A stretch of DNA of 64,000 bases from Massalongia carnosa (lineage: Eukaryota), in NCBI GenBank assembly GCA_965645245.1, contig OZ287073.1, positions 1,612,001 to 1,676,000 on the forward strand, given 5' to 3'. Every line of letters starts with the position of its first letter. The stretch's first letter is position 1. The notes under the pieces were generated by a model. It made no database searches, was not told where the DNA came from, and saw only the letters and a list, made by a program, of their open reading frames with translations. The translations under genes were made by a program, and so were the position numbers. Below, in pieces: positions 1-64,000 of this stretch.

Positions 1-1460
1 ACGAAAACCTCTAGCTGTTGAGCGAAAAAATGCGCATGATTTAGAGTTGCTAATGGCTCACTTTATAAAATACAAAGAGGTGATTGATGAGTATGGCATA
101 GATCCTCAAGATCAGTGGAATTTTGATGAAACCGGGTATCGCATTGGCATGGCACGTAATGATTGGATAGTCAGTGCATCAAAAGACCGAAGGATCTATA
201 ATAACGATCCATCAAACAGAGAATCACTGACCGGAGTGGAATGTATCAATGGGACTGGATGAGACATTCCCCCTATGCTGATTTTGACTGGTATCAGCAT
301 TCTCGCTCCCTTTTTCCTCAACGATCTTAGTGATGATGTTCTTATTACTACTGCTGAATCAGGTTATTCAAATGACTGGCTGGCCTTGCAATGGATTAAA
401 CACTTCGATAAACACTCTCGAAACATTCGAAAGGGGGCATGGAGACTGTTGATTATGGATGGACATGGATCTCATCATACTCGTGAGTTTTTAGAGTATT
501 GTGAAGTATTGTGACGCTCATAACATCATTCCATTTGGATTACCATCACATACCACTCACTTATTGCACCCGCTTGATGTATGTGTGTTTCAGCCTTTAA
601 AGCATTGGCATTCCGAGGCTGTCAATGAGGCCATTCAGAACGGTGATGAAACGTTCTCGAAAGTGGAATTTCTAGCTGCGTTCAACACCTTTCGGGCAAA
701 GGCCTTCAAATCAACAACGATTACATCTGCATGGAGAAAAACCGGCCTAATTCCATATAATCCAGAGGTGGTTCTTCAAAAGGTCAGAGAGAGTTTACCA
801 CCCCCCGCGAGACTACCCCACCCTCGTCGATTCAATCAATACAAGAGACCCCTAGAACTGTCAGACAATTGAGTACAGTAGCCGCAGACATTATGATGCA
901 TTCCCGTTGTTCGGATGAACTTACACAAATGATATCAAAATTTGTAAAGGGGGCTGTTTCGGAAGTCCGAAAAGGAGAACTTCTCGAACAATGATGGGAT
1001 CAACAAACAAAGGCCGAAAAAGTTCGAAAAGCACGCAAACGAGAGAGCAATAAGGTACTTCAGATTGGGGGCATACTTATTGCACGAAAAGCTCGATCAA
1101 TGATTCGTGATAGACAGAATCAGGAGGCTCAGAGGGAGAAGGATCGAATGATCGCATGGGAAAAGCGATATTCTTTGGCACTGGGCAAGGTGGCTAGACA
1201 AACCAAAGCTCATCGAAAGTTGAAGATGACCAAAGGTATGAATAGCAAAAGATGGGAGGAAGTACTGAAGGAATTGTTGAAAAAACCCCGATGTATGTAA
1301 TCGTCGGCTAGTCTCTCGCTTACCTCGTGCCGACTCGAGGCGTTCGCCTCTAGTCGGGGGAAAGCAAAGTTCGGCGGAAAGCAAAGTTCGTCTTTTCGCA
1401 ATTTTATTTCCATTTCATCAATACGACGCCTTTGACTACATCAACTATTTCATTATTGAT

Positions 1461-3629
<2,169 letters not shown>

Positions 3630-3978
3630 TATAACTATGCTTGATCTTTGTAGAAAAAATTCCCATCGTTGATTTTTTGCGTGTAAAAGTTGAAAAGACG
3701 AACTTTGCTTTCCGCCGAACTTTGCTTTCCCTGACTAGAGGCGAACGCCTCGAGTCGGCACGAGGTAAGCGAGAGACTAGCCGACGATTAGAGGAGTAGC
3801 ATTTTGGGTTGTATGGCTTAAGCGAGGCGACCCGAGCGATGTGGGTGGCACGGATAGTTATTTCATCCTAGGCTGAACTAGATCTTATATTGTTCTTTAG
3901 TAAGTAACATTCATGAAGTACATAGCCCACCTAGAACAGAGTGACAGGGGTTTAGCTTGATATCTGGAGTATTGACAG

Positions 3979-6582
3979 ATGCTCTCTTTCTGTTTTTGCA
4001 GCTCGTTGAAATCCATAAGATTTGCCAGGCCAACAAATCAACTCTTTCATAAGCCCACTTTCTTGTACATTAATGACAAGCACACTAGAATCCGTCTTAT
4101 CTCTACTAACAGCATCAAAATGGCCGAGGAAACAAGTGCTCCTTACCTAGCTCAGAACGTACAGGAGGTTGCAAATCTGATCAAAGCTCTTGAAGCAAAT
4201 ACCAGAAAAGATCGGGGAAGCGGAAAAACTCAGATTGGTTGCAAGAGAACCACCTTTCCGATCGAAGGTACAGATAGTAACTCGGTCGATTCCTGGCGGT
4301 TTCAGGAATGGGATTATAAAAGGCGCGATCTACCAACATACGCTCGAGGGCTGTTCACCTATCGGAGGAAGGATGGAACGCCAGAGATTGCCATCAGAGG
4401 ATATGATAAGTTCTTCAATGTTGGAGAGGTAAACGAAACCCAATGGGAAACGCTTGACCTTAAAACGAAAGGTCCCTATGAGCTAAGCGTGAAAGAAAAC
4501 GGATGCATCATCTTCATCTCGGGTCTTGAAGGTGACAAGTTACTAGTGTGTAGTAAGCATTCGACCGGAGCTAGACAAGACGCCGACTTAAGCCATGCCG
4601 TCGCCGGAGAGAAGCATGTGGATAGACATTTGGCAAAAATAGGCAGGACAAGGGCTGATCTGGCGAGAGAGCTAAGGAAGCGTAATGCTACTGCTGTTGC
4701 TGAGCTGTGTGATGACTCCTTTGAAGAACATGTTCTTGCTTACGACCAGAAAGCTGCAGGTCTATATCTACATGGCATTAATCTTAACCTTCCGGAATTC
4801 GCAACCTATCCCGGCAAGCTAGTCCATGCATTCGCCGATGAGTGGGGGTTTAAGAAGGCGGAATATGTAATCAAAGATGATATTGAGGTTGTCAAGACCT
4901 TCCTGGGGCACTGTGCCGAGACTGGGTCTTGGAACGGCAGAGATACTGAAGGATTTGTTGTACGCTGTCAAAAAAAGATACATGGTACCGATATTTATGT
5001 GGACTGGTTCTTCAAGTATAAGTTCGAAGAGCCTTATCTAATGTACAGACAATGGCGTGAGGTTACTAAAGCTGTTATCAATGGGAAGCCGCCTCGATTC
5101 AAGAAACACAAACAGATAACTGAGGAGTATCTGGAGTACGCTCGCCGTCAGCTTGCCAAGGATCCCAAACTGGGGAAGTCTTTCAATGCAAATCACGGTA
5201 TCATTGCAATGCGGGATGGATTTCTCAGGGAACGGGGTTTACAGGGCTCAGACATCATTCGTCAAGAGCAAGCCGGGAATGATGTTATGCTAGATAATGT
5301 CACAAACAATGTGGTTCTGGTACCAGTTGCTAGCATTGGATGTGGAAAGACGACTATAGCCGTTGCCCTTACAAAGCTTTTTGGCTGGGGCCATATTCAA
5401 AATGATAACATTACTGGAAAGGGAGCTAGGCCAAAACAATTCGCTACTCAAGTCTCCCTTTCACTAGCCGCGCACCCTGTCACAATTGCAGATAGGAATA
5501 ATCATCAGAGACGCGAGCGAAGGCAAATCATAGATGACTTAGAAAGCATAAATCCTGCTATTCGATTTGTTGCCCTTCATTACGTGCACGATCCAAAATC
5601 TGAAATACTCCCTTCGATCCGCAAGGTTACGCAGGAGAGGGTACTGGCAAGAGGTGATAACCATCAGACTATTCAAGCTGGAACCAAATCATCACAAGAG
5701 ATTATTAGCATTATGGACGGTTTCCTCTCCCGTTTCGAGCCCGTTAATCCTAACGAAGAACCTGACAATGGTTTTGATAGAATTATTGACCTTGATGTTA
5801 CAGCTTCTTCTCGTGAGAACCTCGGAACTGTTGTCAACTACCTCCAGTCAAATTACCCAGGGCTTTTCAAGCATACGCCTAATTCAGAGGAGTTGGATAG
5901 AGCTATAGAAGGAGCTTTAAGAGACTACCAACCGGACATTAAGCATGATCTAAGCTTCAGGAGTAACAAATCAAAATCGCAGAACTGGAACGACTCTGGG
6001 CGTCAAAACGCATCAGGTCGAGCACCTTCTACAAGCCAATCATCGCAACTTGAGTACTTTTGCATTCGTCTCCCTTCTGGCGAGATACATGCTTCCCTCG
6101 AATCCGTGTTTTCTCCTCTTACAACCGAAACGTCTAAGTTCTATTACCAGCTAAAAAAGTCGCGTCGCATTAAATCCTCTTTCCACGTGACGCTTGTGCA
6201 CCGCCTTTCTTTGGAGCGAAATCCAGAACTCTGGGACCGCCTTACTTCCCTTCACAGTGCTGCCCTTGCTTCGTCCTCAACGCCCAATTCCGACCACTCT
6301 TCTGATCACATCCTGGGTAAATGCCGGGTGCAGCTAGAGCGTGTCGTTTGGGATCGAAGAGTCATGTGCATCGTTGCAAGACTGCTAGATGAAGGATGGG
6401 AGACTTCTAATACAGTGGCTCATGTGACTATAGGTACTGCGTCACCACACATCAAGCCTATAGAGAGTAATAGCCTTCTGGAACGGTGGATGGAGCTGGG
6501 GAGTGGAGGTACTACGGGATTACAGGAGGCTGAGATTAAGGGCAATACTATTGTCCATGGAGACGTAAAAGCAATGATGTAG
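3979..6582 (+). CDS. TRL1: Fungal tRNA ligase (ligase, kinase and cyclic phosphodiesterase domains); alternative start at 4120
   Basis: RGYDKFFN, ligase motif I KENG, P-loop GCGKTT, DRNNH, and two HxT motifs (FHVTL, AHVTI). Confidence 0.95.
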   Translation: MLSFCFCSSLKSIRFARPTNQLFHKPTFLYINDKHTRIRLISTNSIKMAEETSAPYLAQNVQEVANLIKALEANTRKDRGSGKTQIGCKRTTFPIEGTDSNSVDSWRFQEWDYKRRDLPTYARGLFTYRRKDGTPEIAIRGYDKFFNVGEVNETQWETLDLKTKGPYELSVKENGCIIFISGLEGDKLLVCSKHSTGARQDADLSHAVAGEKHVDRHLAKIGRTRADLARELRKRNATAVAELCDDSFEEHVLAYDQKAAGLYLHGINLNLPEFATYPGKLVHAFADEWGFKKAEYVIKDDIEVVKTFLGHCAETGSWNGRDTEGFVVRCQKKIHGTDIYVDWFFKYKFEEPYLMYRQWREVTKAVINGKPPRFKKHKQITEEYLEYARRQLAKDPKLGKSFNANHGIIAMRDGFLRERGLQGSDIIRQEQAGNDVMLDNVTNNVVLVPVASIGCGKTTIAVALTKLFGWGHIQNDNITGKGARPKQFATQVSLSLAAHPVTIADRNNHQRRERRQIIDDLESINPAIRFVALHYVHDPKSEILPSIRKVTQERVLARGDNHQTIQAGTKSSQEIISIMDGFLSRFEPVNPNEEPDNGFDRIIDLDVTASSRENLGTVVNYLQSNYPGLFKHTPNSEELDRAIEGALRDYQPDIKHDLSFRSNKSKSQNWNDSGRQNASGRAPSTSQSSQLEYFCIRLPSGEIHASLESVFSPLTTETSKFYYQLKKSRRIKSSFHVTLVHRLSLERNPELWDRLTSLHSAALASSSTPNSDHSSDHILGKCRVQLERVVWDRRVMCIVARLLDEGWETSNTVAHVTIGTASPHIKPIESNSLLERWMELGSGGTTGLQEAEIKGNTIVHGDVKAMM

Positions 6583-6904
6583 GTAAAAGCTCTTACTTGG
6601 GAGAGTCGGTTTGTACTTTAATGTATTGATAGAGCTTGCATGAATGGTGGCTTATTGTTTGAGACCCTTTCCCCTAATCTACCATTTGCGCCAAATCAAA
6701 TACAGTTAGCACATTAGCTAGCGCTGATCATTGTCAGCCCTATTTGTAGCCTGTTAAGTTCGCACAACAAAATTTTCTTCTACTTATTTCATATATGCAT
6801 CAACTACTCGTAGCAACTTGCAGCAACTCAACTCAATGCCTATCCATATAATTCAGTAAGAACTTTTTGTAAGCCAGCCTATGGATATCTTATTCCCATA
6901 TGTT

Positions 6905-6991
6905 ACAAATGATGAGCTTTCACGAACAATCCAAATCCTATAGCATCATGCAGGAGCATTATTTCTCTCTCTAGAATTACTCTGATATTTG
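6905..6991 (+). ncRNA. Box C/D snoRNA; predicted guides for SSU A (human Am159 equivalent) and LSU G (human Gm4494 equivalent)
   Basis: Box C ATGATGA 6909-6915, box D CTGA 6982-6985, terminal stem CAAA/TTTG. D guide CTCTAGAATTAC (6969-6980) is antisense to SSU GUAAUUCUAGAG. GAACAATCCAA (6924-6934) is antisense to LSU UUGGAUUGUUC, with degenerate D' CCTA. Confidence 0.85.
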
Positions 6992-7144
6992 CCCTCAACG
7001 AGGACTTTGTCATATACTTTGGTTTAAGCTAAGCTAATCAGCTATTATAGCTTCATGGTGCTTCGAGATCCATGTTTTCTTCAAAATGGACAAAAACAAA
7101 AAAAGGTATAACAAAGCTCGCTCCTTGTCTACCATGAATATTTA

Positions 7145-7238
7145 TTACATGATGACTACACGACGTGGAAAGGCATTCCTCATTCCGAATATACGATGTC
7201 GATTTCGTTTCTACAAAGTTTCAGCCTTGTCTGAGTTC
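7145..7238 (+). ncRNA. snR41: Box C/D snoRNA, snR41-like (SSU Gm1126)
   Basis: Box C ATGATGA 7149-7155, D' CCGA 7185-7188, D CTGA 7231-7234. The 14-nt guide AAGTTTCAGCCTTG is antisense to SSU CAAGGCUGAAACUU, and the +5 rule gives G1126 (yeast numbering). Confidence 0.88.
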
Positions 7239-7359
7239 CCAATGAATTCTACTCTTCGCCACAGGTTTCTCTGGACGATGCTCTCAGCTAACGCATCACG
7301 TGTACATAGGTACCAGGCACCCTATGAGACATTTGATAGTACCAATACCTACATCCTAT

Positions 7360-7494
7360 ATTCATGAAGAACCTTGAACGAACGGGCGGACAGACTGCGT
7401 ACTCTTCTCTTGGCACCACCCAATGCTCAGGCGTACAAACCTAGCAGGTGTCAAGTTGTAATATGTACTTGTTGAGAAATCGTCAGCTGATCAT
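7360..7494 (+). ncRNA. snR70: Box C/D snoRNA, snR70-like (SSU Cm1639)
   Basis: Box C ATGAAGA 7364-7370. Guide ACGGGCGG 7382-7389 plus D' CAGA is antisense to CCGCCCGU, giving C1639 by the +5 rule. An extra element GTACAAA (~7433-7439) is antisense to the adjacent UUUGUAC. D CTGA 7487-7490. Confidence 0.82.
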
Positions 7495-7632
7495 CAATGC
7501 TTTGCTTGCAGCCTGGCTTTTCATTGAATTTATCTGCCATAGAAAGTAATCTCTAACTTTGGGATTGTTCATTAGGTAACCCCCATAGATTCTTTCTTGC
7601 GAAAAAACAAACTTTCAAGCAAAGCATCACCT

Positions 7633-7732
7633 TGAAATGATGAACACTATTCACACTGTTTGAACCGGACACCGCCTTGTAAAGAGGGCAAAGTCGGGTG
7701 ATGAACGCACAAACACTGAAAATTCTGATTTA
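7633..7732 (+). ncRNA. snR51: Box C/D snoRNA, snR51-like (LSU Um2729, plus predicted Um2724)
   Basis: C ATGATGA 7637-7643, guide TATTCACACTG 7648-7658 with D' TTGA, C' GTGATGA 7698-7704, guide ACACTGAAAAT 7713-7723 with D CTGA 7725-7728. Both guides are antisense to LSU AUUUUCAGUGUGAAUA. Confidence 0.88.
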
Positions 7733-8647
7733 ATGAGGTATATCCCCCTACAACCTACTTTCCCTCTATATCTTACTAACATAAGGGTGCCAAGCCTGAT
7801 TACCAGATGAGCTTCTTTATACCGTCATAGTCAGAAGACAGCGCAACGGGTTGAAGCCTCGCTGACCAGCTGGTGGTGCGATCTTAGGGGCATTAGCAGT
7901 GGCGGTAGCTTCCCTGATAAACCCTAGGTGAGCTACCTCTACCGTGGCCTTCTCCCACGCTCCTCCGCGCTTTACCTGATGAATCCAAATATTTCGCTGT
8001 GTTCTTTCCGAGATCGATCGCTGAAGAAACTTATATTTCACCTTGGAGAACTGATTTACCTTATATGACCACTCTCTCCATCTACTGAATTACGAGTGAA
8101 ACATTCGACTGACCTTCCTTCATTCAGGTATGAGCTCCATGTGCTCTTTCCGTTCGAAGAAGAACGACTCTGTGCAGGCAGTGAAGGCTTTTTGCTCGAA
8201 ATCGGGGTAGTCCGGGGGGTAGAGTGGTGAGAAAGAACGATACTATTATTAATGTTACAATGCACCTTTACCATGAAAAGTTTGCCTAAGCAGGTGAACC
8301 GTAGGCTCATATACCTAGTTAAGCAAGCTCCCTTTTGCAGGCGTGGCAGGCTCTCTAACCCAAGTGCTAATCGCCATGCTGCCATCACGATGAGGAAATC
8401 CATCTAAATGAAATAATGGTCTCATAAATTTCCTATATCTGTAATGTAGTACCTAGTCCAGTATCTTGGTAAACAAGTTGAAAAGGATAGTGATGGCAGA
8501 TACCAGTCAACCGTGGAAAGTGAGAAGTCACGAAGCGCCTATGCATACTGTGCGCTGAATTAGCCAACGCAGCCCCAATACCTGAGTTCAAGACACGCGC
8601 ATCAAGAGTCTTAAACTTCAACCACCATCTCTTTCAGCCGTCAAGAA

Positions 8648-9491
8648 ATGGCCTCTTCCTATCTTCCTAACCCACATTACACCTCACCCTCCTATGACCC
8701 CTCCACCCCGCCCCCTCCCCCCCCAAAACCGCCCCGCTCCACAGCTACGGCTACGACCGCACCGACAACAACAACAACAACAACAACAGCAACTACAACA
8801 ACTACAACAACTCCCCATAACCAACCTCCCTTTTCCCCTCCACCTCCAACGCCCTCATCGTCATACCTCCAAATCGCCAACGAACTCCCCTCAACCGCCC
8901 CCCCTCCTCCCCCTCCCCCCTCCGCACACTGGCTTCCAGAAATTCTCCATGACAAACCGTGAGCTGCCCCCTCCCCTCAAGAACCAAAACCTCATAGCTT
9001 AACTGATCAACCTCAGAACCTCAACCCTCACCCCCATCCTCTCCTCCCCCTCTCTCCTCTCAGCCCTCTCCCAGACCCACCCCTCCCTAACCCCCTCTCC
9101 CCTCCTCCCCTACCTCACCACAACTATCCACCTAGGGCACCACGTCCAAACCCAACACGCTTACCTCCTTGCACTCCGCCACGCTACCCAGCAGCATCTT
9201 CTCCGCCTCCACGGCCTTGAGCGCGCCTGGCGTGAGCGCCAGAAATGCATGGACGCCGTGCTAGAGCCGTGGAGCGCCAAGGCGCTTTACCGCCGCCTTG
9301 TGGTCGCGGAGAGGGAGGCTGAAGAGCTGAGCAAGGGGCTGGAGGAGAGTTTCTTGGGTGGGGACGGTAGGGCCGGGGAGAGAGAGGTGGGGGATTTTGT
9401 GAGGAGGTTTAGGGAGGCGAGAACAGTGGTGGGGAGGAGGGGGGAGGAGAGGGCTCGGTGGGATGAGGGGAGGGTAGGGGGGTGGCGATAG
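8648..9491 (+). CDS. VPS37: ESCRT-I subunit Vps37-like (Mod_r domain), intron 8959-9016
   Basis: Pro/Thr-rich N-terminus. A GTGAGC...CTGAT...CAG intron restores the frame into the C-terminus LEPWSAKALY...EESFL...FVRRFREAR...WDEGRVGGWR. Confidence 0.8.
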
Positions 9492-12400
9492 CGAGGTTTA
9501 GGTCTGAGGGTTCGATGAACGGGGTTGAAGAGTACATCTTTACGGAAGCCCTTTGAATTGTCTACAAGCATATCGCGACCATTTCCCTAAGGAGAATCTT
9601 CGTGGTCAAACCACACGTCACGTCTCACAACCCACAACCTAGAGTATCCAACGTATGACTCTGACCAACCGAACGAGAAAGTTGTGTTGTTTTGAAATCC
9701 TTCCCCACATGCAGATCTGTCTATGTAGGGACGAAGTAGAGCTATAAAGCGCTCGAACCATTTTCCATTTCGGGACTAGTTAAGCTAACTAGAGGGGGAC
9801 GGGGAAAAGGAATGGCCAACTTTGAGGCAAAGCTTGAGCGAACTATGTGTGCCACAAAGCATCCTCTTACGCTCGGTTTTGTTGGGAAGAGAGGAGATTA
9901 GAGAGAAGAGGACATTGACGACGCGCTCTGATGGTGGCAAGCTGAGTAGGTACTCCGAAAGAACCAAATTACCATTCCACCATTGGACCAGCGCCCATAA
10001 GAGTCGAACCTATTCAGTGATAGAGTTGAACTAAATGCTCACGCCTCGTATAATGCAGTTTGTACAGAGCACCGAGTACTGTGTACTTGGTCGGGTGGTC
10101 GGCCGAATTTCCACGCTGCCCGGTATGCCTCGAGAACCTTGCAAAGCATTGATAGGCTAGCGTTGCTATTATTGAAACAATCAATATGGGAAGACTCTCC
10201 ATCAAGGCGTTTACATAGGTGACTAACGTTGTATCGAGAACGATTTGTAGTCTACGGAGTATAGCTTTAGTAACCGGAAGCGGACTTATCACTTTGCAAG
10301 ACGACATGAGTGGTAAAGGAGGCAAGGCATGCGATGGAAGCACGCAAGCACGTCCTGTTCCTGTGCACAAGGATTCCACATGGCTTCCCTGGTCCCGTTT
10401 CCCATTTGATACACGGGCCAAAAGGAACTTGCTAATGCAGGTGTCATCTAGCTCCCGATTCCCAGGAAGTTTGATCGCCCTCGCTCCAAATTGACCCCTT
10501 CATCCGAAAAAGCGCGCAAATAACTAAGCCATTTCCTTTTCACTTTAACCAGACGGACGGGCGCAAAGAACATGAAGCGAAAAGGTAAAATATGAGTGCT
10601 TCCGAAGATCTTCTCGTTTTGGACTTTGCAAAACTTTGGATACTCACAGAGAATAGGCAACATCGTGAGTCAGAGAACGCAAAACTCTAAAGTCTGTTGA
10701 CTTGACTAGCGATTTCTTAACGGATCAAGCAAGGAATAGATTCTCGTCCACGAGGTTCTGCAAAACCGTCGAAACCAAAAAGCGACATAATTCCCCGATC
10801 AAGATACGATAAGAAGAAAATCGCAATTGATGCGCAATCAATGCGCAGCTCATTACGGCGCATTGCATTTCTTCAGAAATGCAATGCCGAACATGACCTT
10901 ATCATCCCCAAATGGCAAAATCTCAATGCATGGAAAAAGCAAACGGCATCGTACGCACGTGTGGCCGATTATTGACATGATTGCATTCATGGTCCCATTC
11001 CAGGTTCAATGGATGGCGCGTCGAATGAGTCTATTATTGTATCAATAGCATGATACAGAATGAGGAACGCCTTACCCGCTCGCGAAGATTGCGGGCCAAA
11101 TGACTGGAGGCTGATGCTGCTGGTGGTCCTTCGCTGAACGAGTGAGGAACGTCACTTTGATATGCCTTACCTTTTCGGTAGCCTTCTTGTGAACCCTCAA
11201 CAGCTACTCTGTACATGGTGCAGGAGTTAGCTGTTTGGTCCAAGGCTGATTTCGCGAGGAACATTAACTACTTTATTAGCATAGATTCAAAATAGGCATT
11301 GCGCTGTCCAAGTCCCGAGTGGTTGTCTGACATGCGGTTGGGGGTTGAACATGAGGGAGTGTGGTCACAACAAGCCTAACCAGATGACGAAGATGGTGAA
11401 CCTATTCTCTCCCTAGGCTAGAGTTGTATGGATGGTGTCGGATAGCCATAGAGCCAAGATCTGTATTTACGCAAGAGAACGGGCGATGCTTGGTCTTTGC
11501 CTCTTGTCTTTTCGCTGCATGACAGATTTGGGATTTAGGGCTGTTCTCTCAACCTCATAATCCCCGTGATCGTCGTGATCTCCAATGCCTTTGGCGTAAA
11601 TCCTGCCGCTCCGTTGCTGCACGGTGTAAACGTGCTGCAACGACCACGAATGAGAGTTAGGGGGAAAAGGGTCTATTTAGTTCCATTCAAGGGGGGAAGG
11701 GAGTCGCGGTGCCGGCCAATCAGTTCGTCCTTCTCGCTCAACTCATCACACCACCTTATGCACCTTCTCCCATCCACACACCCTCCCAGTGTCCATCTTT
11801 AGAATCTCTCTTCAACATTAAGATCACTTGCAGAAGAGATAAACGTTGGAGGGAACAGAATCTTGTATCGTTCTCCCCCCAATTCCGGCCCGCCACCCAT
11901 CTTCCCAAACCCTTCTGCAGCAGATTCCGCAAGAATATTAACAACAGTGAGAAGGGGCCAGCAGCGAGTGGTACAAGAAGTAACAACAACAACACAATAA
12001 CAGTCATCTCGTTTGGCATTTACGCTTGCTACGTGACCACCGTGCCAATTTACTTTATTAATAACATTATGTTGTTTTCTCTCATCATTAACTAAAGCTC
12101 GAGCATACGCCGTAGGTTCTCTAGTTCACCCGGACCTGCTTGGGTGTCCTGGGGGCTTGATCTACATGTAGCGAGAAAAAGAAACGAGAGGTCTCGGCTG
12201 CGCATCAACTCTCCATCGAGGGGTGTTTCATCCTCAGACAGGGACGCTGCAAAAAACCTCACTTTGCCTTCTGCTCCATATCACCCATCCATCACTTCCA
12301 CCATCTGTCTTCTCATCGGGGGTATTGCTTATCTTGCACCTCTCCGAATTAGTCGATCAGACTAGGTCTGGTTCTGGATTTGGATCAATAAACATTGGTA

Positions 12401-12612
12401 ACCGTTTGGGTTGTAAAAGCAAAACATACGTCGGTCAAGTAAAGGAAAGGGAAGGGAAACGATTGTATACTTGGTGGCCTGACTCAGAAAACGACCACGT
12501 CGTTTGATTATAGATCCAATGCGATCGGCGTCTGCTCTATGAGTCGCAATTTGGCACGTCACTTGGTGCTGACTTCGACGGACGCATTGCTTGCTCGCTG
12601 CCTTTGCACACC

Positions 12613-15042
12613 ATGACGCTCCCACAACCACTGGTGGACTTGAAGGATCACTGCTCGATAATACACAACAACACGCTGTATACCTTCCAACCTGATGCCT
12701 TTCAGTCTTTGGATCTCCGGCCGGGTGGGCGATGGTCACGACTGCCCATGGGTGTGTCAACGAAGGGTTCCGTATGTGTTCGAGGTTCTCCCAATGGGGA
12801 AGATTCCTTGTTCGTTGTGGGCGGAACGACAAACTCGTCGACACATGACTACACAGGGCTCCAACGCTATTCGTTCAAAAACAAGACATGGGATAAATGC
12901 AAACCTTCTGACAGCAGCGCAATAAACAGATTAGGACACAGCTCGGCGTACCTGAATGCATCATCATCCATCCTCATTTTTGGTGGATCGCAAGATGGCG
13001 TCGCGTTCCCATCCTCGCAAACTTTCTCGATTTCTACCCTCCCGCCATATACAATCATTGCATACAGCTCAGACGCGCCTCCTTTAATAAAGCCATTATT
13101 ACTGTCCCTGAATACAAGCCATGCCCTAATGCTTGGAGGAAATCCACAGAACAGGGACCTTTATACGTTTGCGCCGAAAGAAGGCTGGCGGAAAGTGGAC
13201 TTCCAGCTGGATGAAGGCTTGAAAGACTCCAGTAAGGTGCAATCGGTGCTGGTTAATGGGAGTGATGGCAGAAATTTCTTGGAATTTTTTGACATGGATG
13301 CATCGCCAAACAATATAACGTTGCAGCCGCTACAGAAACCTGTTGCGGCAAATTCCAGCGACTCCGATCCTTCGTCGCCTTCCACATCTTCGCCAGAGCA
13401 ACCATCCAAGAAAAAACGAAAACGGAGCACGGCGGGAACCGACAGGCTGCCATACAACAACACCCTAGCACCTCATGAGCGGCGGAGTGGTTTTTCCCTC
13501 GCACAAGATCCGGGTGGTCTGGTTGTTGCCTCTGGCGGGCAATCCGATGCCGGGGGTTATGTCCTTGCGATGTTTAATCAAACTGGCAACCAATGGATCG
13601 ATCCGGCCCGGTTCTTTGAAGTCGATACGGAAACAAACAACCTTGGCTCAACGCCTAAAGCATCGCCATCTGCTGCAAGTTCTAGCACGGCTGCGTTGCC
13701 ATCCATAACCTCGACATCGATGTCAACGTCGAGCGATGAAACCAATAGCAAGAGCCATCCTCTAACCATTCTTGGTGCGACGCTCGGCGCAGTGTTTGGT
13801 CTCGCAGCTCTCTTGATCATTATCCTGCTTTTGTTACGATGCACGCGGCGGCGTCAAGCAAAAAATCGGAACCGTGAAGCAGGCAATTATCCTTTGGGTG
13901 ATGAGCGAGAAATGGACTTCGCCGATCAGGGTGTCGACTTCATGAGGGAAGCAGGTGGCTCCTTTGCGACTAAGAGTAACCACCAGCACGTGGACTCGGG
14001 ACATACATTGAACTCTCTGGCCATTATGTCGGGCAGCGCTAGAGCTGGCACACCACAATCGAAACGTGGCTTCTTGCACAAGCCAGGTGATAGCAGCGGA
14101 AGTGCAAAATCCTTCTTTAGTCGCGCCAAGTCACCGCTTGCGTCATCGCCACCCCTCATATCGGGCCCCATTCGGTCTGGCAACCCAGGAGATGTTGGAA
14201 ACGGGATATCAGCATCTCCTGAGCCCAGGACAGAGCCCAGGACCGACACTGGATGGAGTAGATATTTCGCCAACAACAGCGCTACCAACATTGTCGCAGG
14301 AGCTCCAGGGAATACACACAATGATTCTGCTTCTCGCCCAACAACATATACGTCGAACAGCCAATCCGACTATGGATCATCGCGAATTGCCTCTTCCAAT
14401 CCCCATGAATCCGCCGAGATACAGCCACTTAGCATCCGCGCTAACGATTCACATCCTCCCAATTCTCAGGTGGTCAGCCCAACTTCAGGCCTTCCGATAC
14501 CAGGTCTAGCCCTTTCCTCTGAGTCCCCCAACGCCGACCCGCCTTCGCCGGCTACGCTAGTCTCTGATATCGACGACGTAAATGAGTTTCACCACGATGA
14601 TGAGGCTCGACAGGGCAGTGAAGGCATGGCATCATGGACACCAATCGCTGCCAGCGAACGTGGAAGTACCTGGACGGATCGACCTATAAGCAGCATCTAC
14701 GCTGACAGCCTGATTTACCCCCATCCAGGCGAACGTGTGCGAATCCCAAACTTTCCACGCGTTCCCAGCACGGCTCGAAACTCCACCGCACGGAACTCGC
14801 AGGTGGAGCCTTTGGCCGATAGTCGAGGGATGCGCAGCGTTGCGTCGAGAGAGTTCCGAACCCCGCAGGCAGAAGCGCATGATAGAGCGTTACCGGAGGT
14901 GGGAAGCCGACGGGTAGCACCGCCGGTCTTTGCGGCAGCGCCCGATGAGAGATGGTATTCTAGGAGGCCTGAAGATGGGGCCCCAAGAGAGAGAGGTGGG
15001 CCCGAAACGGAGGATATGAGTTGGCTGAATTTGGGAAGATGA
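12613..15042 (+). CDS. Kelch/beta-propeller single-pass membrane protein with a long disordered cytoplasmic tail
   Basis: Kelch-like blades (FVVGG, LIFGG, LMLGG, VASGG with W), a Ser/Thr linker, and TM ILGATLGAVFGLAALLIIILLLL followed by RCTRRR. Confidence 0.8.
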   Translation: MTLPQPLVDLKDHCSIIHNNTLYTFQPDAFQSLDLRPGGRWSRLPMGVSTKGSVCVRGSPNGEDSLFVVGGTTNSSTHDYTGLQRYSFKNKTWDKCKPSDSSAINRLGHSSAYLNASSSILIFGGSQDGVAFPSSQTFSISTLPPYTIIAYSSDAPPLIKPLLLSLNTSHALMLGGNPQNRDLYTFAPKEGWRKVDFQLDEGLKDSSKVQSVLVNGSDGRNFLEFFDMDASPNNITLQPLQKPVAANSSDSDPSSPSTSSPEQPSKKKRKRSTAGTDRLPYNNTLAPHERRSGFSLAQDPGGLVVASGGQSDAGGYVLAMFNQTGNQWIDPARFFEVDTETNNLGSTPKASPSAASSSTAALPSITSTSMSTSSDETNSKSHPLTILGATLGAVFGLAALLIIILLLLRCTRRRQAKNRNREAGNYPLGDEREMDFADQGVDFMREAGGSFATKSNHQHVDSGHTLNSLAIMSGSARAGTPQSKRGFLHKPGDSSGSAKSFFSRAKSPLASSPPLISGPIRSGNPGDVGNGISASPEPRTEPRTDTGWSRYFANNSATNIVAGAPGNTHNDSASRPTTYTSNSQSDYGSSRIASSNPHESAEIQPLSIRANDSHPPNSQVVSPTSGLPIPGLALSSESPNADPPSPATLVSDIDDVNEFHHDDEARQGSEGMASWTPIAASERGSTWTDRPISSIYADSLIYPHPGERVRIPNFPRVPSTARNSTARNSQVEPLADSRGMRSVASREFRTPQAEAHDRALPEVGSRRVAPPVFAAAPDERWYSRRPEDGAPRERGGPETEDMSWLNLGR

Positions 15043-16109
15043 TAAAGCTGTGTTTCGACTGATCATTACGCTTGGAAACGCCCTCATGACCATCGTATCA
15101 TCCGATGCCTGTGCTTTTAGGCGCATCAGCTCGTGGAGCATCAACGACGGGAATATCAGACCTACCCAAGCCAAAACTGGCAACGTTCCTTATTGTGTAT
15201 CATGTCCATCGTTCGGATTCGAGCAATCTTGAGGCGCGATCTCAACATTAGCAGCAGCATTCGCTTTTTTCCATGTAAATTATCCATCGCATTTCCGGAC
15301 CGGCTGTCTAAATAGGTCATGGAACCAACTGTACGAAAAACGGGCGCCAAAGAAAAAGTCAGGGGATTGGGGGGGGGGAGGAACAGGGAGATGGAAAGGA
15401 ATAATGGGCGCTTCTGGCACGTTAGGCGCGCATGCCTCTGTTTACGTATGAGCTACTTATGTACGAAATGCCCTGAAGGGCGGCAAAAGTGAACGATCGG
15501 GGAGTGGTTACGCCCAGGGTCCGAACTCCGTCGTGGGAGGCAGAGTGAGAAAGATAGTCCAAGGGGGGGGGGGGTGGTACGGCTGTAGATGTGCATAGCT
15601 GACGGTTGTGGCTCGGACCTTGACGGTGGCAGTATAGTGCATTATGGCAGGGTAGGGGAGTGGAGGGGATAGGGACGGGGAGGACAGTGGGGGGGAGACG
15701 GGAGGAGACGATGGCTTCTGAGCGCGCATGAAACGAGGGAAGGGAGGGAAACACAAAGGAGGGAAGTAGGACGCACCCTACATACTACCTACTACATGCC
15801 CAACCCAGACCAGACAGCTAGCTCGGTACGGTACACAACATGCCCGAATCAATAAATACCTTGATTCCATCTATCTGTCCGTCTGTCGGTCTATCCGTCA
15901 AATCTATGATCTATTTACATCTTTTAAATACTATGTATATATATTTCCCATTAAAGCCAGCCAGGTTCGCTAATCCGGGCAAAGAAACCCAAACCAGACA
16001 GAAACCGTCGAAGCTTTCATTCAGCAGAGGGGGGACTGGGGCTGGGGGGGTTCTTTTTACTCTCTTTCACTCTTTTGCTCTTCTTCTGCAAAATAAATTT
16101 TACATACAG

Positions 16110-16146
16110 TACATACATACATACATACATACATACATACATACAA
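16110..16146. repeat. (TACA)n microsatellite
   Basis: About 9 TACA units. Confidence 0.9.
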
Positions 16147-16406
16147 AGTAGAGCCCTGAAGACATTCGATCTCGGGGTATCATTTTAAATCAAGTCGGTC
16201 GTTTCAGTCATGTCATCGTCGGTGTTGGTGTTTGTTTGGTCAAACTCGATTAATTGATGGAATAGGACGGGGTTTGGTTTACATAGCCTGGAAGCGAGAT
16301 AGAGGTAATAATAGAGTGAGTAGTTCCATGAAACCCTCGCCCCCCGTTTCTGTTTTTTTTACAAAAAGATACGGTAAAACAGCACAACCCCTCACCCCAA
16401 ATCCAA

Positions 16407-18386
16407 CTACTGCCCACCGCCCGAAGACGACAGAGGGGCCGTCTTTCGAGCTGGCAGTCCCGGAACTTTAAACCCGGCGGTATCCTCGCCCCCTTTGGCC
16501 CCTGGTCCCGCTCCCGCTCCGCCGGCGGACTGGCCACCGCCACCGCTCACCTGCGTAAACGTCCCCCCCTTGAACCATCGATCCGCCTCCTCCTCCCTCT
16601 TCCGCCTCATCTCCGCCTGCACCTTCGGGTCCACCAGCTCGAGCCCTTGCACCGGCGTAAAGGCAACGCTACTCGCCGTCCCGCTCACACCTGCACCCAC
16701 GCCCGAAGCCCTCAGTCCATGCCCTGCGCGCAACACCGTGCTGTTGCCCCCCACCTGCCCGAACCCGCGCAGCGAAGATGACGTGCCTCCTAGCGGAGTG
16801 GCGCCCCCCCAGCCCTTGTGGCTCTTGCTCAGCTTGGCCTTGGTGCGCTGATCAATCTGTTGGTTCCGGATATGCCCCTCGTTCGCTTGCCCGATCATAC
16901 CGAGGCCTTTGGTGCCTTCGCCGGTACCGTATCCAACTTCCTTCTCCTCCTTGCCGAACGCCATTCGATTCTGAGCCTTGCGTAAGTCCGTCATGGCGGT
17001 TGCTTCCTTTGCCTTGCGCGCGCGGCGGCCACCACGTTTCCGGGAAGGCTTGTCGTCTGGGGCGGGGAGGGCACGGGGGCCCTTGTTCGGGGGCGGTTCG
17101 GTGAGTTTTTCTAAACGCGCAAGCGTGTCGTTCTTGAGAAGGAGGCCGTTGGAGCCGTCGGGGGAAGCATGCACGCGGTCAACGCGGGCTGCAAGGACGA
17201 CCTTCGCGGCGACGATGCGCATGGCTTGGCGCTTGAGATCCGACGGGATGCCACGGATAATGGGAGAGTGGTAGAGGAAGCCTTGGTGGCGCACGCCGAC
17301 GTTGGTGGCAAAGCCGGTTTGGGATTGTTTCTTGGAGCCGAGAGGAGGGATGTTGCAAGAGGGGGTTTTGGCTAACCCCGTGAGGCCGCCGGCGAAGTTG
17401 AGGAGTTGCGCCGCGGTGAGGGAGCCGATCAGGGCAGTTAGGTTCGGCGCGAAGAGGTTCATGCGCGATTGCACGTATTCGGTAAGAATTTTCTTTGCTC
17501 GGTCCAAGGCTAGGGTCATCTCGCAGGCTCTCATCACAGTCTGGAGTTCGGTGGAGCTCATGTGCCGGCCTCGTGTCGTTGTGCTCTCCACCGTTACTAC
17601 CATAAGGGAGGGTCCGTCAAGGACTGACTTTAAGGGTGCGCCAACTATGTTGTCCGTTCTTTGCGCCAGCTCCTTGATGTTGTCCATTGGGCCGTTTCCA
17701 ATTATCGCTACCGATTTTGCGTAATCCAAAGGGTTTGTGACAAGCGTCTCGAGCTCGGGAAATCTGGTGGAGTAGTGATCTCGAATGAACTTGTGGACGA
17801 GAATAATCTCGTTGTCGATTGAGGTAGAGAGGGTATTAGATTGCGTAAGGAGGTGATATTCCGGATTATCTTCGATGGATCCGACAAAGGTCGTCTGCTT
17901 CTCGGGGGGAAGAGACTGGTATTGGGCGATTTTCTGGAGGCGACGAAAGTACGTCAGGGCTATGTTTGTAACAGATGTAAACCTTGAACTTCACGTAAAG
18001 CTGATTGGGGCTGAGAAGAAAGAAGCACCTACCTCCAGGACTGGTTCCAACGTCTTCATCAGGCCCGCGACACTCCGAACGTCGTTTACTCCCCCAAGCT
18101 GCATCTTCTCCACCTTTGCCTTTGCTTCCTCCTCATCTTCGGCATCCTCTATCATGCCGGTAGCTCTAGAGGCCCCACCCGCCATTGTCTCGTCTTCATC
18201 GTCGTCTTCTTCATCCACATCCATCACCATCACGCCTGCGGAACCATGGGAAGTGGAATGATGTCGGTGACCGTTGGGCAAGCCTGGTGACGGGGCATCG
18301 CGGAGAAGTCCATTTTGCAGATCACCTCCTCCTTCCGAACCAGAGTCTTCAAAGTCATTCAGCAGTTCATCGGCTAGAGTAGACAT
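16407..18386 (-). CDS. PRP31: U4/U6.U5 tri-snRNP splicing factor Prp31, intron 17934-18032
   Basis: MSTLADELLNDF, HKFIRDHYSTRFPELE, a Nop domain, KRGGRRARK, and the C-terminus GTASSVAFTPVQGLEL. Confidence 0.97.
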
Positions 18387-19364
18387 GTTAAGTGGCGGGC
18401 TTTGAGCAACGAAAAGGTTGGATTTATGAACGTAAGATTTGATGGAGCCAAATGTAATTATTACCTAAGCATATTTTCAGCCTTATGGGAATACTTATTA
18501 TCCACACCAAAGTGCGTTTTCGAGTGACCGATAAAGAAGCTCCAACTAGAGTAAACCCAGAAAACCCCCCCCCAAGCCTTCCGGTTGTATTCGCGATCAT
18601 CAAGTAACTATCGCGATTTTCGAATCAGCCGAGCATTTCAGAATAACCGTGGCATCCAGATATATGTGTGTTACGGAAAGCCGCGGGCGAGGTTCTTGCT
18701 TGCTTGCTTGCGCTCAGCTGACAGGGGGTAGGGGGGCCTTTTAGGCTGGGTTATCTGGTAAGGGGTATATGAGAAAATAATAATGGGAAGGCATGGAATG
18801 GAATGGATTAGTATATTAAATGTATATAACTATTAGGTTGGATGAAAATCCCCTGAATAGGGAATAGAATCCCGCCCCGTTCCTCTCCTCCCGTTGCCTT
18901 CACAACCTCCCCCTAATTTGTTAAACTCATCATCACAACGCTCGGGTTCAATCCTTCTCACACACTTCCCCATCCCATCATTCCCTCGAGGGGTTTCGTC
19001 GGTCAGGTCGCACCTTGAAGCATGTGTCGTGTTCCCGCCTTTCTTACTTCTTTCCCGTTGCTCGATATACCGTTTCCACCTAGAAAGGAAAAAAAAATAA
19101 CAATGATAGTATATGCACATACCTGTAGGATGGAGGGGGGAAAGGTGAAGCGTGCTAGACGCTGAGGGTGAGAAAGGGGGCTGTCATTCTGCTTCCGTTG
19201 CGGGGGGCCAAGCGGGCGATACAACAGGATTGGGTTGGAGTTGGAGCTTGGTTTGAGGGGGTGAGGAGGTGGTGAGCTTGGACTAAGCAGCCTGAAGGGG
19301 TGGGTTGTGAGTTGGATCGGCAGGAGCGGGACCATGGAGTTGCTCGATGTGTAGCATGCAAGGG

Positions 19365-21406
19365 CTACGCAGGAACGAGGACCGGTTCTTTTAAGTTTGC
19401 ATAATCTAGCTCCGGCACAATACCAGGCCGCTCAAGCGCCCAGACAGGCAGACTCCGGTCGCCTCGCTCCCATTTGCCGTAGCCAGCAGCCTTGTACGCG
19501 AGTCGTTGCAGCTGGCAGGGCGCATCGACGATCCAATACAGGCGCCTCTCATTGGCGCCGAAGAGCTTCAAAGCTAGATCTATGAGATATTCCAAGAAGG
19601 TCCCTAACACCCATAGGGGTAAACCAACGGCTAAGATTATGGCAATAGCCTTCCACTGAAAGTTGTACGCTCCGCTTGGAAGCATGATTTTCTGCGAGCC
19701 GCACTGGCTGGCCATATGCGGGTCCTGCGGTCGTTGGACGTACTGATTGAGAGATGGCTCAGGTGGTCCGGCGGCGAAATCGACGACGCTTTGTTGTAAC
19801 TTTGCAAGCGATATGGAGAACCACTGCGTGACTTCGTGCCTCCACTGATCGATCGGAAGTGCTCGGGTTTGTGTAGTCTCCAGGACGCTCAGGGATGCTA
19901 AGAGTGAGGAAGCGCTTCTGCCAGCTACGGACCCGTATGTACTGAGCGATGACAGCAAAGTGACAATCCGTTGCGCCGTGGCCAGTTGCGCGGAGTTAAA
20001 ACCCAGGTCGAAGACGCTCGCTCCTAGATGATAGATACCGGACGGTGCACTGCAGAATTCTCTGCGTTTATCCCCTGGGCATATTTGGTATTGGTCGATG
20101 CAAGCCAAGACGGTGGTGTAAAACTCTGGCGTAACACCGCTAATGAGCTGTCCGTTCACAAGCTCGGTGTAACCTTCCCCGGTGATGAAGAATGGGTCCG
20201 AGGTTGGGAAGTTGGAAACAATGTGGTCTCCATTAAGGAAGAAGATCGCTATGTCGGCGTCGGTTCGGTTGGCATTCCAAAATGTGGAGTTGGGATTCCA
20301 AGTTTGGGAGGCGGCGCCGCCGAAGAAGCCTCGAGATCTGTTTAAATTTAGCACAAGTGCGATCTTGACGAAAGATTTGGAAAGTACGTTAGATCGTAGC
20401 CGTAGCCGTCACTTGGCTTCCAGGAAGAGAATTCAAAGGTCCAGCTGGTGTTGAAGGTGCCATCGCCCGGAATACCACCGTAGTAGAACCTGTACAAGCG
20501 TGTATCAGGGGGCCAAAGACTGGCTTTGTCGGTTTCGTTCGCATTAACAATATCCACGAAGCCTCGCGATGAGATTGGAGAGCATGTCATGGATTTACGA
20601 AATAAAACACGATCTTCTGGCTTGGCGTTGATGCCCAAGGTTTCGGATGAGTCCATGAAGCCTGTATCAATCTCATACGGGGTGGAATCCTTGTTGATGC
20701 AGTTGTTGCTGACATCGAATGGGCAATCCGCATCTCGCGTTTGAAAAGTCAATTTGGGTTGAGGATAGTAACCGCATGGCGCGATTGCAGAAGGCTTGTC
20801 ACTATAGCATTGCTTGACATATTGATCTCCAGCTTCGGTTTGATTGATATTCACCGTCTCGAACAGTATCTGCTGCGTTCTGTTCTGGTAGTCGAAGATC
20901 GAGAGAGTGCCACATAGGTTGCCTTGGAGCAATCCCATTTGCGTCACGTAGGGTTGTGTCCACATGAAGCCAACTAGGACGCCTGCTATGATCCACAACG
21001 CAAAATGGGCGAGTGCAAAAATCATCATCGCGGGCGTGGCAAAGCCAAAGTGGAATGGCACCGCCGACGTATTCTTGGAGAAACGCCGCCATCGAAATAC
21101 TTGCTGGCCCAGCTCCCAGAACAGCGTCAGGCCGCCAGAACTGTTGCGTAAAATCACACGTCGCTGATCAAGATACCCTTCGAACTTCTCAATCCTGGCG
21201 GAGCTGTTGGCAGCTTTTCTTCGGAAGTGAAGGTGGTAAAAGACGATGCGGACTATCGACCAGACCTGAGAGCCAATAAATGCGATTGCGAGCGGAGTTG
21301 CGGCTTGAAGTGCAGCCGCTTTTCTTCCTGTCAGGGTGAGAACGCGATCACCGCTGGCGTAATCAAACCAGAGTCCATTGTAGATGGCCGAGGATGTATC
21401 ACTCAT
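19365..21406 (-). CDS. Uncharacterised fungal membrane protein (N-terminal TMs, large Cys/N-glycosylated luminal domain, C-terminal TM), intron 20338-20387
   Basis: Two long ORFs are joined in frame by GTACTT...GCTAAAT...CAG. Hydrophobic segments are present, with LACIDQYQIC and WFSISLAKLQ motifs. Confidence 0.75.
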
Positions 21407-21846
21407 GATCCCTAATGTTTATTTCCAAGGTAAGCCTCGTAAACCAAGCTTGAGCAGTGAACGATGGGTTGAAGGGCCTCAAGCATCGCACCCCAGCATG
21501 AACCCATTTTATGTAAGACGGGGGGGAAGGGTGACTCGCAAGGGAGGCTCTAGAACGGAAAGCCTCATGACGAACAGGAGCAGCATCGACAGTTTAGTCT
21601 CGTGTTCTCGAGGCTTCGCTCGAATCAATCGAAAAAGACGCTTCTGCGCGTTTACTCGTGATCATCTTCGTTCAAGACACATTCTCTTTTGCAACGACGC
21701 AAAAGTTACTTGACTTCGATAATAGAGAATGGGAAGCCTCGTAGAAGTTTTTTATTTCATCATCATATTATCTGTTCATCTCGATTGATGATTACTCGTA
21801 TGATTCCTTTCAATGCTCCGTAAATCTAAAAACAATCACGAAAGTA

Positions 21847-24013
21847 TCCCTCTCGCTGTCATTCTAGCACCCCCCCCCAAGCTAAACCATTGTTGGTTAG
21901 AAAGCGCTAAACCTTAAACTTTTGACCAATCAATGTTATTCCTATTCACAAGAAGTTGTACGGAGTATCAGATACCTATTTACTCGTCCCCTATCATATG
22001 AATAGCTTCCCAACAGCTGGCTTTCTTACAGCAGGGCCTGATTGGATTACATCCTCCACAAGCCCATATAGTCTGAGCACCCCTTCGCCTTCTTTTACGC
22101 CCATCGACACTTATTTCAGCCAGTGGCTCTCCCTTCCGCTTTGAAGGTCGTTTTTTCTCGGCGTTACATTGCACACATCTTTTTCTGCCTTCAAGACGAA
22201 CGTAATGATGAATGGGAGATGGTACTAAAGCATCAATCGTGGTATTGATGCTTATCTTTGATGAGCCGGGCCTGATGCCCGCTTGATTTGATATCAGTTC
22301 AAGAGCAATCCGACGAAGAAATTCAGAACGAGTAAATTTTATCTCCTCGGAATCGAAAGAGTTCAGCGAGTAAAGTTTATAGGCATTCAATCCGGCTGCA
22401 TCTAAAATAAAAATGAACAAAGGCCACCAGTAACGATCCGTTCGACGATTGTATGAGTAAATCGCTCGTTGCTGAGCGTTTCCATCCGATCCCCCCATAT
22501 GAAGATTATATTCTTTGATTGGGGCTGGTATCGGTAATCCTAAGGGCCGTTGAACCTCTTGATTGAGCAAGGGAATGGAGTGAGCCAGAGTTGATGGGAA
22601 ATACGATACAATAGGTTGAAGAGAGGTCTCGGGAATTCCATATCTCTTGTGCGGATTTATATAGTGCATTTCGTACAAGTCCTGAGGAGAATGACCGGTG
22701 GTCATGTACTGCACACCATTATTATCCACCCAGCCCATACAAAGCACCTTATCGTCGACCACCATATGGGCCTGAAGACCCCAGTCTTTCCTTTTGAAGT
22801 GACGTCCCGTATGGCCAACAATTCTTCTGGAAAGCCCGAGCCCTTTTTAGCAGTTCCACTGGCAGCTATTCCGATTGATCGAAGTGCCTTGAATAATTTC
22901 GTACTAGTAAAGAAATTATCACAGAAAAGATGATAATTCAGTGAGGATGGAAGTTCTTTACATAACTGAATCACTAGCAAAGCACTAGGAGTTAGTTTAT
23001 CTTTTGGCAAAAATCCCAATTGTCTGACTGTTTTCAATTCACTTATTCTGCTACTCTTCGAGGCAAACATAAATGACAACAGATAATTATCCTGACAGAG
23101 ACTGTAGATTTTAAATCCTTTATGGGCACTTTTTGTAGTAATCTGCAAGGTATGTCGAGAACGGCCCTTGAATAACACCAGCTGTTCATCTATAGATATC
23201 ATACTTCCTGGTCTGCAATGTTTCAATGAAGTCTTTCGGAAATCAGTAGCCAACGGTTCCAGTTTCTTCCACCAATCAGGTCCTTGACCAAGTCCGATAG
23301 GCTCAGTCTGTCCATTATTGATTTTCAAAAATCGTTTGATTTGTTGAAATCGACCAAGCGACATCGCGGACAGAATAGGCATGATAACTGGTTTGTCAGG
23401 ACGTTGATTCCAATAATCCTCTGTAGCAGGTAGATGATCGAGTCCCATAAGAATTAATATGCCCAAAAAAACCTCAATTTCCGAGTCAGTAGTGTCAGTC
23501 CAAACCCGATGATTGTTCTCCTTCTCCTTTTCCATGTAGTTATTTGCCTTGATATTGGTATGATTTGCGATGATACGACAATGCTGCCTTGTTATAAATA
23601 ACCGAAATAATCCCAAAGGATTTCGAGAATCGTTTTCAACGAGCGGAACAAAAGGCCTGTTTTCAACCCGAATGGGGGTATATTTTGAGGAAATAGGGGG
23701 AAGGTCGATTAAAATATCCCGAACACTTCTTTTGCGATTTATTTTATGTTGCTTCGCTGAAATGGGAGATTTGTCTGATACACTCGGGATTTCTTCTTCA
23801 TTGAGCGTCATACTTATAATATCAATTCCGAAGCTAGAAGAATAGTAATTTATGTGATTTATTTTGATTGAATGACCGAATAGTATTCTTTGAAAAGTAA
23901 ACAAACGCGCAAACACTCTAGAGAAAACTAATGTTCTGATGACTCATCGGTGCGGAAGCTAGTCCAATATAGATTAGCTTGGGGGGGGGGTGCTAGAATG
24001 ACAGCGAGAGGGA
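21847..24013 (-). mobile_element. piggyBac-family DNA transposon with ~39-bp TIRs
   Basis: TCCCTCTCGCTGTCATTCTAGCA(C9)AAGCTAA at 21847-21885 is inverted at 23974-24013 (G10 run) and encloses a piggyBac-type transposase. Confidence 0.92.
21980..23811 (-). pseudogene. piggyBac-like transposase with one frameshift near 22787
   Basis: MSLGRFQQIKRFL, SIDEQ, CDNFFTS, WVDN, YNLHMGGSD, and a C-terminal Cys-rich domain (RCVQC...CGGC...CWEAIH). Adding 1 nt restores KGKDWGLQAHMVVDD. Confidence 0.88.
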
Positions 24014-25116
24014 TAGCCCCTATTTTGTGCCACATCGCTCGGTTCGCCTCGCTTAGAACCGAGCAAGGTAACCCGGTGGCGCAGATAGATCCCGAGATTC
24101 GCCCGGACCAGAAGCGTGTCTATTTCCTATTCGGGTTCTTTGGCATAAGACAGGGGTATCACACCCAATGGAGTCGTTTCATTCCACCACGTATCCCCAC
24201 CGAAACAAAGCAATGCCATCCCCATCATGGCTACCGTATTTGATTTTGTGTGACGCTAACCTCAACAGGAATCAGACACACTTTCTGAGCCTCATGGGTA
24301 ACATGCTAATACATACGACCAACCTAGCGTCGTCCAGGTACGGCACGTAAGTACATAGGCATCAACTCCACCACGAGCTAATCCCTTTGGGACAACGGAG
24401 GCTTTCCCAAGGGCTTTTCACGGCGTTCCTGTCGCTGTGATAAGCTCGTCCATGAACCACCAGACTGCTTCAGCCCCAGCGTTGTTGATCTTACTTAGAA
24501 GAATCTGGTGGGCAGTGCCCCATGGCGCGCATTGCAAGACAAACAGCTAGTTGTGCCGTTTTGTGCTCCTGACGCACTAACTATGTTTTATGTAGCAGAC
24601 GAGGTTCCTGAACCAGGGCTGTACGAGTAGATTAAGTCGCAGAGCGTTGTGCGTAGGTTCGCGAGCCGAGGGCGAAGCAAATCACGGATCGCGCTACGCA
24701 AAGGGGGTGATAGAGGAATGGATTACTCATAATGCCGATCTAGGTGGTGGGGGAACGTGGTCTAAGGATGTAGAGGGTGTTTTCTGAATGCTTACGCGAG
24801 GAGGTTGAGAAGTGTGCCCATGCTGAAAAAGAGTTCGAATGGGTGGTTATCTCTAAGATTAGGATGGCAAGAAAGGGAGAATGGTATCCTACCATATCTA
24901 TATGATGTATGATACGTTTCATTGATACAGAGTGTACAGAGTGCCAGGATCTCATTCAGAAAACGAAATCTGTTCAGTTTCACAGAGCTCAAGGGTATCC
25001 TATCTTAGGTATGATAAGGCGAGGCCTCGTAAGTTCTATTCGTCGATGACATTATAGAAGGCTTTGGCAGCATCTTCAGACGTATTGAAAAACCATTGCT
25101 CCGCCTACAACAAGTA

Positions 25117-25908
25117 TTATACGAAGACGAGGCTGTGCACGAGGATGGTCAATTTCAAAATCGATCTCAATTTCGGAGTTCCCAAACCTACCCTGATGTA
25201 ATAGGATGTGCCGCTGGAAGACTTGGTTGGCCTCGGCGCGCTCGTGGGGGTGGCCTGTCCGCTCTTCGTACTCTCATACCTCGATAGGGACACTATCACA
25301 TCTCCTACATCATGGCAAGGAGCCGAACGAGTAAACGTCATGGATGCGGTGCTCCCCCCAAGATACGACTGGCACGTTTGCACGTATCCATCATATACAT
25401 TCGGCGCCCACGACGTGCCCTGGTAGCACAGACACGGCGCCTGAAACGCAAAGGCACTGGCCGTCGCGAAGCCCGGGGAAAAGCTTTCACAGATGGACGA
25501 ATAGTCACTGATGCTGGCGCATGCCTTGAAGCCGGAGTTGTCCAAGGGACCGTAGGGGGCGGTGTTCTTGGGCGCTGGGGGCGGCGTGACGCCAGAGGAG
25601 TATATACCTGGACCACCAGCCGAGAGACTGGCAAGGAAGCAGCTGGCCGGCGTGGGGGCTGCAGCGCAGCAGGTGTTGATGTAACCTTGGCCGAGGCCGG
25701 TGCACGTAGCGCAGACGGATGATGCGCACGATGCGAGCGTCGGTTGGCAGGTGGCGAGGAGCTGACTGCACTCTGTGAATCTCAAATACTTGTTGGCGAT
25801 GTCAGAGCTGAGTTGAGGAAGATTCGTAATCGTGTTGGTGGGAGACTGAGCGTTAACTGCACGCGAGCACACATATCCCAGTGCGAGCAGAAGAAGACGA
25901 GGATTCAT
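25117..25908 (-). CDS. Secreted Cys-rich, probably GPI-anchored cell-surface protein
   Basis: Signal peptide MNPRLLLLALGYVCSRAVNA, two Cys clusters, a Ser/Thr/Pro stalk and a hydrophobic C-terminus. Confidence 0.75.
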   Translation of the reverse strand: MNPRLLLLALGYVCSRAVNAQSPTNTITNLPQLSSDIANKYLRFTECSQLLATCQPTLASCASSVCATCTGLGQGYINTCCAAAPTPASCFLASLSAGGPGIYSSGVTPPPAPKNTAPYGPLDNSGFKACASISDYSSICESFSPGFATASAFAFQAPCLCYQGTSWAPNVYDGYVQTCQSYLGGSTASMTFTRSAPCHDVGDVIVSLSRYESTKSGQATPTSAPRPTKSSSGTSYYIRVGLGTPKLRSILKLTILVHSLVFV

Positions 25909-26559
25909 AAATTATAGACAGCTCGAAAGATTTTAAAAATTGAATGCAGGTGTTATAGCAGTTGAGACGAGCACAGTAGAGAGGAAATTGCCCGCGATGA
26001 GCAATAAATATGTATTACTTTTCATTAGCCTTATCACACACCTTCCAGCGACACGCCTTTCCTCTTTTCCTCGTTTCCCGAGCTTCTTGTTGAATACTCG
26101 CTCAGCCTCATCGAGACCTCCCCGTATTTAACTATCCTCTTTTGCACCAACGCTAAACAAGAGCCGCTGAATTGCTTCAATGATTATTTCAATATAGATG
26201 TGCACGGTTAAGGCCCTTCGGGCCCCTTCGGGTTAGCATTACAGAAAGTTAAGCCCCTTCGGATTTGCAGCTGAACCCTGATGCCCATGAACTTGTCGTT
26301 AAAGCCACTTGTGTCCGTGCAACGCTCCCCCTGTCCTCCTGTTTTAGCTATACGGTGATGTAAAAATCAACAAAACCGTGGATGATAGATGAAGATGCTT
26401 ATCGTAGCAGGCCATTCTCTGGATACCTGGCCTAGGCCTTGAAAAGATGTCAATGCATCTTGGAAGAGTGTTATCTGTTTTGAGGAACTATTACATCAAA
26501 TGATATTCGCCGTGAGAGGTTTTCTTCGGCTGCACTCTCATGCTTTTAACTACCGTCTC

Positions 26560-27730
26560 CATCCCCGTTAGAAAATGCAGCATATTTCCTTCAGTCGGTT
26601 CAGGGCTCCTAATACCATGGAACATCATGGCAAGGCCGCTAGATTTCTACATAGGAGCTTGATGCCGACTGCTCACGACCATAGATACGATGAGATGCAT
26701 AATTGAGAGTAGCACCAAGAGAGTCGGTAACACAAGCCATTTCCACTTGATAGATACGCGTGTCTCCACTCGGTAAGCTTTGCCTCGTACCTTGTCTGTC
26801 GACATTGCTCGCATTATATCTATCATGCGCTTAGCTAAAACTTCTATAAAGTGGGTCAGGTTTGCGACATTCGACAACGCTTGTGCGGCATCAGAAGAAC
26901 AGCTAACCCCAGCGGGGCCCACTTGGCTCAAATTATAACAATAACAACTGGTCACGTTCCCTAAGAAAGCAGAATGCAAGAAATCAACGATGGGTATATG
27001 CTTTTGCTAGAACATGTAATTCCCAAGCCCGCTAATCTGCCGAATCTTCTGTAAGAAGTTTCAGCTCGTCCGTATTTTGTCAGGTTTGACACCTGCTCGA
27101 AATTCCGGCTGTGTGATACATGGGTTGCTCCCCAGTGGCTGCCCCCTGAGTTCTTGCTCCTGCTTTTGCCCTTCCATGGCTCGAGTTACACTGCTTTTTA
27201 CCATTCTCGTCGCTGTATGGATTATTGTCTAAACTCAACCGCAGTCACACCGTATCGCTGATGCGTCTGATCGCTGGAAACCATATGAGGACTGGCCTAT
27301 ATTCAACTTGGGATAAAAGAGCTCGTTATTAAAGGGATGTAATCCAGAAGATTCTTTATCTGATCATAGATATGATTATCAATCTGCCGATAACTGATCA
27401 ATTGAGTGGTTTGTAGGTCAACTTCGGAGAATTGGGCAGTAGTAAATTTGATAGAATCCAGGGCAATATCGGAATTTGCAACGATACCCATGAAAAGGGG
27501 CTTCGTATTCGAAATGCTTAGGAACCACTTCGTGAATCCCTGACAAGATAAGCAGTCCGAGGGCCACGTGTTTCAGCCAATGTCCGCTCAAATGCTTCAC
27601 ATGTCGCCACTGACGCTCCAACCAAAGGCTCTAGCATGGCGTTCTTGAAGTATGAACATGGCTCTAGTCGTGACGCCATCAAGATAACACCAAAATCAGA
27701 AGTTACAGGCGAAATTGCTTTCTTCAAGCG
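26560..27730 (-). pseudogene. Decayed DUF3176-like membrane protein gene
   Basis: VSIKWKWLVLPTLLVLLS...APM*KSSGLAMMFHG matches the family's C-terminal motif with W replaced by TAG. An upstream remnant reads EAFERTLAETRGP; there are many stops and frameshifts. Confidence 0.6.
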
Positions 27731-28499
27731 GATGCTCTTTCCAGCTTTTCAAGTTTCAAAGCCTGAGATTTGGCTCTTCATACAAAGTATTCAGCAGATC
27801 GACCAACTCGCTACTAGCGGATGCTGTTCTGCTAGTGAAGGAGAGGAGAAACCAGAAGCCCAGGAACAGTTCAGAATAGAGTATTGTTAAAAGGTGGAGA
27901 TGAAAATAAAGACATCTCGAAAGGAAGAAGTCGCCCAGTTCACATGACTACCAAGTCCTTGTTGATAAGGTAGTCTTCCTACCCTGCACGCTGTAAGAGA
28001 CTAGTTTCGAAGAAACCGTATAACGGACTTCCGCACATCTTGAGCCCATGTCGAGAATTCAAACTGTTTTCAGGGAATTTTTGGGAATCTCACATATGTA
28101 AATGATCGAAATAAGCTAGGTTAAACATCAAAACCACAGTCCGCCAATCCATCTAACCACCTCCAAAGAATTTTCCTCGGTATTAATAACTATTCCCCAG
28201 AGAAGCACAAACTCACCAGATGGTGATACATCCCCCCTACAAGAAGATTAACAGGCCGTGGGCCCCATCACGCGTCATTCAATGGCACGACACTTGCTTC
28301 AGACCTTCCAGCTAGATAGATGGGTAAATTTCCCTTTCATGCTTGGGAAAGAAATAGAATAGACGGTGACTAAAATGATCGAAGGCATAAAACTCGATTC
28401 ATGGATATCATGCATACCTCATAAGGTGGCTTCTTCCAGATAAACAAAGTCAAAGGGTTTTTGTTCCGGTAACTGAATTCCGCTAAGAGAACCCTCCCG

Positions 28500-29918
28500 C
28501 TAACCCATCACCTCATCCTCATCCTCATCCCCATTCCCATCCTCGTCTCCCTCCTCGCTCTCCCACCCTTCCCCATCACCTTCCTCGTCACCATCACTCT
28601 CAATTCCCCTTTGCGAAAACTCATTCTCAATCCCTTTGACCAGCTCCAACGCATGCTCCTGTAGCCGCTCGTCCTCGTACTCAAGCCGATCGTAGAGGGC
28701 CAGACACGTGCGCAGCCATTGTAGACTGCCGCGCCAGCATTCAATCCACTCCTCTTCCGCATTCCCCTCTGCTAGATCCCCACCACCAGCGTTTATCTCT
28801 TTCTGCTTACCTGGAGCATGATGTGCATCGCCTCCGTTTTCTCCACAATCGCTGCCCTCCCCATCTCCCCTCCCCTTCTTCTTTCCTCCCAGAACCCACA
28901 GCCCCCAGCCTCCTAAGTACCACCCTTCCACGCATCCTTCATCTCCGTCCACTATTCCCCCTGCCACCTGTAAAGCATCTTCCTCCAGCCCTACTTCCAG
29001 TAGTAGCCGTACTAGGCTGATTCGCGCCGGGAAATCCGGCACATCCGGGTGCGACGGGGATGGGAGGGCACGCCAGAGCTCCAGGGAGGTGCGGAGAGAG
29101 CGCCGTGCGGCTTCGGGTTGAGACTGTGAGATTAGAACCGAGGCGTGCGTTTGGTGCGCAGCGGGAGAGGATGGGAGAAGGGTGAGGGCGGCAGTAATGT
29201 GGGTTTGGCATTGAGATTCAGCGTCTGGGTCGAGTCTGGCAGAGAGATATGTTTAGTAAAAAATAGTGAAGGAGGGCGTGATGGGAAAAGATGGAAATGT
29301 TACGAAAAACGAAACTCACGATAAATCCGTCATGTAAACCTCCACGATCCCGCACAGCGCACCGACCAACTTTCTTTTCTTCTCCTCTACCATGGCAGCA
29401 TCTTGGTTCTCTTCCGCCCTTGCAATATCCCTTCTCAGCACTTCCGTCCCAAATTTGAACCACCGCACGCTCTCCTCCCCACCCTCCTCACACAGCTGCG
29501 CCAACCACAAATACTTTTCCGCCCCGCCACCTTCATCTTCCGATACCTTCCCATTCGGATCTAGCTCCACGGCCTGGAGGAAATAACCTCTTGCAGCGTT
29601 GGCATCTCCGAGCTCGAGGTTAATTTCCGCTAGAAGGGTCAAGGCGGCGAGAGAGGCGGAAGTAGGAGTGATAGGGGTGGACGAGGGTGTTTGTGAGGTG
29701 GCATTGGCGTTGCCATTTATATGTGATTGAGATAGCACAAGGGCGCGAAGTGCGAGTGGAAGGGCTGCATTGGGATCTCCGGTATGCAAGAAGCTGGTGG
29801 CTTCGGCTAGGAGCTCGGTGGGGGTGGGGCTACACCGTTTTGATGATTGAACGCTGTGTAAGTTGTTTTTCGCTCGGCGGGCTTTTGTCCTCGCTTGTTG
29901 AGGTCGTGTGTGGGCCAT
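28500..29918 (-). CDS. ACL4: TPR protein, assembly chaperone of Rpl4; intron 29236-29319
   Basis: GGAEKYLWLAQLCEEGG, EVYMTDLS|LDPDAESQC, PDFPARISLVRLLLEV, EGWYLGGW, and an acidic tail. Confidence 0.9.
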
Positions 29919-29987
29919 GAGTAGAGCGTTTCAAATGGGAGGAATCGGAGAGAGCTAAAGAAATGATATTGTTGTACGGAGTACAGA

Positions 29988-30078
29988 TCTATACTCTATA
30001 AAGAGTGTTCTATATTCTGTATTCTGTACTTCGTACTCTGTACTCTATACTCTATACTCTTTACTCTGTACTGTACCT
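29988..30078. repeat. Degenerate 7-bp (TACTCTR) tandem repeat upstream of ACL4
   Basis: Recurrent TACTCTA, TATTCTG and TACTCTG units. Confidence 0.6.
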
Positions 30079-31292
30079 CTAAATTGAACTCATGGCCTAA
30101 CTAGCTCAGCAAACCTTGAGTTTCTGTAATTTATTCTTCGTACAGAGTGTGTAACTTACAGATTTATTTCTTTAGTTAGAGTACGGAGTACAAGGTACAG
30201 AGTCTTGAACATAATCTGAACGACATTTCGCGGCCGTACCACCACATAAATCTCTATCTATGGCGATCCAGATACTTGATCATTTGTCTTCCTCGTCCTT
30301 CAAGGGCACGTCAAAACGCCTTGAGGGCTAAATAACCTACCAAACAAAACCAGCTTATTGGCTGCTCGAAGATTTTAGCTAGATTACTAGAAATACTTTT
30401 GATCTCTTTACTCCGTATCACACCCTTCGGTCTAATCTATAAACACGAAAGGTTGGCTAGGGATTGGACGAGATGTCTATGGCTACCATCAATCATAATG
30501 TATTGGATTCCTAGCACGTCACAGTCGTTGACGAGCCGTATAGAATTCTCCCTTATTTTTCTCTCTGTTGGTCTTATGGCAACAGACTGTACATTTCACT
30601 ATCCTCGAACTTGATTTCGGTAGTTCCAATACCTTGAAAGTTTGTTTCTAACAATTCTCAATAACCAGTATCCGGCTAGTTAGGCTTAAATTGTCTTGAT
30701 TTCTTGATTTCTTCCATTAGGCAAGAGCTGCTATGTTCTTAACTTTTCTTCGAAATTGCAATCGTAACCAAATATCATGCCTTTCATCAACTCTTGTAGA
30801 AGCGTTCCTAGCTATGTTTATGTCCATTTCCGAGATGTTCAATGTATCACCGATATTTAAATGCTTTTCGAGTATGTTAAATCTATCTCGCTGATAAAGT
30901 TTCATGGAGTAAAAATTGCTGGCAATTGAAGAGAGGTATTGAGATTTAGCTGCATGAATCAGAATATAAGCAAGCACTGCTGGAGATGCTGAAACGAAGC
31001 TATGTCAAACCTAAAGAGCATGAAGGTCTTGACACTCGAATCTCGTCTGGAGAGTCGAGTGGGGACTTTTTCGTGATGGAAACGATGTGCAGCTTGTTGA
31101 GGAAGGAGCTATTCGAGAGACCACTAACTTTCTAGCTTAACGTCATAAACGATTAGAAGTTTCTTCTCTCTATTCTAGATTAGCAAAAGACGATCAAATC
31201 TACCGCCGTGTACATATCTTATCGACTACAAGGGACCGAGCGTATTTCTGCTCATCGTTCATAAATTTCCCATCTTTGCAGCATCACTAGTT

Positions 31293-33143
31293 ATGAACCC
31301 GGCTAATATGTCACAGGAGCCGGTAAATGACTATCCGGACCCAATGTTCACCGTTTGGGATATTTCGGCCCCAGGGCTTCACCTAGATATGAGTCCAAGC
31401 AACATGCTGGACAAATTAGTCGACAGCGACCTGGAACCGTTATTGTTCGATCGGGACTATCCCCCATCAGGGCCGGCTTTCAATAGCCCGGTTATGAATA
31501 CAAGTACAATGCCACAAGAGACGACGAGTACTAATCAAGAATCGCTATCTGTTTGGGCTTACACCCCTCAGCAGCTGGTCAACCCGGTCACAAACATAAA
31601 TTACATGCCAACGCGGCCGGTCTACAGGAATGAAGATCCAACTTCCAGCGTTTGGAATCATCCCCTCCCAGAGCCGATCACTCCGCCTATGGACTTGAAC
31701 AACCTGCGAATGGAGCCACTCGGTAACTATCAACAACTTGATAATTATCAAGAAAAATTGCTCACAGTCTCGAACTATCCTCTCTCCAAGGTAATAAACC
31801 CAGCCATGAACATAAATAATATGTTAGAAACCCCGGTTTATAAAAACCAGGAACAGTTGTCTATCGGTTGGGACTATTCCCCCCCAAAGCTGATGAATCC
31901 GGTCATGGACATGAGGAACGTGCCAGAGCAGCTAGTTTATAACAACCAAGAATCTTTCTCTACCGTTTGGGACCATTCCCCCTCAAAACCGATGAACTCG
32001 GTTATGTACATGAGCAACGTCTCACCGGAGCCCCTCGGTAATTATCAAGAAGCGTCGCTCGCAGTTTCGACGAATCCTCTTGGCGAGGTGATAAATCCGG
32101 GCATGGAGATGCAAAACATGTCAGATGGGACAGTTAGTAACAATCAAGGGCCGCTGTCTACCGTTTGGACCTATCCCTCCGACGAGCCGAGGGATCCGGT
32201 CAGGGAGATGAACGGGCCAGAGAGGCCGCCCGGTAACTACCGAGAGTCATCGACTCCTGAATCGTACTCTTTCCTTCAAGAGCTGGCAGACCCGATCATC
32301 GTGAAGGCATGTATTCGTGGAGATCTTTCAGCCGTACTTCAGTTCTACGAGGAACTTGGTGACGCAAAAAACTACAATCCCGACACTTCCTTAGCCATGG
32401 CGGTGAAAGCTGCCAGATATGGGCACCCTGCAATAATGACAGAAATACTCAAAACGGGCATTCAAATCGATGAAAAGATCTTCAGGATGGCCGTGGAAAG
32501 CGGGTCGACCGAACTTGTTTTGTTGCTAATTTCGCATGGCCTCCCCGTTGCGCAATTCTATCGATGGATTCAAATTGCCCTCTTCATCGCGATCCGTGCC
32601 AAGGACATACCCATGATGGCACTTTCTCTCGATCACGGAGCAGATCCAAATTTTCGAACCCCAGAAAAGTATTTTCCTGCCCGAAAACCGTTGTCATACG
32701 CGGTAATGGTGGATTCCGCAGAGGCTGTACAGTTGCTGCTCGACAGAGGAGCGCGCATCGATGGAAGCGGAGCGCTCAGGGCGGCAGGGAGTTACGGTTG
32801 CCTTGAACCCTTGAGAACCATAGTTATGGCCCAGCATCAGCATCAGGTTGAGGCCGGAGGACCGATCAGGCTGGAAGATTCCAACTTCAAACGAGAGCTC
32901 GCTTGGACATTGATGAATGCCATCAAACATCGATACCTCGACATCATCCAATACGTCGTGCTTTTCATTGATCCTCATCGCGACACCGGCTACGGGTACA
33001 GTCCATTTGTGGTTGCGTGCGACAAGGGTGATGCCGAGGTTCTGGCTTTGCTAAACGGCGATGGGCCTGGGGACAACTCGATGGGTTCGTTCATCGCCTC
33101 GCTTCCCGCAGCTGAGACTGCCAGGTACTTTGGCATTCTTTGA
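31293..33143 (+). CDS. Ankyrin-repeat protein with about 10 N-terminal 33-aa repeats
   Basis: The C-half has ankyrin motifs (AARYGHPAI, LDHGADPN, PLSYAV...LLLDRGARID, SPFVVACDKG). The N-half is periodic. Confidence 0.85.
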   Translation: MNPANMSQEPVNDYPDPMFTVWDISAPGLHLDMSPSNMLDKLVDSDLEPLLFDRDYPPSGPAFNSPVMNTSTMPQETTSTNQESLSVWAYTPQQLVNPVTNINYMPTRPVYRNEDPTSSVWNHPLPEPITPPMDLNNLRMEPLGNYQQLDNYQEKLLTVSNYPLSKVINPAMNINNMLETPVYKNQEQLSIGWDYSPPKLMNPVMDMRNVPEQLVYNNQESFSTVWDHSPSKPMNSVMYMSNVSPEPLGNYQEASLAVSTNPLGEVINPGMEMQNMSDGTVSNNQGPLSTVWTYPSDEPRDPVREMNGPERPPGNYRESSTPESYSFLQELADPIIVKACIRGDLSAVLQFYEELGDAKNYNPDTSLAMAVKAARYGHPAIMTEILKTGIQIDEKIFRMAVESGSTELVLLLISHGLPVAQFYRWIQIALFIAIRAKDIPMMALSLDHGADPNFRTPEKYFPARKPLSYAVMVDSAEAVQLLLDRGARIDGSGALRAAGSYGCLEPLRTIVMAQHQHQVEAGGPIRLEDSNFKRELAWTLMNAIKHRYLDIIQYVVLFIDPHRDTGYGYSPFVVACDKGDAEVLALLNGDGPGDNSMGSFIASLPAAETARYFGIL

Positions 33144-33536
33144 TTGTGGTCTGATAGGCTTGCCGATATGCATCGCTGCTGCGTTTTATGTAAGATATGA
33201 CCTCTGTAGCTGGAAGGTTCTTTGGGGAGCGACGCAGCGTTCTTGTGTACTAGACCATCATGCGGGTATTTTTTTTAACCAAACGAGGTAAATAAAAAAT
33301 CCATCATCGTTTGAACGTCCCATTCGAGCATTCTTCACAAGTATTTTTCAATAATGGCCCATTCATCTTTCCGCCCATTGGGAGCATGTACTCTGTATGA
33401 GAAGAAAAAAACCCCCCAAAACCCCTCCCTCTCTCCATCCAACCAACAGCGACTAAGAACCGCCGCAAAGCAAGAGCAAGAATAAAGAAACATGAATCAT
33501 TTCCCCAAAACCCCCAAACCAAAAACAAAATAATAT

Positions 33537-33645
33537 TGCGAGCTGAGAGGTTCGAACTCTCGCATCTTTCGATAATAGTGTGAACATATCAGACCTCTGT
33601 CCGATAACTTAAAACTACCGCCTTAGACCACTCGGCCAAACTCGC
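33537..33645 (-). tRNA. tRNA-Leu(UAA) with a 27-nt intron at position 37/38
   Basis: Acceptor stem GCGAGTT/AGCTCGC+A, D arm GCCGAGTGGTCTAAGGC, anticodon arm GTAGT-TTTAAG[intron]C-ACTAT, long variable arm, and T arm GAGAGTTCGAACCTCTC. Confidence 0.95.
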
Positions 33646-33780
33646 AGATCGGGAATCTTGGCAATCTTTGAAATACATAATGAATAATATTTGTGTTTGT
33701 TGGTAGAGTGTAGTAAGTTAATTACTGCAATAGGGTTACATAATTACAATAAACACATACAGCAACAAAACAATGGAAAC

Positions 33781-34668
33781 ATGGGTCAAGAGGAGCAGAT
33801 CGAGGAGCGCGAAATCCTCGCCTCCATTTTCCCCGACGAAATCACCGGTTCGTGATAAGTTGTTCATCCATGTTTTCTCTCTCGTCCCCCTCGTCCCTTT
33901 CCATTCCCTGTTCCTCTATCTAGTCCAACAGCTCCAAACCCCGCCAACAACCAAAAAAAAAAAGAAACGAGGGAGACAGATTAGCTAGTTAACAGCCGCG
34001 CACAGACATATCCGAGAACTCTTACCGCGTTGCCATAACCCTCGATGTCCCCGGCGAAGAAGACGACGAGACCGAACCCCGTAAATCGGCCCTTTTCCTT
34101 TTCTTTCCTCCCCCCCCCCAAATCCCGAAAAGAAACCCCTCACTAAACCTCCCCAGCCACTATCCTCCTCACCGTCCTCCTCCCACCAACCTACCCCTCC
34201 ACGCCCCCAACACTTACCCTCTCCACGGTCCCCAACGCGCCCAAACACCCTCTCTTCGACCTCGCTACGGCGCGCCCGCACCTCCTCTCCCTCCTCCCTC
34301 CCCTGATCGCCGACAACCTCCACACCGCCATGATGTTCACGCTGATCAGCGCGCTGAAGGAAGGCGCCGAGGCGCTGGTGGCGGCGACGCTGGGCGCACA
34401 CGAGGAAGAGCTTGGCCGTGAGAGGCGGCGCCGTGAGGAGGAGGAAGAGCGCAAGTTTGAGGGCGAGAAGGTCACCAAGGAGAGTTTTGCGCGGTGGAAG
34501 AGGGCGTTCGGGGAGGAGATTGTGGGGGGTGGAGGGGGGTTGGAGGGAGAGAGGGAGAGGGAGAGGGAGAGGGAGGGGGAGGCGGAAAGGAGGGTTACTG
34601 GGCGGGAGATGTGGGAGAAGGGGTTGGTAGGGAGGGGGGGAGGAGGCGAGGACGAGGCCGACGAGTAG
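33781..34668 (+). CDS. GIR2: RWD-domain protein Gir2/RWDD1; introns ~33848-34005 and ~34081-34156
   Basis: MGQEEQIEEREILASIFPDEI, PTYPSTPP, AMMFTLISALKE, KFEGEKVTKESFARW and TGREMWE. Confidence 0.9.
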
Positions 34669-35125
34669 GTACCTACGTATGATTTTGGGGGGGGGAGGGG
34701 GGAAGGGAAGGAGGGGGTATGTATGTGTGGATGGATTTGGCTTCCATGAGCGGGGAGGGCGACTGTCCATTCGATGAAGATCTTCCATATAGATACCTAC
34801 CTACCTACCTATACATCCATCCCAACCCCGCAACCCCCCGCAACGCAGGCTCGCACGCTAGCTAAAACACAATCTCATACCGGAAACCAAAACCCCTCAC
34901 TAGCATGGGGAATCCATTTATTCATTTCCCCCCTTTTCCTTATCTACACTTTGCTTTTCCGTTCGCCGTTCTCGGCCCTGGCCCCCTCCCCTATCTATCC
35001 CCTTCCCGCCAGGAACAGAATAGAAAAGAACAGACTATTTTCTCTTTTTTTAAAAAAAAGAGGGTAATTTCAGGATTTCTCCTCACGTCTCTCTCACCTC
35101 TCCCCCCCCTTTGACTTACCCCTCT

Positions 35126-35184
35126 AGAAGAAGAAGAAGAAGAAGAAGAAGAAGAAGAAGAAGAAGCAGAAGAAGAAGAAGAAG
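35126..35184. repeat. (GAA)n microsatellite
   Basis: About 19 units with one GCA interruption, in the SGT2 3' region. Confidence 0.92.
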
Positions 35185-35561
35185 CAAGCAAGTAGGAAAG
35201 CAAAAAAGATTGATCGAAAGGTGGGATTGATTGGAAATATACTTGGTTGGTGGGTTGGTTAGGTGAGCGGGTACGCGAAAGGGAAAAAAGAAAAGGAAAA
35301 AAAACGCAGGTATTAATGTAGGTAGCCGGATCCTTTTGTTCGATGGGTCCGTGGGCATGGAACTGGGGGTTGGGGACTGGGGACAGCAACTAGAAGTTGG
35401 GCATGGACACCGGGATGGAAACGGAACTCGAAGAAATGAAGGCAGCATCGGTTGAAGCTTTCTAGATACTCGACTCGAGGCGAGAAGAAAGGGGGAAATG
35501 ACCTGAAACCATGGCGCACGCACGTACGCACGACTTAGGTATCAACCTCTGCCTTCCCCTG

Positions 35562-36873
35562 TCACGTCCCTCTTCCGGCACCAGCACCAGCACCGCCAGC
35601 GCCTCTTCCGCTGCCCATTAGATTCCTCGCCCTATGCGTTTATGTCAGCCAAACCTTTTGTTCCTCATCCCCCCGCATAGAAGAAGTTAGACTTACATCT
35701 CCGCGATGTTGGGATCTTGCATCAGCGCCGAAATGTCCGGCATTCCGCCGCCGCCACCTCCTCCTCTGCCGCCCCCAACTCCCGCTCCCCCGGACCCTGG
35801 CGCCGCGGGCCCCCCAGCTCCGCCGCCCCCACCGATGCCGAAATTCTCCGCCATCTGTCGAACTTGTGGGTTGCTCATCAGGTTACTCATCGCGTCCGGG
35901 TTGCTCATCAGGTTCTGCGCCATGCTTGCAAACATCGGGTTGTTCATGATGGAGCTCAGGTCTGGGCCCCCACCGCCACCGCCTCGCCCCCCTCCCAGCA
36001 TTCCTGCTAGAGCAGAGAGGTCGGGCATTCCACCTCCACTTCCACCTCCACTACCTCCTCCTTTGGCACCACCGACATCATCCATGTCCACGTCGTCCTT
36101 TTCCCTCTCCTCCTCCTCCACCTTCTCCTTCGCGGTTTTGTAGCCTTTCTTCATCGCTTCGCTTCCGCCGTTCCCCTCGTACTCGATTCCCTTCTGGTAC
36201 GCCTCCATGCTGCCCCTCGCATCTCCGAGGACGAACCGCGCCAGCCCCAGTCGGCTCCATGCCTTGGTATACTTCGGATCCGCCGCCACGGCCATTTCGG
36301 CATCCGTCTGCGCTTCAGCGTGTTTATGCGAAGCTGAATAAGCCGCAGCGCGGTTGGAGAGGTAGATGGGATTGAGGGGGGAAATGGCGATGGCTTTGCT
36401 GTAGAGATCGATCGCAAGAGGGTAGTCTTTCCGCTGCATGGCGGCATTCCCTTGCGACTTGAGGGCTTCGGCTTCAGGGCTTGAAGTAGAGGAAGCCGAA
36501 GTGCTCGGCTGTGGAGATTTCGATGGACCACTCGCGCCGGACACGGAGGAGGCGCCTGCGGTATTTCCAGCGGGAGTGGACTTTCCCTTAAGTTTCTCGT
36601 ACACCCCGTAAATGCTCAGTAGCGACTGGCCACCGATGGCGTCTTGCAGCGCGGCTTTGTCGGTAGGGTCAACGTGGAAGGTTTCGGCGATACAGGACTG
36701 AGCCACTTCGATAGATTCGGCGTCTTCAGGGGCGAGCGTGCCGTCTTTGAGCGAGGCGGAGAGGAAATCAATGATGGCGAGGGCGAGACGCTTCTTGGAC
36801 TCGGAAATGGGCGCCTGGGAATTGGGTATCAGGTTAGGGGCGTTGTGAGATACGGAGAGTATGGGCATACCAT
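35562..36873 (-). CDS. SGT2: GET-pathway TPR co-chaperone Sgt2/SGTA; introns 36815-36870 and 35632-35696
   Basis: Dimerisation domain KKRLALAIIDFL...SIEVAQSCIAE, three TPRs (LKSQGN, YLSNRAAA, KAWSRLG), and Met-rich STI1 repeats (MNNPM). Confidence 0.95.
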
Positions 36874-37495
36874 AGTGGGCGGAGGATTTCAGTTAGAAAA
36901 TTGGGTTCTAAAGTTCTGTTGTGAGTACAGAATATTGGGGGGTTTCTGTGGCTGGTTTCTACCAAATCATCGAAATCCAATCCAACGGTATTGATGTCAG
37001 AGGATCGTAAAATTTCAGTCACTCGTTAACGTTATTTAACTTAATTGTAAGTAACGAGGTATCTATCCAATTTACCGATTTGGTTTTCTGTACGCTTACG
37101 AGAAGCTCGAGAATGATAACAATAAGATCTTAAGATGCATTCCATTTAGATATGATAGGTATTTACTCGCTGACGGAGTTCTACGAACAAACAGCTTCCC
37201 ACAGTACTTTTTACCCATAATGACCTTTAGTGCTCTCCATGTCCCCCAACTTAGGCCTCCAGCTTAGGCTTCTAGCTGAAATCGATGGTTTAACGGCATC
37301 CAAAACATTGCCAAAGCCGTAATGATAGCAGTAACAGGGACCGCCGCGTTTTGTAAATCATTGGGATGCCGTGTGAGCTACCACCCCCCGAATGCCTATC
37401 CTGCCGCCATGATCGCAAGGTGCCAGATCAGGTGGCCGGGGGTGATACTTGTAGATATGGTCTATTGGCAGTTCTTGGCTCACCCGGGCAAGCTC

Positions 37496-37630
37496 GTTAA
37501 CATAGTTAACCTAGTGGTTAACATAAAACCTAGTGGTTAACATAAAACCTAGTGGTTAACATAAAACCTAGTGGTTAACATAAAACCTAGTGGTTAACAT
37601 AAAACCTAGTGGTTAACATAAAACCTAGTG
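37496..37630. repeat. 19-bp minisatellite GTTAACATAAAACCTAGTG, 6 perfect copies plus 1 variant
   Basis: Exact units at 37517-37630 and a variant at 37496-37516. Confidence 0.97.
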
Positions 37631-37720
37631 AACTTGACAAATTCGCAGAACCCGCGGAGTCGCCTATATTCCAATCGTAGTTTTTCGAAGAACTCATCGT
37701 TGCTTTAACAGGTCGGAACC

Positions 37721-39061
37721 TCAATCTGGGTATGTCGTAACTCGCTTCCTCGATATGTGCAGAAATAGAAAATAGTGATGGCTTTCGATAGGACTTCCGA
37801 CTTTTTGGGTGATCAATTCTGCAGTTACCCCCGGTCCCACGTTGAGACTTCTAGTAGTGTTATAGCTCGCGGAAACTGTAGTAGGGGTACCATGGGTGGT
37901 CAGTAGCACTGGAAGAACCGGGCCAGCAGGTTGCATATCATCTCTGGCATTGGTCGTCTCGCCTACAGCGTCTGAACTGCATGCAACTCTAGTAATCCTA
38001 GACACTCGGCCGAGAAGGTTGCTGTACCTTTGGGTAAGAGCTTTGGAGATATCGACCCAACGAACCTCCCCATAATCCTATCATTTTCAATTAGCATATA
38101 TAGTACTAAGTAAGTATGTAGTATGCGTCTGCGAAGAAAATAAACAGGATACCGTTTAACTTGGTGAAGATAAGAAATTTACAAGGAATCAATTCAATAA
38201 TTGTGTGATGAGCTGAAACTTTTCAAATGATTAAATAAATCAGCAAGCAGGGTTTACTTAACCCTCACATACATAAATCCATTTCACTTACGCATTGCCA
38301 TATCATTCGGGATTTTTCTGCTCAGAGGCTTCCTTGGATCTTCCAAAGGCCACCACCACATCCATTCGTCGCCCGTATACGCTTCAAATGGCCTTTTCAG
38401 TTTATCGTAAAGCGTGAGATGATCCTACTCCAAGCAGATTATGATTTTATTTAGCCACAGGTCAGGTGGAGGTACGGAGCCCAACTCTAACATCCATAGC
38501 ACATAGATCAAGACCTTTTGGCTGCGAGACGATTCTTGTCTTTTTCGCCGTATAGATTTTTGGCTGATATCTGGTAGAAATGGCAGAGATTTCTCCTGGA
38601 GGGAATCCGCTGCGTCTTTAAGCAGAAAACCATTACTCTAGGAACTTCAGCTACATACTGGCTTTAACAATCATGCCCTTCTCAGCACCAGCCTCCAGCT
38701 TGCTCTCCTTCGGAGGGGTTTTCAGTTGACCCTGAGGGTTGCCTTTGCAAGGACTCTCTTTAAGTACCGTATGGAGCTCATCGTTATTATTTAAAGTTGT
38801 GTTTTGGCCCCCTTCCGTAATCTCCTTGTAATTTTGGGGTGGAAAATCCAAGGTGGAAGATTCTACGAGTCTTTGGGGTATTGATTTCATAAGACGTCGA
38901 GTTTCGTAATTAATATCCTGATAGTACGAACCTTGCAAGGCTGGGACTTCGATATTATAATTTATATGTGGGATTTCAATATGTAGGACTTCGATATTGT
39001 AAGCGATATCCAGAGACTTCGGTTCTGACCAGAGCGAGTCATTTAATTCCATGGCACTCAA
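37721..39061 (-). pseudogene. Possible decayed fungal gene
   Basis: Broken coding-like segments, e.g. LYDKLKRPFEAYTGDEWMWWWPLEDPRKPL at ~38.33-38.42 kb, with stops and frameshifts. Confidence 0.35.
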
Positions 39062-39160
39062 AGATGTCTCGTCTACGTTCCATAAAGGCCTTAGGTATTG
39101 TCGTTTACTGTATGCATTACCCTGGTCTTCAAATAGATCGTTCCCCCTGGATGGGGCATC

Positions 39161-42100
39161 CTAGTCAACCCTGTGCACAGAACTATCTGATATTGTACTT
39201 ACGCTATGGTCCTTTTTCTGTATTCTCATATTCTCCCAATACCGATAAAGTTTTTCGTTGTAGATATTCTTAGTTTCGTCAAAACGAGTTTCAAAGTTGA
39301 TCCGCTCTTCATGAGTTTTGAAATCGATATGGATATATTTCATCTTCCTAACCGTGGTTAGATTTTTGGGCTTTTGATATATCCCAAGCGTTGCAAGGTT
39401 CATATCCTCGTCCTGCTTTTCGGCCTCGACTCGTCGACCAACCAAATCTCCAGATCGTTCGATTATGGAATGAGTGCAGTTGATTCTGCTCCTACCGCAG
39501 GAGCAGCTGTGCTCCTTCGTTGTTGTTTTCTTATCCACTTGCGATGATGAGTTCGAATCTTCTAAAATTTTTACAACTTGCCTAACTTACTTTCAATGCT
39601 CAAGAACGACATCTCTTCCTTATCCGAGTTATCAGATCTGAGGTAGAATACTAAGATCGGCAAGCCCGGCATCTCAAAACTGAACCCCATAACATTCTCC
39701 GATAAAGCTGATTTAGGCGAAATAAGAAAACTTTTCCCCATTGATGGCGCTAAGGAAGGCACTGTTGACATTGTCGTTACGGACCTACGATGTAGCGAAG
39801 AGTCTACTGGACCATTAACTAGCTGAGGACACTCCAGGCGCTTGGGGTTCCAAATTTGCACTCTTCCACGCTCTGATATTTGTTTACCACGAAACAGTGA
39901 CGCAGACGTGTACGTAATTGTTTTAATATCTGTCCTACAGCCATGGTTAAGGAGAAAAGACATTGCTATGAATAGGTACTTACTCGTCATATACAACTTT
40001 GTAACCAGTGATAGCTTGTTGAAAAGCAAACATATCTAATTCGAACCTGGTTAGCATTTATCAAGAAATCCTTTGCTTTTCATAGAACTCAACCCTTCAC
40101 TTTGAGAAAGCTAAGAGCCCTTTTATCTGCATTCTCATCTTCCCTGAAGATGATGTTGAGGGCTGTAGGGGCAGACATGGGATTTGCATATAATGGCGTC
40201 AGGTGAGCCCGGTGTAGATTGATACCCGTACTAAATAGGGTTAGGAGGAGAGAATCCAGAGGACTGAATAGAATTTACATCAGGATTCGTCGGTCGGGTG
40301 GTCCGCTCGTCTTGCTTGAAAGAACTTGCATCTCCAGTTTTTCTTCAGTACGTCGCAGCACCACAAGCTCTTGCTTTTGGTTTCTTGCTGTGCTTGACAA
40401 TTGCCTTTTTCTGTTTAGCTACTTATTTGATTCATAGGGAAGGTTGACATACATATGCAATATTTCGTTTAAATAGTCCGTGCCAGGCAGAAACTCGGTG
40501 TCCTCCTCGCCATCATCGAGCCAGATGCGAAATTCGTCTTCTCTTAGCACGTCGAGGTTTCTTCGGTCGGGTTCCTTCAATCTCTTTCTTGGCAGTTCTT
40601 TAGTCGTGAAGCGGCAAAACTCACGTTGGCATTTCTGAGCAAGGCTCGTTAGCAGGGAGTGTATTCTTTCAGTATACTTAAAGACTTTCAAGATCTACCC
40701 ACTTCATCTAGTTCTTTGATATAACAATCCCACAGACAATCAGATGAAGCTATTTTATATTCCTCCCCTTTTTTAACCTTCTGTATAATCCAGATGCTCT
40801 TCATAAGGTTCAGATATTGCGTTGGTTGCGGTGTTCGATCGGCGAAGAAATCACCCGCCATCAATGTCGTCTCGGGCTGAAATTTAGAAGTGCTCTTTCC
40901 AGAGTAAGCTTTCGATTTCTCCAGCATCGATACAGGGCTCACCTGTTCAAAATGATGATGGAAGGCATTGACACCCTTGGCGAGCGGGAAACTCTTGTCA
41001 TCCTGAAGTTCTGGATTCGCAGCTTTAATGGCTGTTTCAAACCTGACTTCGAGATAGCCCGGGACACGAGGTAGCTCCGGCGGTACCTCTTCGGCCTCTG
41101 TATTTACCTCATCTGCATTTCTTGTCCAATGGCCCTCGATCCTTCTCAATATCTCGTGCAATTCTGTTATTCGCGAAGCTAAGTCGCCATGGACCTTGTA
41201 TATGTCATTCTTTAGGTCAAGCAGCAGTTTTCTGAACGAGTCATCAGTTTTAGACAGAATTGCGAAATGTAACATGAAATAATTGAGACTGGATGACGGG
41301 GCTTTAAAGAATGATTTACAGCGGAAGAAAGGGAAAGATCGGAACCCTGCAACGCAGTTGCCCAAGGCTGCGCAGACTTTTTTGCAAGAACGCCAAACAT
41401 TAAACGCTTGCATGGGGTGTGCAAATCTACTCAAAACTGCCTTAAAGAGAGGGAAACCTACAACTCAAGTGGTTTGAGAATGGTGGCAATCTGTCGATTT
41501 TCAATCTCATGCTCGAAGGGTAAGAGAGCTCCATTCAGACGGTACCTTGATGTTATGAAAAGCCACACGGTCCTTCAGCTGTGTAACCTCAGGTTCTATT
41601 GAATAATTCCATTGAATATTATAAATGAAGCCTCCACGGCCCCTGCCAAACTTAGTTTGATCATTCAATAATCGCTCGCAGTCATGGAGAGTCTTCCTGA
41701 AATTTCCACAAATCTGTAGTAGAGATTCCAAATTCCAGTCGTGGTCTTGGGGTGATAAAGAAGCTGGGACCTGCTTGGTGACATCTTGAATCACCATCCC
41801 GAGCTTCTTGAGATTTCCTGCAAAATGCTGAATATCCGAACCGAAGTCTGCATATTGTTTTTCTAAACGATTGAAAAACGATTCAGCTGAAAAATTCAGA
41901 AAAGATGAAACGGAAAGCGGAATATACAGCCGGGAAAGGTAAGTAAGTTGGTAGTGTGGTACAAAACATGAGAAGTAAGAAAAGACTGATGCTATATCGG
42001 GTATTATACTGTAATGTACCGAGTACAACATATACTGTAATTAGGTATATACGGAGTAACGTAGGTATATTCAAGCCTCGTGGAGAATTACCGAGCAGCG

Positions 42101-42199
42101 CAACTTACCTGCGTTTTTCGCCTTGCTGAAACCCAAGTCCCACAGGTTGTAAGCAATCTTGGCTAGCTTCAAAATATCACTCACGCTGACACTAGACAT
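39161..42199 (-). CDS. Multi-exon hypothetical protein with a SesA/HeLo-like N-terminal helical domain
   Basis: MSSVSVSDILKLAKIAYNLW...NA|EKQYADF...FRKTLHDCERLL...LKDRVAFHNIK|IATILKPLEL|KLLLD. First intron is 41863-42108; later ORF blocks are linked by canonical splice sites. Exact exon bounds are partly uncertain. Confidence 0.7.
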
Positions 42200-42917
42200 A
42201 GTTTTTGGTGACAGCAATAGCAACAACGACAGTGGCAGAAACAAACGTCGAGGACAACTGAGGATGAACTTGCTTGACTGTCCGAAGCTCGAAGAAGGGG
42301 ACCGCGTCACTTATCTCTGTCCTATGTTCTGCGTGGGTCGGCATTGGAACATGCGCACCACCTAGAGGCGATGGTGGCCACACGGCCAAAGCGCGCCAAG
42401 CCCTTATCAATAAATTTTAAGCCTCACCGAGAACAGATCATCACGAGGAGTTTTTCGCACTCTACAGAGGACTCAGAGCAGGTTTCTTTAACTAGATTCT
42501 ACAGAAGTACCTTGTACAAAGTACAATCCCTGCGCAAGGCTGACCTATCATCATCCTGCGCCTGCATAGCTCATTGTCAAGGCATTGTTTCTTCAAGCCC
42601 AGTCTCCCAAAGCGTCATCAACTCGTCCAGATAGAGTTACACCCAATAAGTAGCAGTTGCATATTGGCAGACCGGGCCATGTTAATACCAATCGTAGCCA
42701 ATCTGTCTGGTTCCAGCTTTGGTGTTACGTTGCTCGTGTCCTAATATCTCCCTTCGTGATTCTCTTGTGCGCCTGACAGTCAGCCGTCAGCCTCATTATA
42801 GAGGAGTCGAAAAGAGCAATGTCGACACTCGGTGTTATCTATAGCTGTGGAAATGTCCGTGGAGTTCGTCCTTAACACTAAATTCAACTAATCTTGCTGT
42901 TTGTTGTACGACCAAAG

Positions 42918-45386
42918 ATGGCAGGAAACGACATTATCCAGGTTGAGGTGCATGATACTGATGGTATCAGTCAAGAGGATTCAATAGGGCATGATCCGGA
43001 AGATCTTGAATTCCTTCAAGCCAGACCTGGAGATGTCGTGCTAAACACCCCAAAGCCAGACCAGCGTCTCGAACAATTTTCGGTGATATGTATCATCTGC
43101 AACCGCATGATCGGTTAGTATTTTCTGGATTTTAGAAGGAGCATCCCTAGAGAAGACTTTTTTTGGATGAAGCCTATATTTCGCATCTCTGTTTGCTAGA
43201 AGCTCGTCCGTTGCTCAATGACGTTAATCAATGACTCCCAGTCTTCAGCTAAAGGCTCAAGTTCGCTTTTTTGCCTTGACTTTTTAAGACCAGTTATTAG
43301 ACCAGCTTGCCATGATATTATCCATTCGTCATTTCATTTCATCCTTCTGACCTCGACCTGTTCCAAGTTTTGTTGTACTATATTAACCCGAGCATGACAT
43401 AGGCACGGGCATCTTCCAAACGCCAACAACCATCATTCATTACACCCATAGCGCGGGCATCACAATGCTTTTTTGGTTATCTGGATCCATTGGTGCTATT
43501 GCGGGTATACTGGTTTACATCGAATTTGGCCTCACTACTCCACGATACCTATTTGGCGGAAGAAAGATTTCAGTTCCCAGGAATGGTGGGGAGCTTCATT
43601 ATGTAAGTTTTGAATCGGTGGAGAACAGGAATATGCGCACAAGCTCATATGCGTACAGCTTAAAGACATTTTCAAAAAGCCAGCGTTTCTTACCACATGT
43701 CTGTTTGGCGTGATTTTTATATTATTAGGTACCGCGGCAATGAATGCTTTGTCTTTTGGAATCCGGGTGCTCGAAGCCGCAGGCAGGCCTGTCGATAACT
43801 TCATTGCTCGTGGTATTGCTATCGCTGTGGTCACCTTCGCCGTTCTCCTGCATGGTACCTGGAGACAGGCCGGCCTGGTTCTGAACAACGCTTTCGCCCT
43901 CGTCAAGGTCCTCATTTTACTCCTCATCATCGTGACTGGTGTGATATCCTGGGGTGGCGTTTTTAAGACTTCTGACTCTGCCACATCTAATCCCGGAGTT
44001 GTGAGCGATAATTTTAACGTCCACAACTCTTTCAAAAGTGCATCTCGTGATTCTTATGGGTTCGCCGAAAGCTTTCTTGCTGTCATCTTTGCTTATTCAG
44101 GGTTCAATCAAGCCAACTATGTAAGTAGTGTTTTTTAGACGCGCGCTGCCCCAATCTAATACCTACCGCAGGTTTTGAGCGAAATCGACAACCCCAGGAG
44201 GAAGTATAAGTGGCCATCATTCTTTGCCGTTGTCGGTGTTTGTATACTATATATGCTAGTGAACATTGCATACGTAGGTTTATGAAGGCATTGTGAGGAA
44301 TTAGATTGAGCTGATGTTTTACAGTTCATCGTTGTACCGGTGACCAGTCAGATAGAAGGTGACGATGTGGCACTGCAGTTCTTTGAGCTGACCTTTGGAA
44401 CATTAGCCCATGGTGGTAACACAACAGGACCGCGTATTCTTGCTGCGTTTATGGCTATTTCAAGTTTAGGTGAATCGCAAGCTTCAGGTTGATTCCCTCT
44501 TATGGACCCGACGTGCTGACTCAATGCGTTTCATAGGCAACATCATTGTCATGACATACACAGCCGCCCGTGGTAAGTTAAAGCCGTCCCACTAACACTC
44601 CACGTCTTTTCTTTCCAAATACGGCACCAAGCTGATCCAATCTCCCCTCCAGTCAAGCAAGAAATTGCGAAAGAAGGCGTCCTTCCATTCCGCCGATTTG
44701 TCGCCCGTAGCATCCGCATCCCCAGCATCCCACTCGGCCGCGTGTTCGGCCGCCGCTCTAGACCTAGATCCGACGAGATTCCGGTCGGCGGCCTCGCCCT
44801 GCATTGGATCATCTCCGTCATCCTCATTTTGGTCACCGCTGCACAAACCGACATCAAAGCCTCATACGCCATCCTCGTTAGCTTATATAGCTACACCATC
44901 GACGCCTTCATTAGTCTCCTCCTTGGCGGGGGCCTTCTCTTCCTCCGCTTTAGCTCTGCCCGTAAATGGGGTGAGAAATCTACCACCATCAACCCATACA
45001 TCAGCGTCGCTGCCGCCACCGTCTTCACCATCGCAAATACCTTCCCCGTCATCGCTGCCTGGGTTCCGCCGTCGCACGGCCATACCGCTGCCACTGGCGG
45101 CGGGGAGATTCCCTGGTTCGCAACGCCGACGATTGGGTGGAGCGTGATTGCCGCGGGGGTGGCATACTGGGTGGGGTTTTACTACCTCGTTCCTCACATC
45201 GGCGATCATCCCGGAAAGGAGCTGATCGTGCACCGAAAACTGTTCTTCCATGAGGAGCATGGATATCCCGTGCAGTGGCACGAGCAGCTTAATTTCTCAT
45301 GGGTTATCCGAAATGGGTCCGCGGGCTTTTCCCGCTACGTGGACGAGGAGATCGAGGTCCGGGTTAAGGGAAATGGAATCTTTTAA
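42918..45386 (+). CDS. LAT-family amino acid permease (Mup1-like methionine permease), multi-exon
   Basis: NRMI|GTGIF, YIEFG...PRNGGE, FAYSGFNQANY|VLSEI, TAAR|VKQEIAKEGVLPF, and many TM helices. Confidence 0.9.
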
Positions 45387-45965
45387 AGCTTGGAATGGGT
45401 TTGGTAATAGGACGCATAGCAGGAAGGGAAAGTGGGGATTTAATTTATTTTGAAGTGTAATGAGAATGATACCCTGTTGTTTTGATATTCACATTGTATT
45501 CTTTCAACCGGTTAATTGTATAGAGTTACTGTAGAGTCTTAAAATAATATGCTTGCTGATTTCTATCATAAAACCTACTACTTACTTGCATGTACATATC
45601 TAATCTATCCTACCTGTACATTTTCGATAGTCCTTTGCCGCCACTATGTCCTTTTCCCTTTTTCAAAGTCCCCACTCTCACATTAACTTATTCAAGCCTT
45701 CCGTTTTCGTTGGATAATTCATTACATTCTTTCAAATGGCGGTTTTTAGACAAACGGAACGTCTTTCTACCTTTTTTTTGGCCAAATAGCGAGGCCAAAA
45801 GTCTGCGGCCCCGCTGGTAATAAGTCACCTAAGCCACCGAGCCAAAAGGCTACTATGGTAGTTCTCCTATGCAGACACTACCGCTTATTACACCACATAT
45901 TATTCTCGGTCGCTCACCTGTCGACACTTCAATCTGTGACATATATTCATTTCATCATCTGTTCA

Positions 45966-48014
45966 CCTTCTGCTTCTTTCAGTCCTTCGTTTCTAGCCAG
46001 CTCGTCTGTCAGCTATACAGCCATATAGTCAATGCAGTCGTCGTTCACCTAGCTAGCTGTCATGATGTGACTGTCCTCCGTTTCGTACCATTCTTTGATC
46101 ATCACCATCTTCGACCCAGACCTGTCCTAGCAACAGCGCCATTGATTCATCACGATCAGCACCGCCTTTCACCCACTACCCCTCTTCGTTGGCGACCACG
46201 GTCGGATGGATCAACTAGGACTATTGCTAGGACAGCGTCATTTTCACCTTTTCGGCCATTGTCAACTGCTAGCAGTCCATCGACCTTGCTGTGTCTGGGC
46301 CATCTTTACCAGAGCTGGACTCGTTACTACAACCGTTTACATCACTTTTACTGCCACAGAGCAGGTACCTTTGAGTTTTGTCAGGGTGTTCTGACCATCT
46401 GAGCATGTGCTTTACGTTTTCATCTTTCGTTTGACTATCGGAGTATAATGTCTACAACAAAGCGACCCAGACCATCTGCATCATCATTGACCGAGCCGTT
46501 CCTACGTTTCTACATCACTTTTACGCTGCTGAGATCGCTGAGTCCATCGAATTCGCCGAGTCTGTTGTTTCTACTGCTGCTATTGCTGTTGGGAGGGGCT
46601 TAAAAAACCCATTCAGTTGTTATTTTCTACAGAGTTATTGGGGTCTACAGAGCTCATCGTTATCGTCAAAATTGGGGTCATATCTTCAGCAATAGTGAGG
46701 CACACGGGCATACACCTAGCAGGACAACAGTCGAAAAAAAGGGTTTTTCAGCAGTCACAATACATCACTTCATCGCGAAATTATACCGAATCAAGCTAGT
46801 GAAATTTTCATATAGGAGTTCTAAGCATGGATCCTCCCACGAAGGACCGAACCGGAATCATATGGGCCATATCTGGGCCAGTCTAGACCATGTGGGCAGC
46901 TTGTCTGTGCGCAGACGAGCTCTGTTATTATTGGTTTTTTCTATTGAAGCTGCTCAAGCAGCTCAGCCATTTCGCGCTTTCGTGTCATCATCTATTATCA
47001 AGTTCCGCGTTTCGCTATCGATTTCCGCTCCGAAGTCTCATTTAGTCTATTTATTCGTTTCGTTTCTGGCCAGGGACCAGACATCATTAAACGACCAGTC
47101 CATGCGGTCCATCGTCTATACAATAGGGCCTATCTCAATGCAGTCGGTCTGCATCTTCGACACCTATACAGCAGCAACAATGACACCTTTCGCCACCGAA
47201 TTGAGCACCTCGTCTTCGGCCTCATGCGCACTACTACTGACAGCCTTTCTACTAGGCTGGTCACTAGGTCTATTCACTAGGCATTATCGTCATATATTCA
47301 AACGGTTATTTAGTATTATTAGTTCGTTGTTTCGTACGGTCACATCTTTCGTGTATCGACTTCTTTCCACGGACTTCAGGTTCTCATAAACTGACATCTC
47401 AGCTAAAGCCATTCTCGGCTGGTTCATCTGTTATGGGTGCATATGGTGTAACAGCTCAGGTATGCTCTGATAATGCTGTTGCTGATCGCCCTGATCGAGG
47501 AACGGGTGCAAAATGGGTGTTCACTTCATTCTCATTTCAATCTCGAGCTAACCAGATCTTCTCTCAAACTGGTGCGTTACTCATAGATGCCGATCTCCCT
47601 GAGTACGTGTGCAGGCTTGACATCTGTGCTGTGTACAGACTGTACGGGCGAGGGGCACACATGCCACAGTGTCTCAAAGAAATAGTCGGCTTCGGGTTAA
47701 TACTTCGGTCAAAGGCGTCAGTTATCAGTCAGTAATTCAGTCATTCAATCATCAGTCAGGAAGTCAACAGTCAGTCAATCATTAGACAGTAATCCTTCTG
47801 CTTCTTTCGGTCCTTCGTTTCTAGTCAGCTCGTCTGTCAGCTAAACAGCCATATAGTCAATGCAGTCGTCGTTCGCCTAGCTAGCTATCATGCTGTGGAT
47901 GTCCTCCGTTTGTACCATTCTTTGGTCATCACCATCTTCGACCCAGACCTGTCCTAGCAACAGCGCCATTGATCCATCACGATCAGCACCGCCTTTCACC
48001 TACTACCCCTCTTC
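45966..48014. repeat. Pair of ~222-bp direct repeats (45966-46187 and 47794-48014)
   Basis: CCTTCTGCTTCTTTC...ACTACCCCTCTTC occurs twice with about a dozen differences, at an offset of 1828 bp. Confidence 0.93.
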
Positions 48015-49877
48015 AATATCATGTTAATATGACGTCAATTCAGTGTTACGAGGCCGATTATCATTTATGGGGGTCAAAGAAGCACGAAGCATGATGAAAT
48101 GATGAGATGAAAGATAAGGGGTTGATGAGTTGAAAACGCGAAATCACGAAAATCACGGGTTGGGCTGCAGACTTTTGGCACGGGGCTGTAGGTAGAAATG
48201 CCTAGGTAAGGTTAAGATACACGAGGTCCTCTCCGCATTATTTCATATTTCAGTACTATATAGATAACAACGCCTTTGTGCCTTATCTCCATCATCCGCG
48301 CCAGTTCACGTTGGCGCTTGAAAGAAACATAGCAACTCTGTACATATCGGACAATCAGTCATGTAGCCAGTCACCAGCCATGCCAGCCAATCAGCCCTAT
48401 CTCCCTCAGTCTCAACCCATCCCAATCCCCCCGATTTGTCGATTCCTCACCCAACTCTACTTTCCACCTTACCGAACGAGTTTGCCGTTCTTAGGTGGAT
48501 GGCTTGGTCTACTGGCCCAACGCTACGCTCAAGCGCCCTCGATCTTTCATCCCCCATTTCCATCTTCTCTTTTCTCATGCTTTCCTTTCATCTCTGCTAT
48601 CGGCATGGTCGATTTAATTGTCCTGATCCTGTTCCTTCCAATTTCATGCCTCTTGGAGAGGCATTGCGCGCTATAACATATTGTTCATTCCATTTGACTG
48701 ACTGGCAACCTTCCGAATTTAGCTTGCCACCATCTTCGCTGGAGATTTCTCCATGTGTAGATACGCATTCGTGAGGCCAGGGTTTCGATTTCAAAGGTTT
48801 GCGAAGCCATGTATCAGCAGTGCGAAGATCTCCAGTAAGATGCATCATCACATCTGGGTTCCTACGGTATATCTTCGAACTTTTCTTAACGAAAATATGC
48901 AGAAAGCTTTTGGTCTGTTGCTTGGAGTAGACTTGGTGTCAGGAGGCTTGTTACTCGTAATATACATTGACATAACAAAAGCTTAGTTCGACTTTATGGA
49001 GGAATTCTAATTGGACGGATATTTCGGTTTTTTCAACTCAAGGCTTTTGGGATGAAACCACAGCAACGGGAGTGATTGTATAGCGTATAGGATATATAAC
49101 ATAATTCTCCAACCCGGCAACTTCACAACCATCGGTAAACATTCTACCACGAGATCTTAGTGAAGTATCCTCTGCCTCATTGGATCGGTTACGATGATAA
49201 CGACGGTTAAACTGTGGGAGAGTTCTCATAAAGGCTATAGCGTTATAAATTGTACGGGCTGGAGACTGGCAGCTGAGCATGCTGCTCCCTGGCATATTGG
49301 ACCGAGGCTTTATTGGGCAGCTTGATGCCCTTCAGCCGTTACGTCTGCCAATGTGTATCCCCTACCCTGAGAGAATTTGAGAGGCGAGGGTGGCGAATTA
49401 GGTTTGATAGCTGGACATGAAATGTTGTAATCCAAGTCATTTGGTAATGAGGAGAACATTGTAGGTGGCGGATCAGTAGAGACATTAAAGATAGTTAGGA
49501 GATATGGTCAATTGCGTTCTTTCTTGCTAGACGCGGGAATTCTTGACGTGTCATGCCCGGGAACGTTGTTCATAAGAGTAAACTACCCATGAGGTTGCGA
49601 GGCGTAGCATGGAAGGGTAAGAAATTTTGGGCAGGCGGAAAGTTGAGTTAGCCATCGGTCACAATGCTGGCTTGCTTCAATGATAAGTAATGCCATTTAA
49701 GAGAAGCTTGAGAGCAAAAAAGGCCTTATAAGAGTGATGGTGGGTTGTTGGGTGCTAGATGCCACATGAATGAAATTATTGTTCAAGCGAACTAGCATAT
49801 TCTGACAACTTTCTGGGGGGAGAGTGCTGAATGGTGAACACAGCTTTATAATCGTTTGCAAGAGAATTGATGTATCG

Positions 49878-50721
49878 TTATTTTGAAGGCCGATGAGATA
49901 AGGGAGCTTGTTCACTGGCTGGTAAGATTCTACCGTTGGTGTCCCGAGTAGGGCTCTTGCCCTTGCCTTTTACCTCCCGGCCTCGACCCCTATCATGACT
50001 CCTGTTATCTGGCTGGTCATCCATGAAACTGCCATGAAAAGAATGAGCTTGATTCTGCTCCTGTCGCAACATTGATGTGCGTTCATCTTCATCGTCTTCA
50101 TCTTGTTCTAGCAATTCACCCTCGGCTGTATCATACTCTGGGGGGGTAACCCATTCCCTAGGCACGACACATGGAAGCGCAACGCCAATGCTGGCTGCCC
50201 TGTTCAGCCAGGCTGGAGGGGCTGAGTTTGTTAGTTGCTCACATAAGTACGAAGTAAAATGATTGCAGTTGCAGCTCAACAGGTTGTACGACGTCCCTTG
50301 GAACTTTTGTGAAACTTCTTTGATGATTGATTCTATTTCATGATCAGGCCTGAAAGTGAAACCTTGCAGAAGCTCGCAACGAAAGGTTCCACCGGGCGGT
50401 TCTTGGCCAGGCCTTGTCCAATATGCGCCAGACATTCCTGGTCGATCATGCCCTCCAAATGCATATTCTCGGTTAAGACTCTTGATCACGACTCCAGTAT
50501 GTAGAAGTGAACTACCACAGAACCAAAGCACGGAAGAAAGCTTTCCTGGCTGTCAGGATCTATTAGGATATTGAACTGTTGTGTCTCAAGAAGTGAACAG
50601 CACATACAGGGAGAAGATCATATACATTTATCAGTATTTCAGTCTTTTGAGCAGAAAGCGAGGAGCGATGACTTCCTGATTTAGGGCGTGCAGTTTTTTT
50701 CTTGCTTCCTGAAGGTGGCAT
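49878..50721 (-). CDS. PPPDE/DeSI family peptidase (DESI2-like), intron 50550-50607
   Basis: INVYDLLP|PG, catalytic His in LLHTGVV, EYAFGG, and catalytic Cys in YNLLSCNCNHF. Confidence 0.93.
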
Positions 50722-51436
50722 AATGAAATGATGCTATAGATACAAACTAGTGGAAAGAGGAGACTGGGAACTCTTACGGTGAGGGAAACAGTAGACAGTC
50801 AAGTACGAGACTTAAATCTGAGAGGAGGATTAACAGAAAAAGTGACAGATAGAGTGATTAGGGTTATGTAAAAGATCCACGTGGCCCAATGAGTGAAGTA
50901 GGAGATACTATTCTGGATGTAATTGGGAAATCAGGATAAGAACTGAGTGAAGACTGGAGTGATGAGACAATATGTAGCAAAGCACAATAGCCTACGGAGT
51001 ACTTTGTTCAGATTCGATGAAGCTTAAAACGGTGATGATGATGAGGATAAGGGTGAGGATGAGTAGACGTTGGCAGCAGTTAATCATTTTGAAAATCATC
51101 TTTCAGCCCTATGAGATAGTTTACATTACAGGGTATCGATACAGTGTATCACTTGTATCAAAGTCTTATAACTTCACCTACCAATGAGTTGTGCGTCGGA
51201 TGAACGACGTCTAATAAAAAGAGAGGGACAATTAGTCACCCTCTCTCCAACCTATTGACACGACGACTAATTCACATCTTTCACAACTTTTTAATTCTCA
51301 ATTTATATTTTTAAAACGATCAGCAGCAAGAACTGCGATCGGAATACAAACTTGTTCCGGCCAACAACGGCTCATATTCAACCTGTCTCGCCAATCTTTC
51401 TCTACTCTTGGTGTATGCTTGAGCAGCAGGAGAAGG

Positions 51437-53067
51437 ATGCCTCCCAAGAAACAGGTTGAAGAGAAGAAGATACTGCTCGGCAGGCCTGGGAACTCGCTAA
51501 AAAGGTAGGAGAACTTCTGGGCCTTAAACCTACCGAAATAGGACTGTGCTGACCGGGTTCCTCATCAGCGGTATCGTATGTAGAAGGCCCCATCTCGGCT
51601 TCTAGATTTATAGGCTTGTGCTGACCGAACACAACTGTGAAATAGGTTGGACTGGCAAATGTTGGAAAATCAACATTATTCCAAGCCATCACCAAATGCT
51701 CGCTAGGAAATCCAGCTGTATGATAACTCTAGAGCGTTTTGGGAATTTTTATTCTTAACAGTTACTTAATAGAACTTCCCATTCGCTACAATCGAACCCG
51801 AAGAAGCCCGAGTCATTGTACCAGACGTAAGGTATGACTGGTTGTGCGAGCACTACAAGCCTAAATCGCGAGTTCCGGCCAATCTCACGGTCTATGATAT
51901 AGCTGGCCTGACTCGAGGAGCATCTACCGGAGCTGGGCTTGGTAATGCTTTCTTATCGCATATTCGCGCCGTCGATGCTATCTTCCAGGTTGTCCGTTGC
52001 TTCGACGATGCAGAGATTATCCACGTTGAAGGAGATGTTGATCCTGTCAGGGACCTCACAATCATCAGCGAGGAGCTTCGAATCAAAGATATCGAGTTCG
52101 TGGAGAAAGCCTTGGAAAACCTGAATAAGCAGACTCGGCGAGGCGGGCAAAGCCTGGAGATGAAAAAGCTGAAGGAGGAGGAAGCCACGGTGGAGAAGAT
52201 TCTTGCTTGGCTTAAAGATGGTAAGGACGTGAGAAAGGAAAATTGGACCTCAAAAGAAGTAGGTATACTAGGTTCCGTTTTCTTTTATCTTTGCTTTAAG
52301 ATGATGAACAAGAGCTACAAAGCTCGATATAATCCCAGCTCGTTGAATGGCTCAAACAAACAACGCAGAGACCGTCGTGAGATGAAATTTATGTCTGATC
52401 TATTAGTCATTTGTTTTATTTTTTACCTATACTAGTTATTGGTCAAGTCTGATGGAGGCTGCTAGGTCGAGGTGATAAACCCGTTGTTTCTTCTCACTGC
52501 CAAGCCAGTTGTATACCTTGTCAACCTTAGCGAGAAGGATTACATACGCCAAAAGAACAAGCATCTTCCCAAGATCGCTGAATGGGTCAAGGAGCACGCC
52601 GCTGGGGACCCTATCATTCCGCTTTCTGTTTCCTTCGAAGAACGACTTACAAGGTTTGGGACAGAGCCTGAGGCTGAAGAGGAGTGCAAAAAGCTCGGAA
52701 CGAAATCCGCCCTTCCGAAAATCATTGTAACAATGAGGCAGATGCTAAATTTAGGAAGCTTCTTCACCACAGGTGCGGATGAAGTCCGTCAGTGGACCAT
52801 AAGAAAGGGTACCAAGGCTCCGCAGGCCGCCGGCGTAATCCACGGAGGTACAGTTATAGATTTTATATGCTGTGCTAAAGCTGATGTTAGTGAGCAGATT
52901 TTGAAAAGACTTTCATCCAATGTATTGTATACAACTTCAACGTTTTGAAAGAGCTTGGAGATGAGGCAGCTATCAAGGCGGCTGGGAAGGTGTTGACGAA
53001 AGGAAAGGATTATGTAGTCGAAGATGGAGACATTATTCTAATCAAGGCTGGAGCGGCGAAGTCATGA
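51437..53067 (+). CDS. OLA1: Obg-like ATPase Ola1/YchF, multi-exon with a 7-nt microexon
   Basis: LLGRPGNSLKS|GI|VGLANVGKST, NFPFATIEP, DIAGL, GLGNAFLSHIR, and a TGS domain (APQAAGVIH, GKDYVVEDGDI). Confidence 0.97.
52297..52402 (+). ncRNA. snR69: Intronic box C/D snoRNA, snR69-like (LSU Cm2948)
   Basis: Lies in the 207-nt OLA1 intron 52259-52465. C ATGATGA 52301-52307; guide TAATCCCAGCTC 52330-52341 with D' TTGA is antisense (1 mismatch) to LSU GAGCUGGGUUUA; D CTGA 52395-52398 is ~50 nt before the branch point. Confidence 0.85.
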
Positions 53068-53474
53068 CTCTGTCATCGGTCTGTGGGTCGCATCGAAGCG
53101 TAGGCTGAGGAAGGTAGTCGGTTCGCGGGGGGCATCCGGTAGGATTAGGGCGAAACTCCGAACTAGTAATCTTTTATTCGTAGAGTCTTGGATGCAGTTG
53201 ATTCAAGGGTCATAAGAGATGCTATCCTTATCATCCACTGGCGTGTCTCTTCCTTGAGACGTGTTTGGGCTTCAAACTCACCCAGCGCGTATCAAAGCCT
53301 CCAAGAGATAGAAGCACTGTACTTGACTAAATGTATGTTTATCAGTGTCTTCTGGTTCCTTGCAAGTTTCTTGAATGAAAACATCGATACTAGCTATTGC
53401 AGCGTGGTATACCCGACCCAAACCCCAGATAGTTGAATCCGTAAATAGTTTTCTCTAGATGAAAAAGGAATTCC

Positions 53475-54131
53475 CTATCCTAGCCTCCTTGGTTTCTTGC
53501 CCCTTGTCCCTCCAAACTTCAATCTTGTAGCGTCCATCACCCTCAACACCCTCCCCCGAATCGCTTTCCCCTCCGATCCCAATAAGATCTTCTGGATGGC
53601 TTCCCTACCCGGCCCAAAATCTCTCAACACGACCTCCAACCCATGAATCTCACGTAGCAGCCCCTTCTGCTGGATCATCCCCATCACATACGCCCCAAGC
53701 TGAAATCCCGCGTCGTACGATCCCCGCGCTGCCTTGCGAAACCCAATGTTCCCCGCCGAGACTGATATCAGCGGTTGCCGGTTCCCATTCGAGAGGGTGA
53801 TGTGGGTGTTGTGCCTCGTAGCGTAGACGTGAAGATTGTGCGGTCGGGGCATGGGGCGGTAGCCGGCGACAGCGTCCAGAGGGTTAGAGCCGGGGACCTT
53901 GCCCTTGGGGAGCACGTGTATGGGCTCGAAGAGTTTAGAGGTACTGCGTAGGCCGCTAGTTTGGGATTTAATTTTCGAGTAAAGCGAAGGTTTGGCCGGT
54001 GGTGTTGCGTCGGCGAAGCTGGGGGGAGAGGTGGTGAGGAGGCGCTTGGTCGGGAGGGTGGATTGGATTTTACGTCGGCATTGAGAGCAGAGGGAGTGGA
54101 GAGGATATCTTTGAGATATGAGAAGGGTCAT
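53475..54131 (-). CDS. MRPS18: Mitochondrial ribosomal protein uS11m
   Basis: Basic presequence, HVYATRHNTHIT, SAGNIGFRK, FGPGRE and DATRLKFGGTR. Confidence 0.92.
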   Translation of the reverse strand: MTLLISQRYPLHSLCSQCRRKIQSTLPTKRLLTTSPPSFADATPPAKPSLYSKIKSQTSGLRSTSKLFEPIHVLPKGKVPGSNPLDAVAGYRPMPRPHNLHVYATRHNTHITLSNGNRQPLISVSAGNIGFRKAARGSYDAGFQLGAYVMGMIQQKGLLREIHGLEVVLRDFGPGREAIQKILLGSEGKAIRGRVLRVMDATRLKFGGTRGKKPRRLG

Positions 54132-54393
54132 TGGAGCTGGATTCTAGGGCTGGTTGATGTACTCTGTACTCCGTTGACAGGAGATTTTTGACGTCGGCAT
54201 GTCTGGTCAAGTCGCCGTAGCTCCGTACAAAATACCCTAAAATACGCTGTATTCTGTATGCATCGGGTTAGCGATTCACTAGCGTCGGATTGAAAGTTTC
54301 TTGTGCCGAACGCCCCATCAAGCAGTAATCTACTTCCAGAGGACTGGTTGAGAAGATCGTCAATCGGTTCGAAGAGTCTTGCTTTAAAGTAGC

Positions 54394-56158
54394 ATGAGGT
54401 TACCATCACGCCTCCTTCCAAGTACCCGAGCGAGAGGTGGACTTGCAGTACGATTTTTTGCCCCCTCCGCCATACCTCCCTATGGAACACCGGCTTCATA
54501 CCGACGAATATGCGGTGATCTACAGACACTCTCCTTCCCAGTTTCACAAAATCAGACACTCTCCTTACCATTTCGACCCCATGCTTTAGCTTTCTCCTCA
54601 TTAGCCGCATCTTACTCTCTTTCTCGAGCATTCGCTTCTAGTGCTTTTCGATTCCAGGACCAACGACAAGGCGAAAATGTTAGAGACCCACCAAGGTCTA
54701 AGGGCTCGACTACCGATGCTGCGGGGGGAGAAAGAGCGAAGCCGTCTTCTGAGGCAAAAACTGAAGGGTCATCGAGTGGTCCAACCGAGGATCCGTTAGG
54801 CCACAACCCTGAGGAATCATCAAGTAAGAAGTCCAAGGATTCCTCAGAAGAAGGCCAAGGGGAAAGTAATGAGAGGGGTGAGAGGAATGAGGAGAAAAAA
54901 GAGGAGCCGCCGCCTCCACCGCCCCATGGCGACAAAACGCCGTGGCAAGTTTTCACCGAAACCTTAAAATCAGAATTTCAAGCTTCCAAGGAGTGGAATG
55001 AATCTACAAAGGCCCTTGCGTCTTCAGCGCATCAGTTCACAGAGAATGAGTCTGTGAAGCGTGCGCGTGCGGCTTACTCTGCTGCCTCAGGCGCTGCTAC
55101 GTCAACCACTTCGTCTGCTTTTCGAGGCACTGGGAAGGCACTGGGACAAGGTGCTGCATGGACTTGGGATACATCTGTTGTGAAAGGCGTCCGCTCTGGA
55201 GTTAAAGCGACAGGTAGAGGAATTGAGAAAGCTACCAGGCCTGTGAGGGAAACTAAAGTCTACAAGACTACTGTTGGCGGAGTGAAGGACGTGATAGATG
55301 ATGGGAGTAGTTCAAGATATGGCGGCTGGGTCGAGAAAGAGGAGAGACGAAAGAAGCGGGAATTGAGAGAGCTCAACGAAGCAGGGAGCGGAGGAACAGG
55401 CAGGCCCGGGGAGAAGATCGAGGAAGATCCAAAGCAAGTTATTTTCTCCCTTAAGTTCCCTTAAAACTAATACCCCATCCAGCGCTGGAACCAACGTAAC
55501 CGTTCATAAAGATGCTAGATGGAAAGAATCCTGGCGCGATTTCAAAGACTCTAATCGTGTCATCCAATCTCTCTTCTCCCTCAAATCCTCCTACAACGAG
55601 TCAGAAAACCCCCTCATCTCCACTGCACGCAGCATCACCGACCGTGTCGCCGGCTTTTTCGCCGAAAACGAAACCGCTATGGTGATCAAAAAATTCCGTG
55701 AAATGGACCCCACCTTCCAGGTGGAGCCCTTCCTCCGCGAGATGCGCGAGTACATCTTGCCTGAGGTGCTGGACGCGTACGTCAAGGGTGACACTGATAC
55801 GCTGAAGTTATGGCTGTCGGCCGCGCAGTTTCAGGTCTACGCCGCGCTCGCGCAGCAGTACACGGCCGCTGGCCTGCGTTCCGACGGCCGTATACTCGAC
55901 ATTCGCCACGTCGACATTCTCTCTGCGCGCATGCTTGAACCGGGCGAAATCCCGGTGTTCATCGTTACGTGCCGCACACAGGAGGTACATGTATATCGCG
56001 ATGCCAAGACGAACCAGCTGGCGGCGGGCATGGAGGACAAGGTGCAGCTGGTTACATATGCGATCGGGGTCACGCGCGTGGCTGAGGATGTCAATAACCC
56101 GGACACGCGTGGCTGGCGGCTCATCGAGCTACAGAAGAGCGCGAGGGATTACATTTAA
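54394..56158 (+). CDS. TIM44: Mitochondrial import motor subunit Tim44; GC-AG intron 55434-55482
   Basis: Presequence, TPWQVF, SSRYGGW, EDPN|AGTN, YNESENPLIS, FAENETA and YILPEVLDAY. Confidence 0.95.
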
Positions 56159-58036
56159 AAAGGGACCTTGTTCGTCCATGCTAAGTCGTCATTTTCGCTC
56201 ATTCCAGTAGGCGTTTGCAGCATTTTAGGGATCGGCTCTGGGGAGTTTTTACGCTGGCTTTCCCCTCTCTCCACACCATGTATGGACTCCGCCTCCCACT
56301 CAATGGACGCGAAGGGGTATGCTCGCAGCGGGAACTGAGCAAGGGAGGCATAAACCATTGGCACTGCGATTAGCGTATGTATCTAGCACCAAGAAGAGGT
56401 GTTCTTTCTTGTACATTACCAAGTTGCTTTTCTTGGCTTCGCGAAGAAAGTAGCAGGTTATGGGCGAATAACCCATGTAGCATATCTTATGTAGGCTCCC
56501 GAAGGAATGTTCACTTATGTACAGTATAACTTTGTTGATAGACTACCTCCTTGTGTTCTTCGCTGTTGTCTTCCTCCTTAATCTTCTTCGAACCCCAACT
56601 GGCGATTCTGAAGTCTTTGGGTGTTTAGAACCAAAGGCAAAAGAGGGATCACATACAGACGGCCATAGTCAGCTGCGATTTTTATTAATCTACTAGATCT
56701 TGAAATAACTTGTCACTAGGTGTGCTTGGCGACGCTGATTCTATATATATCGCAGTCTTTATCCTCTTGGCATAGATAGAGATATACTTTGATTCGGGGC
56801 TCGAGGCGAAAATGCAAGTCCTGTAGGCTGGTGGGGGGGCCTTGGTAATGGCTTGGAGCCTCCCATTGGGGTTTTATGGTAGGTAGTTGGATATTTCATA
56901 AGGAAGTTGTTGATTTCCTTCATTGCGGTTTGGCTTCTGGAGATGAATCTTTTGACATGGGTTCATTTCGTTAAAGGAGCCGTCCGTATTTGTTGAAAGA
57001 GTTAGTCATGTTTGCGATTTAGGAGTTCATGGGTTCGGAAACTAAGTGTTTTCATCTGATTTGGAACATACATAGCTGTGTTTTCGCGTTCGTTTGCATA
57101 CTTCGAAGCACCAGTCTTACAATATTTTTCGAATGGAATAAGCTCGAGGATTGTGCTCCTCTGCATCCCGTTTAAAAGGGTCAATGAGGGTTAATATCTT
57201 GGGGGGCGTCAGTTCTATGGATTGGCTTCGGTAAGCTGCGTGATGGCCGTGTTCTCTCGCTGATGACGGATTAGATCGCCCTCGTTGGCTACTTTCCGAG
57301 CATTAGCTTTGATGTAAGTTGCGATTTTAGAAGTGTTGTTTATAGAGCAGACAACGAGAGTGTGCTTCGACTTGTTGACAACAAGGTCTTTTTATTATTT
57401 TTTGAGTGCTCTTCAAAGAGCCGAGGTCAATCATACGCTCCATATCCATATTTTCACGGAGGTTTTGATTATATGTTGCTCGACTTAGGTATCTCTGTGG
57501 TCCTGCGTGTCATGAGTTCTTTATAGATTGCCTGCAACTCGTTCGTCACATGACTGAGAACAGTCGGGTGGGTTTTTCTTCCTGAATTGAGGCTTCATTG
57601 GCTTTGCCCAATGCGATAACTATCTCAAGGCTGTATTTGAATGATTTGGAGCTCTCAACGTTCCTCTCTTCATCACATAAAGACAGCAGGTAACCGGAAA
57701 ATCCTTTGGTAAAGACCCGAAAGGCATCTCGGATAGGACGACGCTTAAAAGAAGCACAATAATATATAGAAAGTATGGAAGGTGAGGAGAGAGCAAGAAG
57801 ATGGGTTTGGACTTGAGATGAGATGGACTACAACAAAGGGGGGAAGAAATTGAGGAGGATGGAAATGGTTAGTATGGATTTTATAGGTAATGGAATAAAT
57901 TCTTTTACTCAATCCCTATTGAAATGAAAGGACTACTACCAATAAGGAATGTGAAAGTCTGAGGTATGGTTTTAGAAAGTGTTCTAAGTGCAGGGTAACG
58001 AGACTCGAACCGGTGCATGGATTTCACAGTGGCATC

Positions 58037-59026
58037 TTACTTTTGCCGTATCGGCTTCGTTTTCCGCTTCTTGAACGTGATCTCAGGCTCCCCTGGGTCA
58101 CTCTCTATCTTGACAGCAGCATGGTCGAGATGATCATTTATGGAAACCGTTTGAAGGGGGACGATAGCTCCATCCGGCTCTTCCTTCTTGATCGATGATC
58201 CCTCAAGCGCAAATTGGGCATTTTCCTCCATTGCATGCTCTTCCAGAGGGTCTGTTTGGTTTTGAAATGTTCCTTTGTTGATCGTTGCGCCGTGGTCAGT
58301 ACTGGCTTGGCGTAGAAGTAGTTTAGACTTGGTAAAGAGCGAATCAAGGTCCTCTCCGTCTTCATAAAGGCCAGGATACGTTCTTGTAGTCGAGCCCCAT
58401 CCTCTTCGAACCACCATCTCCCCTGCCTCCTCTTCTTCCTCCTGCCCTTCATACTTTCGCTTCCGTATCCCTACATTTAATGCATCTGGCTTGCGATCTT
58501 CGACCTCTTCCTTCCTCGTCTTAATCTCAGATATCGGCGTTTCTGAAAGCATTTGCCAGTCGCCTGCCATGGCCATTTCTTTGCGAAAGTCTTCGGGAAT
58601 CGCAACGCCCATCTCCGCCAATTGCGCCAGCTGCTGCTTCCTCTCCACAGGTGTTGCTTGTCTCAGAGTATTGGCAGATAGGCCAGTTACAGGCCTTCGC
58701 CTCCACGGTGCGCCAGCGTCAAGCACTGCATCTGAAGCATTGACTCCGGAAACCACTCCGTTCAATCTCTGTACCTCATTCTTCGCTCGTTGCTTGTCGC
58801 GCTCTTCCCGCTCTTGCCCTCGATGAAGATCGCGCAGGAAGCGTTTGATGTTGCCTTGATGCCTCGGAGTCGCATCATGATTAATTTTCTCGAGCTTCGT
58901 ATCTTTTACAAACGCCTTGCAGTGTTTGCACCAGTATTTTGGCTATAGTTCATTATATTAGTGGAATGATGTCTGGGCGGACGGAGGGTAGGGGTTGCGA
59001 ACCGTGGATTTCCAGTATTCCGACAT
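58037..59026 (-). CDS. U1-type (matrin) zinc-finger protein, WBP4/FBP21-like; intron 58943-59002
   Basis: MSEYWKST|PKYWCKHC...HDATPRHQGNIKRFL and a C-terminal FKKRK. Confidence 0.88.
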
Positions 59027-59296
59027 GACTGTGCCTAAGAGGATGAAGAATACATGCTTAAGTTACACAGAGAATCTCTATTAAATTCGAGAAACCTTGC
59101 TTCGCTGAGGTAGCTGAGATGCATAAACTAAACGAACTGGAAAGAGATATCGGCGATTTCCACTAGGTGGTTACGCTAACCGAGTTAGGAATATACATTT
59201 CAAGGCCGTCAGCTTGACCGATTTACACTCAACAGCCAATTAACCCCTCATAGCTTAAGAACATTTCGGAGGCCATATCTGCAATAGTGATAAAAA

Positions 59297-60628
59297 ATGG
59301 CTGTGATCAAGCTGCCTGCTAGTACTATCGGCCAAGTAGCTTCATTAGCCCTTCGCTCTCCTTCTTCGAGACCGTCTAGAAGCGTTGGCTCGAGCATCTT
59401 CGTTACGGGTCTACAATACGAGAGCTTCCGCCACAGAAATTTGTCTACCAGTCCTTTCCAGTCCGCAGGCTCCTCCATATTGGGCAATCAATCATCCTCA
59501 GGCCTTTCGCCCACGTACTTCCAGCGACCTTCACTACCAGCCAATACAGTTATCCGTTTCGTGCCTCAACAAACAGCATGGATTGTGGAGCGTATGGGCA
59601 AGTTCCATAGGATATTAGAACCTGGTTTAGCAATACTCATACCTTTCCTGGATCGAATTGCATACGTCAAAAGCTTAAAGGAAGCGGCAATTGAAATTCC
59701 GAGTCAGAGCGCCATCACAGCCGACAACGTCACTTTGGAACTTGATGGGGTACTCTATACCCGAATATTCGATGCATATAAAGCTAGGTATGCTTTTCGA
59801 CTTTAGTTTCTTTCCTAAAAGACTATTAATAAAGTCGGTGGTTTTACTAGCTATGGCGTTGAAGACGCCGAGTATGCCATTTCACAGCTGGCCCAAACTA
59901 CCATGCGGTCCGAGATTGGACGTCTCACACTGGATCATGTTCTGCGAGAAAGATCAACACTCAATACGAACATTACTGAGGCCATCAACGAAGCCGCAAG
60001 GGACTGGGGCGTAATTTGCCTTCGCTATGAGATTCGAGATATCCACGCCCCGGACCCTGTGGTAAAGGCCATGCATCGTCAAGTGGAAGCTGAAAGAAGC
60101 AAGAGAGCTGAAATTCTTGAAAGCGAAGGACAGAGACAGAGCGCAATCAACATCGCTGAGGGCCGCAAGCAGAGTGTTATACTTGCCAGCGAGGCATTAA
60201 AGTCTGAACAGATCAACATGGCAACAGGAGAAGCAGAGGCCATCCTCGTACGAGCAAATGCTACTGCTAAAGGCATTGAGGCCGTGGCCCATAGCATCCG
60301 AGAAGGGAAGGAAAGCGCGCAGGGTGCGATGAGTTTTGGGGTTGCTGAGAAGTATGTCGAGGCATTCGGTAATTTGGCAAAAGAGGGCACTGCGGTGGTG
60401 ATACCCGGCAATGTCGGGGACATGGGAGGAATGATTGCTAGCGCTATGGCGGTATATGGGAAAATCAGCGAAGGGCAGGGCAAGTCCAAGGCAACCATGA
60501 TTCCAGCAAGTTCGAATGAGCAAGGCTCAGACTACTTTGGGAGAGATTCCGATAGTTCCAAGGGAAAGACCGATGAAGTCGCAAAGAGCGTCCTCCAAGG
60601 CTTTGACGAGACAAGAAGAAAGCGATAG
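59297..60628 (+). CDS. Stomatin-like protein 2 (SPFH), mitochondrial; intron 59788-59850
   Basis: FVPQQTAWIVERMGKF, SAITADNV, QLAQTTMRSEIG, CLRYEIRDI and AERSKRA. Confidence 0.95.
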
Positions 60629-62608
60629 GCTGAACATGGGCACTTGTACAACGAATATTCTACTCAGCGCTACACCAAACCATTGCGGGTGTTTGTATGT
60701 TTTAGGGCATCGTCGCTCCACCATCCCTCCAAGTTAAAGCATTGCGGAGATTGACCACTTTTCTGTCCAACTCAATCGAGCTCAAATGACAGTTGAAGCT
60801 AGGTGCGAGAGGTATTTGTAGCAAGCAACGTACAGATTTCAGGCCTCTTTATATCAGCATTCTTGTGTCTTGGGGTCCAAACGCGCGGAAGGACATATCC
60901 AACCGTCTTCGATATTATTGCTGTACTCTATACTCTATACGCTATACTATGTAATACTCTCGAAGCATGCTATCCGTTACTCCAAGCCCCGTTCTAACAA
61001 GGTATTAGTGCTAGTTGTTCTTACATCAGTTTCAAGAAGTCCCAATCACTCGTTCATGCGCTGCTTTGGATTTGTTGTTGTTTTCTCGCTAGTCAGACTC
61101 AACATCTATAGTATATTTTATGAATACTCTGTACGCTTGGCAGTGCTTTGCGTCCTTTCGAGCGCCCACAGCCTCATGTCACGCAGCTATCGAATTAATA
61201 AGCTCAGAAATTGAGTTTTTGCCGCGAGGTTACCTTCAGAACTACTCTCACGTCTGGATATGCGCTTTAGTTAGTTCCCGGATCTCCTTATTTCGATCAC
61301 CTTTAGACAAACTAGGTCCAGCCGATGGTCTATAAATCTAGGTTTAGGTCGTCCGATGAGCAGAGAAGAATTCATTATGATCGTGCTTTTTAGCATGCAA
61401 TTATGGCCTACCGATAGCCAAAGGCTTTTCCGGTGCACCGGAGCCCGCCATCAAGACAATGCTTGTTTATTTCGTGATTTCATCAACTTTGGCGGAGGAA
61501 TGTTATCCGTACCTGAACACGGCCTTTGATACTAGACAATGTTCCACACAGAACTACCTTCAAGAACCACAAGCGAAGCATTGGATCGATAAGCGCAGAC
61601 TTGTCCACTCGATCAACCAGATTATATCGCCTGCAGAGTACATCGATTGACTTTAGGACAATCGATTGGAGTATAGTTGCGCATGGTTGTAAATTCGAAA
61701 GGATTGACAATTTCTGACGTTAGTCTTTGGCTGGCCCTGCATGTCTTTTGGGCTTCGTGGTTACCTTAGTATGCTAAATCTTCCCCATTCGCATCTCCGA
61801 ATCCAACAAGAAAGGTGCTACTAATCGAATGTGTCGTGCTCTACATGTAGCGTCAGGATTCATCCGTCTGCAGCCAGCTTCTTTTTGAGTCTTTTAAATA
61901 GGTTGATAGAGTACTCAATACGGGCCATTCCACTCTCGAGTCATCTCCGACATGTTACTGCCCAGTTGAAAGGATCTCGTCGCATTCTAGTATCCATACT
62001 CTGTAATGCCTTGCACAAAGTTGCATGAAGGAATGTCTATGGAGCTGGACATGAACTTCGTCATGACCACTTACAAACTCGCATACAAAGGAACAGATCA
62101 GGTTTTAGAGCTTAGTTTATCGGAACTGGGTCCACTTTATCTTAAACCTCCCGAGCCTGCCTGGCAGCTACTGACCTGCAAAAGAAGACGATCCATGGAA
62201 TTCTTTAAGCTCCTCTGCTACACTGGCGGGGGGCTAGAGCCCTATACATATTCTTGTTGCCCTGTTGGGTGCCTTGTTCGATGGAGGAGCCCGTCACTCC
62301 GGTATGTACTCTGTTTAATGGCATAATAGCAGGGGGTCAAGCCAAGGACGCTCGCGGTCTATCTCAATCCGATTAACCTTGAAGATATTTACTCTAAGTG
62401 CTTGAGGTTTTGAAACGTTTGAAGACCCGTTTCCACGCAAGAAGAGCGTTGACACGTGAAGTGATGCAAGACTTGAGTATCGTCTGTTCTGCTTGATATC
62501 ATTTATATTCGCAGATTCGGTATATAGTTAAGGCGGTGGAAGGACGTATGTATCATACCTAAGTCCATCAACATTACAATAATCATACAAGCACATCTCC
62601 CATCCAAG

Positions 62609-63480
62609 ATGCTCCTCTTCAAATCCATTCTGTCTTTGTTCCTAGTTCAATATGCATTGGCTGCCTTAGCCCCTGGAGCACTATTATGACCCCCTGTTCT
62701 AGCCAAACTTCCCATCGAACTCGCTTATTCCCCTGACGCGGCGATATCTAAAGCCATAAGCAGGTGAGTAACCCATACCACAGCCTCCAACCGAAAAGCC
62801 AAGGCGACTTCTGACGTGGTAGACCAACAGATTCAAAGGATTGGTTCAGGTAGCCCATCCACAATCTGGAGCCGTAGCTAGGTGCGCCAGCCCAGCTTCC
62901 ATAAAAGCTTCAACTGTCAGCTGATACCTAAAGCTGGTAGAATTAAACGCAACCTGTGGGCCCCACAACCTTAAATCCTCCCAAACGCGCTCCGCTCGAC
63001 CGTTGAATTCTAGGTCAATATCCCAGGAACTCATGTATGTCCGCGCTCGCATTTGCCCCAAACCCCCAAACCCCCAACCCCCGTTCCCTTTCGAAAATTA
63101 AACCTTTCTTCAAAAGTTTGCACCCCCTCCATCCATCAGACCATCGTTTAAAGCCGCGTCGGCCGCGCCATGGCCGCACACGTCCTTACGACCGGCCTCT
63201 TGTCCGTGTTCAACGTGTGCGAAGGCGTGATCCGCGAGCTGGGCGACGGCTGACTGCCCTCCGTCTCCAACCCAATCGCGCTCGACCTGGTTCCCGGCAT
63301 CGTCGTGCGCCTGCACTCGGGCCTGCTGCATCACCAGCACCTCATCTTCGGCAACATCGCCAACACCATGCGCAGCCTGTTCGACACCTTGGTCACCGGC
63401 GGGCGTCCCGTGCGAGGCTAGCTTCGAGATGTGGGAGGCGCCTTGGGGGCATGTGGGCTGTGGGGCTGTGGTTGCTGTGC
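62609..63480 (+). pseudogene. Decayed three-exon secreted protein gene
   Basis: Signal peptide MLLFKSILSLFLVQYALA is followed by TGA at 62687. Splice sites GTGAGT/CAG and GTATGT/CAG remain. A GC3-rich last exon (LIFGNIANTMRSLFDTLV...ASFEMW) has a stop and a frameshift. Confidence 0.6.
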
Positions 63481-64000
63481 CGGTTTAATGTGGGGGGGGG
63501 GCTTCGACGGATGGATGGAGGCAGGAGGGAATGGGGACTATCAGCACAAGTTAGAAAGGTTGGTATTCACATGTACGAAAGTTGTTTGAACTTAGAGTTA
63601 AAGACCCCACTGCCAAGTGCGTTATCACTCAATCAATCGTGTCTACTCCTTCCGTTATACTATCTAGGTAGTGTCTATCCTATCGCGCTAGAGTATTTAC
63701 GTACTTAGCCCGACCTTTTCGCTTTTTCTCCTGTTCTTCCATGTAGGCACCTACCTACCTTATTTCCTGCCTATTTGTCTGTCTGTCTATCTATGGAACC
63801 CAGCAAGCCAGCCAGCCAGCAGGCAGGCTACGCTTAAGTCGCTTACGTCCTTTCACTCCACTCACGAGTCAGCCAGCCAGCCAGCCAGTAAGTCAGGATT
63901 CAGAGAAGGTAAAGCGGGTAGGTAGGTAGGTAGATATGTTTCGACTGGATTGAGTTGAGGTGATGTGATGTGATGTGCGTCGAAGATTCCATCCCTCAAC

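Follow-up and report, generated by a model that had tools for sequence, protein, structure and literature searches.

The window analysed here, a stretch of DNA 64,000 nucleotides long, includes a portion of the non-coding gene that hosts the fungal snoRNA cluster III (snR41-snR70-snR51), in the form typical of filamentous ascomycetes. Each intron contains one box C/D snoRNA, two interior exons have been lost, and at both of these places an intron's acceptor directly adjoins the donor of the following intron. A host gene with two such zero-length exons is most likely processed by stepwise, 5'-to-3' (recursive) splicing.

Both the zero-length-exon architecture and the stepwise splicing are already in print for this cluster, in the account of cluster III by Luo et al. 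(2013, PMC3596301), and because of that publication our finding is a confirmation and not a discovery. Our additions are exact coordinates, counts of how well the GT and the exon end are conserved, and a terminal stem that covaries. We also offer a comparative argument that the donors are truly used, which draws on the GT, the A at +3, and the exon end, with ordinary acceptors as controls. In addition, we correct the position at which the third snoRNA intron ends (~7887, not 7785). An exon of zero length does not fit the usual picture of a gene and escapes gene finders as well as RNA-seq junction callers. The right annotation of the host gene, and of the interrupted snR51 within it, depends on knowing this architecture.

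Identity and layout of the locus

Rfam was run at the gathering threshold and then permissively, and the reach of its snR70 model was judged at E<=10. The Afu_455 model matches positions 7145-7236 with 70.7 bits (gathering score 48), and its 3' guide and box D are identical to those of the snR41 model, which makes the first snoRNA a snR41 orthologue. Rfam also calls snR41 in the yeast-like loci that were retrieved with the window's snR41 guide. The second snoRNA is a snR70 orthologue: its box C is followed by the ACGGGCGGACA guide, which is common to two yeast-like loci (L023 and L080) where Rfam calls snR70 with 187.8 and 58.3 bits, respectively. The Rfam snR70 model itself gave no match to the window at E<=10, and none in a 631-base search. 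The third snoRNA is snR51-like and is interrupted by an intron without a snoRNA between its antisense element and box D. In the permissive search, 7633-7744 aligned below threshold to snR51 (29 bits) and to snR67 (26.4 bits), and the snR51 alignment spans both guides. Rfam finds the same order, snR41-snR70-snR51, in yeast-like loci too. After each snoRNA, a YTRAY branch motif lies 47-66 nt beyond box D, and an AG follows 15-22 nt later.

In the window sequence the cluster is framed by one extra snoRNA intron on either side. The downstream one carries Afu_294 (7972-8057; 73 bits against a gathering score of 43). The upstream one carries a conserved, unnamed box C/D snoRNA at 6905-6990 that had no Rfam match, including in the 631-base search. 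Its two antisense stretches recur upstream of snR41 in up to 57 (6921-6934) and 36 (6969-6985) of the 71 related loci listed. Judged by its position, intron A would be the counterpart of what Luo et al. call 'U45 intron A'. Our identification of the host gene therefore rests on the Rfam matches, the snR70 guide common to L023 and L080, and the extra box C/D unit at 6905-6990. The coordinates of all features are collected in Table 1.

Table 1. Features of the cluster III host gene, in window coordinates (a slash in sequence motifs marks a splice junction here and in the text)
Feature	Position	Strand	Details
Intron A	6856-7041	+	donor GTAAGA 6856; acceptor CAG 7039-7041, alternative TAG 7048-7050
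Intron A snoRNA	~6905-6990	+	box C 6909-6915; box D 6982-6985; no name
Exon 2, host transcript	7042-7105	+	ends AAAAAG; start uncertain, 7042 or 7051
Intron I (204 nt)	7106-7309	+	donor GTATAA; snR41/Afu_455 7145-7236
Intron I, 3' signals		+	CTAAC 7288-7292, branch A 7291; acceptor TAG 7307-7309
Junction 1	7309-7310	+	acceptor G adjoins donor G; zero-length exon
Intron II (266 nt)	7310-7575	+	donor GTACCA; snR70-like snoRNA ~7360-7494
Intron II, snoRNA boxes		+	box C ATGAAGA 7364-7370; box D 7487-7490
Intron II, 3' signals		+	CTAAC 7553-7557, branch A 7556; acceptor TAG 7573-7575
Junction 2	7575-7576	+	acceptor G adjoins donor G; zero-length exon
Intron III (312 nt)	7576-7887	+	donor GTAACC; snR51-like unit ~7621-7815
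snR51-like snoRNA, 5' part	7637-7737	+	box C 7637-7643; 25S guide TTCACACTGT; box C' ~7698-7704
snR67-type guide	ends at internal CTGA 7725-7728	+	last 19 model positions identical to Rfam snR67
18S-A100-type guide CTGATTTAATGAG	7725-7737	+	shares its first four bases (CTGA) with the internal CTGA
Intron B (57 nt)	7738-7794	+	donor GTATAT; TACTAAC 7774-7780, branch A 7779; acceptor AAG 7792-7794
Intron III, 3' signals		+	CTGAC 7862-7866, branch A 7865; probable acceptor TAG 7885-7887
Exon 3 (40 nt)	7888-7927	+	between the inferred acceptor 7887 and donor GTGAGC 7928
Intron C (200 nt)	7928-8127	+	donor GTGAGC; Afu_294 7972-8057
Intron C, 3' signals		+	CTGAC 8109-8113; acceptor CAG 8125-8127

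Elsewhere in the window there is a tRNA match of 109 nt (33537-33645, minus strand), long enough for an intron, and a further box C/D snoRNA, Afu_304 (52297-52401, plus strand; 69.9 bits). The neighbouring open reading frame at 8640-9490 (plus strand) starts in very C/A-rich low-complexity DNA with proline/threonine-type repeats and ACA repeats (~8754-8816). Contigs of four sequencing runs aligned to the window, with this low-complexity stretch skipped as repetitive, were DNA-like, identical to it, and free of spliced joints. A low-depth contig in run X4 has the reverse complement of ~9660-9690 joined to sequence from 7067 onward, either because that sample is rearranged here or because the contig is a chimera.

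The abutting junctions

The two junctions had been described in an earlier note made from the sequence alone, and every position that it gave for them was borne out. After the GCTAAC at 7287, the first AG is at 7308-7309 and GTACCA begins directly at 7310, as confirmed both by reading the sequence and by a scripted check. After the CTAAC at 7553-7557, the first AG is at 7574-7575 and GTAACC begins directly at 7576. The AG/GT lies 18-19 nt past CTAAC in both cases. The note had also pointed to a second GTACCA at 7339, which is indeed present; together with 7310 it accounts for all GTs in 7310-7370. At junction 2 the GT at 7576 is, as claimed, the sole one in 7576-7645 (i.e. before the next box C).

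The upstream donor, GTATAA, begins at 7106 and is preceded by the exon end AAAAAG. At the level of sequence, this exon end (7105) would regenerate AAG/GTA at each step. Branch site, pyrimidine-AG acceptor, and GT donor are juxtaposed at both junctions, as recursive splicing at zero-length exons requires. Across the whole window, GT follows AG in 257 of 4157 cases (6.2%).

We also considered a GC donor between 7576 and box C. GC occurs there at 7599, 7619, and 7624, none of them in a donor-like context. A third AG/GT (CAG/GTATGA) is found at 8126-8129, at the acceptor of the Afu_294 intron. As a candidate for a third conserved zero-length exon (8127/8128) it was rejected: the GT is not conserved, being present in 6 of the 28 related loci listed, and a permissive Rfam search found no snoRNA match downstream of it. 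This AG/GT is probably due to chance or lineage-specific.

Conservation across related loci

Metagenome contigs were scanned with the snR41 guide and box D, which gave at least 113 loci, 80 of them with long flanks. Counting the window, the set comprised 114 sequences; the snR70 guide is present within 330 nt in 85, and 60 of these contain the snR51 guide as well. The count for junction 1 left out the 29 of 114 that lack the snR70 guide marker, and the count for junction 2 left out 54 sequences. Those 29 are intron-less yeast-type loci, loci that are too short, a different eukaryotic group, chance hits, and a few loci with a variant guide that still have the branch motif and AG/GT (e.g. the yeast-like L002).

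Junction 1 has AG/GT in 65 of the 67 distinct snR41-snR70 spacers listed, window included, and a YTRAY motif lies upstream in 64 of those 65. The expectations from mononucleotide shuffles are 0.186 for AG/GT and 0.064 with YTRAY upstream. Junction 2 has AG/GT in 47 of the 49 distinct snR70-snR51 spacers listed, compared to 0.277 in mononucleotide shuffles. One of the exceptions at junction 2 (L012 and L043) has an apparent real exon of ~45 nt. The other (L013 and L035) has AG/GC, which is the usual tolerated donor variant, and its close relative L029 has AG/GT. Among the matches listed, the next commonest AGNN word reaches at most 37 of 67 spacers at junction 1 and 26 of 49 at junction 2. Many of the related loci are close kin, the 67 and 49 spacers falling into 43 and 16 clusters at 70% identity, so these counts do not represent independent events. 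The AG/GT pattern is more than chance, and it has been kept while the sequence around it diverged among related loci.

The earlier note had proposed aligning related loci for a conserved YAG/GTA, and the alignment upheld it. At junction 1, position -3 is C or T in 64/64 of the matches listed and position +3 is A in 64/64. No other GT occurs before the next box C in 33/64 of the matches listed at junction 1 and 17/40 at junction 2, and for this reason these spacers offer no GT-AG alternative. Ordinary acceptors of the same genes served as controls and, among the matches listed, are followed by GT in 6/28 cases (intron C) and 12/34 (intron III); the same crude rule applied to junction 1 finds GT after the acceptor in 64/81 of the matches listed. 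Taken together, the conservation of AG/GT relative to shuffles and the ordinary-acceptor controls support real donors at zero-length exons.

In the 12 of 34 related loci listed in which GT follows the intron III acceptor (e.g. L024, L005, and L037, though not the window), it is usually GTA, and a canonical GTAAGT-like donor lies 40-60 nt beyond that acceptor. In these loci the GT may permit the short exon upstream of the Afu_294 intron to be skipped.

The exon end before intron I is A-rich, with A at -3 in 60, at -4 in 55, and at -5 in 52 of the 69 donors listed. This end is conserved as AAAAG, and the rest of the exon is not alignable by eye. Beyond GTA, the abutting donors are weak. Among the matches listed, G at +5 is found in 13/64 at junction 1 and 15/40 at junction 2, compared to 54/65 at the first donor, and the window's GTACCA and GTAACC are both without it. 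Donors conserved only as GTA, combined with a conserved AAAAG, suggest that the same exon end would be presented to each GTA in turn.

The interrupted snR51-like snoRNA and the end of intron III

The earlier note had ended the third intron at 7785, with its branch point at 7779. Neither assignment held up: the AG at 7784-7785 is only 6 nt from the branch A, and the acceptor conserved for this branch point in related loci is the AG at 7793-7794. The TACTAAC at 7774-7780 is instead part of a small intron of 57 nt (intron B) that lies within the snR51-like snoRNA, and not of the end of intron III. Removing intron B joins the 18S guide to C plus box D (CTGA 7796-7799), and the product of splicing out 7738-7794 is GAGCCTGA. 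Among the 50 distinct related sequences listed, 34 have the form G/GT...AG/CCTGA and one has G/GC. The intron has slid by 3 nt with the same spliced product in two, GAGCCTGA is uninterrupted in eight, and three have the yeast form.

Several of the related loci show individual variants. L021 and L022 have the nested intron shifted by 3 nt (AAT/GTAAG ... AG/GAGCCTGA) with the spliced sequence unchanged, which makes them a clear instance of intron sliding. At intron B, L065 has a GC donor, and L055 contains an extra intron-like insertion of ~150 nt (GTGAGT ... CTAAC ... CAG) between the snR67-type and 18S guides.

The 15 nt before box C of the snR51-like snoRNA pair with the 16 nt after the box D at 7796-7799, and compensatory changes occur between loci. 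For 28 distinct pairs from the loci listed, the mean duplex energy of this terminal stem is -9.93, compared to -5.57 (sd 0.48) when permuted, and 0/300 permutations reach the real value. Since the covarying stem continues beyond 7799, the snoRNA extends past 7785 and spans ~7621-7815. Because the snoRNA with its nested intron reaches ~7815, the end of intron III has to lie downstream of it, most likely at the TAG at 7885-7887, located 22 nt after the branch A of the CTGAC at 7862-7866, judging from the branch motif, the spacing, and the same layout in related loci. The AG at 7868-7869 is just 4 nt from that branch A (7865).

Intron B is separated by 162 nt from the upstream donor of intron III and by 68 nt from the downstream branch motif of that intron. 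We considered whether the arrangement is a stwintron, which the text of PMC8469720 used here describes as an internal intron interrupting the donor, branch element, or acceptor of an external intron. Intron B interrupts the snoRNA and not a splice signal of intron III, and we rejected this classification.

Three guide-like elements lie within 7698-7799 of the snR51-like snoRNA. In yeast, snR51 guides 18S-Am100 and 25S-U2729, according to the section of PMC3938493 that covers it. The snR51-like gene could possibly yield two isoforms or form two alternative box C/D pairings. One tentative and rather doubtful hypothesis is that the gene encodes two alternative snoRNPs from one box C, with GTA-only donors and AAAAG imposing a 5'-to-3' order. 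In one form, the internal CTGA (7725-7728) would serve the immediately preceding snR67-type 25S guide as its box D. In the other, the same CTGA would be the start of the 18S-A100 guide, and this guide would gain its own box D (7796-7799) only by splicing of intron B. If this were true, splicing of a 57-nt intron within a snoRNA would decide which rRNA site is methylated. The part of Liu et al. (2009, PMC2780460) on cluster III of N. crassa lists a U45 homologue, a snR41 homologue, and a 76-nt snR51 homologue that is called exon-encoded. The 76-nt length of this cloned snR51 homologue would fit the short form. The overlapping-guide arrangement may be the part of this locus that still holds something new.

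Proposed processing and alternative explanations

The analysis establishes the signals, their conservation, and the spliced product of the nested intron; from these we infer the order of splicing, that 7310 and 7576 serve as donors in vivo, and that intron III ends at 7887. Exon 2 (...AAAAAG, 7105) would first be spliced from its donor at 7106 to the acceptor at 7309, releasing the snR41 lariat. The ligated ...AAAAAG/GTACCA would form a new donor for splicing to 7575, with release of the snR70 lariat, and ...AAAAAG/GTAACC would in turn be spliced to ~7887, releasing the snR51 lariat. Debranching and exonuclease trimming would then free each snoRNA. The snR51-like snoRNA would further need removal of the nested intron at 7738-7794, which would bring its 18S guide to box D.

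The earlier note had likewise proposed that each snoRNA gets its own lariat through stepwise splicing. The conserved YAG/GTA, the conserved exon end, and the published ESTs and spliceosome profiling speak for that proposal, which would need to be amended in the end of its third intron: in place of the junction 7105^7786, the predicted ones would be about 7105^7888 and, for intron B, 7737^7795. Its further suggestion, that the locus is an intermediate toward the intron-less yeast polycistron, does not agree with a zero-exon state that is widespread and stable across very divergent loci. From that distribution, the state seems to be a long-standing architecture and not a transitional stage.

In the portion of Luo et al. 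(2013, PMC3596301) devoted to cluster III, 42 ESTs are reported: intron I had been removed in 18, introns I and II in 14, and all three in 10, and none of the ESTs pointed to a different order. The authors propose either stepwise 5'-to-3' splicing or one donor used with three acceptors, and they state that spliced products cannot tell the two apart (PMC3596301). In the latter case the single donor at 7106 would pair alternatively with the acceptors at 7309, 7575, and ~7887, the GTs after the first two would be unused, and lariats holding several snoRNAs would be cut by other nucleases. We consider this unlikely. It predicts the same ESTs (PMC3596301), and the abutting donors mostly do without the +5 G that the majority of first donors have. 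However, it gives no reason for GT to be kept in 65/67 and 47/49 spacers and A at +3 in 64/64 (matches listed), when ordinary acceptors of the same genes have GT in only 6/28 and 12/34 (matches listed). The sole loss of GT at junction 2 with the exon still absent, among the matches listed, is a change to GC. In addition, an internal zero-length exon has direct evidence in a S. pombe snoRNA host, in the part of that preprint cited here (bioRxiv 10.1101/226894). The comparative data favour recursion over one donor with several acceptors, a choice left open in the 2013 paper.

Junction 1 would not be zero-length if the donor were the GTACCA at 7339, leaving a 29-nt micro-exon (7310-7338). This hexamer is the same as at 7310 and is the only other GT before box C, but it is not conserved, and 33/64 of the related spacers listed have no second GT. 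It is also preceded by TA rather than AG, and its distance to box C is 25 nt, compared to 33-69 nt for the conserved junction (43 parsed spacers, matches listed). A micro-exon is accordingly improbable, although 7339 could be a minor alternative donor. The processing model of the earlier note, with a third lariat 7576-7785, branch point 7779, and junction 7105^7786, has in its favour a perfect branch motif (TACTAAC 7774-7780) and the fact that 7784-7785 is the first AG after it. Set against this are the 6 nt between AG and branch A, the conserved partner AG/CCTGA at 7794/7795, and the donor GTATAT at 7738 right after the 18S guide. Moreover, splicing of 7738-7794 rebuilds a GAGCCTGA that is uninterrupted in 8 distinct loci listed, and the covarying stem pairs the box C flank with sequence after 7799. 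We regard that model as very improbable. Least credible to us is a yeast-type polycistron, in which the snoRNAs would be cut by endonuclease from an unspliced transcript and the splice-like motifs would be relics. The yeast-like L023 and L080 do hold the same three snoRNAs, and by eye their spacers are without a branch motif followed by AG/GT. In the window, though, branch motif, YAG, and GTA stand between all snoRNAs, where an intron-less polycistron would have no splice signals. ESTs of related fungi show the introns removed, in the cluster III data of PMC3596301. Unlike relics, these motifs are conserved across highly diverged spacers.

Comparison with known systems

In metazoan ratchet-point recursive splicing (of the Drosophila Ubx type), an acceptor likewise sits directly beside a donor, which is restored once the upstream exon has been ligated. 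Those sites, with their strong GTAAGT donors, divide introns of great length, whereas the introns here are 200-310 nt long, each segment delivers a snoRNA, and conservation of the donors stops at GTA.

A closer parallel among fungi is the zero-length exon in S. pombe SPNCRNA.445, the snoRNA61 host, mapped by spliceosome profiling (Chen et al., bioRxiv 10.1101/226894). As described in the relevant part of that preprint, within an intron of the snoRNA host an acceptor likewise adjoins a donor, and relatives have conserved this layout. It belongs to another cluster and another lineage, and its internal cleavage was mapped directly, whereas the present locus is read from sequence.

Nested and recursive splicing are also described in snoRNA clusters of the Candida clade (Donovan et al. 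2016, PMC5033589), and the passages on these clusters refer to D. hansenii, in which a zero-length exon separates snR41 from snR70. At the position of this exon, the yeast-like L002 shows TACTAAC...AAAG/GTATGT. In the same passages, polycistrons of the Candida clade, D. hansenii, and Y. lipolytica likewise have zero- or one-base exons, and the upstream exon restores the donor (PMC5033589; Mitrovich et al. 2010, cited there). Some introns in those yeasts overlap ('negative' exons) and share a single G (PMC5033589), whereas the exons here are cleanly zero-length, and the present cluster has an extra nested intron relative to what is described for them. The S. cerevisiae SNR41-SNR70-SNR51 polycistron (cluster 3) has orthologous snoRNAs in the same order and, in the account given in PMC3938493, is without introns; its snR51 is uninterrupted, of the CTGATTTAATGACTCTGA type.

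The closest match is cluster III as described by Luo et al. (2013, PMC3596301), whose 'intron-intron-intron' structure comes with EST support. The part of that paper on cluster III reports both interior exons absent in all Euascomycetes examined there. It also describes inserted U45 and U55 snoRNA introns and an 'intron B' without a snoRNA between the snR51 antisense element and box D (PMC3596301). The two loci are alike in their snoRNAs, the order of these, the two missing interior exons, the extra snoRNA introns on both sides, and the intron inside snR51. Compared with that description, nothing essential is different, and the present locus is another instance of the same architecture.
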